From an uncultured archaeon (lineage in GTDB: Archaea; Thermoplasmatota; Penumbrarchaeia; JASLWR01): a stretch of 64,000 nucleotides of DNA. Shown piece by piece: positions 1-64,000 of this stretch; the first letter of the stretch is position 1; each line of letters opens with the position of its first letter. The notes below the pieces were generated by a model. The model had not been told where the DNA came from. It ran no database searches and saw only the letters and a list, made by a program, of their open reading frames with translations. The stretch lies in assembly GCA_964342815.1 (NCBI GenBank), contig CAYFHS010000008.1:1-64000 (forward strand), read 5' to 3'. The translations under genes and the position numbers were made by a program.

Positions 1-628
1 TACCCTGCTGGCCTTCCTGGCCGTTGGATACACCATCACCGTCGGAATCCGCATCCGGATTGCCCGGTTCCTGGTTATCCGGAACACCGTTCCCATCACT
101 ATCGCCGCTACCGCCTCCGGTAAGACCGTCATTATCCATATCACCGGTAAGGCTGGAATCTAACGGATATCCGTCATCGGGATCGAGTACTCCATCGCTA
201 TCAGTATCACCGTTCAGGGGGTTCGTTGGAGCCCAAAGGTTGTCCTTGTTACGCCTGTAATACTCGTCATAATTGTTGTAAGGCAGTCCGGTGTATAATC
301 CCTGTGAATTCTGTTCGGCCGGGATCATGTTAACTGTGATCCAATCGGCATCCTCATTGGCATCAGTGGGATCCATGGGATCAAGCCCACTCAGACCACC
401 AGTACCCCTTCCGTACATGATCTCGTAACCATCCGGAAGACCGTCATTATCGGAATCCGGATTGTTCGGATCAGTTCCCCATTCGAACTCCTGAACATTG
501 GATACGCCGTCTCCATCAGGATCGGCGAAAGCATCGCTGTCGTCCAGAGGGTCCGTAGCTGAGGCCATTCCTACGAAGGCCATCAGGACCATGCAGGCCC
601 CGACCAGTATTGCTATCCTCTTTTTCAT
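1..628 (-). CDS. Secreted protein with TSP3-like (DxDxDG) Ca-binding repeats; runs off the window start (absent from ORF track)
   Basis: Manual translation from ATG at 628: MKKRIAILVGACMVLMAFVGMASATDPLDDSDAFADPDGDGVSNVQEFEWGTDPNNPDSDNDGLPDGYE...; signal-peptide-like N-terminus; SD-like AGGTGA just upstream. Confidence 0.85.
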   Translation of the reverse strand, partial: MKKRIAILVGACMVLMAFVGMASATDPLDDSDAFADPDGDGVSNVQEFEWGTDPNNPDSDNDGLPDGYEIMYGRGTGGLSGLDPMDPTDANEDADWITVNMIPAEQNSQGLYTGLPYNNYDEYYRRNKDNLWAPTNPLNGDTDSDGVLDPDDGYPLDSSLTGDMDNDGLTGGGSGDSDGNGVPDNQEPGNPDADSDGDGVSNGQEGQQG

Positions 629-685
629 TTATTTCACCTGTTTTTATTCAATTAGAACTTCTTTAGACTGGAATTGGTTTAAAAC

Positions 686-693
686 TATATAAA
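686..693 (-). promoter_or_regulatory. Putative archaeal TATA box (TTTATATA) for the TSP3-repeat gene
   Basis: Reverse complement of tatataaa at 686-693, about 58 nt upstream of the ATG at 628. Confidence 0.5.
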
Positions 694-698
694 TATTA

Positions 699-739
699 TA
701 GAACGATGTTCGAACTAATCTAGAACAATGTTCGAACTA
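699..739. repeat. Tandem 19-bp repeat TAGAAC(G/A)ATGTTCGAACTA; GAAC at 11-bp periodicity; probable operator
   Basis: Copies at 699-717 and 721-739 (1 mismatch); GAAC at 701, 712, 723, 734; GTTCGAAC palindromes at 708-715 and 730-737. Confidence 0.65.
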
Positions 740-775
740 TAGAGAGAAAAAACAGACAGGGAGTAGTTCAGCACC

Positions 776-3304
776 CTATAATTTATACTCTTCATCTATG
801 GGTTCGCGAATAGCTTTTGCGATGGTCTTACCCACTCCCGGTACCTCGGCCAACTCCTTCTCTGTTGCTGTAAATACGGCTCGGACCGTCTTGAAATGCG
901 ATAACAATCTCTGAGCCAGCTTTGCGGAAATGTTGGGTAAACCTTCCAATATGTAACGCTGCTGTTCGGATAAAGACATGGCGCTCTTTCCGGCTCTGAG
1001 TTTGATGGGCCGTCCTCTTTTCCTCTCTTTTTTGGCTCCAGCCAGGAGAAACCTCGCCGTTTCCTTTGAATCCTTGCACATTATTACGCTTATTCCCAAA
1101 CCCAGCGTCACAGCCGAAAGGGCACCAAATATAGCATCGTCTGAAATATTTCTTGTAGAGAACAATCCTTCCCCCTCAATGACCAGTATTGGACTCTGAT
1201 ATGTTTTCAGTTTCTTCAATTGTACGAACAGATATCCGTCAATCATGGACGAAAGAAAATCAGTGACTACTTTTCTTTCGACGGCAATGCGATCCGAAAT
1301 GACATAATCTCCCACTTCCAATTGTTTCGGAGTTACGATCACATCCAATCGGGATAGATGCTTTACAACCTCCGAATTGAATTCCCTGTTGTCTACGACG
1401 ATTTCAATTTTTGATATTTCCGGAGAATGTGAGAAATCCCCCAGCGAGGTTTGACCGCCGATTTTTGATAGATTCAGGTCCCCAATATGATCGCTGGGCA
1501 GCCGATTCTCTTCGTCAGCCCGATGGACATCAATTTTCTCCAAATTAGGACTGTATGAAAGATCATCAGATGTATCTACCTGCCATCTTTGGTCTATTTT
1601 TCTTTCATTTTTTAACGTTACCGAATTTATATCCTTCCCACCCTGATCTCTGGCCAAACCGTCCTTATAGGGATTGATCTCAAATCCCGAAGGAACTGCC
1701 TTGACGGCTTCATTTGGTTCAATTTTTTCTAGATTTTTCACCATATTCTTTATCGGACTCCCGAGTCCGATGACTCCGTCACGGAACTCACGTTTCAATA
1801 TGTCCATTTCCTTTCTCATGCGTTTCTCTTTATTTCGAGAGGTCCAGTAATATGCTTCGTCCCGTGTTCCCTTGGTTATCATGATTATTACATTTCCTGC
1901 TTTATTCCGTCCAGTCCTCCCCCTTCTCTGTATCATACGGATCTCACTTGGCACGGATTCGTAGAATATTACCAGGTCCGTGGAAGGTATATCAAGCCCT
2001 TCCTCGGCAACAGATGTAGCAATAAGTACGTTCGTTTCACCGGTCCGGAACCTTCGGATTACCTCGAATTGCTCTTTCTGTCTCAATCCCCTATCAGTAG
2101 CTGTGCTTCTCTGACCCACAAACTTCTCAGGTCTAATCCCCGGAATATCTTTGATGCTTTCCAGAATGGTGTCCGCACTTCCTCGGTATTGCGTGAAAAG
2201 TATGATCCGGGAATCAGTTTTCGACATGAATTTTACCTTTATTAGTTCCTTTAGCTTAGGTATCTTGGGATGTGTTTCCCCCCCCATTTTCGAAAGGGCC
2301 ATTGCGTATTTAAACGCCGGTTCGTTGATAAGGGTTTTCGAAGCTTTCGAAGAACCTTTCGATCCAGCTTCTGCCTTCAATTTATCAAAATAATTGTTAA
2401 GTACCTTTACACCCTGGGTGGTTACAAGTTCCAATGCATGGTTGATTTTCATGGCTTGGGCCTGTAGCGATAAAGCTTGGTAGAGATATTTCGGAGCGTT
2501 CTTTCCCTCTGCATGAAGTCGGGCAAGTATAATTTTTTGGAGCTCGAGTAATTTGGATACACTTATCTGCCGCTTCCATACCAGCCGCATGCTTCTCAAG
2601 GAATCGATCTTTTTCTTAAGGACATTTTCTAGGTGACGGGTGATCTTTTTCAGGTTATCCGGCAGCTCTACTTTAATCCAGCTCACATTAATTTCATGAA
2701 TGTAAGGACTCACATCTACATCCCATTTGGATCTTAGTTCTACCCTCTCGATGAAAAGGTTCCCGCAAACCTCTCTGATGCGCCCGGGGTCTGATCCAGG
2801 AGAAGCGGTGATCCCTAGTATGTGGCAGTTCTCCCTCTGTTGGGCATATTTTTCACCGATAAATACATAAGAATATTTCCCCACTGCTCGATGGGCTTCG
2901 TCAAATATTAGTAGCGATATGTCACCCAGCGATTTGACTCCGGAAATAATATCGTTTTGCACGACTTGTGGGGTTGATACTATTATTCGCTTCTCAGCCC
3001 ATAAACACTTCCGCTTTTTGGGGCTCATCTCGCCGGTCATAAGCAAGATTTTATCTTGATCTATCGTCATATAACTGCTGAGAAATTCATAATGCTGCAT
3101 GGCAAGGGGTTTGGTTGGAGCGAGAAAAAGAATGTTCCCTTTATCGAGTTTCCGCCCAAGAACGATGAGGGCTATCACTGTTTTCCCCATTCCGGTAGGC
3201 AGAACAACGAGGGAGGAATTCTCCGTAGCTGTATCTGCAATATTAACCTGATAATCTCTTTTTTCTAGAGATTCTGATCTGATATATTTTTCATTAAGCC
3301 ACAT
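776..3304 (-). CDS. hef: Hef (FANCM-like) SF2 helicase with ERCC4/XPF nuclease and HhH domains
   Basis: LPTGMGKT Walker A, DEAH, QRRGRTGR motif VI, C-terminal ERKxxxD nuclease motif and HhH (VPGVGKTIA); start moved to ATG 3304 because the track's extension overlaps the tRNA. Confidence 0.95.
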   Translation of the reverse strand: MWLNEKYIRSESLEKRDYQVNIADTATENSSLVVLPTGMGKTVIALIVLGRKLDKGNILFLAPTKPLAMQHYEFLSSYMTIDQDKILLMTGEMSPKKRKCLWAEKRIIVSTPQVVQNDIISGVKSLGDISLLIFDEAHRAVGKYSYVFIGEKYAQQRENCHILGITASPGSDPGRIREVCGNLFIERVELRSKWDVDVSPYIHEINVSWIKVELPDNLKKITRHLENVLKKKIDSLRSMRLVWKRQISVSKLLELQKIILARLHAEGKNAPKYLYQALSLQAQAMKINHALELVTTQGVKVLNNYFDKLKAEAGSKGSSKASKTLINEPAFKYAMALSKMGGETHPKIPKLKELIKVKFMSKTDSRIILFTQYRGSADTILESIKDIPGIRPEKFVGQRSTATDRGLRQKEQFEVIRRFRTGETNVLIATSVAEEGLDIPSTDLVIFYESVPSEIRMIQRRGRTGRNKAGNVIIMITKGTRDEAYYWTSRNKEKRMRKEMDILKREFRDGVIGLGSPIKNMVKNLEKIEPNEAVKAVPSGFEINPYKDGLARDQGGKDINSVTLKNERKIDQRWQVDTSDDLSYSPNLEKIDVHRADEENRLPSDHIGDLNLSKIGGQTSLGDFSHSPEISKIEIVVDNREFNSEVVKHLSRLDVIVTPKQLEVGDYVISDRIAVERKVVTDFLSSMIDGYLFVQLKKLKTYQSPILVIEGEGLFSTRNISDDAIFGALSAVTLGLGISVIMCKDSKETARFLLAGAKKERKRGRPIKLRAGKSAMSLSEQQRYILEGLPNISAKLAQRLLSHFKTVRAVFTATEKELAEVPGVGKTIAKAIREPIDEEYKL

Positions 3305-3336
3305 GTTCGCAATTGATCCCCATTGGTAAAATAAAG

Positions 3337-3422
3337 CGCCGAGGGAGGGATTCGAACCCTCGTGGTACATGTACCAACAGGTCTCGAGCCTGCCGCCTTG
3401 GGCCTGGCTTAGCTACCTCGGC
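3337..3422 (-). tRNA. tRNA-Ser(CGA), intronless, CCA not encoded
   Basis: Acceptor GCCGAGG/CCTCGGC with discriminator G; anticodon arm GCAGG-CT CGA GA-CCTGT; long variable arm TGGTACATGTACCA; GGTTCGAATCC T-loop. Confidence 0.95.
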
Positions 3423-3607
3423 AAATTGGATTAATAAATTAACTGCTGGAGATTTTCTCCGCACACCCGGATAGTGAACAGGGGATAATAATGTTTTTAT
3501 GTTTAAGGAAGACAAGCCAACCTCAATAATCTTCAATCATTGGGCCATTATCCCGTAAAGCATATCATTAGTAAAGAATATATGTAACAATTACTATTAT
3601 CAATCTT

Positions 3608-6600
3608 ATGTTCTCAAACAAGTCGATTCGATTCAAGGGATTGATCCTTGTTCTATTAACCGTAATTATCGCAACGGTGAATCTTTTCCCTGCGGTTGAA
3701 ACGGATACTGAAATATATCCCGTAACATCAACTGGAAAATCCAATCAAGTTTTCGACGATAAATCGGAATATTTCGAAGCCGATTCTCGAGCACTTCCTA
3801 ATTCCATAGACGTACCCACAATAGTTCAGGGTGACACATGGACTTACCACACAGAACTCATTGTAGCAGGGAGAATTTCATATGGTTTGTTCAATATCGA
3901 CCTTACTGGTACGATAATCGGTGATACCACGTTTACCATGGAACAGATTGTAACTACCAGCGTAAAAGGTACCGACCATTTGTGTTACTTGGTCAACTTT
4001 ACCGGAACCTTCATAATGGATACAACGGGAATGGGAGGGATAATCCGAATAACTTTCGATGCTGACACGACTGGTTCGGAATACTGGAGCGTGTCCGATC
4101 TCTCAATCGTCGAAAGAGATACTATTAGGAATGGCACTATTACTATTCTGAGTCCGTATGGTAATGATGAATTCGAATTCAACCTTAGCACGAATGAAGC
4201 CTACGTAAAACCCGAAGAGAACTATGACTTTCCGATATATCCGGGGGAAGAATGGACCCAGAATCTTCTGCGGTACGCAAATAATAAAGGGGATTTCGGT
4301 GGCAACCCGATAAACGATTCCTCAGTCGAGTCAATGAATAATACCTATCGTTGCAACGATACCGAACAAATTGATGTGGATGCCGGAAACTTCGATACTT
4401 TCGTCATCGACGTTAACGAGGCTGCGAATAAAAAATACTATTCAGGTGAAGCCCGCAATTTAGTACTGGACGAGGTTGGAGCAGGTACATTTATAGACAC
4501 TAACGAGGCTACTATTACTATCGAAAGTGGAAGTATCGAGCTAACCGATTACGATGTTAATAATTACGGGAATATCCTGCAAATAGACGAGATCCCGGTG
4601 ACAACTCCAAACTCGACAATAACCGTCTCTGGGAATATACCTGGAATTTCCACCGGTAATATCAATATTGAGATACCGGGAGTAAATATTTTTATCATTA
4701 CTCCAATATCCAACGGTATTTTTCAAAAGGACCTGTACATGGACAACCGGGCAGACAGCACACCAAATTCGTTCGGTATCGATGAATACTGGTTAAACAT
4801 CTCCGATATCGGATCTCATGGAATCATAATTTATTATGGAAATTTTATGGTCCACAAGGTAATAACCTCAACCATCGCCGAACCCGATATTAACATAGTA
4901 AATATGTCTTTCAACCCTTCGAACGGTTCCATCGTCGGAGCACCTGTGAAGTTGAACATCACCATTTCCAATCCCTCAATGTTATCTGTGCCAAACCTTG
5001 AAATGAGATTGATCCACGACGGGATTGAAATTGACCTTTTTTCGATTAATAACATACCACCACTTGAAAATATCACAACAACACGTGAATGGATCGGGAC
5101 GGGACCCGTTGGGCTTCACCAGTTTAGATGTGATCTGGACCCTAACCAATTTATCAACGAAAGCAGGGAAGATAACAATGAATACTCAGCAGAATACAAT
5201 ATCAGCGACAGACCCATCCCGAGAATTTTAAGTGTGAATCCCAATCCGGGAGAAATTACCATAAATGAAGGGAGTATAATCAATTTCAATGTTACGGTGG
5301 AGGAACTTCCCGGAGGAATTTACACAAAAATATGGTTCTTTAAAATGAACGACGAGGAAAATTACACCTTAATGATGGAAAACAGCAGCAGCTTTCAATT
5401 CATTACGCGTCATCTCGGGAATTCATCCAGCATAAATTCCCCATATAAATTCAAATTCCTTCTGAGCGACAATGCGGCTCTGGGTGACAAATCCATTTCA
5501 GTAGAATGGAATGTGACAGTTGTGAATGTCAACCGACCACCAACCATAGAAAACCGGTTACCCGTCGATTCGCTTATTAAAATGAACGAGAATGAGACGC
5601 TTAACCTATCGATTCAGAGCGGAGATCTTGATGAAACCATCCCTGTTGCAGAATGGTTCTTGGATAACCAATCCCTCAGTATTTTTAAGAATTTCTATCA
5701 TTATAAACCCGATTTCAATTCTAGCGGATTTCATAATATTTCTGTACGTTTATGGGATTCCGAGGATTCTGGGAACCTTTCATTATCCGATAACTTTGTA
5801 TGGAATATAGTAGTAAACAACAAGAATCGAAACTGTACGGCAAATATTGAATTTCCAAAGGATAATGATATTTTCAAGATAGGTGAGCGTATAGACTTTT
5901 CCGCAAACGGAAGCTGTGATCCGGACTTTTCTCCAGAGGAATATTCGAGTAAACTGAACTTTACCTGGGATTTTGGGGACGGCAGTCGTGCCTATGGATT
6001 CAAAGTCAACCACAGTTACGCTAATAAAGGTGACGACTACTCCGTGGAACTCACCGTGAGAGATAACGATGGTGGAACGGACACTCATACCATCGAACTC
6101 GATATCGTTCCTGAAGCAACGGATACCGACGGGGACGGAGTTCCGGATACCGAAGACCCGGATATCGATGGAGATGGTGTTCCCAACGAGAAGGACGACT
6201 ATGATTATGATAAGGATCGACAAAAGAAACCGGATAATACGCCTGTTGAGGCAGAGAAACTTTCATCCTTCGATATTGCAATTATTTTTATACTGGGAAC
6301 CTTTATTATCATAATGATCATCGTATGGTCTTTTATTATAATACGGCAAAAGAAGAAAAAAGCTGAGAAGGAGGATGCACAAAACAGGGGTTCTGAAGAA
6401 TTACACACACAGGTGAACAATCTTGTGTCTCTCGAGGACGAAAGGGAAGAGATACTCGAGCGGCTGGATAAAATTGAAGGGAAGTTCGAGCAGCTGGATT
6501 GGGACCTTGAGGACGGATACATACCCCAGGAAAGATATGAGCATCTTACAGACAGGTATCGGCATAGACGAGATCAATTGAAAGATGAATTGGCCGAGAT

Positions 6601-7054
6601 AGAGGATCAAATCGATTATTTGGAAAGAAAGATAGAAAGAATCGATCGCCGACGAGTGAGCAAAAAGAGGACCTACGGAGGGGGCGGGGCTGATGATTTT
6701 GAACGAAGATCATATCAAGAGATCGAAGAAAAATTCGATGATGAGGGGAAAAGATGGGACGAAGACGAATACTGGGCAGAGGAGTCAGAGGAGGAGCCCG
6801 CACCTGCATTGAGACGCAGATATCACGATGATTATGATGATGGATATGATGATTATTCCGAATACGTGGATGATGAATCAGACGAATATTACAGTTATGG
6901 GAAAGATTCAGAGTATGAAGACGATGATTACGATTATGATGAAGACGATGATTACGACTATGATGAGGATGATGATTACGTGCAGGATGAGGATGATTAC
7001 GACCGTGAAGAGAATGATTACGACCACAATGAAGATGATTATTATCGTGACTAA
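3608..7054 (+). CDS. Single-pass surface protein: CARDB, Ig-like and PKD domains, TSP3-like repeat, TM, coiled coil, Asp/Tyr-rich tail
   Basis: Signal peptide; CARDB-like (PDINIVNMSFNP...DPNQFINESREDNN); PKD (WDFGDGS...HSY); DTDGDGVPD; TM IAIIFILGTFIIIMIIVWSFIII followed by RQKKKK. Confidence 0.85.
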   Translation: MFSNKSIRFKGLILVLLTVIIATVNLFPAVETDTEIYPVTSTGKSNQVFDDKSEYFEADSRALPNSIDVPTIVQGDTWTYHTELIVAGRISYGLFNIDLTGTIIGDTTFTMEQIVTTSVKGTDHLCYLVNFTGTFIMDTTGMGGIIRITFDADTTGSEYWSVSDLSIVERDTIRNGTITILSPYGNDEFEFNLSTNEAYVKPEENYDFPIYPGEEWTQNLLRYANNKGDFGGNPINDSSVESMNNTYRCNDTEQIDVDAGNFDTFVIDVNEAANKKYYSGEARNLVLDEVGAGTFIDTNEATITIESGSIELTDYDVNNYGNILQIDEIPVTTPNSTITVSGNIPGISTGNINIEIPGVNIFIITPISNGIFQKDLYMDNRADSTPNSFGIDEYWLNISDIGSHGIIIYYGNFMVHKVITSTIAEPDINIVNMSFNPSNGSIVGAPVKLNITISNPSMLSVPNLEMRLIHDGIEIDLFSINNIPPLENITTTREWIGTGPVGLHQFRCDLDPNQFINESREDNNEYSAEYNISDRPIPRILSVNPNPGEITINEGSIINFNVTVEELPGGIYTKIWFFKMNDEENYTLMMENSSSFQFITRHLGNSSSINSPYKFKFLLSDNAALGDKSISVEWNVTVVNVNRPPTIENRLPVDSLIKMNENETLNLSIQSGDLDETIPVAEWFLDNQSLSIFKNFYHYKPDFNSSGFHNISVRLWDSEDSGNLSLSDNFVWNIVVNNKNRNCTANIEFPKDNDIFKIGERIDFSANGSCDPDFSPEEYSSKLNFTWDFGDGSRAYGFKVNHSYANKGDDYSVELTVRDNDGGTDTHTIELDIVPEATDTDGDGVPDTEDPDIDGDGVPNEKDDYDYDKDRQKKPDNTPVEAEKLSSFDIAIIFILGTFIIIMIIVWSFIIIRQKKKKAEKEDAQNRGSEELHTQVNNLVSLEDEREEILERLDKIEGKFEQLDWDLEDGYIPQERYEHLTDRYRHRRDQLKDELAEIEDQIDYLERKIERIDRRRVSKKRTYGGGGADDFERRSYQEIEEKFDDEGKRWDEDEYWAEESEEEPAPALRRRYHDDYDDGYDDYSEYVDDESDEYYSYGKDSEYEDDDYDYDEDDDYDYDEDDDYVQDEDDYDREENDYDHNEDDYYRD
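6917..7051 (+). repeat. Coding tandem repeat: three 24-nt units (EDDDYDYD) then three 21-nt units
   Basis: gaagacgatgattacgattatgat / gaagacgatgattacgactatgat / gaggatgatgattacgtgcaggat, followed by degenerate 21-mers. Confidence 0.85.
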
Positions 7055-7134
7055 TCATTTTTTAATTTTAGTTAAGAAAGAAAAAGGGTGAATGATGAAA
7101 AAATGATTTGAGGTATTGATATTGGGGTGAGTGA

Positions 7135-8817
7135 TTGAAAAAAAAAATTATTATTATCGCCCTTTTCTTAGCATTTTTTTTCATCCCACTGTTATTTATA
7201 AACTCCATTGGTGCCGAGAAGGAATTCAGCTCCGAAAAAAGAGCAGCCGAATATCATATCCAGACCACGTTTGGACTTGAATTGTTCCATGATTCAGAAA
7301 AAAGTGACGGCCTATCGGTTGAAAGGATCAGTTACAACATATCATGGGGATCTCCTCTGGACAACAACACCTTGGATCTATTCTTCAACGTTTCTTCCGT
7401 TTCAACAGGGAGGGTCAATCTCACACTTATTTACCATTTTAATTATCGCTATGGTGACAGGGCAGCGTCATTCTACCCCGAGACCTTTAACTTTGCCGAG
7501 ATAGAGAATGATATCATAAAAAACCTTGACGGCTCGGATGTATCAGTTAACGAGGAAACCATATCGATCGGATTAAATATCACCTATAACCGGAGCCGTA
7601 CCTTTACTATAACCGGGGAGCTTGATCTTGAGCCACCCGAGATAGTAAACATAAAACAGATAGAGGTTGAGAAGGAAGGGATCGTGACCATAGATTTTGA
7701 CATGGTTGATGATGCCTGGGGTTACTATCTGTATCTCACTGAAAAAAAATGCGTGAATGTCGAAAATGAGGCTCCCTTTAACTCCGTGTCATTTGATTTC
7801 CCACCCATATTACTCACCCATCTAGAGGTTGGAGAAGAAATATACGTTTCGATATCCGCATATGATCTCGCGGGAAATATCAATCACCAGGTGGACTGTG
7901 TTAGGTTCGTGATGAAGATGCCCAACCGGCCGCCGGTGGCAAAGATTGACGCTTTCGAGGACAATTACGAAGCTGGGGAGCGCGTTTATTTCACATGCCG
8001 AGAGACCGGCGATCCGGATACCGATGATAAGCTGATATACAGCTGGGATCTGGACGGAGACGGAAAGGAGGATTCTGCAGATGAAAACCCTAATTTCCGT
8101 TATAGGACATCCGGTAATTACCGGGTAACGCTCACAGTGACCGACCGTGCTGGTCTTGAGGATACGACCTCCATGGTAATCAACATTCTTGATGAAAAAA
8201 GCTCGGACGATACAGATACTTCTGATGAAAACAAACAGAACTACATAGTACTTGCCATTGTTAGCAGTGGATTGGTAGCAATCATTTTATTGGCTATGAT
8301 TGTAAAGAAAAAGCGGCAGTCCGGAGTTAGAGGCCGGGAAAAGAAAACGGGAAAAAAGAACGTTATCAAATTCCTTGAAAAAGAGAAAAACGATATAGGT
8401 TCAATCAAGGAATACGAACAGCATTGGGAGGATGATGAAACAGAGACCACACCGGTGGAACAGATATTTAGAAAGATCGGTGTCATGGAGGGTTTCGGTG
8501 GAGACCAAGGGATCGCCACAGAGAAAGAGATGATTAAGTTTCTCCCAATGAAAACCAGCACAATACCCCGTAAACATAAGAAAAAGAGAGGAAGAGGGCG
8601 AAGGAAGAAAACGAGAATTCCATCAGGAAAGAGCCATCTGATCGCTGCCGTTCCCGTAGAGGAAATGGTAGAAGCTGAGAAAAGCAAGGTTTTTTATTCA
8701 TGTCCCAGGTGCGATGAGGTTTTGGAGGTCGCCATCAGCGTAAAATCTGGCCCCCTGGACGAGATATATACTGTTTCCTGTCCCGTTTGCAGCACGAAGG
8801 GCGATATCGTGATTTAA
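7135..8817 (+). CDS. Single-pass PKD-domain protein with C-terminal Zn-ribbon
   Basis: Signal peptide; NRPPVA...YSWDLDGDG...YRVTLTVTD PKD; TM then KKKR; CPRC...CPVC at the C-terminus; TTG start after GGGGTGA. Confidence 0.8.
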   Translation: MKKKIIIIALFLAFFFIPLLFINSIGAEKEFSSEKRAAEYHIQTTFGLELFHDSEKSDGLSVERISYNISWGSPLDNNTLDLFFNVSSVSTGRVNLTLIYHFNYRYGDRAASFYPETFNFAEIENDIIKNLDGSDVSVNEETISIGLNITYNRSRTFTITGELDLEPPEIVNIKQIEVEKEGIVTIDFDMVDDAWGYYLYLTEKKCVNVENEAPFNSVSFDFPPILLTHLEVGEEIYVSISAYDLAGNINHQVDCVRFVMKMPNRPPVAKIDAFEDNYEAGERVYFTCRETGDPDTDDKLIYSWDLDGDGKEDSADENPNFRYRTSGNYRVTLTVTDRAGLEDTTSMVINILDEKSSDDTDTSDENKQNYIVLAIVSSGLVAIILLAMIVKKKRQSGVRGREKKTGKKNVIKFLEKEKNDIGSIKEYEQHWEDDETETTPVEQIFRKIGVMEGFGGDQGIATEKEMIKFLPMKTSTIPRKHKKKRGRGRRKKTRIPSGKSHLIAAVPVEEMVEAEKSKVFYSCPRCDEVLEVAISVKSGPLDEIYTVSCPVCSTKGDIVI

Positions 8818-8894
8818 TTAGAAACGAATAATTTTGTGTGATCCAGTTATATTCCTTAAGGTTCCCGTTATCCTATAAGAAAAAGGGGAAAATA

Positions 8895-10619
8895 ATGCTG
8901 AAGTTAAAAGACATTATCGGGTGGACAGTACAAAAGTACGGCACAAAGATAAGAAATCTATTAACAATAGCAAAAAAGGACATTATGGACGACGAGGAGC
9001 GAAGCAGAATAATTCACCGTTTCAAGAATATAGAAACCGAAGATATTCTTCCAGCCCTAAGTGAGACCTGGGATGAGGTGAAAGACGGAAAATACGTGAG
9101 CTATTTCAAACAGAATAGAGCACGAAAGAAGTTTATCAAGGGTTTTAAAAAGGGGGCTCACCGATTAATAAAATTGACTGCCCTCATCTTGGTATTATGG
9201 ACTCTATTTTTGCCCGGAACCCACAAGACATTCGGAATCTCCGTCTTTGCATCTTTGTTTATCCTGTGGGGCATAGAAGATCTCCTATTCATGATCTTTT
9301 CATTTAGAAAAAGCGGAAAAATGTACCGGAAGGCGGCAGATCCTCCCGATAAAGGCATTGAGGACCTTCGGGGTCGATTCAATTTCACGTATATTTTCGG
9401 GACTATAATATTTCTAACCGGTCTTTTGTCGATTTTCTTTCTCATACCTCCTCTCTCGACTCCTCTTGATATGCAGGTGGAACATGGTAAGTACTCCTGG
9501 CCGATAATATACATATTTGTGATCGTTCTATGGTTGATTGCCGTAAAAGCCGTAACAAATGCCTTCAAATACAGTCATTCCCTGGGTAGAAGAATTGCTC
9601 TTTTAAAGCATGATCGAGGAATTATGAAGCGTTTAAAACAGGAAAAAGAACTCAATAAATACGGGAGGGTGCTGACAAAATATATTTACCTTCCAGTAAT
9701 ACTTGCAGCCGTATTCGTTATAATCAGTGTAGGATTCAAATACTTCTATGCGGTTCTCATGAATTCGCTGAAGGAAGATAATTTCACCATGATGGACTCC
9801 CTGGGTACCGGTCTTAGCAACCTTATATCAGGGGGGAAAACAGCAACATTACCCCAATGGATGCCGCGAGTAAAGGGTGCATGGCTCGTTCTTTTTCAGT
9901 TATCATGTATCGTGATGGTGGGAATGGGAACGTATATGCGCAATAGAAAGATCAATTCGGTCCTTCATCCCAACACTCCGCAATCACCAGCGGGGAAAAA
10001 GGTAAAAATGCTGCTTGAAGATCTGACATTCATAAAAAAGAAGAAAAGGAAACGCAGCAAGTGGGCTAACTCAGATCAACCAATACCGAAAGAAGGTGAG
10101 AAAGTGGAAAAAAGAGGGAAGGGATTATACATAGGCAGATTTCAACCCTTTCACAACGGCCATTACAAAGTCATAGGGGAGATTATCGATGACCTGGAAT
10201 ACCTGATCATCGGGGTCGGATCTGCAAAAGAAAGTTACACGGCAAAGAACCCATTCACCTGTGGGGAGAGAGTTTTAATGATAAGAAACTCACTGAAACC
10301 TTCATGGCGAGAAAAGTGTATAATCATACCGATTGACGATATCAACAGGTACAATGTGTGGGTGTCTCACGTTGAGGATCTTACCCCACCATTTGATCTC
10401 GTCGTTGGAAATTCTGCTCTAACAGCTCTTCTATTCTCGGATAAGGGATATTATATAAAAAATCCGAAAGAATATTCCCGCGAGAAGTATAAAGGAGAGG
10501 TAATTCGTAATAAGATGCGTAAGGGGAATGAATGGAGAGAATCAGTGCCGGAAGAAACAGCGGTAGTGATAGACGGTATAAGGGGCTTGGAACGGATAAG
10601 AAATTTAGTTGATCATTAG
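8895..10619 (+). CDS. nadM: Multi-pass membrane domain fused in frame to NMN adenylyltransferase
   Basis: C-terminal 171 aa: GLYIGRFQPFHNGH, IGVGSA...NPFTCGER, YNVWVSHV, typical of archaeal NadM; N-terminal region has several hydrophobic helices; likely ATG at 8895. Confidence 0.8.
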   Translation: MLKLKDIIGWTVQKYGTKIRNLLTIAKKDIMDDEERSRIIHRFKNIETEDILPALSETWDEVKDGKYVSYFKQNRARKKFIKGFKKGAHRLIKLTALILVLWTLFLPGTHKTFGISVFASLFILWGIEDLLFMIFSFRKSGKMYRKAADPPDKGIEDLRGRFNFTYIFGTIIFLTGLLSIFFLIPPLSTPLDMQVEHGKYSWPIIYIFVIVLWLIAVKAVTNAFKYSHSLGRRIALLKHDRGIMKRLKQEKELNKYGRVLTKYIYLPVILAAVFVIISVGFKYFYAVLMNSLKEDNFTMMDSLGTGLSNLISGGKTATLPQWMPRVKGAWLVLFQLSCIVMVGMGTYMRNRKINSVLHPNTPQSPAGKKVKMLLEDLTFIKKKKRKRSKWANSDQPIPKEGEKVEKRGKGLYIGRFQPFHNGHYKVIGEIIDDLEYLIIGVGSAKESYTAKNPFTCGERVLMIRNSLKPSWREKCIIIPIDDINRYNVWVSHVEDLTPPFDLVVGNSALTALLFSDKGYYIKNPKEYSREKYKGEVIRNKMRKGNEWRESVPEETAVVIDGIRGLERIRNLVDH

Positions 10620-10627
10620 GTGGTTGA

Positions 10628-11827
10628 ATGGTTACGTCCGAAGATTGCATGGTGATGGAAAAAAGGTACGGAGCCCATAATTATGAACCGATCCCGGTTG
10701 TGATCGAGAGCGCCCATGGGATTTGGGTTCAAGACCCTGAAGGGAGAAAATATCTGGACTGCCTCTCGGCGTACAGTGCGATTAATCACGGTCATCGGCA
10801 CCCTCGTATAATCAAAGCTCTCCGCGAACAAGCGAATAGGCTGACCCTGACCAGCAGGGCCTTCTACAATGATCGATTGCCGGTTTTTTTGAAAAAACTC
10901 ACCGGGCTCGCCGGTATGGAGGCAGCTCTCCCAATGAATACAGGGGCCGAGGCAGTTGAAACCGGTATTAAACTTGCCAGAAAATGGGGTTATCAACACA
11001 AAAAGATCGAGGATGGGAGAGCTGAGATAATAGTGTGCGAGAATAACTTTCACGGGAGAACCACCACCATTGTGGGTTTTTCATCAGACCCGGGCACGAA
11101 GAACGGTTTTTCCCCCTTCACACCGGGTTTTATTACTATTCCGTACGATGACTGTGAGGCCCTTGAGCAGGCCGTTACGCCCAACACCGTTGCGTTTCTA
11201 GTGGAACCGATTCAGGGTGAGGCAGGCGTGGTGGTCCCCAAAGAGGGATATCTAAAGAGGATCAGGGAGATATGCAGCGATAATAACGTTCTTCTGATGC
11301 TGGACGAGATACAGACAGGATTCTGCCGTACCGGGAAGATGTTCGCATTCATGCACGAGGAAGCAAAACCGGACATACTCCTGGTGGGAAAAGCTCTTGG
11401 AGGGGGGGTCTACCCGGTATCCGCGGCTCTCGCTTCCTGGGACATAATGAAGGTTTTCACGCCGGGGGACCACGGCAGCACCTTCGGGGGCAATCCCCTG
11501 GCCTGTGCCGTTGGCATGGAAGCTCTCGACGTTCTTGTTGATGAGGATCTGGCAAACCGGGCGTCCGCCATGGGGAATTACTTCATAAAACGGCTGCTCA
11601 AGATGAAAAATGAAAAAATAAGGGAGATACGTGGCAGAGGACTTCTCATTGCAGTTGAGATCAATGAAGAATTCGGGAAAGCACGGGAATACTGCGAAAA
11701 ACTGAAAGAGCTTGGAATACTAGCGAAGGATACTCACGGCCAGACTATCCGGTTCGCACCGCCACTAATAATCTCAAAAGAAGATATAGATTATATCATG
11801 GAAAGATTCATTAAAGTTCTAGACTAA
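10628..11827 (+). CDS. rocD: Ornithine aminotransferase (class III PLP enzyme)
   Basis: YGAHNYEPIPVV, DCLSAYSAINHGHRHP, LTLTSRAFYND, EPIQGEAGV, DEIQTG, GKALGGG, HGSTFGGNPLAC. Confidence 0.93.
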   Translation: MVTSEDCMVMEKRYGAHNYEPIPVVIESAHGIWVQDPEGRKYLDCLSAYSAINHGHRHPRIIKALREQANRLTLTSRAFYNDRLPVFLKKLTGLAGMEAALPMNTGAEAVETGIKLARKWGYQHKKIEDGRAEIIVCENNFHGRTTTIVGFSSDPGTKNGFSPFTPGFITIPYDDCEALEQAVTPNTVAFLVEPIQGEAGVVVPKEGYLKRIREICSDNNVLLMLDEIQTGFCRTGKMFAFMHEEAKPDILLVGKALGGGVYPVSAALASWDIMKVFTPGDHGSTFGGNPLACAVGMEALDVLVDEDLANRASAMGNYFIKRLLKMKNEKIREIRGRGLLIAVEINEEFGKAREYCEKLKELGILAKDTHGQTIRFAPPLIISKEDIDYIMERFIKVLD

Positions 11828-11858
11828 TCGAAAATATCGATTAATAAAGAAAAAAAAT

Positions 11859-14800
11859 TTATAAATCCCATTTATCCAGGGAAATCCTATCATTCCCCGC
11901 CGATTCACTTTCAAACTTATCATTTGAATCCGTTTTTTCCAGTATCGGCAGGTGATTTTCGGAGCTTTCATCATTCTCCCAATCAAGCGACAACTCAGTT
12001 TGCTCTTCCTCCTCAATTTCCCCTTCGTCCTCAATTCCTCCTTCGGACGATGATAACGGTTCATTCTCTACGGCCACCTCGTCCAGTAACGTAATTAAAT
12101 CATCGAACTTTTTTTCTGTCTTTCGGTCGATCTTTGTACCTCGAAAACTTTTTTTCCTTGGTTTCCGTCTCATTTCCTTCAATTTCTTAGTCTTCATGGA
12201 AAAATTTGCGGTCTCATCCTCATCACCGCTCATTGATATTTCAGATCCCATATCTGAAAATCCAGCTAAATTATTATATTCAAATTGTTCATCCATATAT
12301 TCGGACTCGGTTTCATCGATACTTTCCTCCGTTGAAACCTCAGTTTCTTCCTCATAATGGTCTGATTCACTTACAATGAACGGATTATCCATTTCATCGA
12401 GATCATCGGATACCCGGGAATGAGTGGGTTCAGCGATAATTTTTTCACTTAGATTCCCGTATAATTTATTGTAATCGGCCGCATTTTCCCTTGTCAATCC
12501 ATCCCCCAAAGAAGAATCCGGCTCAGTTTCCACAGGAACTTCATCAGATTCCACTTCACGCTTCCTCTTCTTTCTGATTACAATAATAATAATAATTGCT
12601 GGTACTAGGAGAAATACAATGGCCAATGGAATAAATAATGACATTCCTGCGCGCGAGAATATACTTGGAGGCGGTTCCACCACCACCGTGATCTTACTAA
12701 TGTCCACGTCCCCATCATCGTCAACAACCTTTAGGCTGACCTCATATTCCCCGACATCTTGAAAATTATAGCTAAGAGATTTATTCACCCGGTCAACCAC
12801 CTGACCGTTAACACTCCACTCATAATGCAAACCTTCGCTGTCGCTTACAGTGTCGGTGGACTCGGTCCCTTTAAGAACGATAGTGCCGGGATCGGCTAAA
12901 ATGATCCTGCCGTTATTAATCTCATCCGCAGTTATATTTGATACCGGGGGAACATTGACTATATTGAATCCAACCACCGCTGTATCGAATTCACCATTAT
13001 CGTCCACCACTCTCAGCATAACGCTTTTTTCTCCCCGAGTTGAATATATCTGCTCCAACACGGGTTTATCTGTCACCTGATCCATATGGAATTCCAGACC
13101 GTTATAATCGAGGTCCCATTCATAACGAAGCTCGTTCATGTCGCTTAAAGTGTCACGGGTTCCGGATGCATTCAGAATGATGAGCTGGTCCTCTTCCGCC
13201 TCTTCCACATGTGAGAGCAGTGCAATTGGCGCGACGTTTTCTACATTAACATTAATAACGGCGGTATCGAAATCATTATCATCATCGGTTAACGTAAGAG
13301 TGATATTGTAACTGCCCTGGTCTTTGAATGATATATTTGCATATTTACCGTAGACCTCTCTAACATCCTCCACACTCCACACATAATACAATGAATCGAT
13401 GTCCGAGATGGAATCCATGCAAAGGGAACCATCAAGGACATGAACCTCATCCTCGGTAAGGTTAAGCATATCATAGGGTACCACCGCAGTGGGGATAACA
13501 TTTAATATGTTTACCGTGACGCTGTCAGTGGAAGATTCATTGTTATCATCGGTGACCTTGAGAGTAGTAAAATACGAACCCCGTCGTGTATAGGTATGAT
13601 TTGTTATAATACCGGAAGCATCGGAATAATTGATGCCGTCCTCCTCATCGAAATCCCATTGATAGGTGAGCAGGCCTATATCTGACACGGTATCTGTAGA
13701 GTTTCTTCCGTCAAAATTTATTAGTTGGTCCTCGAAGCCACTCATCTCCACTCCAGCGTTGGCCACCGGTGCTATATTTTTTATGTTGACCTCCAAAGAA
13801 TCGGAGGACTGGTTTCCATCATCGTCCTTAACGTTAAGAACTACATGATATGTTTTCGAAAGGCCGGAAGGTCCATCATTCGAATAAGTGTGATTTATAT
13901 ATGACTGATTCGCCCATTGGGTTATCTCTCCATCGCCAAAGTCCCATTGGTATAGAAGATTTTCCTTGTCCCACGGTGTATCCCAACTCCCGGAACCATC
14001 GAACTGGATCAGTTCATCTTCCAAACTGAATATATTATCCCCCGCTTCCGCAACCGGGTTCACGTTCCTGACAACTACATCGAACTCGAAAGGATCGGAC
14101 TTGGCCGAATCAGTATCTATTACGGTCAAATTTACTGAAAATATCCCATCATTATCGTAAACGTGCTCCGGATTGGCCTTTGCCGAGCCCCCGCCGTCAC
14201 CGAAGTTCCACATGTAAGAAAGCATATCGCCATCGGGATCGCCGGACTGGGAACTGTCAAAACTGATAGACTCTCCAGCGGTTATCGAACCTGGTATCAC
14301 AGCTGCAGCCGTTGGAGGCCGGTTCAATATTACATACTCGCCCTTCATCTCGAAACTGCCCATCAATCCGCGGACCGGGTGAGGACCTTTGGTTGAATTA
14401 AAATGATATAATTTTCCGTTCACATCTGTCGTACCAACCAGTGCACCATCAATTCGTATCTCGGCTCCCTCCCCGTGGCCTCCGATAAAATCTTTAACCG
14501 TTATAGAAACATCATCATCATGCCCGTCCATGTCATCGTCCATTAATTCTATTATCATTTCGTAACGAAGCTGCGGATTTTTGTATTCTTTCAAAAACTC
14601 CAACCATTTGGTATTGGCCATGCTGATCTTCGAAATATAAGTCTGCGATGGCCCGTCCGTAGGAAAATAGATCATCAATCCCTTCGCACCGGAATAACTT
14701 TTTTGCCCTTCCTCGATAACCGTGGTATCGTGTTCGTTCATGAGAGCTGTCGCGGCATTTCTCAAGGGGGCGGGCAGTGAACCGTCCTGCTGGATATTGC

Positions 14801-15770
14801 GGGCAAAATCGTATAGATCTCTCGAATTGCTGTTTCCACAGTGCTGAGAGTCGGCCCGGGCATCCTTTATACTATTCTCGAAGTGGTACATATAATTAGT
14901 TAGTTTCTCGGAAAAATCATCGAGCTTCGGCATATAACTGCCATTGAGTCTCGATAGGTCTACCGCGGCCTGAGTTACCGACGAAGAATATTCATCGAGA
15001 AATGCCACAACAATGGAAGTAGCAAAATTGGCGGGAGTCATGTCCGGTGAACTTGCAAGGGCAGCCAGTGGAGTCTCGTAATCCCAACCGTCCCCCGGTT
15101 CTGTGGCTTCAGATGCTATCCCGTAATCTACATAGGGAATCAATTGATAATGGGTCTCGATAAAACCCAGAAAGCAAACGTCGAACCCAATGATATCAAG
15201 TTTCTTTCCTGCTGTGGCCTTTGCATTGTTCAATACATCATTAAGCTCCCAAAGCTCTATCTCGCCGCCCCCATTGTGTTCATCATTGCAGAAACCCTTG
15301 ATCCCCTCCTCGTCATCACTACGTCTGAAGATACCAGATCCATGGTCCCAAATGGATAAAGCGTAATGATCCGCGGGATAATTTGTGATGGCCCACTGCA
15401 AAAAGGAATCAAGGGTATCGGGGTCTGCCATGTCCGGCTCGAGGGGGATCCCCGCATCCGAGGTTGGGAAAGTATTGACGCCGTCCCTAATCACGTAGTA
15501 GAGTTCTCCATCGTTGGTACCTCTGCCGTCCCAAAGAACGACGATATTGATATTTGAATCGGACCCCACCGCCTTCATTTCAGAAAGATCGCTCTGACCG
15601 TAAGATTGGAGATTATTATCGGCGTCGAGATAAACCATAAAGGTCCACTTTTTATTTAGTCGATCAGTCATCTCCGACCGATCAGCCACTACGCTGAAGG
15701 GTTGTATTACATGTAAAATAAATAACGATACTGTAAAGAAAAAGAGCATGAATTTACGTTTCCCACTCAT
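11859..15770 (-). CDS. Membrane-anchored clostripain-family (C11) cysteine peptidase with multiple PKD domains and acidic tail
   Basis: KWTFMVYLDADNNL, WDHGSG (catalytic His), GFDVCFLG (catalytic Cys); several WDFGDG/WDFD PKD units; TM before RKKRKR. Confidence 0.9.
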   Translation of the reverse strand: MSGKRKFMLFFFTVSLFILHVIQPFSVVADRSEMTDRLNKKWTFMVYLDADNNLQSYGQSDLSEMKAVGSDSNINIVVLWDGRGTNDGELYYVIRDGVNTFPTSDAGIPLEPDMADPDTLDSFLQWAITNYPADHYALSIWDHGSGIFRRSDDEEGIKGFCNDEHNGGGEIELWELNDVLNNAKATAGKKLDIIGFDVCFLGFIETHYQLIPYVDYGIASEATEPGDGWDYETPLAALASSPDMTPANFATSIVVAFLDEYSSSVTQAAVDLSRLNGSYMPKLDDFSEKLTNYMYHFENSIKDARADSQHCGNSNSRDLYDFARNIQQDGSLPAPLRNAATALMNEHDTTVIEEGQKSYSGAKGLMIYFPTDGPSQTYISKISMANTKWLEFLKEYKNPQLRYEMIIELMDDDMDGHDDDVSITVKDFIGGHGEGAEIRIDGALVGTTDVNGKLYHFNSTKGPHPVRGLMGSFEMKGEYVILNRPPTAAAVIPGSITAGESISFDSSQSGDPDGDMLSYMWNFGDGGGSAKANPEHVYDNDGIFSVNLTVIDTDSAKSDPFEFDVVVRNVNPVAEAGDNIFSLEDELIQFDGSGSWDTPWDKENLLYQWDFGDGEITQWANQSYINHTYSNDGPSGLSKTYHVVLNVKDDDGNQSSDSLEVNIKNIAPVANAGVEMSGFEDQLINFDGRNSTDTVSDIGLLTYQWDFDEEDGINYSDASGIITNHTYTRRGSYFTTLKVTDDNNESSTDSVTVNILNVIPTAVVPYDMLNLTEDEVHVLDGSLCMDSISDIDSLYYVWSVEDVREVYGKYANISFKDQGSYNITLTLTDDDNDFDTAVINVNVENVAPIALLSHVEEAEEDQLIILNASGTRDTLSDMNELRYEWDLDYNGLEFHMDQVTDKPVLEQIYSTRGEKSVMLRVVDDNGEFDTAVVGFNIVNVPPVSNITADEINNGRIILADPGTIVLKGTESTDTVSDSEGLHYEWSVNGQVVDRVNKSLSYNFQDVGEYEVSLKVVDDDGDVDISKITVVVEPPPSIFSRAGMSLFIPLAIVFLLVPAIIIIIVIRKKRKREVESDEVPVETEPDSSLGDGLTRENAADYNKLYGNLSEKIIAEPTHSRVSDDLDEMDNPFIVSESDHYEEETEVSTEESIDETESEYMDEQFEYNNLAGFSDMGSEISMSGDEDETANFSMKTKKLKEMRRKPRKKSFRGTKIDRKTEKKFDDLITLLDEVAVENEPLSSSEGGIEDEGEIEEEEQTELSLDWENDESSENHLPILEKTDSNDKFESESAGNDRISLDKWDL

Positions 15771-15893
15771 GTAATCACAGTTCTCCAGACTGTTAATGTA
15801 ACACTTTAATGGTTTTTCTACTTTTTGTTATTTTTTTCGTACCTTTCCTATCATCCATTGAACAATTAATTTGCTTGATGATACATGTTACAT

Positions 15894-15958
15894 TAAAAGG
15901 AGTAAAATATTTATACATATCAGGGTTTAGACCTTTAAAGATTATACATGTAATAAAT
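15894..15958 (+). repeat. 65-bp exact direct repeat, copy 1 (contains TATA-like TTTATACA)
   Basis: taaaaggagtaaaatatttatacatatcagggtttagacctttaaagattatacatgtaataaat, identical to 17465-17529. Confidence 0.95.
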
Positions 15959-16050
15959 TCTACATGTTTCGTAGTAGAGTTAATATAAAATAGAAGTTAG
16001 AAAATGTATTACTCTATAACAATAAATGAAATTTCAAGTGGTGTTATGTA

Positions 16051-17364
16051 TTGAACGGAAAAGTAAATTCACGTTACCCTCCTCCAAAGTGGCACCATAG
16101 CCCGGTCAATCAGACAGCGGCCCCCATGGCACGAAGGGTACCAATGGATAAATCCGCGGTCTTTGGAATTGTAATTACGAGCATATGCTCCGTAATGTTA
16201 TTTATCGCATTATTTGCACCGTGGTTCACTGTCAAGCAACGGGACTATGACAGCTGGGGTTGGGATGAAGAAAATGATAATTACAAATGGGTGAGCTACG
16301 ACCATGATGGAGACAGCTATGGAGAAGATTCTGACGATATGAATAGATTCTTTAGAACGTATGACAGTTTGGAAAATGGCAAAATCCAAGGATTTACCGG
16401 CATTATTACGGGAATGATCCTGGGCATCGCATTGATTGTACTAGGCAATTTACATTTGTTAGGTGAACTATCGAGAAGAATTATTATGTTTTTCCGGGGA
16501 GTGACCGGAATAGCAATGCTATTACCGGCAGTTTTCCTCATGGTATGTGGATCCAAGTTCACCGGCTTAGCTATATCTATTTCAACGGGAGGAAGCAATG
16601 AAAGTAAGGAGGTCTTTTTATCCCCTGTTCCCCATGTTATGCTAATCATCGGAATAATCTTTTTCGTTTTTTCATTCATTATTATATCTCATAGTTTCAG
16701 AAATCTCTCCAAAATGAATAAGAATAAAGATTCTCAGCTCGGGATAATTACCCGACATTTTTCTGGAAAGTTCAAAAAATTTACTTTTGTACTGGTCATA
16801 TTAAGTATGTTAGCATTAGTCACCCTACCACTCTTACCCATCGTATCCGAAACTGATGACGAATATGATCGTTACCTCACTTCAGGTGTGATTTTATCAG
16901 AGGAGATAATGGATTATGTAGATTTTGCAGATTACCTCGCTTGGGTAAATATCTGCTTTTGGGTAATATTTCCTATTACACTCCTTGCCCTGTTTGCCGC
17001 TCTGTTTATGACATCGGGTTTGAACGATCTAACCGGGTATATTATAGGATTGATAACAAATTTAATTGCGATTTTCCTGCTCATTGGACTGATATTCAAG
17101 ATTTTATTTATCGTGGATGTGTATAATGGCGAAAAAGTTATGAATGGATATGGTTCAATAAGTTCTGAAGGTTTAGTGTATGGCTATAACTATCTTCCGC
17201 TAATAGTGATGATAGGTCTTATCGTGATTTGTATCCTTTATATGATCCATACGATAAAGGGTTCGGCTGCTTATTTCAGGTCACTGCCCATGCATTCAGG
17301 ATCGGTCCCAATGGACTATGACGGTCTCAGTGGCAATTATTACCATAAAAGAAAAAACCCATGA
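16051..17364 (+). CDS. Hypothetical polytopic membrane protein
   Basis: About 8-10 hydrophobic segments in a 437-aa ORF; lies between the two 65-bp repeats. Confidence 0.75.
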   Translation: MNGKVNSRYPPPKWHHSPVNQTAAPMARRVPMDKSAVFGIVITSICSVMLFIALFAPWFTVKQRDYDSWGWDEENDNYKWVSYDHDGDSYGEDSDDMNRFFRTYDSLENGKIQGFTGIITGMILGIALIVLGNLHLLGELSRRIIMFFRGVTGIAMLLPAVFLMVCGSKFTGLAISISTGGSNESKEVFLSPVPHVMLIIGIIFFVFSFIIISHSFRNLSKMNKNKDSQLGIITRHFSGKFKKFTFVLVILSMLALVTLPLLPIVSETDDEYDRYLTSGVILSEEIMDYVDFADYLAWVNICFWVIFPITLLALFAALFMTSGLNDLTGYIIGLITNLIAIFLLIGLIFKILFIVDVYNGEKVMNGYGSISSEGLVYGYNYLPLIVMIGLIVICILYMIHTIKGSAAYFRSLPMHSGSVPMDYDGLSGNYYHKRKNP

Positions 17365-17464
17365 TTTGAAAGGTTGAAGAATACTAGTTAACCGGAAAAG
17401 ATCATATTTATCAGGGCAAAGAGATAACATTTTTTCTGGTTATTTTAGACAATATTCATCTCAA

Positions 17465-17529
17465 TAAAAGGAGTAAAATATTTATACATATCAGGGTTTA
17501 GACCTTTAAAGATTATACATGTAATAAAT
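17465..17529 (+). repeat. 65-bp exact direct repeat, copy 2
   Basis: Identical to 15894-15958. Confidence 0.95.
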
Positions 17530-17642
17530 CGTAAGGGATTGGGTGAAGCCTCCAAGACAGTGTTCGAACGAATCAGGTAGGCAATTCCAATAAGAAGTAA
17601 ATTAGCAGGGGTGATAATATCGGTCCCACTGAAAAAAATGAG

Positions 17643-18383
17643 ATGAAGGGAAAAGTTACAGTAATACTGAGGGATAGAGATGGCAAGATCGTGCAAAGTG
17701 AAAAGGTAAAAAACCTGATCGTATCATCCGGAAAAATGTTAATTGCCAATCTCTTCAGGGGTGAAGAATCTCAACCGGTCAGCCATATGGCGGTGGGTAC
17801 GGGAAGAGTAAATCCCAGTTCAGGGGATGTGGCCATTCAGGAGGAAATGTCACCACGGTGTCCTTTCGATAAGAATTTTTTATCTCCCGAAAAGAGCGCA
17901 TATCTTGCTCTCAAAGACGCTGCTAAAAAAGATGTATTGATACTCACTTCAAGGATATGTGGGGAGAGGGGAAACTTCATTTCCGTGGAAGTTAAAAAAA
18001 GAAGCTCGGATAATTTCTCGCTCTACGTCTATGGAGAGACCGACGAAGAATTCGTCGAAGAGGAGTTCAAGGAGCTGTCCATGAATCCAAAGGAGAAGCG
18101 GCATGTCGAAAAGGTCGTAAATATTGAATCCCAGCTGGTGAGTGCGAAGAGTATAGTGAATTCGACCCCGACAAATTTATCCCGAACTTCGCTAGAGGAA
18201 GGACAGGATGCAATAGTAACCCTGGGAGCCACTTTCGGTTATGATGAATGCAACGGTCCCATCTCGGAAGCGGGAATATTCAATGCATCAAGGGAAGGTA
18301 CCATGTACAACCGGGTCGTATTCCCGGAGATCAACAAGACGGACAAATTGACACTTTCGCTTATTTGGAAAATATCGTTCTAG
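17643..18383 (+). CDS. Phage-tail/eCIS-like structural protein with an inserted sheath-like subdomain
   Basis: KGKVTVIL..KNLIVSSGK..SHMAVGTG..GDVAIQEE and ATFG..CNGPISEAGIFNA..GTMYNRVVFPEINKT..LSLIWKISF resemble a widespread phage virion/tail protein; central SRICGERGNFISVEV..EEFKELSMNP..HVEKVVN resembles tail-sheath subdomains. Confidence 0.6.
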   Translation: MKGKVTVILRDRDGKIVQSEKVKNLIVSSGKMLIANLFRGEESQPVSHMAVGTGRVNPSSGDVAIQEEMSPRCPFDKNFLSPEKSAYLALKDAAKKDVLILTSRICGERGNFISVEVKKRSSDNFSLYVYGETDEEFVEEEFKELSMNPKEKRHVEKVVNIESQLVSAKSIVNSTPTNLSRTSLEEGQDAIVTLGATFGYDECNGPISEAGIFNASREGTMYNRVVFPEINKTDKLTLSLIWKISF

Positions 18384-18393
18384 GAGGGAGTTT

Positions 18394-18870
18394 ATGGGTT
18401 CAAAAAAAAGACCAAAGATCGTGGTGTCGGACGGCAAACAAGCAAAGAAGATAGAGGTGATCCCCGCAAAGGGAAAAGGAGAGAAAAAACTTGGCCTGGT
18501 CAGATCGGATTTTGAGCCGAGATTGAAGAGCCCGGGTGATCTCATACAGGCTGAAGAATGGAATGATATTCAGGAAGAAATTAAGGATGATCTGATGAAT
18601 CTAAATAACGGAATCGAGCTTTTGAGCAAAAAATCCTCCACAATGATAGCATCCGGGATAGCTTCGCACGGGGTCTTCGTGGAACTTGACTGGGAGGTAC
18701 AGCCCCACGTTATTCTTTCACCCAGCGGAACAGTGGACGAGGTTGAGGATAATATGAATTTGATATGTTATCCCCACGATATATCATCCAGTGGTTTCCG
18801 GGTATTTGCGCAGTCAAGGGATGGAAAGGTAAGCGGAATCGTCAATTGGATCGCTTTTGGAGTAACTTAG
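18394..18870 (+). CDS. Putative short tail-fibre-like protein
   Basis: PGDLIQAEEWNDIQ motif and C-terminal beta domain ending ISSSGFRVF..VNWIAFG, like tail-fibre tip/H-type-lectin-like domains; SD GGGAG. Confidence 0.5.
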   Translation: MGSKKRPKIVVSDGKQAKKIEVIPAKGKGEKKLGLVRSDFEPRLKSPGDLIQAEEWNDIQEEIKDDLMNLNNGIELLSKKSSTMIASGIASHGVFVELDWEVQPHVILSPSGTVDEVEDNMNLICYPHDISSSGFRVFAQSRDGKVSGIVNWIAFGVT

Positions 18871-18882
18871 CGGGGTGATAAA

Positions 18883-19449
18883 GTGATAATTTTTTATAAT
18901 ACAAGAGCCAGAAACATCACAGGTGTCTCCATGATAATGAACGACACCTCCAAAAAACTGAAGGAGCCTACATATAATAGTTCATTTCCCAAGAGCCCTC
19001 CTCCGGACATTGGCTATTATTTCACACCGAACGATGCAACTATCGCAAACGAGCTGTGGGCTTACCAGCTTATTTTTAATAAAAGAGGGAAACCGAAATC
19101 GGTTGAGAGAAAACCGCCCAAGCCCTTCATTCATCTATCCACAAACGCCCAGGATAAGGACGGAAACGGAATTCCGGAAATTATTGCGGACGGGAAACAG
19201 CAGTGCAACATAACGGCAAGTGTAAGGGACCACAACGGAAGCCTTCTGACTTATTTCGGGGAACCTGTAACTTTTAAAACCACGGGAGGAGTTCTTTTCG
19301 ACCGGGATGTAAAGTGCAAGAACGGTGTTGCTAAGACCACACTCCGGTCGGTAGAGGAGACCCTGACCCCAACTATAACTGCCACCGCTCCGGGCTGTAT
19401 TTCCGGAGAGATGGAGATAGAGTTCGTGTTGGAGACGGTTTTTAAATGA
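18883..19449 (+). CDS. Ig-like (Big-1/invasin-type) domain protein
   Basis: IIADGKQQCNITASVRD..PVTFKTTGG..NGVAKTTLRS..TITATA; GTG start after GGGGTGAT. Confidence 0.6.
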   Translation: MIIFYNTRARNITGVSMIMNDTSKKLKEPTYNSSFPKSPPPDIGYYFTPNDATIANELWAYQLIFNKRGKPKSVERKPPKPFIHLSTNAQDKDGNGIPEIIADGKQQCNITASVRDHNGSLLTYFGEPVTFKTTGGVLFDRDVKCKNGVAKTTLRSVEETLTPTITATAPGCISGEMEIEFVLETVFK

Positions 19450-19560
19450 AATCATCCCGTAAAAAGTTGTAAATTATTGTCACAATTCTTTGCTGGACTA
19501 CTCTTTTCTGAAATATTCAGGTGGAATAGGTTGAGTTCGCGGTCTTGGAGTGGATTGCTC

Positions 19561-22326
19561 TTAAGGTTGCGGTGAAAATTGTCTATATTCCATTGGATAT
19601 TTCTCATGAACATGATCATCGGTCATGGAAACCCTATCCTCATGATATGTTTCTTCTATATCGTCATCGCTATGCTTTCTTTTTTTCAGAATGATGCCGA
19701 TCAATATCACAATTACGAGTACAATGACGATTGTCACTATTATATATACCCAAGTTGACGATAATGATCCTTCAGTACCTTCTACCGATGAAGAGATCGA
19801 AGGTTCGCTCACAATTATCTTGAAAATGATTTCCCCCGTGTTATCGGCAGCATCATGGATTGAAAGCGTAATTGTATATACTCCGGCTTTCGCGAAAACG
19901 TATTCTGCTGTTTCTGTAAATAGCTCAACAGTCCCATATTTTGATTTAATGGTCCAGGTCCGATTCGTTATTTCAACATTATCGAAACTGTTGCTGCTAT
20001 CCATTATTACTTTTTTACCCATCGTGATCTCAATTTTGTCTCCATCCTGCACATAATTACCCGATATGGAAATGTTGACTTCGGGCTCAGTTTTATCCAA
20101 TATCTTGAATTTCATATGATCGGAATTCTTATTGCCGTATCCGTCTGTAACGGTTAGAGTGACGTTATATTCACCCGGAAAAAGAAAGGTATAGAAAGTC
20201 GTTTCGTTATAAAGGTGAACAGTCATTCCCCTGTAAACAAAAGTCCATGTGTAGTTAACGATCCCAACATTATCCGATGACATTCCCCCTTTGAATGTAA
20301 TTGAACTCCCTTCATTCTGATTACGAATGCTATCGATATTTGCAATAGGTAGTATGGCGTCCTTTACAGTAAGAATGAAATAATCCGTATCCCAGTTACC
20401 CGCCATATCGGTAACCTTCAATGAGATGTTGTAATTACCCGCAATTTCAAATCTAAATTCAGTTTTCAATCCCATGATAAGTTCTTCATCACCATTGTAG
20501 GTGAATTTCCACCTGTATCCCATAATTCCTATGTTATCAGTACTGTTAGAACCGTCCAATAGAACGATTTGGTATTGTTCAACCGTCCGATCTTTTCCGG
20601 AAACAGCGGTTGGTTCAATTGTATCCAGGATATCAACTGTTATTTCCCCTTCGGAGATCGAGGTGTCCAGCTCGTTACCGTGTAAGTCCCTTAATAAATA
20701 CGAATATGCTAAAATTGACGCACTTTCCGAAATGATGATATCCGAGGCCCAAATATCATTATTTACATGTACCAATGAAATGGTCGTGTAATTATTGTAA
20801 TCATAAGTGTATTTCACGGATACCATATCTACACCGAAATTATCTGTGATAATAGCTTCAAAGGTATAATTGTCTCCGGTCGACCCAGAATTCCCTGCTC
20901 GATCCTGCACCAGTTCGGGTGGAGCGTTATCAAAAACGTCTACTGTTATTTCGGAGCTAATGTTGGTGTTATTGGAAGTATCCTTGACATATATAACATA
21001 GATCAATTCTTCCAAGCTGTTCTCAAGTGTGACCGAGCCAGTCCAATACTTGCCTTCTTTGGATAGTGATTCATTAGCGCTTGAATCTCCGTGTCTCCAT
21101 TCAACATTTACCGAAGCAACTTTTATATTGTCATGAGCGCTGATATTGAAATTAAATATATCTCCCGCGCTACCTTCTGAATCGCTGTTATCTTCATTTA
21201 AAACTGGAATTTCAGTATCTACGGGTGATGTCTGAAATACTTTTATCCAATGATCAACCCAACCCACCCTGCCATTATCATCTGTTACCCAGAGCTGTAT
21301 CCAGTACACTCCGGGATAATAGTATCTGTGACCCATCTGGTGGCAAAAATTGTGATTGGTACATTTCGCTATCTCTCCCGTACCTGTATGCCCATCACCG
21401 AAATCCCACATGTAAGAGGTTAACTCGGCCCCGACTGGGCTGTAAGAATCCGAGGCCGACATCACAATACTGTAATTGGTAACATAGCCGAAATAGTGCG
21501 GGGAATTGGGATCGGCGGGAGGTTCCAGCCACCAGTCCAGGGGATCTTGGTCGTCATCAGGCCCAATTACAGCTACGGGATTCATGGTCGGCCACTTGTA
21601 GGGAAGAACCACCCAACTCTCTTTCGACGGATAGAATGCACCGCAGTAGATGGTCATCCAATCCTCATTAACTGCCGTCCCCGGATTATCGGTAATACCA
21701 TCCGTACGCCAGAATGCCATCTGAATCTTGCCGTTCACCATGTTGCCGGGAGCCCCGTTGGAATATCCTGTGAACTGAGCCCGTATCTTCTCTTCTCTAT
21801 GTTCTCCGTCGTTTTGAGACTGGTTCCATTGTGTGGTGAATGGAGTAAAAAGAGCCTTGGTCTCGTATATCCCATCACCGTTTGCATCGAACCTCACTTC
21901 GAAATTGATCGTCTTTCCGGGTACGTAATTAGTATTAACCGTGAGGTTCACATATGGTGTGACCCCCGGTTCGTATGAGGCCTTGAGACTGTCCAATGGA
22001 TATTCTGTATTCTCATGCTTCCAGGGGAAATCGAATATCATTGCGGAATTGGGACTGTTATAGGAACTATCCAGGTTAGCGATATTGTTGTTGTTTGTTC
22101 CGCCGGAAGGTCTCTCATCCGAGAGATGCCAAATTTTCTCATCCTTATGCCATGAGTACAGCCAGTAAACATTGCGCTTCATGCCTTCTGCCAAGTAGTA
22201 TTCGTATGGAGAATCTATGATGTAACGCGTATTCTCTTTGGCAGTGGTTCTATTGCTTACTGTCATAATCATACTTGTGGCGACAAGGGTACTAATTATC
22301 AGGATCGCAATGATTTTATTGTCCAT
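19561..22326 (-). CDS. Single-pass surface protein with several PKD/Ig-like domains
   Basis: Signal peptide; YMWDFGDG, YRWKF..YNISLKVTD, YTWTF..YNVTLTVTD units; C-terminal TM then KKRK; SD GGAGG. Confidence 0.85.
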   Translation of the reverse strand: MDNKIIAILIISTLVATSMIMTVSNRTTAKENTRYIIDSPYEYYLAEGMKRNVYWLYSWHKDEKIWHLSDERPSGGTNNNNIANLDSSYNSPNSAMIFDFPWKHENTEYPLDSLKASYEPGVTPYVNLTVNTNYVPGKTINFEVRFDANGDGIYETKALFTPFTTQWNQSQNDGEHREEKIRAQFTGYSNGAPGNMVNGKIQMAFWRTDGITDNPGTAVNEDWMTIYCGAFYPSKESWVVLPYKWPTMNPVAVIGPDDDQDPLDWWLEPPADPNSPHYFGYVTNYSIVMSASDSYSPVGAELTSYMWDFGDGHTGTGEIAKCTNHNFCHQMGHRYYYPGVYWIQLWVTDDNGRVGWVDHWIKVFQTSPVDTEIPVLNEDNSDSEGSAGDIFNFNISAHDNIKVASVNVEWRHGDSSANESLSKEGKYWTGSVTLENSLEELIYVIYVKDTSNNTNISSEITVDVFDNAPPELVQDRAGNSGSTGDNYTFEAIITDNFGVDMVSVKYTYDYNNYTTISLVHVNNDIWASDIIISESASILAYSYLLRDLHGNELDTSISEGEITVDILDTIEPTAVSGKDRTVEQYQIVLLDGSNSTDNIGIMGYRWKFTYNGDEELIMGLKTEFRFEIAGNYNISLKVTDMAGNWDTDYFILTVKDAILPIANIDSIRNQNEGSSITFKGGMSSDNVGIVNYTWTFVYRGMTVHLYNETTFYTFLFPGEYNVTLTVTDGYGNKNSDHMKFKILDKTEPEVNISISGNYVQDGDKIEITMGKKVIMDSSNSFDNVEITNRTWTIKSKYGTVELFTETAEYVFAKAGVYTITLSIHDAADNTGEIIFKIIVSEPSISSSVEGTEGSLSSTWVYIIVTIVIVLVIVILIGIILKKRKHSDDDIEETYHEDRVSMTDDHVHEKYPMEYRQFSPQP

Positions 22327-22691
22327 TATATTCCTCCGTAAACTCCAATAGACGTATACAGTTCAGAAAGTAAATCCCTGTTTTATTAAACTTTTGCACC
22401 AATTTTAAACTCTTGGTTTATTCCAATGGATATTCCAGCCTTTTAGGAGAATGATTCATACATTTGTGCTGGTTTTTATAGCTAAGTTGTTCATGAACCT
22501 TTTTAATACATGATTATATATGATTGACAACTTCAGGATCATATAGAGCCTTATTTTAAAACACAGATGGCCCAAATCGCCATAATAAAACTATTTGGTA
22601 TCTTTCCTGCCAGGACTGCACCATTCGTTTATTTACTCTAATGGATATTCCTCTCTCGTTTTAAAATCCCATTATCGGGATGTGAATTAAA

Positions 22692-25600
22692 TTAATCGAA
22701 AAACGAATCCAGATCGTCCAGTATATTCTCTAGGGAATCGTCTTTAACATCAGCATCTTCTTTTTTCTGCTCATCCTTGGATTCCTTTTCATCTATAATA
22801 TTTTCCAAAGTGGAATCGGAATCCAGCCCAAGTGATTTCTCTCTAGTGTCTTCAAAGGGTTCTTCTAAGGAAACTGTTGATTCGTCCTCTTTTTGTACAT
22901 CCGGTGGATTTATATCATCGTTTTCATTTTCTGTTGAATCCGTATGATCCGTTCGTACTTCTATTTTATCGGAACTCTCTTCCTCTTTGTTTTCTATTTC
23001 ACCAATGATATTTTCAAAAATATCGTCGCAAGACGCGAAAGCACCTTTCATCAAAGCCTCCTTTCCCTTGGTAAATTGTTCTACAATACCCGATGTATCA
23101 AGATTCAAATCTTGGAATTCCTGTAGTTTCAACAGGATCAAACCAGATTTTTCAACGAGTTTTCCATAACGCAATCGAGTTTCCATGATCATATCTTTTA
23201 TTTCCTCTATGGCTTTCCCGGCATTATCGATTTCATCATTATCAAGATCAAATCTCGCGCGCTCGAGAATCTCCAATGGTATAGAGGTATCGATGTAAGG
23301 TGGAGCTTTTTCCAGCATTTCTTTGGTCTCCGTATACTCTGCAATAATCTTTTCTTTTTTCTCGTTATCCTGAGGAAGTAAATCATCCTGTAATAATTCT
23401 TCAATATCGTTATTATCCTCCTCAGGGGGTGGAGCTGATAGATCGTCTTCGGGAGTAGGCAACTTAACCTCGGGATCCCACGAAAGCTGCGGTTCAGGAG
23501 AAAATTCTTCTTGATTCCCTTCATTCGTATAAACGTAATCCTGGCAAGTATCACACCAGTGGCATTCGTATTCAGGATAGTACTGCACCGAGGTACCGCA
23601 CGCTGGGCACAATAGGGTAGAATCGTCTAAATCCATGGGTATGGGTATCGTTTCAATCACCCTGGTATCGACATTAATAGAGGGAGAAACTGCTGGTTCC
23701 GGCTCTAATGCTGCTTCAATTATGGGGATTTCAGGAGCATCATCTTTGGCCTTCTCATGAAGGAGTATTTCGGTCTCTTGCTTTTCTTCTTGCTCCCTTT
23801 TTCGGCGGGGAAGAATAATGAATATTAAGAATAAAACTGCAATAAGTATCAATACCAACACAGCCGAACCGATCCCTATGTATAGTCCTGCAGTAGATTT
23901 TACTTCCTTGGTAAATTTCATTTCGAGGGTGGTATTAATCGCCTTTATAGCTGAACCTTTAAAGTTCAGGCAAACTGAGAAGTTGTTTTGCCCTTCCACC
24001 AGCATACTTTGTTCTATCATCATACTCCAGTTTTTTTCTGTAAATATCGGAATTTCATTTCCATTTATTGTTAACATTACGGAAAGGTTTTGAGAAATCC
24101 AGTTCACCCCAGTGATATTTCCATTCAAAATTACTGTGTTTTCTTCGGTTTTTTCAATTTCACTAAATCCAATCTCTATTGATGAGATATCAGTTACTTC
24201 AATTTCGATTATTCCAGAAAGGAGAACCTCAACGTTGTCCACTAATACGGACAGCCGGACGCTATGGATTCCGGGATTCATATATTTGTGAGCCATTATC
24301 TTTTGCTTCGACCATTTACTGTAGTTTCCATCCCCGAAGTCAAGCCGAAAACTAATTTCATTATCTGTTTCACCGGGATTGATAGTGAATCTCGCAGTTT
24401 CTCCCGTCAGTAACCTTCTTGCACTGCTGCTAAAGTCAACGGAAGGTATTTTTAAATTACCTACATCTACAGAAAAGGACCATATCTCCGAATTACAGTT
24501 TCCGAATGATATTCCATCATACGGTATGACCGTCCAGTAATAAATCTCATTTATTCTCAATGGCGGTAGTGGATATGTTTTAAGATTGGTAATGGCCAAT
24601 AATGAATTTGGATCCCTTTTTTCAACATTCACGCGTGAAAGGGAGATATAGATCATGAATCCCAGGTAATCCTTATCCTGGTCTTGAGATGACCATCGGA
24701 GCTTCCCTGAAGTATGTATCAGTACCGAACCGTTTTTTGGTGATCTTAGGTCCACAATGGGGGGATTGTTGAAATCGGTATATATGCAGCTGAATCCCTG
24801 TATGCAATAACCCATGGAGCTGGAATTGCGGGGAATTACTGACCAGTAGTACCTTTCATGATTTCTTGTGAGATCATCAGCGATAAAATATCGGTTGGAA
24901 GTGGTTCCTATCAAATGACTTGAGTTAGATTCAAGGATTGAATTCTGGTCATTACCAAGATAAATATCATAAAAAACAGGGTTATCGGTATCGGTATATG
25001 TTGCCTCCCATGTAAGATTTACTGTCCTCGTACGCAGAACGTAATTGTTTACGGGAGATCTGAGTGATGTCACAAGCTTTTCATCGGTTTTAAATATATC
25101 AATCTCAATATATTTCGAGGTGATCCCGCCATCCGAATCCCGAACCGTGAATTTCACATTATTAGACCCGATTTTGCCATTCATCGGTCTAACTGTAACG
25201 TTGTAACCCGATATTCGAATCCAATCTATGAGATCGAGGTTAACAGTTGACAGCTCATATTCCCATTTGAGTGTAGAGGTCAGATCTTTTTCATCCCCAC
25301 TCCATTCAAGGAGCGAAAATGTTCTTCTTTGATTCTCGATAAGTTTCATTGTCGACAGATTCTCTGAAATACTTGGGGGTAGGTTTATCACCTTGAACAC
25401 TTTATAGAATTCGAAAAAAGTGATATCGTCACCGTCGAATATTGATACCCGAATATCTTTCCAACCCAGGATCACATTTCGGGACTGAGTATTCTCGAAA
25501 ACCATATCGAAACCCAGAATATCAGATAGTTTTACGTCCAGGTCGGTCCAGTTTCCAGTACCATTATCCCTAATCCAGATTGATATGTTCAGATCAACGT

Positions 25601-28600
25601 TAGAGGTCTCGGTGTCATGCGTCCTCGATAGGATCATTTCAAATTTTTCAGTTCGGAAGATTTCAATTGGAGACGTTATAATCTCAGGAAGGGTCGGATA
25701 ATTATTCACCACGTTTACGAAGTTGGGATAAATCCATTGAGTAGTATTGAGACTATCGTTCAGAAGAACTTTAAGATCATACATTCCTAGCGTTGCATTT
25801 ATCTTCGGGATGAATTTCGCTGTTATGTTTCCCGATCGAGATCGCACTAAAAATATACCGGTAATATTCCACTCCATTTTTCCATTCAATCTATAGAATA
25901 CCGATATGTCCAGATGCTGCCATGAGGTTTCAACGTCATTTATATCAATTAGCGTGATATCCAAAGTCTTCGAGCGATTGATCGCCTCGGTGACGGGTTC
26001 GATTCCTTTCATTGTCGGCAGATTGTTTTTGACGAAGATGGCATTGGGAAATTCAAATTTCGAGATATTGTCCCCGTCATCAAGAGTAACCATGAAATCA
26101 TAGAATCCCAGATCAGCAAAGAAATCGGGATTGAATTGAAATGAGATATTAACGCTTTTAGAATCCAATCTACTGATCCAATTATCGTGCCAATCGAATG
26201 TTCCGTTGAGACGGTACTCAACCAGGATCACAGTATCGTCAAGAGCGGTCTCGATTTCGATAAAATCTGATATTGTCAAAATGGAATTCGAACTTCTGAA
26301 TATTTCCGCTTCCGAAATATCTAGATACTGAAATCCTGGAAGATTATTTTTCACCCTGATCTCATTGTAGTAATATAACTCGGTGGAATTCTTGCTGTCA
26401 TTCAGAATAATTCTGATATCATACAGACCTATTCTTGCGGAACTGTTCGGAATAAAATCCAATATCAGATCGTCACCCTGCCATTCAATGAATTGTAGAT
26501 AATTATTTTGCCATTGTTGGGTGCCGTTCAATCTGTACGAAACTGAAATATTGATATCATTAATTGGAGATTCCTCATCCGATATGTTGAATATGGAAAT
26601 CCTGCTTTTATTGGTTCGGTACACGATGCTAGAAGAAATGCTCACATAGTCCAGAGCAGGATGACTGTTGGTAACTGTAATTGTATTCTTATAAGATTTT
26701 TTTGTTATATTTTTAACATCATCAATTTTTACTTTTATATCATACCTGCCGAGACTAGCATTTGGACCTGGTGTAAACCGCACCGTATAATTATTTTCAT
26801 TCCACCCTATATGTGATATGTATGATTCGTTCCAATTTTGAGTAGCATTAAGTCTTTGTAGTACTGTAATATTCAGATCATAAAACGGAGTTTCCTCATC
26901 GGTTACATTAACAAAAGTGATTGTTGTGTTTGAAGTCCAGTTAAAGACAGGTTTTTTCACTATTATGGAATCATAGCTGGCTGGATTATTGGTCACATTC
27001 AGTTTTCTTGGAAATATCTGTTCAGTACGATTGATACCGTCAAAAACGACAGCTTTAAGATCATACACCCCCACAAATGCCTGGGGTTTCAGCTGAAATA
27101 CAAAAGAATAATTGGATCCCTCCCACCCTATATCCGATACGCAGGAGGACGACCACGGAGCGGTCCCGGTGAGCCTGTGCTCTAGAGACACTGTTAGATT
27201 ATTTATATTTGATTCCTCATCAGAGATATTAAGGATGGAAATAGAGGAATTGGCGGTCCAGTTGAATGTAGATCTCGATTCAGTCATACCATTAAATTTA
27301 GGTGGCTTATTGACTACGGATATCAAGTTATTATGGATATATTCTGCATTATCATCGTTATCTACAAGCGTTATCCTGAAATCATAGATTCCAATTGATG
27401 ATTTTCCATCGGGGGTGAACTTCACGCTATAATTGATACCGCTGAAGCCCAGGCTGCTCACTAACGATGAGTCCCAATTCCCATTATGCCCCTTCCGGTG
27501 GAAAACGAAGATGCTGAGATTATGGATTGCTGTTTCCTCCTCCGTTATGTTGACAAGCGTTATCGTACAGTTGGATTTCCAGTTAATTACTCCGTTTGAC
27601 AGTGAAATATTATTGTATCGGGGCAGATAATTATTTACTTTAAAGGCATTCTTGTATTTTTGTGAATAGGATACCAAACCACCTGCGTCTACTACACTGA
27701 TCAATATATCATAGGAACCAATGCGGGCATTTGCTGCGGGTGTAAAATTACAGAATAGATGTGTGGCATTGGCATAAGTCCCTGTATTATGTGAATATTT
27801 AAAATTTCCTCTATCCCCATACTTACGATGTAGTACTTTCATTTTTAATTTGTCATTGGAGTCCTCCTTGTCAGATACAGGTGCCGATATTACTATTGTT
27901 TCAGTTCGATTTACGTTTTGGAAACCGGTCAGAGAACCGATTTTGGGAGCAGTGTTCATCCAACCTACACCCCATCTTTTTAATACTGGTGTGTTCGTTC
28001 CGTTTCCGAGAAATGTTGCGTTGAGGATTATAGAATCGTGTTGATGGGGGTCTAAGGAAGTCAAGTCCGTTTTACCGGATAGGTTGATATTAACAAAGCC
28101 ATTGATAGGATTGCCAGTCTTTGCGTTGATCAGAGTGACATTCAATGATGTGTTCTCCGGTTCGGTTTTCTCCACGACCAGACAATTCCATGATAAACTG
28201 TTAGGCAGGGTTATGTTTTCGGAATCGAGGTAAGCAGTCTTATGTGATAAATTGTCCATTTCGGCTTTGTATTCGATCTTCACGTTCGTTTTATGTGCAA
28301 TCTTATTTTGATTGTAGAAACTATCCTGCCATACCCTTTTAGGTAATAGCTTTACACTCCAGCTGTCCAACGCGGGGCTGATATTGCCCTTTGAGGAGAA
28401 CCATCCTTCGATATAGAAATAACCCGACATATTCATGTCATTGATAGGTTCAAGGTCAATATTCGCCTCAGATAAGTTTTCGAAACCTGGTACGGGAGCA
28501 CTCGTTTCATAGTTACACAGAGAGATATTTATGTATGTTCCTGGGGGTTCATATTTTTTAACAAATAACGTATGCCATTTTCCTTCCCCCTTCGAGGTGT

Positions 28601-29852
28601 TCCAGGACTGAAAATATCCCGAGCTCCTGAGATTATAACTCTTGAATGTGAGTTTGTGAATATCCGAATGACATCTATACTGACTTTTCTGCCTCCCTCC
28701 ATATAAAAAAAACTCATCACTGTCACGATGATATATCATGGAAGCACCTTCACGGGCTTTCAATGATATAAATCCAGGTGTAAGTTGTGTCCAATTGTTG
28801 GAAGTGTAGTTGTAAAGCCAATTATCGTTGTAATAAGTGCTCCCATTCCGCCCGCCGAAGAGAAATACTCCGGAAAGATTTCCCACGCTATATTCTAGGC
28901 AATAAGAGTCTCGTGCCGGAGGATGAGTAAAGGGGAACATTTCAGTCCAATTGTTCAAATGAGGATCGTAAACCCACGTGTCATTGCTGGTCTGGTCTCC
29001 TCCAAACATTATGATCTTATCATTTTTCTCATCATAGCACATGGATATACGCGAACCCTCCCGGGGGTTGGCCTTCGGTTTCATCTCAGTCCAATTGTTC
29101 TGAGCCGTATCATAGAACCAGGTATCTTTGTATCTCCATTTTTTTTGTCCACCGAAGAGCATCACTGTATCATTCCATTGATTGTAGGTTATGGCAGCAT
29201 ATCCTCTCTTAGGGGGTTGAACATTGGGAGACATCTCAATCCATGTATTATTGTAGATATGATAAATCCAAGTGTCATTGAAATGCGTATTTCCTTGGAC
29301 TCCCCCGAACAACACGACTGCTGAATTCAAAGGATCATATACCATTGCCGGATGGCTCCTAGTGGAAGGTGATAGTGCAGGGAATTTTTGGGTCCAAGTA
29401 TTATTTTTTATATCGTATATCCACGTATCGTTCAGATAATTGTTGCCATTTTGATAGTGATTTCCGCCAAATAGTACTGCGATCCCAAGGGAGGGATCAT
29501 ATGCCATCCCATGTCCGTAACGGGTGGTTGGGATTTGCTGGGGGGTAATATCAACCCACTCGTAATCGGGAGATAATTCCAGTTTTGCATCGGTGCCCGT
29601 ACCATTTATTAAAAGGTTCTTATATTTCCAAATTCCATTATAATGAAAATCGTTATAACTATCCTTTCCAAGGGCATAGAAAATGTCAGAACGCGTTGTA
29701 GATAAATCATCCCCTCCAATAGCATATTTTATTTTATCGATATCTTCACAGGGGATCCCAACACCGAGATTCCTGACATCTTTAGTATAGATTGTGGAAA
29801 ACATCGCAAACAACATCACGACGAGTACCAGCATCGCCTTCATTCTATTCAT
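22692..29852 (-). CDS. Giant (~2390 aa) adhesin-like surface protein: Kelch propeller, eight tandem Ig-like repeats, FN3/PKD, TM, Zn-ribbon, acidic tail
   Basis: Kelch units (VLFGG..NDTWIYD..NNTW); eight ~107-aa repeats; TM GLYIGIGSAVLVLILIAVLFLIFIIL; CPACG..CHWCDTC; start 29852 or 29843 (track 29888). Confidence 0.85.
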   Translation of the reverse strand: MNRMKAMLVLVVMLFAMFSTIYTKDVRNLGVGIPCEDIDKIKYAIGGDDLSTTRSDIFYALGKDSYNDFHYNGIWKYKNLLINGTGTDAKLELSPDYEWVDITPQQIPTTRYGHGMAYDPSLGIAVLFGGNHYQNGNNYLNDTWIYDIKNNTWTQKFPALSPSTRSHPAMVYDPLNSAVVLFGGVQGNTHFNDTWIYHIYNNTWIEMSPNVQPPKRGYAAITYNQWNDTVMLFGGQKKWRYKDTWFYDTAQNNWTEMKPKANPREGSRISMCYDEKNDKIIMFGGDQTSNDTWVYDPHLNNWTEMFPFTHPPARDSYCLEYSVGNLSGVFLFGGRNGSTYYNDNWLYNYTSNNWTQLTPGFISLKAREGASMIYHRDSDEFFLYGGRQKSQYRCHSDIHKLTFKSYNLRSSGYFQSWNTSKGEGKWHTLFVKKYEPPGTYINISLCNYETSAPVPGFENLSEANIDLEPINDMNMSGYFYIEGWFSSKGNISPALDSWSVKLLPKRVWQDSFYNQNKIAHKTNVKIEYKAEMDNLSHKTAYLDSENITLPNSLSWNCLVVEKTEPENTSLNVTLINAKTGNPINGFVNINLSGKTDLTSLDPHQHDSIILNATFLGNGTNTPVLKRWGVGWMNTAPKIGSLTGFQNVNRTETIVISAPVSDKEDSNDKLKMKVLHRKYGDRGNFKYSHNTGTYANATHLFCNFTPAANARIGSYDILISVVDAGGLVSYSQKYKNAFKVNNYLPRYNNISLSNGVINWKSNCTITLVNITEEETAIHNLSIFVFHRKGHNGNWDSSLVSSLGFSGINYSVKFTPDGKSSIGIYDFRITLVDNDDNAEYIHNNLISVVNKPPKFNGMTESRSTFNWTANSSISILNISDEESNINNLTVSLEHRLTGTAPWSSSCVSDIGWEGSNYSFVFQLKPQAFVGVYDLKAVVFDGINRTEQIFPRKLNVTNNPASYDSIIVKKPVFNWTSNTTITFVNVTDEETPFYDLNITVLQRLNATQNWNESYISHIGWNENNYTVRFTPGPNASLGRYDIKVKIDDVKNITKKSYKNTITVTNSHPALDYVSISSSIVYRTNKSRISIFNISDEESPINDINISVSYRLNGTQQWQNNYLQFIEWQGDDLILDFIPNSSARIGLYDIRIILNDSKNSTELYYYNEIRVKNNLPGFQYLDISEAEIFRSSNSILTISDFIEIETALDDTVILVEYRLNGTFDWHDNWISRLDSKSVNISFQFNPDFFADLGFYDFMVTLDDGDNISKFEFPNAIFVKNNLPTMKGIEPVTEAINRSKTLDITLIDINDVETSWQHLDISVFYRLNGKMEWNITGIFLVRSRSGNITAKFIPKINATLGMYDLKVLLNDSLNTTQWIYPNFVNVVNNYPTLPEIITSPIEIFRTEKFEMILSRTHDTETSNVDLNISIWIRDNGTGNWTDLDVKLSDILGFDMVFENTQSRNVILGWKDIRVSIFDGDDITFFEFYKVFKVINLPPSISENLSTMKLIENQRRTFSLLEWSGDEKDLTSTLKWEYELSTVNLDLIDWIRISGYNVTVRPMNGKIGSNNVKFTVRDSDGGITSKYIEIDIFKTDEKLVTSLRSPVNNYVLRTRTVNLTWEATYTDTDNPVFYDIYLGNDQNSILESNSSHLIGTTSNRYFIADDLTRNHERYYWSVIPRNSSSMGYCIQGFSCIYTDFNNPPIVDLRSPKNGSVLIHTSGKLRWSSQDQDKDYLGFMIYISLSRVNVEKRDPNSLLAITNLKTYPLPPLRINEIYYWTVIPYDGISFGNCNSEIWSFSVDVGNLKIPSVDFSSSARRLLTGETARFTINPGETDNEISFRLDFGDGNYSKWSKQKIMAHKYMNPGIHSVRLSVLVDNVEVLLSGIIEIEVTDISSIEIGFSEIEKTEENTVILNGNITGVNWISQNLSVMLTINGNEIPIFTEKNWSMMIEQSMLVEGQNNFSVCLNFKGSAIKAINTTLEMKFTKEVKSTAGLYIGIGSAVLVLILIAVLFLIFIILPRRKREQEEKQETEILLHEKAKDDAPEIPIIEAALEPEPAVSPSINVDTRVIETIPIPMDLDDSTLLCPACGTSVQYYPEYECHWCDTCQDYVYTNEGNQEEFSPEPQLSWDPEVKLPTPEDDLSAPPPEEDNNDIEELLQDDLLPQDNEKKEKIIAEYTETKEMLEKAPPYIDTSIPLEILERARFDLDNDEIDNAGKAIEEIKDMIMETRLRYGKLVEKSGLILLKLQEFQDLNLDTSGIVEQFTKGKEALMKGAFASCDDIFENIIGEIENKEEESSDKIEVRTDHTDSTENENDDINPPDVQKEDESTVSLEEPFEDTREKSLGLDSDSTLENIIDEKESKDEQKKEDADVKDDSLENILDDLDSFFD

Positions 29853-32800
29853 CGCCATCACTTCCATAGTCAGAGGTAATCGACTCACCTTGACGGCTCA
29901 CTTCCCGATTTTTTCTCAATTCAAGCTCAATCCGCATTGAGAGATTATCCAGACTGTTCTTCAACGAATATGCATCATCCTTAAGGTACGACAGCGCATT
30001 ATCCAGATCACGTGTGAATCCCGATACGTCTATTCCAGATTCATGTGCCGTTCGAATCAAGCCTCTGACTCCTTCTTCCGGTGAGACTTGGATCGTCTCG
30101 GTATCAGCTTCGCTTTTCTTCTTTCCCTTACTCCTTGCATGTACGATTACAAGAACAATGACGAACAAAATTATAATTGCTGTAAAGGCGATCCCTCCCC
30201 AAATCAAGTAAGAACCGATACTGTCCGGCTCCTTCTCCGTATCGACGAAATTTTCCGGGATGACTTCACAGGAATATGCTCCCGCGCCTATGGAATCATA
30301 GCCGTATTCGATGGTATCGTCAGGATTTAGTTTCTCATATTCCGCGGTTCCGAATAGCGAATACGGGCCACCATCGTTAAAACCCAGGAGTTTAAGGGTC
30401 TCAAGCGAGATTTCCCAGGTTATGGTATTTCCTTCCACTTCACCCTTGTAGAATCCATACTGACCCAGAAGACCTCCGTATTCCAGTGAAAAACCCATCT
30501 CAGTTGAGGGCGTATATAATGAGCTAAATTCGCTGTCCTTGCCATACTTGGGCTCTTTGTGCTCAGATGCTACAAAATATATCTTATAGACGTAAGAAGG
30601 ATCATAGAGGTCTACATCGAAATCCAGCGGATTAAACTCTTTTGGGCGAACCGGTGCTTCCCGCGTTGTCAGCTCAATATGCAGAATTGTCTCGTTAGAC
30701 CATGCTTTCAAGCTCATTAAATCCAGACAACCCTTCTCACCGTATGATATTGCTTTCATTTCCGCCGTTTTCAGAGAAAGCAGACGCCATAGCCATAATA
30801 CGTCGTCCTCTACAGGGTCCGTATATGTCTCATCCAAATCGGCCAAATCTCGATCCCCATCACTTCCACCATTGTTTTCTGATTCATAGATATTGGAGAT
30901 CGGATTCGTGCCGTTTAAAAATTCACCCAGGTTCGATGTGTTATCATCGTCATTATCTTTCTCAGCGTCAAGGGAATCGTAGGGATCGAATCCGTATATT
31001 ATCTCCCAGGCATCTGCCATTCCGTCGTTATCGGAATCCCAGTGATAAAGAAAATTAGATGGATAGACATCCAGAGTAAGACCGCTGTTGGAATCTTTCC
31101 CTGTCTTTCCGGAATTCCATTCATCCGGGTATCCGTCTCCGTCGGAATCCATGCTGGCAGATGGGTCCAGAGGAAAATCGTCTTCGACATCATTCACCCC
31201 ATCTCCATCATCGTCATCGTGATCCGTACCTACCAGATTTACCATAATCACGGTTGAGCTGGAAGTCATCGAATCGTTCACGTTCAGTTGAATAATATAA
31301 GAACCGGAAGCCGTATACGTATGGTTAACCGCAAATAATGATAATCCTCGCTCAAAGATACCATCTCCAAAAGACCATTTGTAAATTAGAACATCCCCTT
31401 CCTCGTCGAATGCCTCCGTCGTTTCCAGATAAATAGTTAAATTCCGATTATCCATTCTGGTAAGATTTATTTTTGAAGGAACGGGTGAATCGTTTCGGAG
31501 CTGAATGATAAAGGAGATGTCAGAATAAATGACTGCCCTCCCATCTGAAATTCTTATGGTGAAATCTTCGATCTCCGAGCCGTTTCCGTAATTGAAATAG
31601 CTGAAACTGCGGTTCAAATGATCATATTGAAGATTACTGCTACCTTCGGAGATGGATATGTTGATATTATCGGGAGAGTCGTCGATATCGGTGACGTTGA
31701 TAGTGAAATTTTTCCATACATCTTCCAACACATCGAACAGAATATTATCAGAAGGATTAATTCCACCCACTGATACGATGCAGGGCGGGTCGTTTACAGG
31801 TAGGACTGAGACATTGACCATCAGTTCCATGGTGAAATTGAAATAATCCTTTGCCTTGAAGACCACCGATTCATTCCCATACCAATCCTTGACAGGTGTG
31901 AATACAACATCTCCAGAAGCCTTAATATCAATTGATAAGTTATGCACTCCTTCGTCATGGCTTGGTGACCAGTATAGTTTTGGCTCACCCCGGTTGAAAT
32001 AATCGGAAAGAGACAGGCTGGTGGAATCGATTTCGTCCTCATTAATAGTAATATCTAGAGATGTCGCGTTTAAAGTCATTGGTCGGGTATTTTTAAAGTT
32101 CAAACCATCTGTCGTAATAAAATAAGTGTAGTTTAGTATTTTCCAATCATAATTGTGAAATTTGATGTAATATGTCCCATCCTCCGGTATTCTGGTTTCG
32201 AAATATGAAAAATCGTTGTATCCGTATTCATCGACCTCCAAGGGCATTTCCCATTTATCATACAGTGCGATTCCTAGATTCCAGTCATCGGTTTCCGTTA
32301 CCATGACCGAAACGTTTAGATCATCATTCTTTTGAAGCTCTATGGATAAATAATCATATTCATCGAATGTAGAGTCGAATGATCCGTTATAAAAACCAAG
32401 TGAAGCCATATTGGCATTCCAAATAGAGAAATCCTCGTCATTGGGCTGCTGTGGGGAAATATCCACCGATAAATTATAATTAGCAGATTCTCCTGTTGGA
32501 AAAAAACTCTCGAAAGTGACAACAATGTAATAATACCCGGTTTGATTTGCAACAAAACGTACGGTCTCGCCCTTGTCCGGGTCACTGGACATAATTGTGT
32601 TTGATTCACCTCGGCGAAGCTTCCCAGGGTCATATACTGCAAGATTCACATCAAAAAAGTTATCCAAATGTATATGCAACCCATCGCCGGTTAGATCAAT
32701 AGAGTTAGCATTTACCTTGTAGATATCATAAGGGTCCGTGGTTTTATTCACCCTACCGGGGTAACGATTCCCTGGGCTTATCTCCATTGCCTCACTCAAG

Positions 32801-33279
32801 AGATTGTTGCCATCGGGAGCGTGTACCTGATCCTTGATGCTTATGGAAACGCGATAGTTTACATCCCGCATCTCAGGGGTTGCGACTCTGATATAATAAT
32901 ATCCTTCTGTGGGAGCCCAGAACGAAAAGTTCATATCGGGTCCACCTCCCATGATCCCGTTTGTATGGAAGAAAAATGTATCCGGTGTAAATAGACCGAT
33001 ATAAATCATCGCATCCGATGTTGTAGCGTTTAGGTTCACCGTCGCGTTCAAGCATTCCCCGCTATTTGGCTGTAAGTAAAACTTCATCATATCAATTAAA
33101 TCGACATTGGCGTTCACTCTATCAGAATATTCTGAACCATCCGTGAGAATCACTTGTGCCGTTTGGAAGGTCTCGTTGCCATCTCCGGGATATCGATCCC
33201 ATCCGGTTGTTGTTTCAACGAAGGATAGAAATGTACAGAAAATTAGTACAAGAGAAATTGAAAGGGCTTTGATCTTCAT
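29845..33279 (-). CDS. Single-pass surface protein with PPC-like, cadherin-like, PKD and TSP3-like repeats
   Basis: Repeated D.YK..(G.YYI.V) PPC-like units, PVNDPP, YKWSFGDG, DSDGDGYPD, TM; start ATG 33279 after GAGGAG. Confidence 0.8.
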   Translation of the reverse strand: MKIKALSISLVLIFCTFLSFVETTTGWDRYPGDGNETFQTAQVILTDGSEYSDRVNANVDLIDMMKFYLQPNSGECLNATVNLNATTSDAMIYIGLFTPDTFFFHTNGIMGGGPDMNFSFWAPTEGYYYIRVATPEMRDVNYRVSISIKDQVHAPDGNNLLSEAMEISPGNRYPGRVNKTTDPYDIYKVNANSIDLTGDGLHIHLDNFFDVNLAVYDPGKLRRGESNTIMSSDPDKGETVRFVANQTGYYYIVVTFESFFPTGESANYNLSVDISPQQPNDEDFSIWNANMASLGFYNGSFDSTFDEYDYLSIELQKNDDLNVSVMVTETDDWNLGIALYDKWEMPLEVDEYGYNDFSYFETRIPEDGTYYIKFHNYDWKILNYTYFITTDGLNFKNTRPMTLNATSLDITINEDEIDSTSLSLSDYFNRGEPKLYWSPSHDEGVHNLSIDIKASGDVVFTPVKDWYGNESVVFKAKDYFNFTMELMVNVSVLPVNDPPCIVSVGGINPSDNILFDVLEDVWKNFTINVTDIDDSPDNINISISEGSSNLQYDHLNRSFSYFNYGNGSEIEDFTIRISDGRAVIYSDISFIIQLRNDSPVPSKINLTRMDNRNLTIYLETTEAFDEEGDVLIYKWSFGDGIFERGLSLFAVNHTYTASGSYIIQLNVNDSMTSSSTVIMVNLVGTDHDDDDGDGVNDVEDDFPLDPSASMDSDGDGYPDEWNSGKTGKDSNSGLTLDVYPSNFLYHWDSDNDGMADAWEIIYGFDPYDSLDAEKDNDDDNTSNLGEFLNGTNPISNIYESENNGGSDGDRDLADLDETYTDPVEDDVLWLWRLLSLKTAEMKAISYGEKGCLDLMSLKAWSNETILHIELTTREAPVRPKEFNPLDFDVDLYDPSYVYKIYFVASEHKEPKYGKDSEFSSLYTPSTEMGFSLEYGGLLGQYGFYKGEVEGNTITWEISLETLKLLGFNDGGPYSLFGTAEYEKLNPDDTIEYGYDSIGAGAYSCEVIPENFVDTEKEPDSIGSYLIWGGIAFTAIIILFVIVLVIVHARSKGKKKSEADTETIQVSPEEGVRGLIRTAHESGIDVSGFTRDLDNALSYLKDDAYSLKNSLDNLSMRIELELRKNREVSRQGESITSDYGSDGDE

Positions 33280-33433
33280 ATCCAACTCCTCATTTACGAT
33301 ATTGGGAAAAAAGGATGTTTCCAACAGAATACTTTTCATTATATAATTTCATCGTATTTAATGTGTTTCGGACAACTTTGAAAAACAAAAAAATTTTTAA
33401 TTAGAAATTTAGCAGAATTAATTGAAATAAAAA

Positions 33434-34303
33434 TCAAAGCCTTTTCAGCCGTTTTATCCGTTCGTCCACAGGCGGATGTGTCGAGAAAAGCCCTGCAATA
33501 CCCTTCTTCGTAAACGGATTTACAATAAATAACGACGAATGAGCATTCTTGCCGTTCCTCAGGGGATGCTTGTGATTCCCCTTCTCTAGTTTTTTCAATG
33601 CTTTGGCCAGAGCCCATCCCTTTCCTGTGATCTTTGCTCCACCGGCATCGGCAAGGTACTCCCGGTTCCGCGATATTGCCATTTGAATGAGCATTGCGGC
33701 AATTGGGGCCAGTACCGCCATGAGGATCAGACCGATAATATTTCCCCCGTCACGGTCCCGGCCTCCGCCGAATATAGCGCTGAAAATGGCGATCTGCGCT
33801 ATGAAGGAGATTGCGGCTCCAATGGTGGCCGCCGCGGACATCACCATCATGTCCTTGTTGCTGATATGGGCCATCTCATGACCAATAACACCTTCAAGCT
33901 CGTCGTCGTCGAGAAGTTCCAGCAGCCCTTGGGTTGCCGCCACCACCGCGTGGTTTTTGTCCCGCCCCGTAGCAAATGCATTGGGTGTCTTTTTCGGGAT
34001 AACAACAACCTGGGGCATGGGCATGTCGGCTTTCAGGACAACCCTTTCCACTATCCCGTACAGCCTTGGCGCCTCGATCTTGGTTACGGGGATTGCCCTG
34101 TATGAACTGAGGATGATCTTGTCCGACCAGAAATATGTTACAAAATTAATTATCGCGGCCAGCATGATAAATATCAGCATGAAGAACATCCAACTTCCGC
34201 CAAAAAGGAATTGACCCACCAGAGCCCCCACACCTGCCAATAGAACCATGAACATTCCGAACAGCATAGCAACCTTTAACTGGTTCATCCCGCTCACAGC
34301 CAC
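33434..34303 (-). CDS. htpX: Zinc metalloprotease HtpX (M48)
   Basis: PNAFATGR, HEMAH (HExxH), SRNREYLADAGGA, LFSTHPP. Confidence 0.95.
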   Translation of the reverse strand: MAVSGMNQLKVAMLFGMFMVLLAGVGALVGQFLFGGSWMFFMLIFIMLAAIINFVTYFWSDKIILSSYRAIPVTKIEAPRLYGIVERVVLKADMPMPQVVVIPKKTPNAFATGRDKNHAVVAATQGLLELLDDDELEGVIGHEMAHISNKDMMVMSAAATIGAAISFIAQIAIFSAIFGGGRDRDGGNIIGLILMAVLAPIAAMLIQMAISRNREYLADAGGAKITGKGWALAKALKKLEKGNHKHPLRNGKNAHSSLFIVNPFTKKGIAGLFSTHPPVDERIKRLKRL

Positions 34304-34315
34304 ACCAAACCTTGA

Positions 34316-35986
34316 CTAAAATATGCTGGGCTCAACGTACTCACCGAATACATCTCGTAACACACCTGTAATATCACCCAGCGTTGCTTGTGCTTTTGCG
34401 CATTCAAGTATCGCCGGCATCGTATTTTCATCACCCTCCGCTACTTTTCGCAGGCGGTCCATGGCGCGTGTGAATCTTCCATCGTCTCTGTCGCATCGTA
34501 TTCTTTTAAGCCGGTTTACCTGTGTTTGTTCCCCTTTCTCATCCATTGCGAGAATGGGAATCTCCAGTTCCTCGTCCAAAATGAAATCGTTCACACCAAC
34601 GATAACCCGCTCTTTGGAATCTATCTCACGTTGGTAACGATAGGCCGAATCGGCGATCTCCCGCTGGAAAAAACCCTTGTCGATGGCTTTAAGAACGCCC
34701 CCCAGACTTTCGATACGGTCGAAATATTTGTAGGTCTGGTTCTCCATCTCATCCGTGAGCCATTCGACGAAATAAGAGCCTCCTAGCGGGTCGATGGTAT
34801 TAGGCACTCCGCTCTCGTGCGCAACCACCTGCTGAGTACGAAGGGCTAACCTCACCGCCTTCTCGGAGGGAAGCGCCCATGCCTCGTCCATGGAGTTCGT
34901 ATGAAGCGATTGCGTGCCCCCCATTACAGCCGCCAATGCTTGGATCGTCACTCGCACCAGGTTGACCTCGGGCTGGGCCGCCGTTAGCGAGCAGCCTGCG
35001 GTTTGTGTATGAAACCTCATGAGCCACGAACGCGGTTTTTTCGCATTAAATGTGTCCCGCATCTCCCTTGCCCATATTCTCCTTGCTGCCCGATACTTTG
35101 CGATCTCCTCGAATAGGTCGTTGTGTGCATTGAAGAAGAACGATAACCTGGGCGCGAAAGCGTCCACGTCGAGACCCCGTTCCATGGCTGCCTTCACGTA
35201 AGCCAGCCCGTCAGCTAGAGTAAATGCCAGTTCCTGGACTGCAGTGGAGCCCGCCTCCCTTATGTGATATCCCGATATGGATACAGTGTTCCATCGCGGA
35301 ACGTGTTTGAATCCGTATTCGAAAGTATCTACTATTAAGCGCATAGAGGGTTCCGGTGGGAAAATAAAGGATTTTTGGGCTATGTATTCCTTTAATATAT
35401 CGTTCTGGATCGTCCCGCCTATGGACGTTAAAGGTATACCGCGGCTCTCGGCCATTGCTATGTAGAAGGCCCACACGGCGGAGGCAGGGCCGTTTATTGT
35501 CATTGATGTCGTAACCTCGTCCACGGGAATACCGTCGAAAAGAATCTGCATGTCCTTCAATGAAGAAATGGCAACACCGCACTTGCCGAATTCGCCTCTT
35601 GCAAGGGGATGGTCGGTATCATAGCCGTAGAGTGTGGGATAATCGAAGGCAACCGACAGGCCGGTCTCACCGTGTTCGAGAAGATATTTGTACCGTTCGT
35701 TGGTTTCCTCCGCGGTCCCGAATCCCGCAAATTGCCTCATGGTCCATAACCGTCCCCGGTACATGGTGGGCTGGACTCCTCGTGTAAATGGGTATTCTCC
35801 AGGATAACCCAACTTCTGGAAATAATCGTAATCGGACAGATCACCAGGGTCGTAAAGATTGTCAACGGGCATGCTGGAGGTGCTTATGAATCTTCTTCTT
35901 CTCTCCGGCCACCGCTCAAGGGCCTTTCGGTAGCAGGTGTCTTTCCACCGCTTCTTCTCCTTTTCAAATTTATTTGGTTCATTCAT
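34316..35986 (-). CDS. B12-dependent acyl-CoA mutase large (substrate-binding) subunit; MutA/IcmA family with ICM-type residues
   Basis: [61 protein letters not shown]; no fused cobalamin-binding domain. Confidence 0.92.
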
Positions 35987-36017
35987 GATAATCCCCGGTA
36001 AAACCTCTAGCTAATAA

Positions 36018-36566
36018 TTAAAACTCGATTCCCTCCCTGCATTGAATCCCTGCCCTGTATGGGTGCTTGACTTCTGCAATCACGCTTACAAGATCAGCGA
36101 GGTCTATTAGAATGCGGGGTGCGTCACGCCCGGTTAGTACGATCTCCACATGCTTTGGACGTTCTCTGATCATTTCAACTACGTTCTGCAGCTTTATAAG
36201 ACGAAAGTCAAGAGCGACGTTTATCTCATCCAGCACCACAAGGTCGTGTTCTCCACCTGAAATGATCTCACGAGCTCTGGACAATCCCTGCTCTGCAAGT
36301 TCGACATCGATCTCCGCCGGATTTGCCTTGTCCACAAAATCGGGTCTGCCGAACTGCTCTATTGTTACACTGGGCAATCTCTTGACTGCCTCCAATTCGC
36401 CGTAGTTGATGCGGCCTTTCATAAATTGGATAATATAAACTGACAATCCTTTACCACTTGCTCGAAGAGAAAGTCCAAGAGCAGCAGTGGTCTTTCCCTT
36501 GCCGTTGCCGGTGTACAACTGAACGAGCCCTTTTCTCTCCTTCTCTGTTTTCATATTATCGTCCAA
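36018..36566 (-). CDS. cobO: Cob(I)alamin adenosyltransferase (CobO/BtuR family)
   Basis: YTGNGKGKTTAALG, QFMKG, LVVLDEI, VLTGR, KHPY..G. Confidence 0.93.
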   Translation of the reverse strand: MDDNMKTEKERKGLVQLYTGNGKGKTTAALGLSLRASGKGLSVYIIQFMKGRINYGELEAVKRLPSVTIEQFGRPDFVDKANPAEIDVELAEQGLSRAREIISGGEHDLVVLDEINVALDFRLIKLQNVVEMIRERPKHVEIVLTGRDAPRILIDLADLVSVIAEVKHPYRAGIQCREGIEF

Positions 36567-36688
36567 AATAGCTTATTGAGCTGGCGTAAGGTTGAATGAT
36601 TTTATAATTCATAAACCTTCCCCAATTATACGGAACAGCAGGTCAGATAAAAAAACTGAAATAACTAACGTTTACTGTTTAGGGTATT

Positions 36689-37678
36689 ATGCTAACGAAA
36701 AATATTATTTTCGTCGTTATTGTGTCATTAGTCTCCCTGGTCTGGTTATCCGGCAGCGTTCAGGCAGCGGCAGACGGGAACTCCACCTCTGGAGACGGGA
36801 TGGATGAATCTCTCGATAATTTCATGGCCGCTATAATATTATCAGGTGTCTTCTTGATAGCCGGCGGCATCACTGCCACATTGGTTAGAAGAGATATCAG
36901 CAAACGTAACATGAAGATGACAAAATGGATTAGTCTTCTAATACTGTTCACCATGGTGATCCCAATTGCGGTCACTTTTACAATTATGTATTATGAGGAG
37001 GTCACAACTTTTTACGGTTTCTTCGCGTTGTTCACAAGCTATCTAATATTCGTCGCCCTTTACATATACTTCCGCAGTCAATCGGTTCTTTTGGTAAAGA
37101 ACGTTCCTGCAGAGTTCGTGGTTAAACTGAACCCTGCATACAAAGAAATACTGGCCTTCGGGATCGTTATTTTCGGTTTACTTATAACGGTGATCGGTTT
37201 TTACCAGCTGAACTCAGGAAACCCCGACGTGGGCAAATCCGTTAGCGCCATCGGTATATCCACGGCGGTTATCGGGGTGGTATTGATAAAATTATGGTTC
37301 TCCACGGACAGACTGGTAATCGATATGAGCGAGATAATTATTAAAAGGGGAAAGAAAGTGGAAAAGATGGCCTGGAGCGATGTGGAATCAATAATATTCT
37401 TCAAGGAACTGTCACACCTGCTGAACATCGAATTGGGGGGCTATCACAAGCGAGTGGGTCCATCCGCTTCTCAGAGATCCGTGGAGATCATAGCCGGTGA
37501 GCGAAGACTGAAGTTCATGGACAGTGAGATTCCTTCATACGAGGATTTCAGAATTTTATTTTTTATCCTCCTTCATCATAGAAGTATTGCGAATCCCAAT
37601 ACAAAGGTTTATTTTCAAAGCAAGTGGGCAAAAGGGTGGTACAGAGATTATCGAAGGCATATGATGCAGGCAGGCTAG
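36689..37678 (+). CDS. Hypothetical membrane protein with possible C-terminal PH-like domain
   Basis: Signal peptide plus about 6 TM helices; soluble C-terminus with MAWSDVESI. Confidence 0.7.
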   Translation: MLTKNIIFVVIVSLVSLVWLSGSVQAAADGNSTSGDGMDESLDNFMAAIILSGVFLIAGGITATLVRRDISKRNMKMTKWISLLILFTMVIPIAVTFTIMYYEEVTTFYGFFALFTSYLIFVALYIYFRSQSVLLVKNVPAEFVVKLNPAYKEILAFGIVIFGLLITVIGFYQLNSGNPDVGKSVSAIGISTAVIGVVLIKLWFSTDRLVIDMSEIIIKRGKKVEKMAWSDVESIIFFKELSHLLNIELGGYHKRVGPSASQRSVEIIAGERRLKFMDSEIPSYEDFRILFFILLHHRSIANPNTKVYFQSKWAKGWYRDYRRHMMQAG

Positions 37679-37684
37679 TATAAA

Positions 37685-38596
37685 TCAGGTTCGTGCTCCC
37701 ATTAACATTTCCATCAACTGAGTCGGGGAAAGGTTTGGATTGTCAAGTCGTATCTTTCTTACGAATTCTTCCATCTCACCGTAGTCTTCTCTCCCTGAGA
37801 TCACACGTTCATTGGCTCCATTGCTGCCCAACATGTTCAAAATCACTTCCATATCCGCTTTTGAGGCTTCCTGCAAATATTTCAATTCCTCTTGTTCCAT
37901 CACAAGTTTACGGGAGTTCTTATCTATTGCGCCTACTACATGATGGTGTCCGCTTATCTCGGTGTAATGGCCGCCTGGCTCAATTATGATCTTTTTTTCG
38001 AAGCGGCCCATATCACCTGTCTTTGTTTTTTCTGATGATTTTTGGGCTTCTTTTGCCAGGGCAAACTCTCCTATCTCAAGGTACAGCTCGCTTGCTTTCG
38101 CATAAAAACCATATTCCATACAGTCATCGGCACGTCTCTTGATCCGATCGTGATCCGCTTGTTCCCGGGAACTCAAAGCCTCCATTATTATCTCAGTATC
38201 TCCTACTGTAAGAGTGCATTTTACAGGCAGTGGAATTGATTTGCTTCCCTTGAACTCAACGAATCCCGGAAGGAGCTTGCCATCAATGAAGGTCCCGTTG
38301 CTGCTGCCCATGTCCTGGATGTACAACTTATTCTGGTTCTCGAATATTCTGAAATGACAACGTTCACCATGGAGTCGTGTGATAGCTTTATCACCACTGG
38401 AAATGCATACTTTCTTCTGCCCTTTGCACATGTAGTGAAACCTACCCCTATGCCGCCCGAAAATGGTGTTATTCACCATTATCTCGTGGGAATTTCCATC
38501 CTGCATGGTAAATCGGATCTTTCTGATATCAGCACCACCTTGTACCGTAATAATATCCGGAAACCAACCGGATACTATACCTTTTGTAAGTTTCAT
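37685..38596 (-). CDS. FHA-domain protein
   Basis: FGR...TRLH..CHF...YIQDMGSSNGTFIDG FHA signature; then a short helical segment ASELYLEIGEFALAK. Confidence 0.85.
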   Translation of the reverse strand: MKLTKGIVSGWFPDIITVQGGADIRKIRFTMQDGNSHEIMVNNTIFGRHRGRFHYMCKGQKKVCISSGDKAITRLHGERCHFRIFENQNKLYIQDMGSSNGTFIDGKLLPGFVEFKGSKSIPLPVKCTLTVGDTEIIMEALSSREQADHDRIKRRADDCMEYGFYAKASELYLEIGEFALAKEAQKSSEKTKTGDMGRFEKKIIIEPGGHYTEISGHHHVVGAIDKNSRKLVMEQEELKYLQEASKADMEVILNMLGSNGANERVISGREDYGEMEEFVRKIRLDNPNLSPTQLMEMLMGART

Positions 38597-38688
38597 CCGC
38601 TATTATATGAATGAACTGACATATATTTCAAAGTTTTTCGATTATGATCGATCCAGAATTATTTGAATTGTTTATATGGAAAAGGTTA

Positions 38689-46939: not shown

Positions 46940-48814
46940 TCAATCCACGATTTCCATTTCCAACCTGTTTCCCACTCGATCATAGGCTGCAATGGAGTTC
47001 TCGGTAAAGGGATAACCGATGATCAGATTGGTCACGAACATGGTAAACGAACGTATATCGGCCCTGGATGGGATCGCTGCACCGCTGGGATGAGAGTGAA
47101 CAAAACCATCAACGGTTATCCTGCTTCCTGCCCCGTCATATTTCGAGAACATCACCGAGCTTCGGTTCACTTGCGAACTGTACAACAGCTCAAGCTCCTC
47201 CAGGACTTCCTTTCCCACTAGAGCCGCCCCGAATTCATTAGGATATGAGTCCTTAGCATATGCAATTATCTTTTTTACCAGTTTTCGCCGTATCCTGACA
47301 CTTCGTCCCGCTTCGAACATAGTTCCAAGTTCATTGTCCTCTTTCAGCCATGATTGCGCCATGACCTCTTCCTTTAAGATCCTGAACAAGCCCGGATACT
47401 GTTTTATCGGTAGGGTCAAAACTATGGTTTTCAGTATCTTTTTGGCTTTGCGCCGCTTCTCCCTGCGAAACGAAACGGAAAGAATGCCCATGAGAGCTTC
47501 GATATACCCCTGGGTGTCCCCCTTTTTCTTGAAGACTCGCCCTGCTTTTTTAAAGAACTTTTCGCTTTCTTTTAAATCTACTCTTGAAAACAAAGCCCAA
47601 GCAAGAGAGGTTCTGGCCGAAGCGAGAGGTAGCTCCATGCCGGTAGTATTGAATATCCTCTGAGCAAAGGAGGCACATTTGAAGGCCAGATCCGCATTAT
47701 CGAGAGATCGGGTCGAATCGGAGAGCGCTACCAGCGACAAGCCCGTTTCCCGTAAATTGGTACAGTGGATCATCTCACTTGCACCAAGCGTGACGAAAGT
47801 GACGGCATCCTTGGGGGAAAATGAGAGAGCATATTCACCTGCAATTAGAGAGCTTCTGGCAGAATAATACCGTTCGGGGATTATTGATCCTTTATCCAAA
47901 GTCTTCAGTTCTTTCAGGATTTCCTGTTCATAGAACCGGACTGCTCGCTCATCCTCCCCCGCAGCTGAAAGCATTATCATCTTCAGAAATCTGCTCCTTG
48001 TAAACCCGTAATTATCTGTCCTTAAGCAGTTTCCAAATAAATGATCTGTGGTATCCAGCAGAGTTGCCAAGGTCTTTTCCCGGTATTGATCGTCCTCGAT
48101 AAAATAAAGCGAAACCGAGTTCTGCAGCATGAAAATGAAAGCCAACCTGCGGGAGAGGTAAGCCTCGGATTCATCGTGGAAAGAAAGTTCCAGCTCTGTA
48201 TTACCGCTCCCCAGTGAAAGATATTTTCCCTGCCGTTTTTTCATTGAACGTCTTTTGTTCGAGACCAGAGAACGGTAAGCCTGAATCAGGAGACCATCCA
48301 CGTCCATGGTGTTCTTCCGGCTCCTCTCTGAGAACCAAGTCAAGGTAAGGTATTCCCTGAATGTAGAGATAACGAAGAATGACAATACTAGAGAGTTGCT
48401 TTCGTCTATCTTTTTCAGTAATCTTCGACATATCCCTGGAATGTCACAGTCCACGGCAAGAGCCAAGTCCAGCAAAACTGCAACTAGCGGGTGATAATTA
48501 TCATCCTCGAGATCGATTTTTTTGATATTGTTTTCAAGGTAGCTGCCGATATCGCTTGAATATTGAATGAATTTTTTTTGGCTGGTATCATCCAGTATCG
48601 AATTGATAATAGAATACGATCCATTTTTCTCAATAACCGGATTATCACAAAAAAAATCGGGACAGCTAGGCGGCTCCGAGAGAGAGAGATCTTCGCTACG
48701 AGCTTTCGCCACAAGGGATGAATAGGGCTTGTTGCCTTTCAGGGCTTCTCTCAGCTTATGATAGGTGGTCAAGAATTTTTCAAGTTTTTTCCGTCGGCGG
48801 GGATTAACCGGCAT
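46940..48814 (-). CDS. Long helical (TPR-like) region fused to C-terminal JAMM/MPN+ metallo-isopeptidase
   Basis: C-terminal ~118 aa with NEF..HSHPSGAAIPSRAD (E..HxH-x7-S-x2-D); N-terminal ~500 aa predicted alpha-helical. Confidence 0.8.
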   Translation of the reverse strand: MPVNPRRRKKLEKFLTTYHKLREALKGNKPYSSLVAKARSEDLSLSEPPSCPDFFCDNPVIEKNGSYSIINSILDDTSQKKFIQYSSDIGSYLENNIKKIDLEDDNYHPLVAVLLDLALAVDCDIPGICRRLLKKIDESNSLVLSFFVISTFREYLTLTWFSERSRKNTMDVDGLLIQAYRSLVSNKRRSMKKRQGKYLSLGSGNTELELSFHDESEAYLSRRLAFIFMLQNSVSLYFIEDDQYREKTLATLLDTTDHLFGNCLRTDNYGFTRSRFLKMIMLSAAGEDERAVRFYEQEILKELKTLDKGSIIPERYYSARSSLIAGEYALSFSPKDAVTFVTLGASEMIHCTNLRETGLSLVALSDSTRSLDNADLAFKCASFAQRIFNTTGMELPLASARTSLAWALFSRVDLKESEKFFKKAGRVFKKKGDTQGYIEALMGILSVSFRREKRRKAKKILKTIVLTLPIKQYPGLFRILKEEVMAQSWLKEDNELGTMFEAGRSVRIRRKLVKKIIAYAKDSYPNEFGAALVGKEVLEELELLYSSQVNRSSVMFSKYDGAGSRITVDGFVHSHPSGAAIPSRADIRSFTMFVTNLIIGYPFTENSIAAYDRVGNRLEMEIVD

Positions 48815-48910
48815 GATATCGTCTATATTCCACGGCAGTTAAAAATATGTTGGCCTTCTTTCCTTTTACTCGCACTAATCACGATATAAATCCATCCCCT
48901 TGAAATAAAG

Positions 48911-48918
48911 TTTATATA
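48911..48918 (+). promoter_or_regulatory. Putative TATA box with purine-rich BRE
   Basis: gaaataaag-TTTATATA about 44 nt upstream of ATG 48962. Confidence 0.55.
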
Positions 48919-48961
48919 TGAATATTACTGTTATACTTTTACGATTCTGGGGGTAACAACA

Positions 48962-49264
48962 ATGCTAGAGGAAATTACACAGATAATGAACCTTCAAGTT
49001 TATACGAACAAGGGTGCGTTCCTAGGGGTTGTGGACAACATTCAATTGGATATGGAAAGAAGTGCCGTAGATTCTCTCTTTATCGAGACACCCAATCCAA
49101 CACTAGTGGAGGGCTCCAAATCGGTACTGGTCCCATTCCGTTGGGTGCAGAGTGTGGGTGATATAGTGATTCTCCGTTTCTTCCCGGGCCGGATAGAACT
49201 AACTCCCCAGGAACGACAGATGATGATGTTCGAGAGCAGACAGATACAGGAATATGAGGGATAA
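48962..49264 (+). CDS. PRC-barrel domain protein
   Basis: VYTNKGAFLGVVDNIQLD..LVPFRWVQSVGDIVIL. Confidence 0.88.
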   Translation: MLEEITQIMNLQVYTNKGAFLGVVDNIQLDMERSAVDSLFIETPNPTLVEGSKSVLVPFRWVQSVGDIVILRFFPGRIELTPQERQMMMFESRQIQEYEG

Positions 49265-49296
49265 TTTCGCTATCTTTTCACTGACCTGTCTATGGT

Positions 49297-49842
49297 TTAA
49301 TCCTCGTACATTTCGCCAATCCAGTTTACAGAACAAGGACTCGAATATTCCGAGTTATCAGGAAAACCTTTTAGAAAATTATTAATGATGGAGACCATCT
49401 CCTCTTTGCCGAGGTCTGTGGTATCGATCTCTATTGAAGGGAGGTTTCTGTCCATCACCTCCATAGCGATGACGTCCACTAATTCGCTTTCGACATTTTC
49501 CTTGATTTTCTCCGGAGAATAATCCCTTCGGGCCAACCGTTTTTCCAGCTCACGGGGATCACATCTCAACAGTACGATCCCATCTACCTCAAGGTTGTGA
49601 GAAAGGTGTGATTCAATTATGGTCCAATCATTCATATCAGTTTCCAGCGGATTCCGACCTAAATGATCCCGTACAACACCTACATCTATCTCGAGCGAAC
49701 CTGCCAATTCATCGTAATCCTTATACAGTTTATTTTCGATAATTACATTGTTAAGCCGGACTACATTGTATCCGTACTGAGCAAGATCGTTGCATAACGA
49801 CGTTTTTCCAGTACCGGGAGTACCGGTTACAGCTATGATCAT
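49297..49842 (-). CDS. adkA: Archaeal adenylate kinase (AdkA/Fap7/CINAP type)
   Basis: IAVTGTPGTGKTS, ESHLSH, LRCDP..LARRDYSPEKIKENVESE, EIDTT. Confidence 0.9.
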   Translation of the reverse strand: MIIAVTGTPGTGKTSLCNDLAQYGYNVVRLNNVIIENKLYKDYDELAGSLEIDVGVVRDHLGRNPLETDMNDWTIIESHLSHNLEVDGIVLLRCDPRELEKRLARRDYSPEKIKENVESELVDVIAMEVMDRNLPSIEIDTTDLGKEEMVSIINNFLKGFPDNSEYSSPCSVNWIGEMYED

Positions 49843-50098
49843 TTATACCACGTTATTGACAGCAATCATTGGATCCGTTTTCTAGGCAGGGAAAAATCGT
49901 ATTCATCGAATTCGGTTATGACCAGTTCAAAGGAGTTCAGGTTTAAAGACAGATGATAAGCACATGATTCCTCTATTTTCGCCATACTGCAATCGGGGCC
50001 AATAGATGACTAGATCCCTCGCTTACCCGTTCAGAGGTTTTTACGTTTTACCATTAATTTTTCTGTGAAGGAAGGACTGTCTTTACTTATTTCTCGAA

Positions 50099-51334
50099 TC
50101 AGGGATTGTCCGGAGGAGGAATGGAAAATATCTCTTCTAGTCCGGCTTGCCCCTGTGGTGAATTCCGAGCCGCTCCCGCCAGCTCGCCCTCGATCTGCTC
50201 TTTTTGCTCGTACCAATCCGGTGAGGGGGGTCTGGGCCGAGCTGGTTCTGAACCCAAACTCTGTAGTTTCTCCCTTTGTATAACGCCTTGCAGTGCCTGA
50301 GCCTGCTGCTGGAGAAGCTGTTTTTGGGTCTGGATCTCCTGGTATCTTCCCAGCAAGAGCTGTTTCTGTTCCGAGGGGCCTTCCATCTTCAATTGGTTCG
50401 AAACAACCGCCTCCTGCTGCCTCAGTACCTGCAGTTGTTGAATGATGTAGGCCAATTTTTCTTGGGCCCCTGTTTGCATTGGTTGGGATTGAAGTTGGGG
50501 TGGGCTTTGAGCTTTTGTCTGAACCGGATAATGGGATTGAGTTTGGGGGTGGTATCGGGGATTGGAGTGCGGGGGATATTGTTGAGCTTGAGGACCTGCC
50601 CACTGTTGAGCTTGTGGGGGTGTTGGTCTTACAATGGGCGGAGGCATATTGGTACCTTTACCCTGTTTTGAAAGTTTCTTCTGTCTCGTCCGTTTCTCCT
50701 TAATAAGGGCTTTTCGAAGTTTCTTGGTTTTTTTTAAATCTATTTGAATGTATATGAAGGGTACTATGCACCCGATCAAACCGATACCGATGAAGATGGG
50801 TAAGTACGGCATAAATGGGTAGCTGTTTACTTCGTAATGAACATTCACCCTACTATAAAGGTTAGAGGCGCCTTCCGGGAGAACCATGACGAAAACATAA
50901 GCGGTGCCGGGTTCCAGGGAGGCTTCGAAATCCATTTTGCCCGTTCTTGGAAGGCTTTTAATTGATTTTTGTTTAAGCATTTCGATATCTTTCTCATTAT
51001 TAAATGCGTCATCTTTCTTCATGAAATAGATGTTTAGGAAAACCTTTTCATTTACATCTGTTCCGGAGGACAACTTCACGGAGATTTTTACTGGAATATT
51101 GAAGGGGAGTGGATTCTTAATCGTTATTTCCTGTAATATATCGACATCCCGTGAGGGATAAATAGAATCATCCTCCAGAGGTGCTTCCTGTGGATAAAAG
51201 GAAATGATCACCATAACCAGCATGAAAACTATGAATATCGCCCCGATGATGTACGAATTTCGGTAGGATTTCTCCGCTGCACCTAGTTCTTTGGCGATAT
51301 CCTTCTTATCATCTTTTGGGTTCTTAGATTTCAT
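50099..51334 (-). CDS. Hypothetical two-TM membrane protein with Pro/Gln-rich cytoplasmic tail
   Basis: TM helices near residues 27-46 and 177-197; PQAQQ/PPQLQ-rich and poly-Q coiled segments. Confidence 0.75.
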   Translation of the reverse strand: MKSKNPKDDKKDIAKELGAAEKSYRNSYIIGAIFIVFMLVMVIISFYPQEAPLEDDSIYPSRDVDILQEITIKNPLPFNIPVKISVKLSSGTDVNEKVFLNIYFMKKDDAFNNEKDIEMLKQKSIKSLPRTGKMDFEASLEPGTAYVFVMVLPEGASNLYSRVNVHYEVNSYPFMPYLPIFIGIGLIGCIVPFIYIQIDLKKTKKLRKALIKEKRTRQKKLSKQGKGTNMPPPIVRPTPPQAQQWAGPQAQQYPPHSNPRYHPQTQSHYPVQTKAQSPPQLQSQPMQTGAQEKLAYIIQQLQVLRQQEAVVSNQLKMEGPSEQKQLLLGRYQEIQTQKQLLQQQAQALQGVIQREKLQSLGSEPARPRPPSPDWYEQKEQIEGELAGAARNSPQGQAGLEEIFSIPPPDNP

Positions 51335-51453
51335 TTTCTTCCCTTATAAGATTGTCGATTGCGGATTATTATCATTTCGCTGTTATTATAAATTATTTTC
51401 GATAAAGTATTGAAAATGTCGGATTATTGATAGATAAAATCTGTGTACATGGC

Positions 51454-52659
51454 TTATTCGTTCAATAATGTTCGGTAAACCCGAACGACCTTTTCAACTG
51501 CCTTTTTCCATGTGTATCGATCCAGGGCCATTTGTCTCAGTTTCATACCTATAAGGCGGCTTTTATCAATATGACCGGCTAGTTCGAGTATTCTTTCGGT
51601 CAAGGATGTGGTGCTGCCCATCTCTGCATATATCCCGGCTTTTCCCAGAATTTCTCTGTTTGTGGGGTGATCAAATGCAACTACCGGAAGGCCGCAGCCC
51701 ATATAATTGAATAATTTGCCGTTAGCCTCACCCCACTTCAGCAGTTTGGGCGCAACTGCCATATCTCCAACTGCTAGGAAACTGGGAGCAAGCTCATAAG
51801 GGACCTTTCCTGCAATACAGACATTGCCTTGGATACCCATTTCAACAATCTTGTCACGTAACATTTCCTCACCGGGATAACCCATTAGAAGGAAATGGAT
51901 ATTTTTATTTTTTCTCAGTACACCAGGTATCGATTCAAGAAGGTAGAATATCCCTTTATATCGGTCCATTCCCCCCAGATATACCACCACAAATCTTTCG
52001 TCGGGTATCCCCAGCTCTCTACGGAGACCGGAAAATATCTTTTCACGGTTTGGATATTCGTCTCGCGGTTTGAACTTATTTGGATCAACTCCATCCGAAA
52101 TCGTCAGAATCTTGTTAGGGGATACTCCGAAATCGTTAATCATTGAATTTCGGAGATGACTCGATGATGCTATGATGAAGGGTGCGTCGTTATCGATATC
52201 AAGTTCCATTTTCCACCAAAAATTTCTGGCAGTTCCCTTTTCCTTCAAGAAGCCGTGAGCGGTCATCTCCCCCGTCAGGGAGCCCTGGGCATCGAAAACA
52301 TATTTTAAATTATTACATAACTTTGTTTTTTTCAGCATTCCCGCAATGAAGGCCCCCTCATGGAGGTGTGCGTGGATAATGTCAATCCGGTGGGATCGTA
52401 AATATTCAATGCATTTCAAAAAAAGGAGAGTGTCCATGTATAGAAAATGAAGGGATGGGCCCGCAACCAATTTGTTGTACCACGGAGTACGGAATATCCT
52501 CTCTACATGGGTATTTCCCATATCCCCCCCGCTGTGATAGGTTATTATGGTTGGTTGATGACCCATTTCTCCGAGAATCCTTGCCTGTTCATAGATCCTT
52601 ATATGGCATCCCCGGTCTGAAAAATACATTGTCGGGGCTATGATCAGTATCCTCAACAT
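51454..52659 (-). CDS. Glycosyltransferase family 4
   Basis: IIHAHLHEG, DGVDPNKF, YLGGMDRYKG, KLFNYMGCGLPVVAFD. Confidence 0.9.
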   Translation of the reverse strand: MLRILIIAPTMYFSDRGCHIRIYEQARILGEMGHQPTIITYHSGGDMGNTHVERIFRTPWYNKLVAGPSLHFLYMDTLLFLKCIEYLRSHRIDIIHAHLHEGAFIAGMLKKTKLCNNLKYVFDAQGSLTGEMTAHGFLKEKGTARNFWWKMELDIDNDAPFIIASSSHLRNSMINDFGVSPNKILTISDGVDPNKFKPRDEYPNREKIFSGLRRELGIPDERFVVVYLGGMDRYKGIFYLLESIPGVLRKNKNIHFLLMGYPGEEMLRDKIVEMGIQGNVCIAGKVPYELAPSFLAVGDMAVAPKLLKWGEANGKLFNYMGCGLPVVAFDHPTNREILGKAGIYAEMGSTTSLTERILELAGHIDKSRLIGMKLRQMALDRYTWKKAVEKVVRVYRTLLNE

Positions 52660-52674
52660 CAGGGCTACCTCGTT

Positions 52675-54258
52675 TCAATCCATCGCTTCTATAGCTTCCC
52701 GCAGCCTTTGGAGAACATCATTTCTCTTGAGAGAGCTCAGGAAAAAACCCAATCGGGGTCCCCTGTTCTGGTCCAGAAGCAAACGATACAGAATGGAAAA
52801 AACCTTTTTTGGGGACGTGTTCATTCTCTCTTTCACATCATAACACGCCTGATGTATATGGCTGCCGTTCCATGGAACTGAAGATAGCTTTTTTTCCAGC
52901 TTCTTAAGTATTTTCAATTCAAGCTCACCGAATCCGTCTACCATAGAAGATTTGAAATGGTCTTGCAGAGAAAACTTCACCGAGTCCGGAGCAAATTTAT
53001 CCAACCAGAAACGGGCGCAGTTGAGCCTTTTTTCGATCCTCAATATGTCGTCATCAGACAGTTCTTCGATATTTTCAGTCCTTTTCAACCTTGAGAGCAC
53101 TTCATTGAGGTTAGGGTCGATCTGAACCAGCGATACCAGATGGCGGTATGAAATTCGATGAGCGGGTGCCGTGCTATCCTGTGATTGAGGGGACACTTGA
53201 GAAAGTTCAAATATACGTTTTTTCTCTCCGGCTGATTTTTCACCTTCCCGAATATCGAAAAAAATCTCTTCATATCGATCATACTCGTCCACAAGGTTCA
53301 GTATACCAAAACCGGGATCGAAATCGATATGTTTCCGCGGGTCTACCCTCATTACCATGAACCGAAGCACCTCGGCTGGCGTCATCTTGAGCATATCCGC
53401 ACCTGTGACCACAACTCCAGTGGAGGAGGACATGGCGCCCTTTCCCTTCAACTGTATCCATTCGTAGACCACGGGGTGCGGCGTCCTTCCACCAAGTATC
53501 TTATCCATGATCTCCTTTGCGGATTCATATGAGCCCCCTGCAGCAGCATGATCCTTGCCGAATGGCTCGCAGCTCACGCCGAGGAAACTCCAACGGGCGG
53601 GCCATTCAAGACGCCAAGGCAGTTTTCCATCGTCGGTTCTTATATCCGCTTTTCCTTTGTTACCACACGAGCATGAGTAATTAACAAAGGGATCAATGAA
53701 ATTGTCAACGACCGTATTGGCAAAGGTATTGCATGCAGAACACTTCGGTTGGTAAGGAAACCAATTTCGCTTCAACTGCCTTCCTGTGACCCTTTCCAAT
53801 ATCCCCCGTGCGATTTCTTTTCTGTCGATCAGTTTCTTGATACTGTCATAATAGAGACCGTCCTTGTACATTTGGTGAACGTATTTCACCTCAGGTTCGA
53901 TTCCCAGCTCCAGCACGGATTGAAGAAATGGTTCCAGAAAATGGTCAGCGTAACTAACGTGCTCACCACAGGGACATGGTATCTCTGAAATGGGCTGTCC
54001 GATGTATTGTTCATATGAAGCATTCAAAAATGGATATACTTTTCGTAAGGGATCGAAACTGTCAGCCATATACAACAATAGGGGTTTTTCTCCATGCTCC
54101 AGAACCGCCTTGAATATGGCATCGCCCGTAATTATCTCACGCATGTTTCCTACATGGATATGGCCGGAGGGAGTGATCCCCGTAGCTATTATAAAAGGAC
54201 CACCTCTCTTGGAAAGATTCATGGCTTCAACATCTGCCCAGTGCATTTTTCCACCCAA
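52675..54258 (-). CDS. lysS: Lysine--tRNA ligase, class I
   Basis: HWAD, TGITPSGHIHVGN, GKLPWRLEWPARW, EPFGKDH, GAMSSSTG, GPRLGFF. Confidence 0.96.
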   Translation of the reverse strand: MGGKMHWADVEAMNLSKRGGPFIIATGITPSGHIHVGNMREIITGDAIFKAVLEHGEKPLLLYMADSFDPLRKVYPFLNASYEQYIGQPISEIPCPCGEHVSYADHFLEPFLQSVLELGIEPEVKYVHQMYKDGLYYDSIKKLIDRKEIARGILERVTGRQLKRNWFPYQPKCSACNTFANTVVDNFIDPFVNYSCSCGNKGKADIRTDDGKLPWRLEWPARWSFLGVSCEPFGKDHAAAGGSYESAKEIMDKILGGRTPHPVVYEWIQLKGKGAMSSSTGVVVTGADMLKMTPAEVLRFMVMRVDPRKHIDFDPGFGILNLVDEYDRYEEIFFDIREGEKSAGEKKRIFELSQVSPQSQDSTAPAHRISYRHLVSLVQIDPNLNEVLSRLKRTENIEELSDDDILRIEKRLNCARFWLDKFAPDSVKFSLQDHFKSSMVDGFGELELKILKKLEKKLSSVPWNGSHIHQACYDVKERMNTSPKKVFSILYRLLLDQNRGPRLGFFLSSLKRNDVLQRLREAIEAMD

Positions 54259-54302
54259 TTTTTTTTATTACGTATGATCATGGATCAGGTAATTATCGTG
54301 AA

Positions 54303-55052
54303 CTAGTATTCTGTTTTCAATCGTTCGGCAATAGTCCGGATCATTCTTCGGAGACTGTCATCTCGCTTGAAATTCTCCAAGGTCGATTTCAATTCACCGT
54401 GGGACCAGGATCGCATTTCCCTTACCTTTCTTGATATTTCAGGTAGTGCTCTCGTAACGTTATCGATCACAGGTATGTCACAGGTTCTCGCGGTTCTTGA
54501 AAGAGGGTTAAGATCAACAGCAATGATGCGCTTGCCCATTTCTTTGAGGGCAATAGTTCGGTCCCCGTCCTCCAGTAGCACAATGACAGTATCAGCGGAA
54601 AATATTCCTTCTTTCGAGCAGCCGCCTCTGTTATGGTCGATCCCCGGTATCAGCGAATTTCTATTTTTACCCAGAACTTCCGATGCTCCGAAATCTTCAA
54701 GATAAGACACCAATTTTGCAATCCTTTCGTTTGAAGAATGAAACAGATTCACCTCGATCTTTGCATTAGTTTCCATTGCGAGTTCGACAGTTTCTCCCGC
54801 TGCGAGAACAGTGGAGTTGCCGTTTACCGAAATTACGGGAGAATCCGCCAGTAGCAGAGCGGCCGCAGCGGCTTTAGCTTGTTCTTTTGCCTCCCTAATG
54901 GTTTTTTCCCCCAGTAGATAATCAAATGCTTCACCCCTGCCGTGGGCAGCAAGCCCGGCCGGTGCGACGAGGCCATCTTTCAAACCCTGTGCGATCCGCT
55001 CGCGGAGTTTCAAAGATCGATACCGGGGATGACTTTTCGGGATATCCATCAT
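54303..55052 (-). CDS. 4-phosphopantoate--beta-alanine ligase (archaeal phosphopantothenate synthetase)
   Basis: IPKSHPRYRSL, AHGRGEAFDYLLGE, SVNGN, EVNLF, LEDGDR, VDLNPLSRT; start ATG 55052. Confidence 0.93.
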   Translation of the reverse strand: MMDIPKSHPRYRSLKLRERIAQGLKDGLVAPAGLAAHGRGEAFDYLLGEKTIREAKEQAKAAAAALLLADSPVISVNGNSTVLAAGETVELAMETNAKIEVNLFHSSNERIAKLVSYLEDFGASEVLGKNRNSLIPGIDHNRGGCSKEGIFSADTVIVLLEDGDRTIALKEMGKRIIAVDLNPLSRTARTCDIPVIDNVTRALPEISRKVREMRSWSHGELKSTLENFKRDDSLRRMIRTIAERLKTEY

Positions 55053-55201
55053 TTCGGATGATTGGTAGATATTATTTATAAAATTAATGTGATGCATGTT
55101 CCGCTTCTACAATTGGGAAAAAGTTAATTGTTTTCAATTCGATCAATAAGCATAATCAAAAAAAATAATCTGGTCAAACAACAGGCATTATATGGACAGA
55201 T

Positions 55202-56611
55202 CTATCTCAGCCAAGGCTCCCCCCTAGTAAACAAACTGCTAATGGTTTGTTCCATCATCTCAGTTATCACTTCCGAATCGGTCCGTATTACATATCGATC
55301 CCTTGCCATCCTGTCAAGGTCCTTTCCTAGTGCGATACTCTGTTTATTTGCTTCTATTACGTCTTTGGCGGTCCTGAAAGTTCTTTTTTTTATAACCTTC
55401 CATCTTCCTTCCTCAATATAGGGCATTGACAGAGAATCTGGTGAATTTCTCCATTTCTTGAGGAAACCGCGGGAATTACTCAGATATACCCATGGACCAT
55501 CATGCACTTCCGCTTCGGGAAGCTCGAGTCGATCCATTTCGAAAACGAATGTGATGATCCCACCGTTATCTTTTGGTTCATCGTTATTGGGAGATTTCCC
55601 CTGGACATTCACCTCGCATCCGAGAATTACGAATCCCCGGTTACCAAGTAAAATGGTGAATGCCGTCCTTGCCTTGCTGATCTGGGGATATAATATATCG
55701 TCGACCACATCAGGTTTAGGTATTTCAAAAGAAAGAAGTGAAGTTCCCCTATCATTCAGCATATCTCTTAATTCATGGGTGCTTATTTCAGGTATGGAGT
55801 CAGGATAAAAAAAATTGATGCTCGGGGCATTAAGAAACTGCTCGCAAGCGGCGATTAATCGAAAGAAATTGTTTTTCGATAAAGCAGCTGCAACGTTTCT
55901 TTTGCTGTCTACCGGATCTATGAAAACGAGGTTGCAGTTTGGAAATAAGACCCAATTTTCCTCTTTGCCATTATCGAGGGAGAGCCAGGTCTTTTCTTTC
56001 CATCCCGACATCAGCTCAATCGTTTCCAGTAAAGTCCCGTATCGAACTATAAAAAGTTCGGTGAGATAACCACTGATACCTTCAACCTTGAGACTGGCCG
56101 AATACAATCCAATACCTTTGAGGAATTTTTTTAAGAGACGGACTTCACGCTGCATAGTCTCAGTCAGTTTATCGTTAACATACCTCGTGTGGAATGGAGT
56201 GCGGTCTACCGCTGATATTATACTTTCCCCTGAATCTACCTTGTAAGCCCATACAACGTCCACACCAACTCCCCCTAGCGAACCTGATAGATAAGGATGG
56301 GAGGCATATTTTACAGTGTGCTCGTCCAGAATTTCGCGGCCGACGCTGAAACAAATATCACTGGTTATTTTCTCGTCCACGTCGGGGGGAAATAATAAAA
56401 ATAGATCGATATCCGCACCCTTCAGATAAGTATTCTTGGCAGCGGATCCCACCACCTCGGGAATGATCTCGAAATCGAGGCCCATTCGCTGGATGATATC
56501 CATGGACCGTTGGATCAGGGAAGATTTCAATCCGTCCATTCTCAGCGTGTCATGCTTATCAGGGAGACATCTCCGGGCAGCTTCCTCAATAACCTCATGT
56601 ATCCTGCTCAT
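55202..56611 (-). CDS. cca: CCA-adding enzyme (archaeal class I)
   Basis: VGSAAKNTYL..DIDLF, YASHPY, SAVDRTPFH, GISGYLTEL, DPVDSKRNVAAA; ATG 56611 coupled to the thpR stop. Confidence 0.95.
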   Translation of the reverse strand: MSRIHEVIEEAARRCLPDKHDTLRMDGLKSSLIQRSMDIIQRMGLDFEIIPEVVGSAAKNTYLKGADIDLFLLFPPDVDEKITSDICFSVGREILDEHTVKYASHPYLSGSLGGVGVDVVWAYKVDSGESIISAVDRTPFHTRYVNDKLTETMQREVRLLKKFLKGIGLYSASLKVEGISGYLTELFIVRYGTLLETIELMSGWKEKTWLSLDNGKEENWVLFPNCNLVFIDPVDSKRNVAAALSKNNFFRLIAACEQFLNAPSINFFYPDSIPEISTHELRDMLNDRGTSLLSFEIPKPDVVDDILYPQISKARTAFTILLGNRGFVILGCEVNVQGKSPNNDEPKDNGGIITFVFEMDRLELPEAEVHDGPWVYLSNSRGFLKKWRNSPDSLSMPYIEEGRWKVIKKRTFRTAKDVIEANKQSIALGKDLDRMARDRYVIRTDSEVITEMMEQTISSLFTRGEPWLR

Positions 56612-56612
56612 A

Positions 56613-57188
56613 TTATTCCTCCCTTGATCTGTTTCCAAATTGTATGTTCCGGACTACTTCATATATCGGCCCTTTTGGTGTTAGAGTGCTTTTCATGAGA
56701 TTGATTCCGCTGACGGACATATTTAATACGCACACATCCCGGTTTACTTTTATCATTTTAATTATTTTATTCTTGTCTTTTGCAGACTTCACCCGTGCAA
56801 GTGTTAAATGCCCTTTAAATCCTTTCTCCTTTTTAAAACCCAAGGATTTCAAACTTTCATTGAGTTCCAAGGAGATATTTTCAAATGTTCCCGAGGATTC
56901 CACACCAAGCCAAACAACCTTTATGTAATTGGGTGACGGAAAAGCACCCATATCCCTGATCTGTATCTCAAAGGATTCAATATCACTGGTAACATCTTCG
57001 ATTATCCTTATGATATCGTCGTTTAGGGATATGTCTGTATCCCCAAGGAATTTGAGAGTTACGTGCAGTTTGTCAGGGTCCACCATTTTAAGAGAGGTCT
57101 TTCCGCGGGAAAGCTCGTTCCATATATCCATTAATTTTTCGTTTGGTTCGATATGGACCGAAATGAACGCTCGATACTTTATGACCAT
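56613..57188 (-). CDS. thpR: RNA 2',3'-cyclic phosphodiesterase (2H family)
   Basis: RAFISV, LHVTLKFLG, FKGHLTLARVK, STLTPKGPIY. Confidence 0.94.
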   Translation of the reverse strand: MVIKYRAFISVHIEPNEKLMDIWNELSRGKTSLKMVDPDKLHVTLKFLGDTDISLNDDIIRIIEDVTSDIESFEIQIRDMGAFPSPNYIKVVWLGVESSGTFENISLELNESLKSLGFKKEKGFKGHLTLARVKSAKDKNKIIKMIKVNRDVCVLNMSVSGINLMKSTLTPKGPIYEVVRNIQFGNRSREE

Positions 57189-57411
57189 CCCCTCCTCGGC
57201 TTAGGGTAGTTTGTGCGGGGGTTAAGTAGTATTATTCCTATAAAAACGCTTTCGGTGATAATGCCCGGAACAACAATCCGCTTGAAATAATAGTAGGTGA
57301 TACCAAACACCTGCAAAATATTAATATATCAAATGCCAGTATATGACCTTTTATATAAATAGGATAAAATGCAATCAACAATTGTTAACGTGGAATTGTA
57401 GAGGTGAATCT

Positions 57412-60339
57412 ATGAATTCGGATCAGAATGGATATTGCAGCTTGAAAAACGGAGTTCTCACGGTTATTCTCGCATTGTTTTTTCTTGTTTCCATGTTTTT
57501 TGTTATGGAAGCCGAGTCCCAGGGGGCCGACGCGGCACCTAGAGCAAGTTTCGATCTGGAAAAGTATTATTTCAATACGGGGGAATCGATTTTTTTTGAT
57601 GCGACCAATTCCTCCTGTTCCGTAGGGGAAACACTACTCTATCTTTGGGATTTCGGTGACGGAGTGATTAAGAATACTCAAGAATGTACCATAAATCATA
57701 CCTATGAAAAACCCAATCTGTACACAATAACTCTTACTGTTTCAGACTCGGGCAGCGAAACCAGCTCGGCATCTATCGCAATAAATGTTTCAGACCAACA
57801 TCCTATTGTCACCATCACCCCCCCTTCTCATCCGGTCAAAACCAATACACCGGCCGTTTTTGAAGCATCTCCACATTATATCGTCGATCATCTGGTACTT
57901 TACGAATGGGATTTCGACGGGGATGGTGTAACAGACATTTTTTCACCCGATCGAAAGGTGCTCTACACTTTTTCAAACGTAAGCTCGGATTTACCTATCT
58001 CCTGCCATCTCACGGATTACAACGGCATCCTGAGCAAGGAAAAGTCTTTTATTACAATAGATATTGTTAAAGATTGGTATACCCTTGATATTACATCACC
58101 GGAACCTGACGCCGAATTGGAAGTGAATAAGGAAATATCTTTTACAGTTACCCTGCGCAACGGAAGCGGCCATTTGCTGGAGAACCAATCTCGAGACTGG
58201 ATCCATATTCAAACCGGTGAGTGGATATTTTATCAATGGGATTTCGACGGCGACGGATATCCCGATGAGATCACTGAGGAGAATCATACAACCTATACCT
58301 ACGACAAGTCCTTTTCGGATGAAGAATTTTCAACGACTATCAATATGTCTGTAAAAGTATCCAATACTACTGAAATATTTTTCATCACTGACCATCTTGA
58401 AATAAAAATAGAACCATTTGTGGACTCCTGGGAAACACTTTCCGACACAATGGTCATTGCAATTCTTGCCATATGCGGTTTTATAATCGTCGTGGGTTTT
58501 TTCGGAACTGCCGCCCTTAAAAAATACGGTATCCCAGAGGTTCTTTCCCTGGTGACATTAGGTGTGATCATGGTTCCAATTTTAGGTTTGATGGAGCCGG
58601 AACCCATGTTTCGTATCTCTACAGTATTCGGATCCCTGGCCCTTATGATCATACTGTTCGATGGTGGTTTGACCCTGAATTTGCAAAGGGTTAGAGAAGA
58701 AAGCTCCCGAGCATTCTTATTGGCCCTGATTGGTTTTATTATCACGATTTCAACCGTAGGATTCTTTACAGGCATGCTCCTTTTCGACAATAACTGGTTA
58801 GTTGGCATATTATTTGGTGCCGTAATAGGGGGTACCAGCGGGTCAATCGTGCTTCCCTTGATCTCAAAGCTGAAAGTCTCGGACAGTACAAAGACTTTAG
58901 TAAGCATCGAATCCACAATAACAGATGTGCTTTGTATCGTGGTCGTAATAGCCATAGCAAATTATATATCGCCTATGTCCGGGAGCGTTGGTGCGGGAGC
59001 GGGTTTCAAGGCAGCGGTCTCGACTTTGTCAGGTGCATTTTTGAAGGGATTCGGATCCGGTTTGATACTAGGCCTGTTTTGGATCACGGTATTGAAGAGA
59101 TTACAGAAATTTCAGTACAGTTTCATGCTCACCATAGCAGTGGTATTCCTGTTATATGCGGTAAACGAATATGCAGAAGGATCAGGGCCAATCAGTGTAT
59201 TGATATTTGGATTGATACTTGCAAACGGCAGGGAGTTCGGCGCGATGCTGAGAATTAAAAATGTCAGTGAGATATCAAAGTCCATGAAAGATTTTCATTC
59301 CCAGCTTTCATTCATAATAAGGACTTTTTTCTTTGTTTTCCTAGGTATCATAGTTAGAAGAGAATTATTTTTTGAAGTTGAAAGTCTGAAAATATGGGGA
59401 TACGGACTGGCGCTGGTGGTGATAATCGCATTCGCACGATGGCTTGCCGTCAAGATCGTGGTCCGGAAGGGAGAGGCCAAAAAGGATCAAGGATTACTAT
59501 CGAAATTGCTCCCACGAGGTCTGGCTGCAGCAGTTCTTGCTTTGGTGCCTGTTACCTATCATTTTATCGACAATGATATATTTACTAAAGACCAGAGTGA
59601 TATGTTTTTCAATCTGGCCTTCGTGATTATCCTGTTCTCGGTAATTTACACAACAATTGGCGTTCCCCTCTGGCAGCGGAAGAGGAGAATGACAGGATAT
59701 TGTGAGATCGACAAGAAAATAATCGAAAGTGGGATCAATGAAAAGCAGACTGGCAAGACGAAAGCGGCAAAAGAGAAAGAAAAAGCCCCCAGACCACCGA
59801 AAAAAGATACTTCGAAAAAAGGAAACAGAACCCAAAAGAGAGGATCCTCTGGGAAAGGAAAGAGAGGTTCCTCGGACAAAAAAAGTGGGAAATCATCGCC
59901 AAAAGGTAAATCGAATAACATGAACAGGAAGAAACAGGGAAATTCCAACCGCCGAGGCCGAGCCGGAAAGACCGGAAGATCCCGTGAGGGGAGGGCGAAA
60001 AAAGATATAGGGAAAAGTGAAAAAAGAAATGAACTTTCGTCTCTAACAGAAAATATAGATACAGATCTCGAGCATTGGGAACCTGATGGGGATTCCTTTG
60101 ATGAGGAGGACGGGATTATTCCCTCGAGTAATAAAGAAATCTCTCCCAGCAAGTTACTGGACCGGATCATGGAAAGCGGACCCGATCGCGACGATCATAG
60201 GGACAGCCAGTCCAAACGAACGCGTTCCAATAGACACGAAGATATCTCAAAAATGCTGAATAGCCTTGAGCACGAACCTCTCCTGCCTATCAGGGAAGAT
60301 ACTGTCCCATTTGAGGACCCTTCAATGGACTATCTTTGA
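57412..60339 (+). CDS. Three extracellular PKD domains fused to an NhaP-like cation:proton antiporter with Lys/Arg-rich then acidic tail
   Basis: WDFGDG/WDFDGDG PKD units; ILFDGGL..L, GGTSGSIV, IESTITDVL, FFVFLG, PRGLAAAVLA; ATG 57412 after GAGGTGA. Confidence 0.85.
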   Translation: MNSDQNGYCSLKNGVLTVILALFFLVSMFFVMEAESQGADAAPRASFDLEKYYFNTGESIFFDATNSSCSVGETLLYLWDFGDGVIKNTQECTINHTYEKPNLYTITLTVSDSGSETSSASIAINVSDQHPIVTITPPSHPVKTNTPAVFEASPHYIVDHLVLYEWDFDGDGVTDIFSPDRKVLYTFSNVSSDLPISCHLTDYNGILSKEKSFITIDIVKDWYTLDITSPEPDAELEVNKEISFTVTLRNGSGHLLENQSRDWIHIQTGEWIFYQWDFDGDGYPDEITEENHTTYTYDKSFSDEEFSTTINMSVKVSNTTEIFFITDHLEIKIEPFVDSWETLSDTMVIAILAICGFIIVVGFFGTAALKKYGIPEVLSLVTLGVIMVPILGLMEPEPMFRISTVFGSLALMIILFDGGLTLNLQRVREESSRAFLLALIGFIITISTVGFFTGMLLFDNNWLVGILFGAVIGGTSGSIVLPLISKLKVSDSTKTLVSIESTITDVLCIVVVIAIANYISPMSGSVGAGAGFKAAVSTLSGAFLKGFGSGLILGLFWITVLKRLQKFQYSFMLTIAVVFLLYAVNEYAEGSGPISVLIFGLILANGREFGAMLRIKNVSEISKSMKDFHSQLSFIIRTFFFVFLGIIVRRELFFEVESLKIWGYGLALVVIIAFARWLAVKIVVRKGEAKKDQGLLSKLLPRGLAAAVLALVPVTYHFIDNDIFTKDQSDMFFNLAFVIILFSVIYTTIGVPLWQRKRRMTGYCEIDKKIIESGINEKQTGKTKAAKEKEKAPRPPKKDTSKKGNRTQKRGSSGKGKRGSSDKKSGKSSPKGKSNNMNRKKQGNSNRRGRAGKTGRSREGRAKKDIGKSEKRNELSSLTENIDTDLEHWEPDGDSFDEEDGIIPSSNKEISPSKLLDRIMESGPDRDDHRDSQSKRTRSNRHEDISKMLNSLEHEPLLPIREDTVPFEDPSMDYL

Positions 60340-60381
60340 TTTTTAGATTAGAACGGGTCTTCTTTAATTATTACGAAAGAT

Positions 60382-61344
60382 GTGATATTGATGGATTTTC
60401 GCAAGGTAAAGGACATTGAAATATCGGATAAACTCACGGTTTCCGAACTTATCGAAAAACTCTACGACGCAGGGGGTTTTTCTGCCAAAAAGGTAGCCGA
60501 AGCAGCAAGGATATTAAGCACTATGGTCAGGAAGAAGGATTGTACCGTATTTCTATCGTTCCCCGCCTGTATTATATCCACGGGTACCCGAGGCGTTATT
60601 AGATATCTCGTTGAAAAAAAGCTTGTGGACGTAATAATCACAACTTGCGGTACGCTGGACCACGATCTTGCCCGCATATGGGCTGACTATTATCATGGTG
60701 ATTTCAGGGGGGATGATCTGGAACTGCACAGGCAGGGTATCAACCGCCTGGGTAACATATTCATACCCAACGATTCCTACGGAACTGTTCTTGAGAGGAA
60801 TATGCAGCCGATATTGAATGAAATATATGATTCGGGACATAAAGAGCTGGGTACGAGAGAGATCATCGAGGAGTTTGGTAAACGGATTACCGATAGAAAT
60901 TCCATTATTTACTGGGCGAACCGTAACGACATTCCGATATACGTACCGGGAATAACCGACGGTGCATTCGGTTCGCAGATATGGCTATTTACCCAAACCC
61001 ACCGAGATTTCAAGATCGACCTAATGCGCGATGAACAGGAAATTTCGGACATAGTTTTCGATGCAAAGGAATCCGGGGCTCTGATGCTAGGGGGCGGTAT
61101 CTCAAAGCATCATACGATCTGGTGGAACCAGTTCAGAGACGGATTGGACTATGCAGTGTATATCACCACCGCCGTGGAATACGACGGCTCTTTAAGCGGT
61201 GCTCAGATAAGGGAAGCGGTTTCATGGGGGAAGGTCCGGGAGGACGCAAAGTACATTACCGTGGAGGGTGAAGTTACACTGATACTGCCTCTTCTGATAG
61301 CTAATCTAAACGATGAACTACTAAAGCCAAATCACACCGAATAA
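60382..61344 (+). CDS. dys: Deoxyhypusine synthase
   Basis: GGFSAK, INRLGNIF, PGITDGAFG, LGGGISKHH, DGSLSGA..EAVSWGK. Confidence 0.96.
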   Translation: MILMDFRKVKDIEISDKLTVSELIEKLYDAGGFSAKKVAEAARILSTMVRKKDCTVFLSFPACIISTGTRGVIRYLVEKKLVDVIITTCGTLDHDLARIWADYYHGDFRGDDLELHRQGINRLGNIFIPNDSYGTVLERNMQPILNEIYDSGHKELGTREIIEEFGKRITDRNSIIYWANRNDIPIYVPGITDGAFGSQIWLFTQTHRDFKIDLMRDEQEISDIVFDAKESGALMLGGGISKHHTIWWNQFRDGLDYAVYITTAVEYDGSLSGAQIREAVSWGKVREDAKYITVEGEVTLILPLLIANLNDELLKPNHTE

Positions 61345-61451
61345 AAAAACTATACACTACCGGGTTTATTTGATTCAGGCTATAATGCGGGGAAAATATT
61401 TTTTAGGAAAGCTTTAAAATTTAAGACATTTATTGACCGGGAAGTGATACT

Positions 61452-61853
61452 GTGACAGGGAAAAAGATTTCTTTAAAGCAGAGAATTAAGGACAATCGCA
61501 TTTGGATATCATTGATTACCGCAATTATTGGGGCTGCAGGACTTTTCTTTTCGATCTGCGGCGACCCTGTCTTCGGTGTCTGGAACGTTGGCATTATGAT
61601 GGATTTTGCCAATATGGTTGGAGATTGGAACTGGTGGATATTCCTTCTATCCATAATCGCGGCCATTGCGGGAGCCGGGTATTTTATTGATTTTCTAAGG
61701 AAAAAAAGCGAGTTTATGGAGTTGCTCGACACGAACTCGAAGAAGGCCTATCTGGAAAAACAGGATGATATCGAAATGTTGGCATGGAAACTTGGTACTT
61801 CCTTCGAGGCTCTCGTGGATGAGAAGATGGCGCAATTGAGAATTAAACGGTAA
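61452..61853 (+). CDS. Small membrane protein, DUF3198-like
   Basis: Two TM helices then FMELLDTNSKKAY...EMLAWKLG; resembles a Thermoplasmata-type family. Confidence 0.6.
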   Translation: MTGKKISLKQRIKDNRIWISLITAIIGAAGLFFSICGDPVFGVWNVGIMMDFANMVGDWNWWIFLLSIIAAIAGAGYFIDFLRKKSEFMELLDTNSKKAYLEKQDDIEMLAWKLGTSFEALVDEKMAQLRIKR

Positions 61854-61863
61854 AAACCTACGG

Positions 61864-62223
61864 GTGAAAGATATGGCAGCCTATTGCAACCGGTGTGAAA
61901 GATACATAAACCAGTATTGTGACCGATGCGGTGGTAACGCTGGTATCAGCTATTGTGAGATGTACGCCTGCGGGGGGACCATGATATGCCCCATCTGCGG
62001 AAATAACGAACTGGTTGCAAGGAAAGACTTCAAGAAGGAAAAGGAGGAGGGTTCCAGTGCTGCTGACCGACGGCCCGGATGGAATGCAGTAAGGGAAGGA
62101 AAGGGTAATAAAGGGAGTCCTGAGGGACGCTGCCCTGTTTGTGGATACGATATCAAACCTACCTGGAAGTACTGTCCCGAATGCGGTGTCAGGTTCTCTA
62201 CACTGTCCAGGACAAGAGAATAA
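61864..62223 (+). CDS. Cys-rich zinc-ribbon protein
   Basis: CNRC, CDRC, CEMYAC, CPIC, CPVC..CPEC. Confidence 0.75.
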   Translation: MKDMAAYCNRCERYINQYCDRCGGNAGISYCEMYACGGTMICPICGNNELVARKDFKKEKEEGSSAADRRPGWNAVREGKGNKGSPEGRCPVCGYDIKPTWKYCPECGVRFSTLSRTRE

Positions 62224-62234
62224 TTTTTTGTAAA

Positions 62235-63332
62235 TCAATATTTCAGTTTGGCGGCGGTCTTCCTGCTGGTTCTTGCATAATTGTACGGAATCCGACCTAT
62301 GATGAATATTAATACTGCCAGCCCCAACCAACCTAATATTCCTTTGATATCGGGTAGACCCGTCATACCAATATAATACTTCAGGATATCGAGGCCGGCC
62401 ATTATGATCAGGCCGCTGGAAATAAGAGTAAAAAGTGTCAATATAATTGAGCTTACGAGATAGCCTTTTCTGATATAGATATCCAGAAGCCTTCCTATGG
62501 TATACAAACCACCTGCCGCAATAAGATACCACAATGAATCATTTAGAATTATTACGGTACTCTCGATCAATGTGTTCTGTGGGTCCTTTTTTACCTCGTA
62601 AGCGGAAAGTCCCACGGCAACCACAACTAGAACCACTGCGATTATACCTGTAAATGTGGAGACATATCCCTTTTCGACCCCTGCCCTGAAATCTCTCGCG
62701 AATCTTACTACGCCTTCTTCGAGATGATATATCCTTACTATTAGGTATATGCCAATGATCAGAAGAATAGTTGGTATGCCGATATCTGGAATGGATAGAA
62801 AAGCTGCTAGAACCGAACTTATTCCCCAGAAAAACAGAAGCAATGCAACCGGCAACATGAACTTCTTCTGGATCTTATCGTCACTCATTAACCTGGTTAT
62901 CAGATAATATGTATCCTCGATACTTTTTCGCTGCTTTACCACAACTCGTTCTATGGAATTCACTGTGATGCGGGATGTGACCACCGGTATAATGAACTCG
63001 TCCTCCGCCCCGTCAGAAACCAATATCACACCGGAGGGTTCGATCTCCTTGATCACTATGTCCAATTGTGTCGCTATGACCTCGTCCGAACGCTTTCCCA
63101 CCCTTTTGTCACCGCAAATTGTCACTATCTCAACAGGTCTCCCCTCCCGTTTCAATTCGTCGTATATTCGGATACCGGCCATTGAGGTATTGACGTCGCT
63201 GTCCTCCGGATCCGCAAGTGCCAGAGCCACGGCTGCGTCCAGATTCTCCTGTCGGCCGATAATGGGAGAAATGATACTGGCCTTTTCGCCCATGTCATCA
63301 TCCCGATCCACGCAAAGTACCAGTGTTTTCAT
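62235..63332 (-). CDS. DUF373 family membrane protein
   Basis: LVLCVDRDDD.G.K, DPEDSDVN, VSDGAEDE, VVVKQ..IEDTY. Confidence 0.9.
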   Translation of the reverse strand: MKTLVLCVDRDDDMGEKASIISPIIGRQENLDAAVALALADPEDSDVNTSMAGIRIYDELKREGRPVEIVTICGDKRVGKRSDEVIATQLDIVIKEIEPSGVILVSDGAEDEFIIPVVTSRITVNSIERVVVKQRKSIEDTYYLITRLMSDDKIQKKFMLPVALLLFFWGISSVLAAFLSIPDIGIPTILLIIGIYLIVRIYHLEEGVVRFARDFRAGVEKGYVSTFTGIIAVVLVVVAVGLSAYEVKKDPQNTLIESTVIILNDSLWYLIAAGGLYTIGRLLDIYIRKGYLVSSIILTLFTLISSGLIIMAGLDILKYYIGMTGLPDIKGILGWLGLAVLIFIIGRIPYNYARTSRKTAAKLKY

Positions 63333-63485
63333 CCGTCATTACCCTTTCCGTTAAAAAAAAACCTATTCAGTCATAATTGGTAAACTCTATTACAAACTAT
63401 AATATCCCATTTTTTAATATAAGTATTTTCCTGTCTGCCGTTAGGGAAGGGATATAACTAAAACAGGACTAATTGGGAAATAAGA

Positions 63486-63635
63486 TTAGGCGCCACGGGA
63501 CATCTTGGCCTTGGGCCTTAAACCTTTATAACCGCACTTTCTGCATCTGGTAGCCCTTGGTGGATTCCTGGCATTGCAGCTCATGCAGATCTTTTTATTC
63601 AGAAGTCGTTCTTCCGCTTCCTTGAACCTTGCCAT
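63486..63635 (-). CDS. rpl40e: 50S ribosomal protein L40e (absent from ORF track)
   Basis: Manual translation [49 protein letters not shown]; SD GGAGG. Confidence 0.95.
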
Positions 63636-63662
63636 TGACAGTTCCTCCTTGTTTTACTTGAA

Positions 63663-63930
63663 AAGCCAAGTCTTACTGGTTTGGCTTGAAAGTTTGGCGA
63701 GCCAGAAGGGTCGCCTTTACTTGACAAGTCACTACTTGTCCAGTGTGACACGCTCGCAGGCTTACTAGCTGAGGGCGCAGCAATACCTGAAAGGTGTTGC
63801 GTAACCTGACCGCAAACTTGCGAGCAGGGATAGGAACATCTCAGATGTTTCAAGACGAAGTGTGCGCCATCAAGTGTGTCTTCACCCTACAGCGGCCTCA
63901 CGGAAACCGCAAAGTGGTATTTAACAGTTC
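63663..63930 (+). ncRNA. Candidate structured ncRNA (copy 2, with extra hairpins)
   Basis: Dense array of hairpins; core 63751-63871 homologous to 46810-46883 (minus). Confidence 0.5.
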
Positions 63931-64000
63931 TCCGCTTGAAAGCACTTTATACCCAAAGAATCTCATTTGAAGAGACCCTTCCAATTGTAATCGTCCCACA

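Follow-up and report, generated by a model that had tools for sequence, protein, structure and literature searches.

Contractile injection systems (CIS) have been found and catalogued by their gene clusters. In P2- and Mu-type contractile tails and in R-type pyocins the fibre modules, placed at the end of the tail genes, are P2 gpI-gpH-gpG, Mu gp48-gp49-gp50 and, in pyocin R2, PA0619-PA0620-PA0621. The bacterial T6SS keeps its structural core in one cluster and only spike and effector modules are scattered, as orphan vgrG-PAAR-effector islands. Operon-based catalogues define an Afp/PVC-type extracellular CIS (eCIS) by one operon that encodes a T4-gp19-type tube, sheath, baseplate, fibre, AAA+ ATPase and cap. 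For eCIS, a catalogue built from fibres within eCIS operons describes N-terminal baseplate-anchor domains (eBAP1-5), including mini-fibres and SLL-2-like lectin tips, and the fibre domains listed include H-lectin/SLL-2-like, Ig-like and Invasin_D3 (Nat Commun 2026, PMC12923769). In archaea, the haloarchaeal CIS (archaeal T6SS) of Halogeometricum borinquense, with sheath structure 9ezm, is encoded by one conserved cluster, cis1-16, on a plasmid or the chromosome, and a subset operates in a membrane-anchored T6SS mode (Sci Adv 2024, PMC11566945).

Here we analyse three genes from an uncultured archaeon of the Thermoplasmatota that probably encode the distal target-recognition module of a CIS- or tailocin-type machine with its genes spread over the chromosome. 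They lie in a stretch of 64,000 nucleotides, hereafter the window, as follows:

17643-18383, plus strand: gene A, 246 aa, ATG start
18394-18870, plus strand: gene B, 158 aa, ATG start
18883-19449, plus strand: gene C, 188 aa, GTG start

All three ORFs are intact and co-oriented, with spacings of 10 nt (A-B) and 12 nt (B-C) and SD sites ahead of B (GGAGGGAG) and C (GGGGTGAT), confirming the tight arrangement described in an earlier note on this DNA. An alternative start of A is possible at ATC 17619. The genes are kept as an isolated trio in at least six other archaeal genomes and on several metagenome contigs. Comparison with a congener gives dN/dS values of 0.087 (A), 0.105 (B) and 0.070 (C) at a dS of about 0.9-1.2, and the own genome holds no paralogues of the three. 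The source genome is a MAG (88.9% complete, 3.2% contamination) and contig membership rests on binning; that six further MAGs carry the same genes speaks against an artefact of binning.

The window's other large ORFs encode archaeal housekeeping and surface proteins, including PKD/CARDB/Kelch proteins, and Pfam scans of these ORFs identified no capsid, terminase, portal or integrase. No family match to sheath, T4-gp19-type tube, Baseplate_J, gp25 or spike was obtained on the trio's contig, in line with the earlier view that the window has no tube, full sheath, baseplate, spike, capsid or integrase gene. As the large ORFs hold no capsid, portal, terminase or integrase, and as the trio is flanked by housekeeping genes, different ones from genus to genus, we rejected an integrated prophage.

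Gene A is made up of two parts:

residues 1-80 and 190-246 of A, plus strand: core, a tail-collar-fibre / phage baseplate-periphery beta-sandwich (structure, PHROG)
17886-18212, plus strand (residues ~82-190 of A): insert, a contractile-sheath protrusion-like domain (structure and sequence)

The AF2 model of A has a pLDDT of 95.3. With VIA-align the core matches the HFTV1 tail chain 9h4p_BD 387-507 (Z 11.7, 119 aligned, rmsd 1.9) and the phi812 baseplate chain 9euf_b (Z 8.5), and it matches 8jou_a, an entry titled fiber I and fiber-tail-adaptor of phage GP4, with Z 8.0. At the sequence level A hits phrog_5417 (E 1.2e-20) and the tail-fibre family phrog_4176 (E 3.7e-5), while for the core there are weak matches to the tail (collar) fibre families phrog_4176/4618/1780 (E 1e-4 to 6e-3). 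Pfam gives nothing meaningful on A, and on the short forms of A only weak matches to PF12571 (tail-collar fibre N-terminal; 3 of 26 forms, best E 0.0019) and PF23140 (GP4 fibre I gp80; 2 of 26, best E 0.0089). Sequence searches of A and B against solved structures stayed at chance level (prolyl hydroxylase E 0.31, chorismate synthase E 0.005), and a profile of the short A forms found nothing among PDB sequences. A phage genome collection yielded three partial C-terminal matches, in Achromobacter phages and one sewage phage, that span 20-27% of A. The virion- or tail-type nature proposed for the first gene is thus supported by structure searches, which give a tail/baseplate beta-sandwich together with a sheath protrusion domain.

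The best structural match of the insert is the H. borinquense CIS sheath (9ezm_A 88-208; VIA-align Z 14.7, 104 aligned, rmsd 2.6). It also aligns with the phiCD508 sheath (VIA-align Z 12.2), and the sheath match is seen with Foldseek (E 4.6e-6) and with phrog_279, tail sheath (E 3.3e-4). The insert shares 31% identity over 98 aa with residues 87-179 of the sheath encoded in its own genome (E 6e-10) and no similarity with the bacterial cluster's sheath. All bacterial short A forms lack it, and in the tree a branch with an SH-aLRT of 98 separates the insert-bearing forms from the rest. Apparently, the insert arose as a copy of a sheath domain of the same machine, with a single origin in the archaeal lineage. 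The possibility that A is a truncated sheath was rejected, since only the protrusion-like domain (residues 82-190) is present and the sheath core, whose subtilisin-like and C-terminal domains build the contractile lattice, is absent; Pfam finds no sheath match (PF04984/PF17482) in A. A retains those core residues that are invariant among the bacterial forms in contractile clusters.

Gene B begins with a Lys-rich disordered N-terminus (residues 1-33), followed by the anchor motif F40...PGDLIQAEEWN57 (PGDLIQAEEWN being residues 47-57), a long helix (53-80) and a knob:

18637-18867, plus strand (residues 82-158 of B): H-type-lectin-like knob (VIA-align, Foldseek)

In an alignment of the archaeal B family, which is rare (only 14 clusters among 1.84 billion representatives), the anchor motif is invariant or near-invariant. 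Pfam gives no match to B at E up to 1. The AF2 model has a pLDDT of 75, exceeding 90 in the knob. VIA-align relates the knob to discoidin I (Z 7.8), the LKA1 gp49 C-terminus (7.7), the R2 pyocin fibre tip 6cu2 (7.6), SLL-2 (7.5) and Helix pomatia agglutinin (7.0), all values below 8 and so in a range where chance resemblance is common. Foldseek assigns a probability of 1.00 to SLL-2, HPA and discoidin, which have the six-stranded beta-sandwich of H-type lectins, with E values of 3e-3 to 5e-2. We read the knob as lectin-like because the match list is consistent, the individual scores being moderate, and the matches to H-type lectins and a pyocin fibre tip agree with the fibre-tip or lectin-like C-terminus that had been suggested for B. 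A complex model of three copies of A with three copies of B residues 34-95 reached a score of 0.00 (mark 0.32), which speaks neither for nor against binding.

In gene C, residues 99-182 match Invasin_D3 with 40.6 bits, above the Pfam cut-off of 33, and Big_1 with 34.4 bits, just under the cut-off of 34.9, in keeping with the earlier assignment as a Big-1-like Ig protein. No known family matches residues 1-98. Full-length orthologues of C follow B in all archaeal loci (48-84% identity) and occur in at least eight bacterial clusters (29-37% identity over residues 1-182). C is probably an Ig-like accessory protein.

Tail-only contractile clusters of about 60 bacterial genomes end, after gp25-J-I, with an insert-less A, a B-like fibre and, in some cases, C. 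These clusters begin with sheath and tube genes 16-22 kb upstream, are flanked by housekeeping genes and contain no capsid. The Bacteroidota cluster L024 has the order GPD-hub, gpV spike, gp25, Baseplate_J, gpI-like, A, B-like (PGDLIKSEDWN) and C, an order shared by L010 and L020. At 43 or more of 61 bacterial loci, the next gene downstream of A opens with an xPGDLIxSxDWN motif, its length then ranging from 121 to 1026 aa. The B family accordingly combines the conserved N-terminal attachment region and the variable C-terminal binding region of a fibre. The gp25, J, gpI-like and spike proteins of the archaeon's own genome match those of the bacterial clusters at syntenic positions with 30-48% identity. 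The expectation that homologues sit at the end of contractile loci therefore holds in bacteria, where the orthologues come directly after gp25-Baseplate_J-gpI. In this archaeon and its archaeal relatives the trio is not directly downstream of the wedge, and no wedge genes lie within 8-10 kb of A at any archaeal A locus.

Profiles built from the bacterial clusters found a single match each in the archaeon's own genome:

contig C10: sheath, 476 aa (profile E 1e-26)
contig C14: hub (profile E 6e-29)
contig C52: spike, spike-PAAR (profile E 1e-39)
contig C1: gp25, J and I (profile E 3e-35, 4e-92 and 4e-48)
contig C8: A, B and C (profile E 4e-41, 0.004 and 6.7e-32)
contig C36: DNA_circ_N-like tube initiator (profile E 6e-10; hhalign 98%)
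contig C1: chaperone (profile E 6e-5; hhalign 91%)

Each machine part is single-copy and without fragments. Pfam confirms Sheath_initiator, Baseplate_J, Phage_base_V, PAAR, Phage_sheath_1 and Phage_sheath_1C in the genome, and the family matches to sheath, Baseplate_J, gp25 and spike are confined to contigs C1, C10 and C52. The same genome thus carries a sheath, a wedge, a hub and a spike. The earlier note had suggested a search of the genome for sheath, tube, baseplate-J and VgrG genes; sheath, baseplate J, gp25, hub, spike and PAAR genes are all present, on contigs other than that of the trio. A 164-aa protein is a tube candidate, with a weak match to phrog_365 (E 7e-4; hhalign P 0.009). We assign it mainly because its gene adjoins that of the initiator on C36 and because, in a related genome (G009), the sheath genes are followed 2.6 kb downstream by a homologue. 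The tube families PF06841 (T4-gp19-type) and PF09393 (XkdM-type) have no match, which in an 89%-complete MAG with divergent proteins does not speak for absence, and hhalign of a 1051-aa C36 protein against the long proteins of the bacterial clusters detected no tape-measure homology.

A phyletic survey of 37 genomes of the class shows that A is present in seven and the spike in exactly the same seven. Sheath and J occur in these seven and in two more, the hub in seven genomes (six of which also have A) and the tube candidate in four of these machine-bearing genomes, while A, spike, sheath, J, hub and tube candidate are all missing from the other 28. A and spike went undetected in the two additional genomes with sheath and J (G011 and G015; MAGs 89% and 85% complete), where the fibres may be dispensable or diverged, or may be missing from the incomplete MAGs. 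The G007 assembly of 40 contigs places A, J, sheath, hub and spike on five different contigs, none of them within 20 kb of a contig end. The trio and the other modules are intact across at least three to five families at 49-91% identity. The carriers are uncultured marine Thermoplasmatota from oxygen-minimum zones and anoxic basins, the source environments being the ETNP oxygen-minimum zone and Cariaco-type anoxic water columns.

The region upstream of A contains a direct repeat and a membrane protein gene:

15891-15958, plus strand: 68-nt direct repeat, copy 1
15891-17461, plus strand: lineage-specific segment outside the module, with repeat copy 1 and the membrane gene (alignment to L013)
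16051-17364: gene of a 437-aa multi-pass membrane protein (P0004), within the lineage-specific segment
17462-17529, plus strand: 68-nt direct repeat, copy 2, ~114 nt 5' of A, with the A/T-rich TATA-like stretch ATATTTATACATA

The two copies are identical at 67 of 68 positions; no such match arose in 100 shuffles, and the repeat is found nowhere else in the genome. It may carry a promoter. Window positions 12517-15947 align to 1-3424 of the congener locus L013 and positions 17466-19474 to 3373-5369, so that the alignment flanks the segment 15891-17461, which L013 lacks. The congener has a single repeat copy upstream of A and no membrane gene. The membrane gene is thus a 1.57-kb lineage-specific insertion that duplicated the putative promoter. 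P0004 has no homologue in any related trio locus and no family match in Pfam or PHROGs. We rejected it as a member of the system, given that neither the congener nor any relative has it and that the repeat brackets the segment containing its gene. The co-regulation with the upstream membrane protein that had been proposed from the duplicated promoter is therefore not conserved, as the congener has one promoter copy without the membrane gene and no relative has a P0004 gene beside the trio. Neither the 68-nt repeat nor parts of it occur upstream of the other modules, and inspection by eye revealed no obvious common motif upstream of the scattered modules. Since no shared promoter motif links the loci, their co-expression is a presumption.

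Taken as a target-recognition module, the three proteins would work as follows. A may serve as an adaptor seated on the baseplate wedge; in the archaeal lineage, a copy of the sheath protrusion would have been added to it as a further surface domain. B is predicted to be a short, probably trimeric fibre anchored to A or the wedge by its N-terminal PGDLIxAxxWN peptide, with a coiled-coil helix as stalk and a lectin-like knob that could bind a surface glycan on the target. C might decorate the fibre, act as a second adhesin or help in assembly. Expressed from a promoter of their own, the three would assemble in trans with gp25-J-I (C1), hub (C14), spike-PAAR (C52) and sheath (C10), and also with the tube candidate and tube initiator (C36), into a machine that may be released or cell-anchored.

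The earlier note had left two options, a cassette working in trans with a contractile system whose genes lie elsewhere and a domesticated stand-alone appendage; phyletic co-occurrence supports the former and is the reason we favour it. A domesticated tail-fibre-derived surface adhesin, e.g. a lectin-tipped envelope appendage independent of the other tail-like genes, appears improbable to us. Such an adhesin would fit a trio with a separate promoter region and PKD/CARDB/Kelch surface-protein genes around it, the failure to find a shared regulatory motif, and the separability of the parts, two genomes having sheath and J without detectable A. However, no signal peptide or membrane anchor is evident on inspection of the A, B and C translations, A and the spike have identical distributions over the 37 genomes, the core residues invariant in the bacterial contractile-cluster forms are unchanged in A, and the insert of A was copied from the sheath of the same system.

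We give very little credence to a decaying prophage or tailocin remnant, i.e. an old insertion broken up by rearrangement whose genes no longer function jointly. Scattered tail genes are the expected product of genome decay, no capsid, integrase or terminase is nearby, and tube and tape measure are hard to detect; but the trio consists of three intact ORFs under strong purifying selection (dN/dS 0.07-0.10 at dS ~0.9-1.2), the modules are intact and conserved over at least three to five families at 49-91% identity, and every part is single-copy without fragments. On the grounds of selection and conservation a remnant was rejected. That the trio supplies a tailed archaeal virus with fibres encoded by the host or a provirus is hardly credible either. 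The fold of the A core is indeed closest to an HFTV1 tail protein domain (Z 11.7) and PHROG families match, yet head, portal, terminase and integrase are absent among the window's large ORFs, the phage collection gives just the three partial matches to 20-27% of A, and genus-variable housekeeping flanks do not fit a mobile provirus. A target-recognition module supplied in trans to a dispersed contractile machine remains our preferred reading.

We also consider, tentatively and as a rather unlikely extension of this reading, that the machine is split up completely, over at least seven loci transcribed independently of one another, and has been functional in this form since before several families diverged, and that the A insert docks on the outer surface of the sheath, mechanically coupling fibre engagement to contraction. 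To our knowledge, an adaptor-sheath contact of this kind occurs in no described CIS, tailocin or phage. With its inserted sheath domain, A is a clear example of a domain being copied within a single machine. Cluster-based pipelines would not see a lineage in which sheath, tube, hub, spike, wedge and fibres are each kept as a separate small unit, and such machines may be under-counted in archaea. As the fibre module decides the target of the machine, a 158-aa lectin-tipped mini-fibre with a separate adaptor would represent a compact, swappable recognition unit.

Compared with P2, Mu and R-type pyocins, the bacterial relatives of the trio likewise place the module directly after the gp25-J-I wedge genes, with a fibre of conserved N-terminal attachment and variable receptor-binding C-terminus and a small accessory gene after it, and the B tip appears to share the fibre-knob fold of R1/R2 pyocins. 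In contrast to these systems, attachment domain (A) and fibre (B) are separate genes, B has just 158 aa, the third gene encodes an Ig-like Big_1 protein rather than a gpG/Tfa-type chaperone, A has a sheath-derived insertion, and the archaeal module is physically apart from every other tail gene. Like T6SS orphan islands, parts of a contractile machine are encoded apart and would be supplied in trans; unlike in the T6SS, this archaeon keeps sheath, hub, wedge, tube module, spike and fibres each apart from the others. With eCIS fibres the trio shares a short conserved N-terminal anchor joined to a swappable C-terminal binding domain (PMC12923769), whereas in contrast to Afp/PVC-type eCIS there is no single operon (the parts lie on C1, C8, C10, C14, C36 and C52) and no PF06841 tube match. 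The haloarchaeal CIS is likewise an archaeal contractile system, and its sheath protrusion is the closest structural counterpart of the A insert. Unlike it, the Thermoplasmatota genes are spread over at least seven loci, and a fibre module is present, pointing to the recognition of external targets.

The genes of the probable fibre module, here A, B and C, lie on contig C8 of a MAG of 4.35 Mb (116 contigs, 88.9% complete, 3.2% contamination).

Genes of the trio (window coordinates)
17643-18383, plus strand: gene A, ORF of 246 aa
18394-18870, plus strand: gene B, ORF of 158 aa
18883-19449, plus strand: gene C, ORF of 188 aa with a GTG start

As described in the earlier note, the three genes are co-oriented and closely spaced, with intergenic gaps of 10 and 12 nt and SD sites upstream of B (GGAGGGAG) and C (GGGGTGAT). 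Its statement that the window holds no capsid or integrase gene also stands: capsid, terminase and integrase genes were not found among the genes neighbouring the trio in the window. The trio is surrounded by archaeal genes (Hef helicase-nuclease, class I LysRS, CCA-adding enzyme), and numerous PKD/CARDB/Kelch surface proteins are encoded nearby. By protein A the nearest relative is ETNP2_MAG_1 (87% identity); Thermoplasmatota/Thermoplasmata MAGs are closest overall. Gene A may begin at ATC 17619 rather than ATG 17643 (region 17601-17645). This ATC is preceded by GGGGTGAT and a 3-nt spacer, identical to the arrangement before the GTG of gene C, and the layout is also present in the same-genus genome (the congener). 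The 8 extra residues, IGPTEKNE, fit the pattern xE(K/R)xx, which is conserved at the N-terminus of those homologues that have a normal start codon. Further upstream, a 593-aa ORF (window 8838-10619) has a cytidylyltransferase-like (NMN adenylyltransferase-type) domain confined to residues 430-504; in relative L006 the comparable position upstream of the trio is occupied by CTP_transf_like as a separate 174-aa gene.

The duplicated putative promoter, through which the earlier note proposed that the trio is co-regulated with an upstream membrane protein, is present as a 68-nt direct repeat (window 15891-17529, 67/68 identical) that is unique in the genome and brackets a 1.57-kb segment. This segment encodes a multi-pass membrane protein (437 aa) that belongs to no known family. 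The congener has one repeat copy and no membrane gene, and its clostripain-PKD gene directly adjoins A; the segment is thus a lineage-specific insertion or duplication with the promoter region copied. No transposase was found near it. Since no homologue of the membrane protein lies near any other trio, we rejected it as a module member.

Protein A has no Pfam match. It matches the 156-position PHROGs profile phrog_5417 in two halves (E = 1.2e-20), and its middle part weakly matches the tail sheath family phrog_279. An alignment of 32 homologues separates forms of ~240-280 aa with this middle segment from forms of ~160 aa without it. In the confident AF2 model (pLDDT 95.3), residues 82-190 can be superposed on contractile-sheath protruding domains, namely those of the H. 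borinquense CIS (9ezm_A 88-208: Z 14.7, rmsd 2.6, 104 residues), phiCD508 (Z 12.2), and DSY3957, P1 and T4 gp18 (Z 8-11). The sandwich around the insert (residues 1-80 and 190-246) matches peripheral tail and baseplate proteins: an HFTV1 tail chain (9h4p_BD 387-507: Z 11.7, rmsd 1.9), phi812 baseplate chain b (Z 8.5) and 8jou_a (Z 8.0), from an entry titled for fiber I and the fiber-tail-adaptor of phage GP4. The insert resembles residues 87-179 of the sheath encoded in the same genome (31% identity over 98 residues, E = 6e-10) and shows no similarity to the bacterial-cluster sheath. A quick ML tree groups the insert-bearing forms to one side of a branch with an SH-aLRT value of 98, which is compatible with a single insertion event.

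The B family is very small (14 clusters in 1.84 billion representatives). Its model (pLDDT 75, C-terminal domain >90) comprises a disordered Lys-rich N-terminus, the conserved F40...PGDLIQAEEWN57, a long helix (53-80) and a beta-sandwich (82-158). For the sandwich, two independent structure searches agreed in their matches: H-type lectins (discoidin I, SLL-2, Helix pomatia agglutinin), the C-terminal tips of R1/R2 pyocin fibres, and phage tail fibres or tailspikes (AP22 gp53, LKA1 gp49, phi297 gp61). The scores alone are moderate (Z 7.0-7.8; Foldseek probability 1.00, E 3e-3 or weaker), and the lectin/fibre-tip assignment is made because the match list is consistent. Structure searches thus return tail-type folds for the A core and the A insert and, at moderate scores, for the B knob. 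In C, residues 1-98 of no known family precede a Big_1/Invasin_D3 Ig domain (Pfam). The 1745-aa protein P0078 of the representative library has 16 stretches matching B residues ~35-131 and looks like a giant protein made of B-like repeats.

A scan of species-representative genomes yielded 68 loci with A homologues. All 6 archaeal loci have long A. The ~60 bacterial ones (Bacteroidota, Chloroflexota, Cyanobacteriota, Accumulibacter and other Pseudomonadota, Acidobacteriota and more) have short A, placed after the baseplate set at the distal end of contractile-tail clusters, with the sheath 16-22 kb upstream in the same cluster. Bacterial locus L024 reads GPD-type hub, gpV spike, gp25/sheath initiator, Baseplate_J, gpI-like protein, A, a 162-aa protein beginning MPFNHVPKNPGDLIKSEDWN, and a Big_1 protein; L010 is arranged likewise. 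The motif of MPFNHVPKNPGDLIKSEDWN opens the ORF directly after A in at least 43 of 61 bacterial loci, where this ORF spans 121-1026 aa, and C-like genes come next in at least 8. A fixed start with a variable remainder is the pattern classically seen in tail fibres, whose attachment end is constant while the binding end can be swapped. The cluster of genome G003 extends from the sheath to A, B and C in Mu/P2-like order. Its tube and hub are separated by genes for chaperone-like, DNA_circ_N-like and long coiled-coil proteins, and spike, gp25, J and I come past the hub. It has no head genes and lies between genes for phosphoglycerate mutase and a dehydrogenase, so it is a cluster of tail genes only. 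Locus L009 (GCA_975970955.1, CDLUMC010000109.1), labelled [Eubacterium] cellulosolvens, has a long archaeal A-B-C beside Mre11/Rad50-type genes, and the near-identical L011 has NurA-HerA-Mre11-Rad50 alongside the trio; L009 is probably archaeal, its bacterial label notwithstanding.

We searched the archaeal genome with profiles built from the bacterial clusters, and each profile matched a single place.

Machine parts in the genome, with profile E values
C10: sheath, 476 aa, alone (PF04984 + PF17482); 1e-26
C1: gp25 (143 aa), Baseplate_J (499 aa) and gpI-like (381 aa), the wedge; 3e-35, 4e-92, 4e-48
C52: spike, 406 aa (Phage_base_V + DUF2345), with PAAR, 101 aa; spike 1e-39
C14: hub; 6e-29
C36: DNA_circ_N-like protein; 6e-10 (hhalign 98%)
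C1, separate site: chaperone-like protein; 6e-5 (hhalign 91%)
C8: A, B and C; 4e-41, 0.004, 7e-32

Sheath, Baseplate_J and spike are thus encoded elsewhere in the genome, and the wedge and spike proteins match the A-carrying bacterial clusters at syntenic positions (30-48% identity). For the tube there is a weak candidate. The C36 DNA_circ_N-like gene is adjoined by genes for 1051-aa and 164-aa proteins, the latter with weak tube matches (phrog_365 E 7e-4, hhalign P 0.009); this reading is strengthened by a homologue 2.6 kb downstream of sheath genes in relative G009. In that genome two to three tandem sheath copies precede the tube-candidate gene (C59:3931-10609) and at least 4 extra copies of the candidate lie on other contigs; in G009, then, the system is clustered in part and has been amplified. 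The spike gene of this genus (G000:C52:2220-3437; L085:2217-3437, minus strand) encodes a C-terminal DUF2345/hemagglutinin-repeat-like extension, which could either lengthen the needle or be a fused effector. Spikes of other genera align only over the first 126-180 residues of this protein; their ORFs have 230-251 aa in 4 of 5 relatives and 546 aa in G009.

Occurrence among 37 genomes of the class
A: 7/37 (G000, G006-G009, G013, G014)
Spike: 7/37, the same genomes as A
Sheath: the A-carrying 7, G011 and G015
Baseplate_J: the A-carrying 7, G011 and G015
Hub: 7/37, 6 of these with A
Tube candidate: 4 of the carrier genomes
Any surveyed part: 0/28 other genomes

As these genomes are related and not independent, the co-occurrence is a pattern and not a statistic. 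Dispersal is seen in G007 (40 contigs), where A, Baseplate_J, sheath, hub and spike each have a contig of their own and are >20 kb away from its ends, and no wedge genes were found within the 8-10 kb flanks of archaeal A loci. The trio flanks vary by lineage (Alba, LSM, EndoIII; NurA-HerA-Mre11-Rad50; VIT1); therefore the trio is a unit moved or kept independently. Compared with the congener, dN/dS is 0.087 for A, 0.105 for B and 0.070 for C, at dS ~0.9-1.2.

We read the trio as encoding the fibres of a contractile injection machine whose other genes are scattered. Judged by homology and synteny, A would sit on the wedge periphery, in position and fold like tail-collar-fibre-type attachment domains. 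The motif pattern suggests that B is attached via its conserved N-terminal peptide, and fold matches to relatives solved as trimers point to a lectin-like knob, borne on a short coiled-coil stalk, that would recognise a surface glycan. C may have an Ig-like accessory role. Such a module suggests an external target, as for eCIS and tailocins, over a purely cell-anchored T6SS-like mode.

A full-text literature search, judged by titles, found no contractile injection system from Thermoplasmatota. Haloarchaeal CIS form single conserved clusters (PMC11566945). The operon-based catalogue of eCIS fibres describes an N-terminal anchor with a swappable tip, and domains including H-lectin/SLL-2, Ig and Invasin_D3 (PMC12923769); the trio follows the same anchor-plus-swappable-tip principle. 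We regard it as a genuine fibre module, though an unusual one in being unlinked from a wholly dispersed machine, in splitting the fibre into an adaptor (A) and a mini-fibre (B), and in the sheath-derived insertion within the adaptor.
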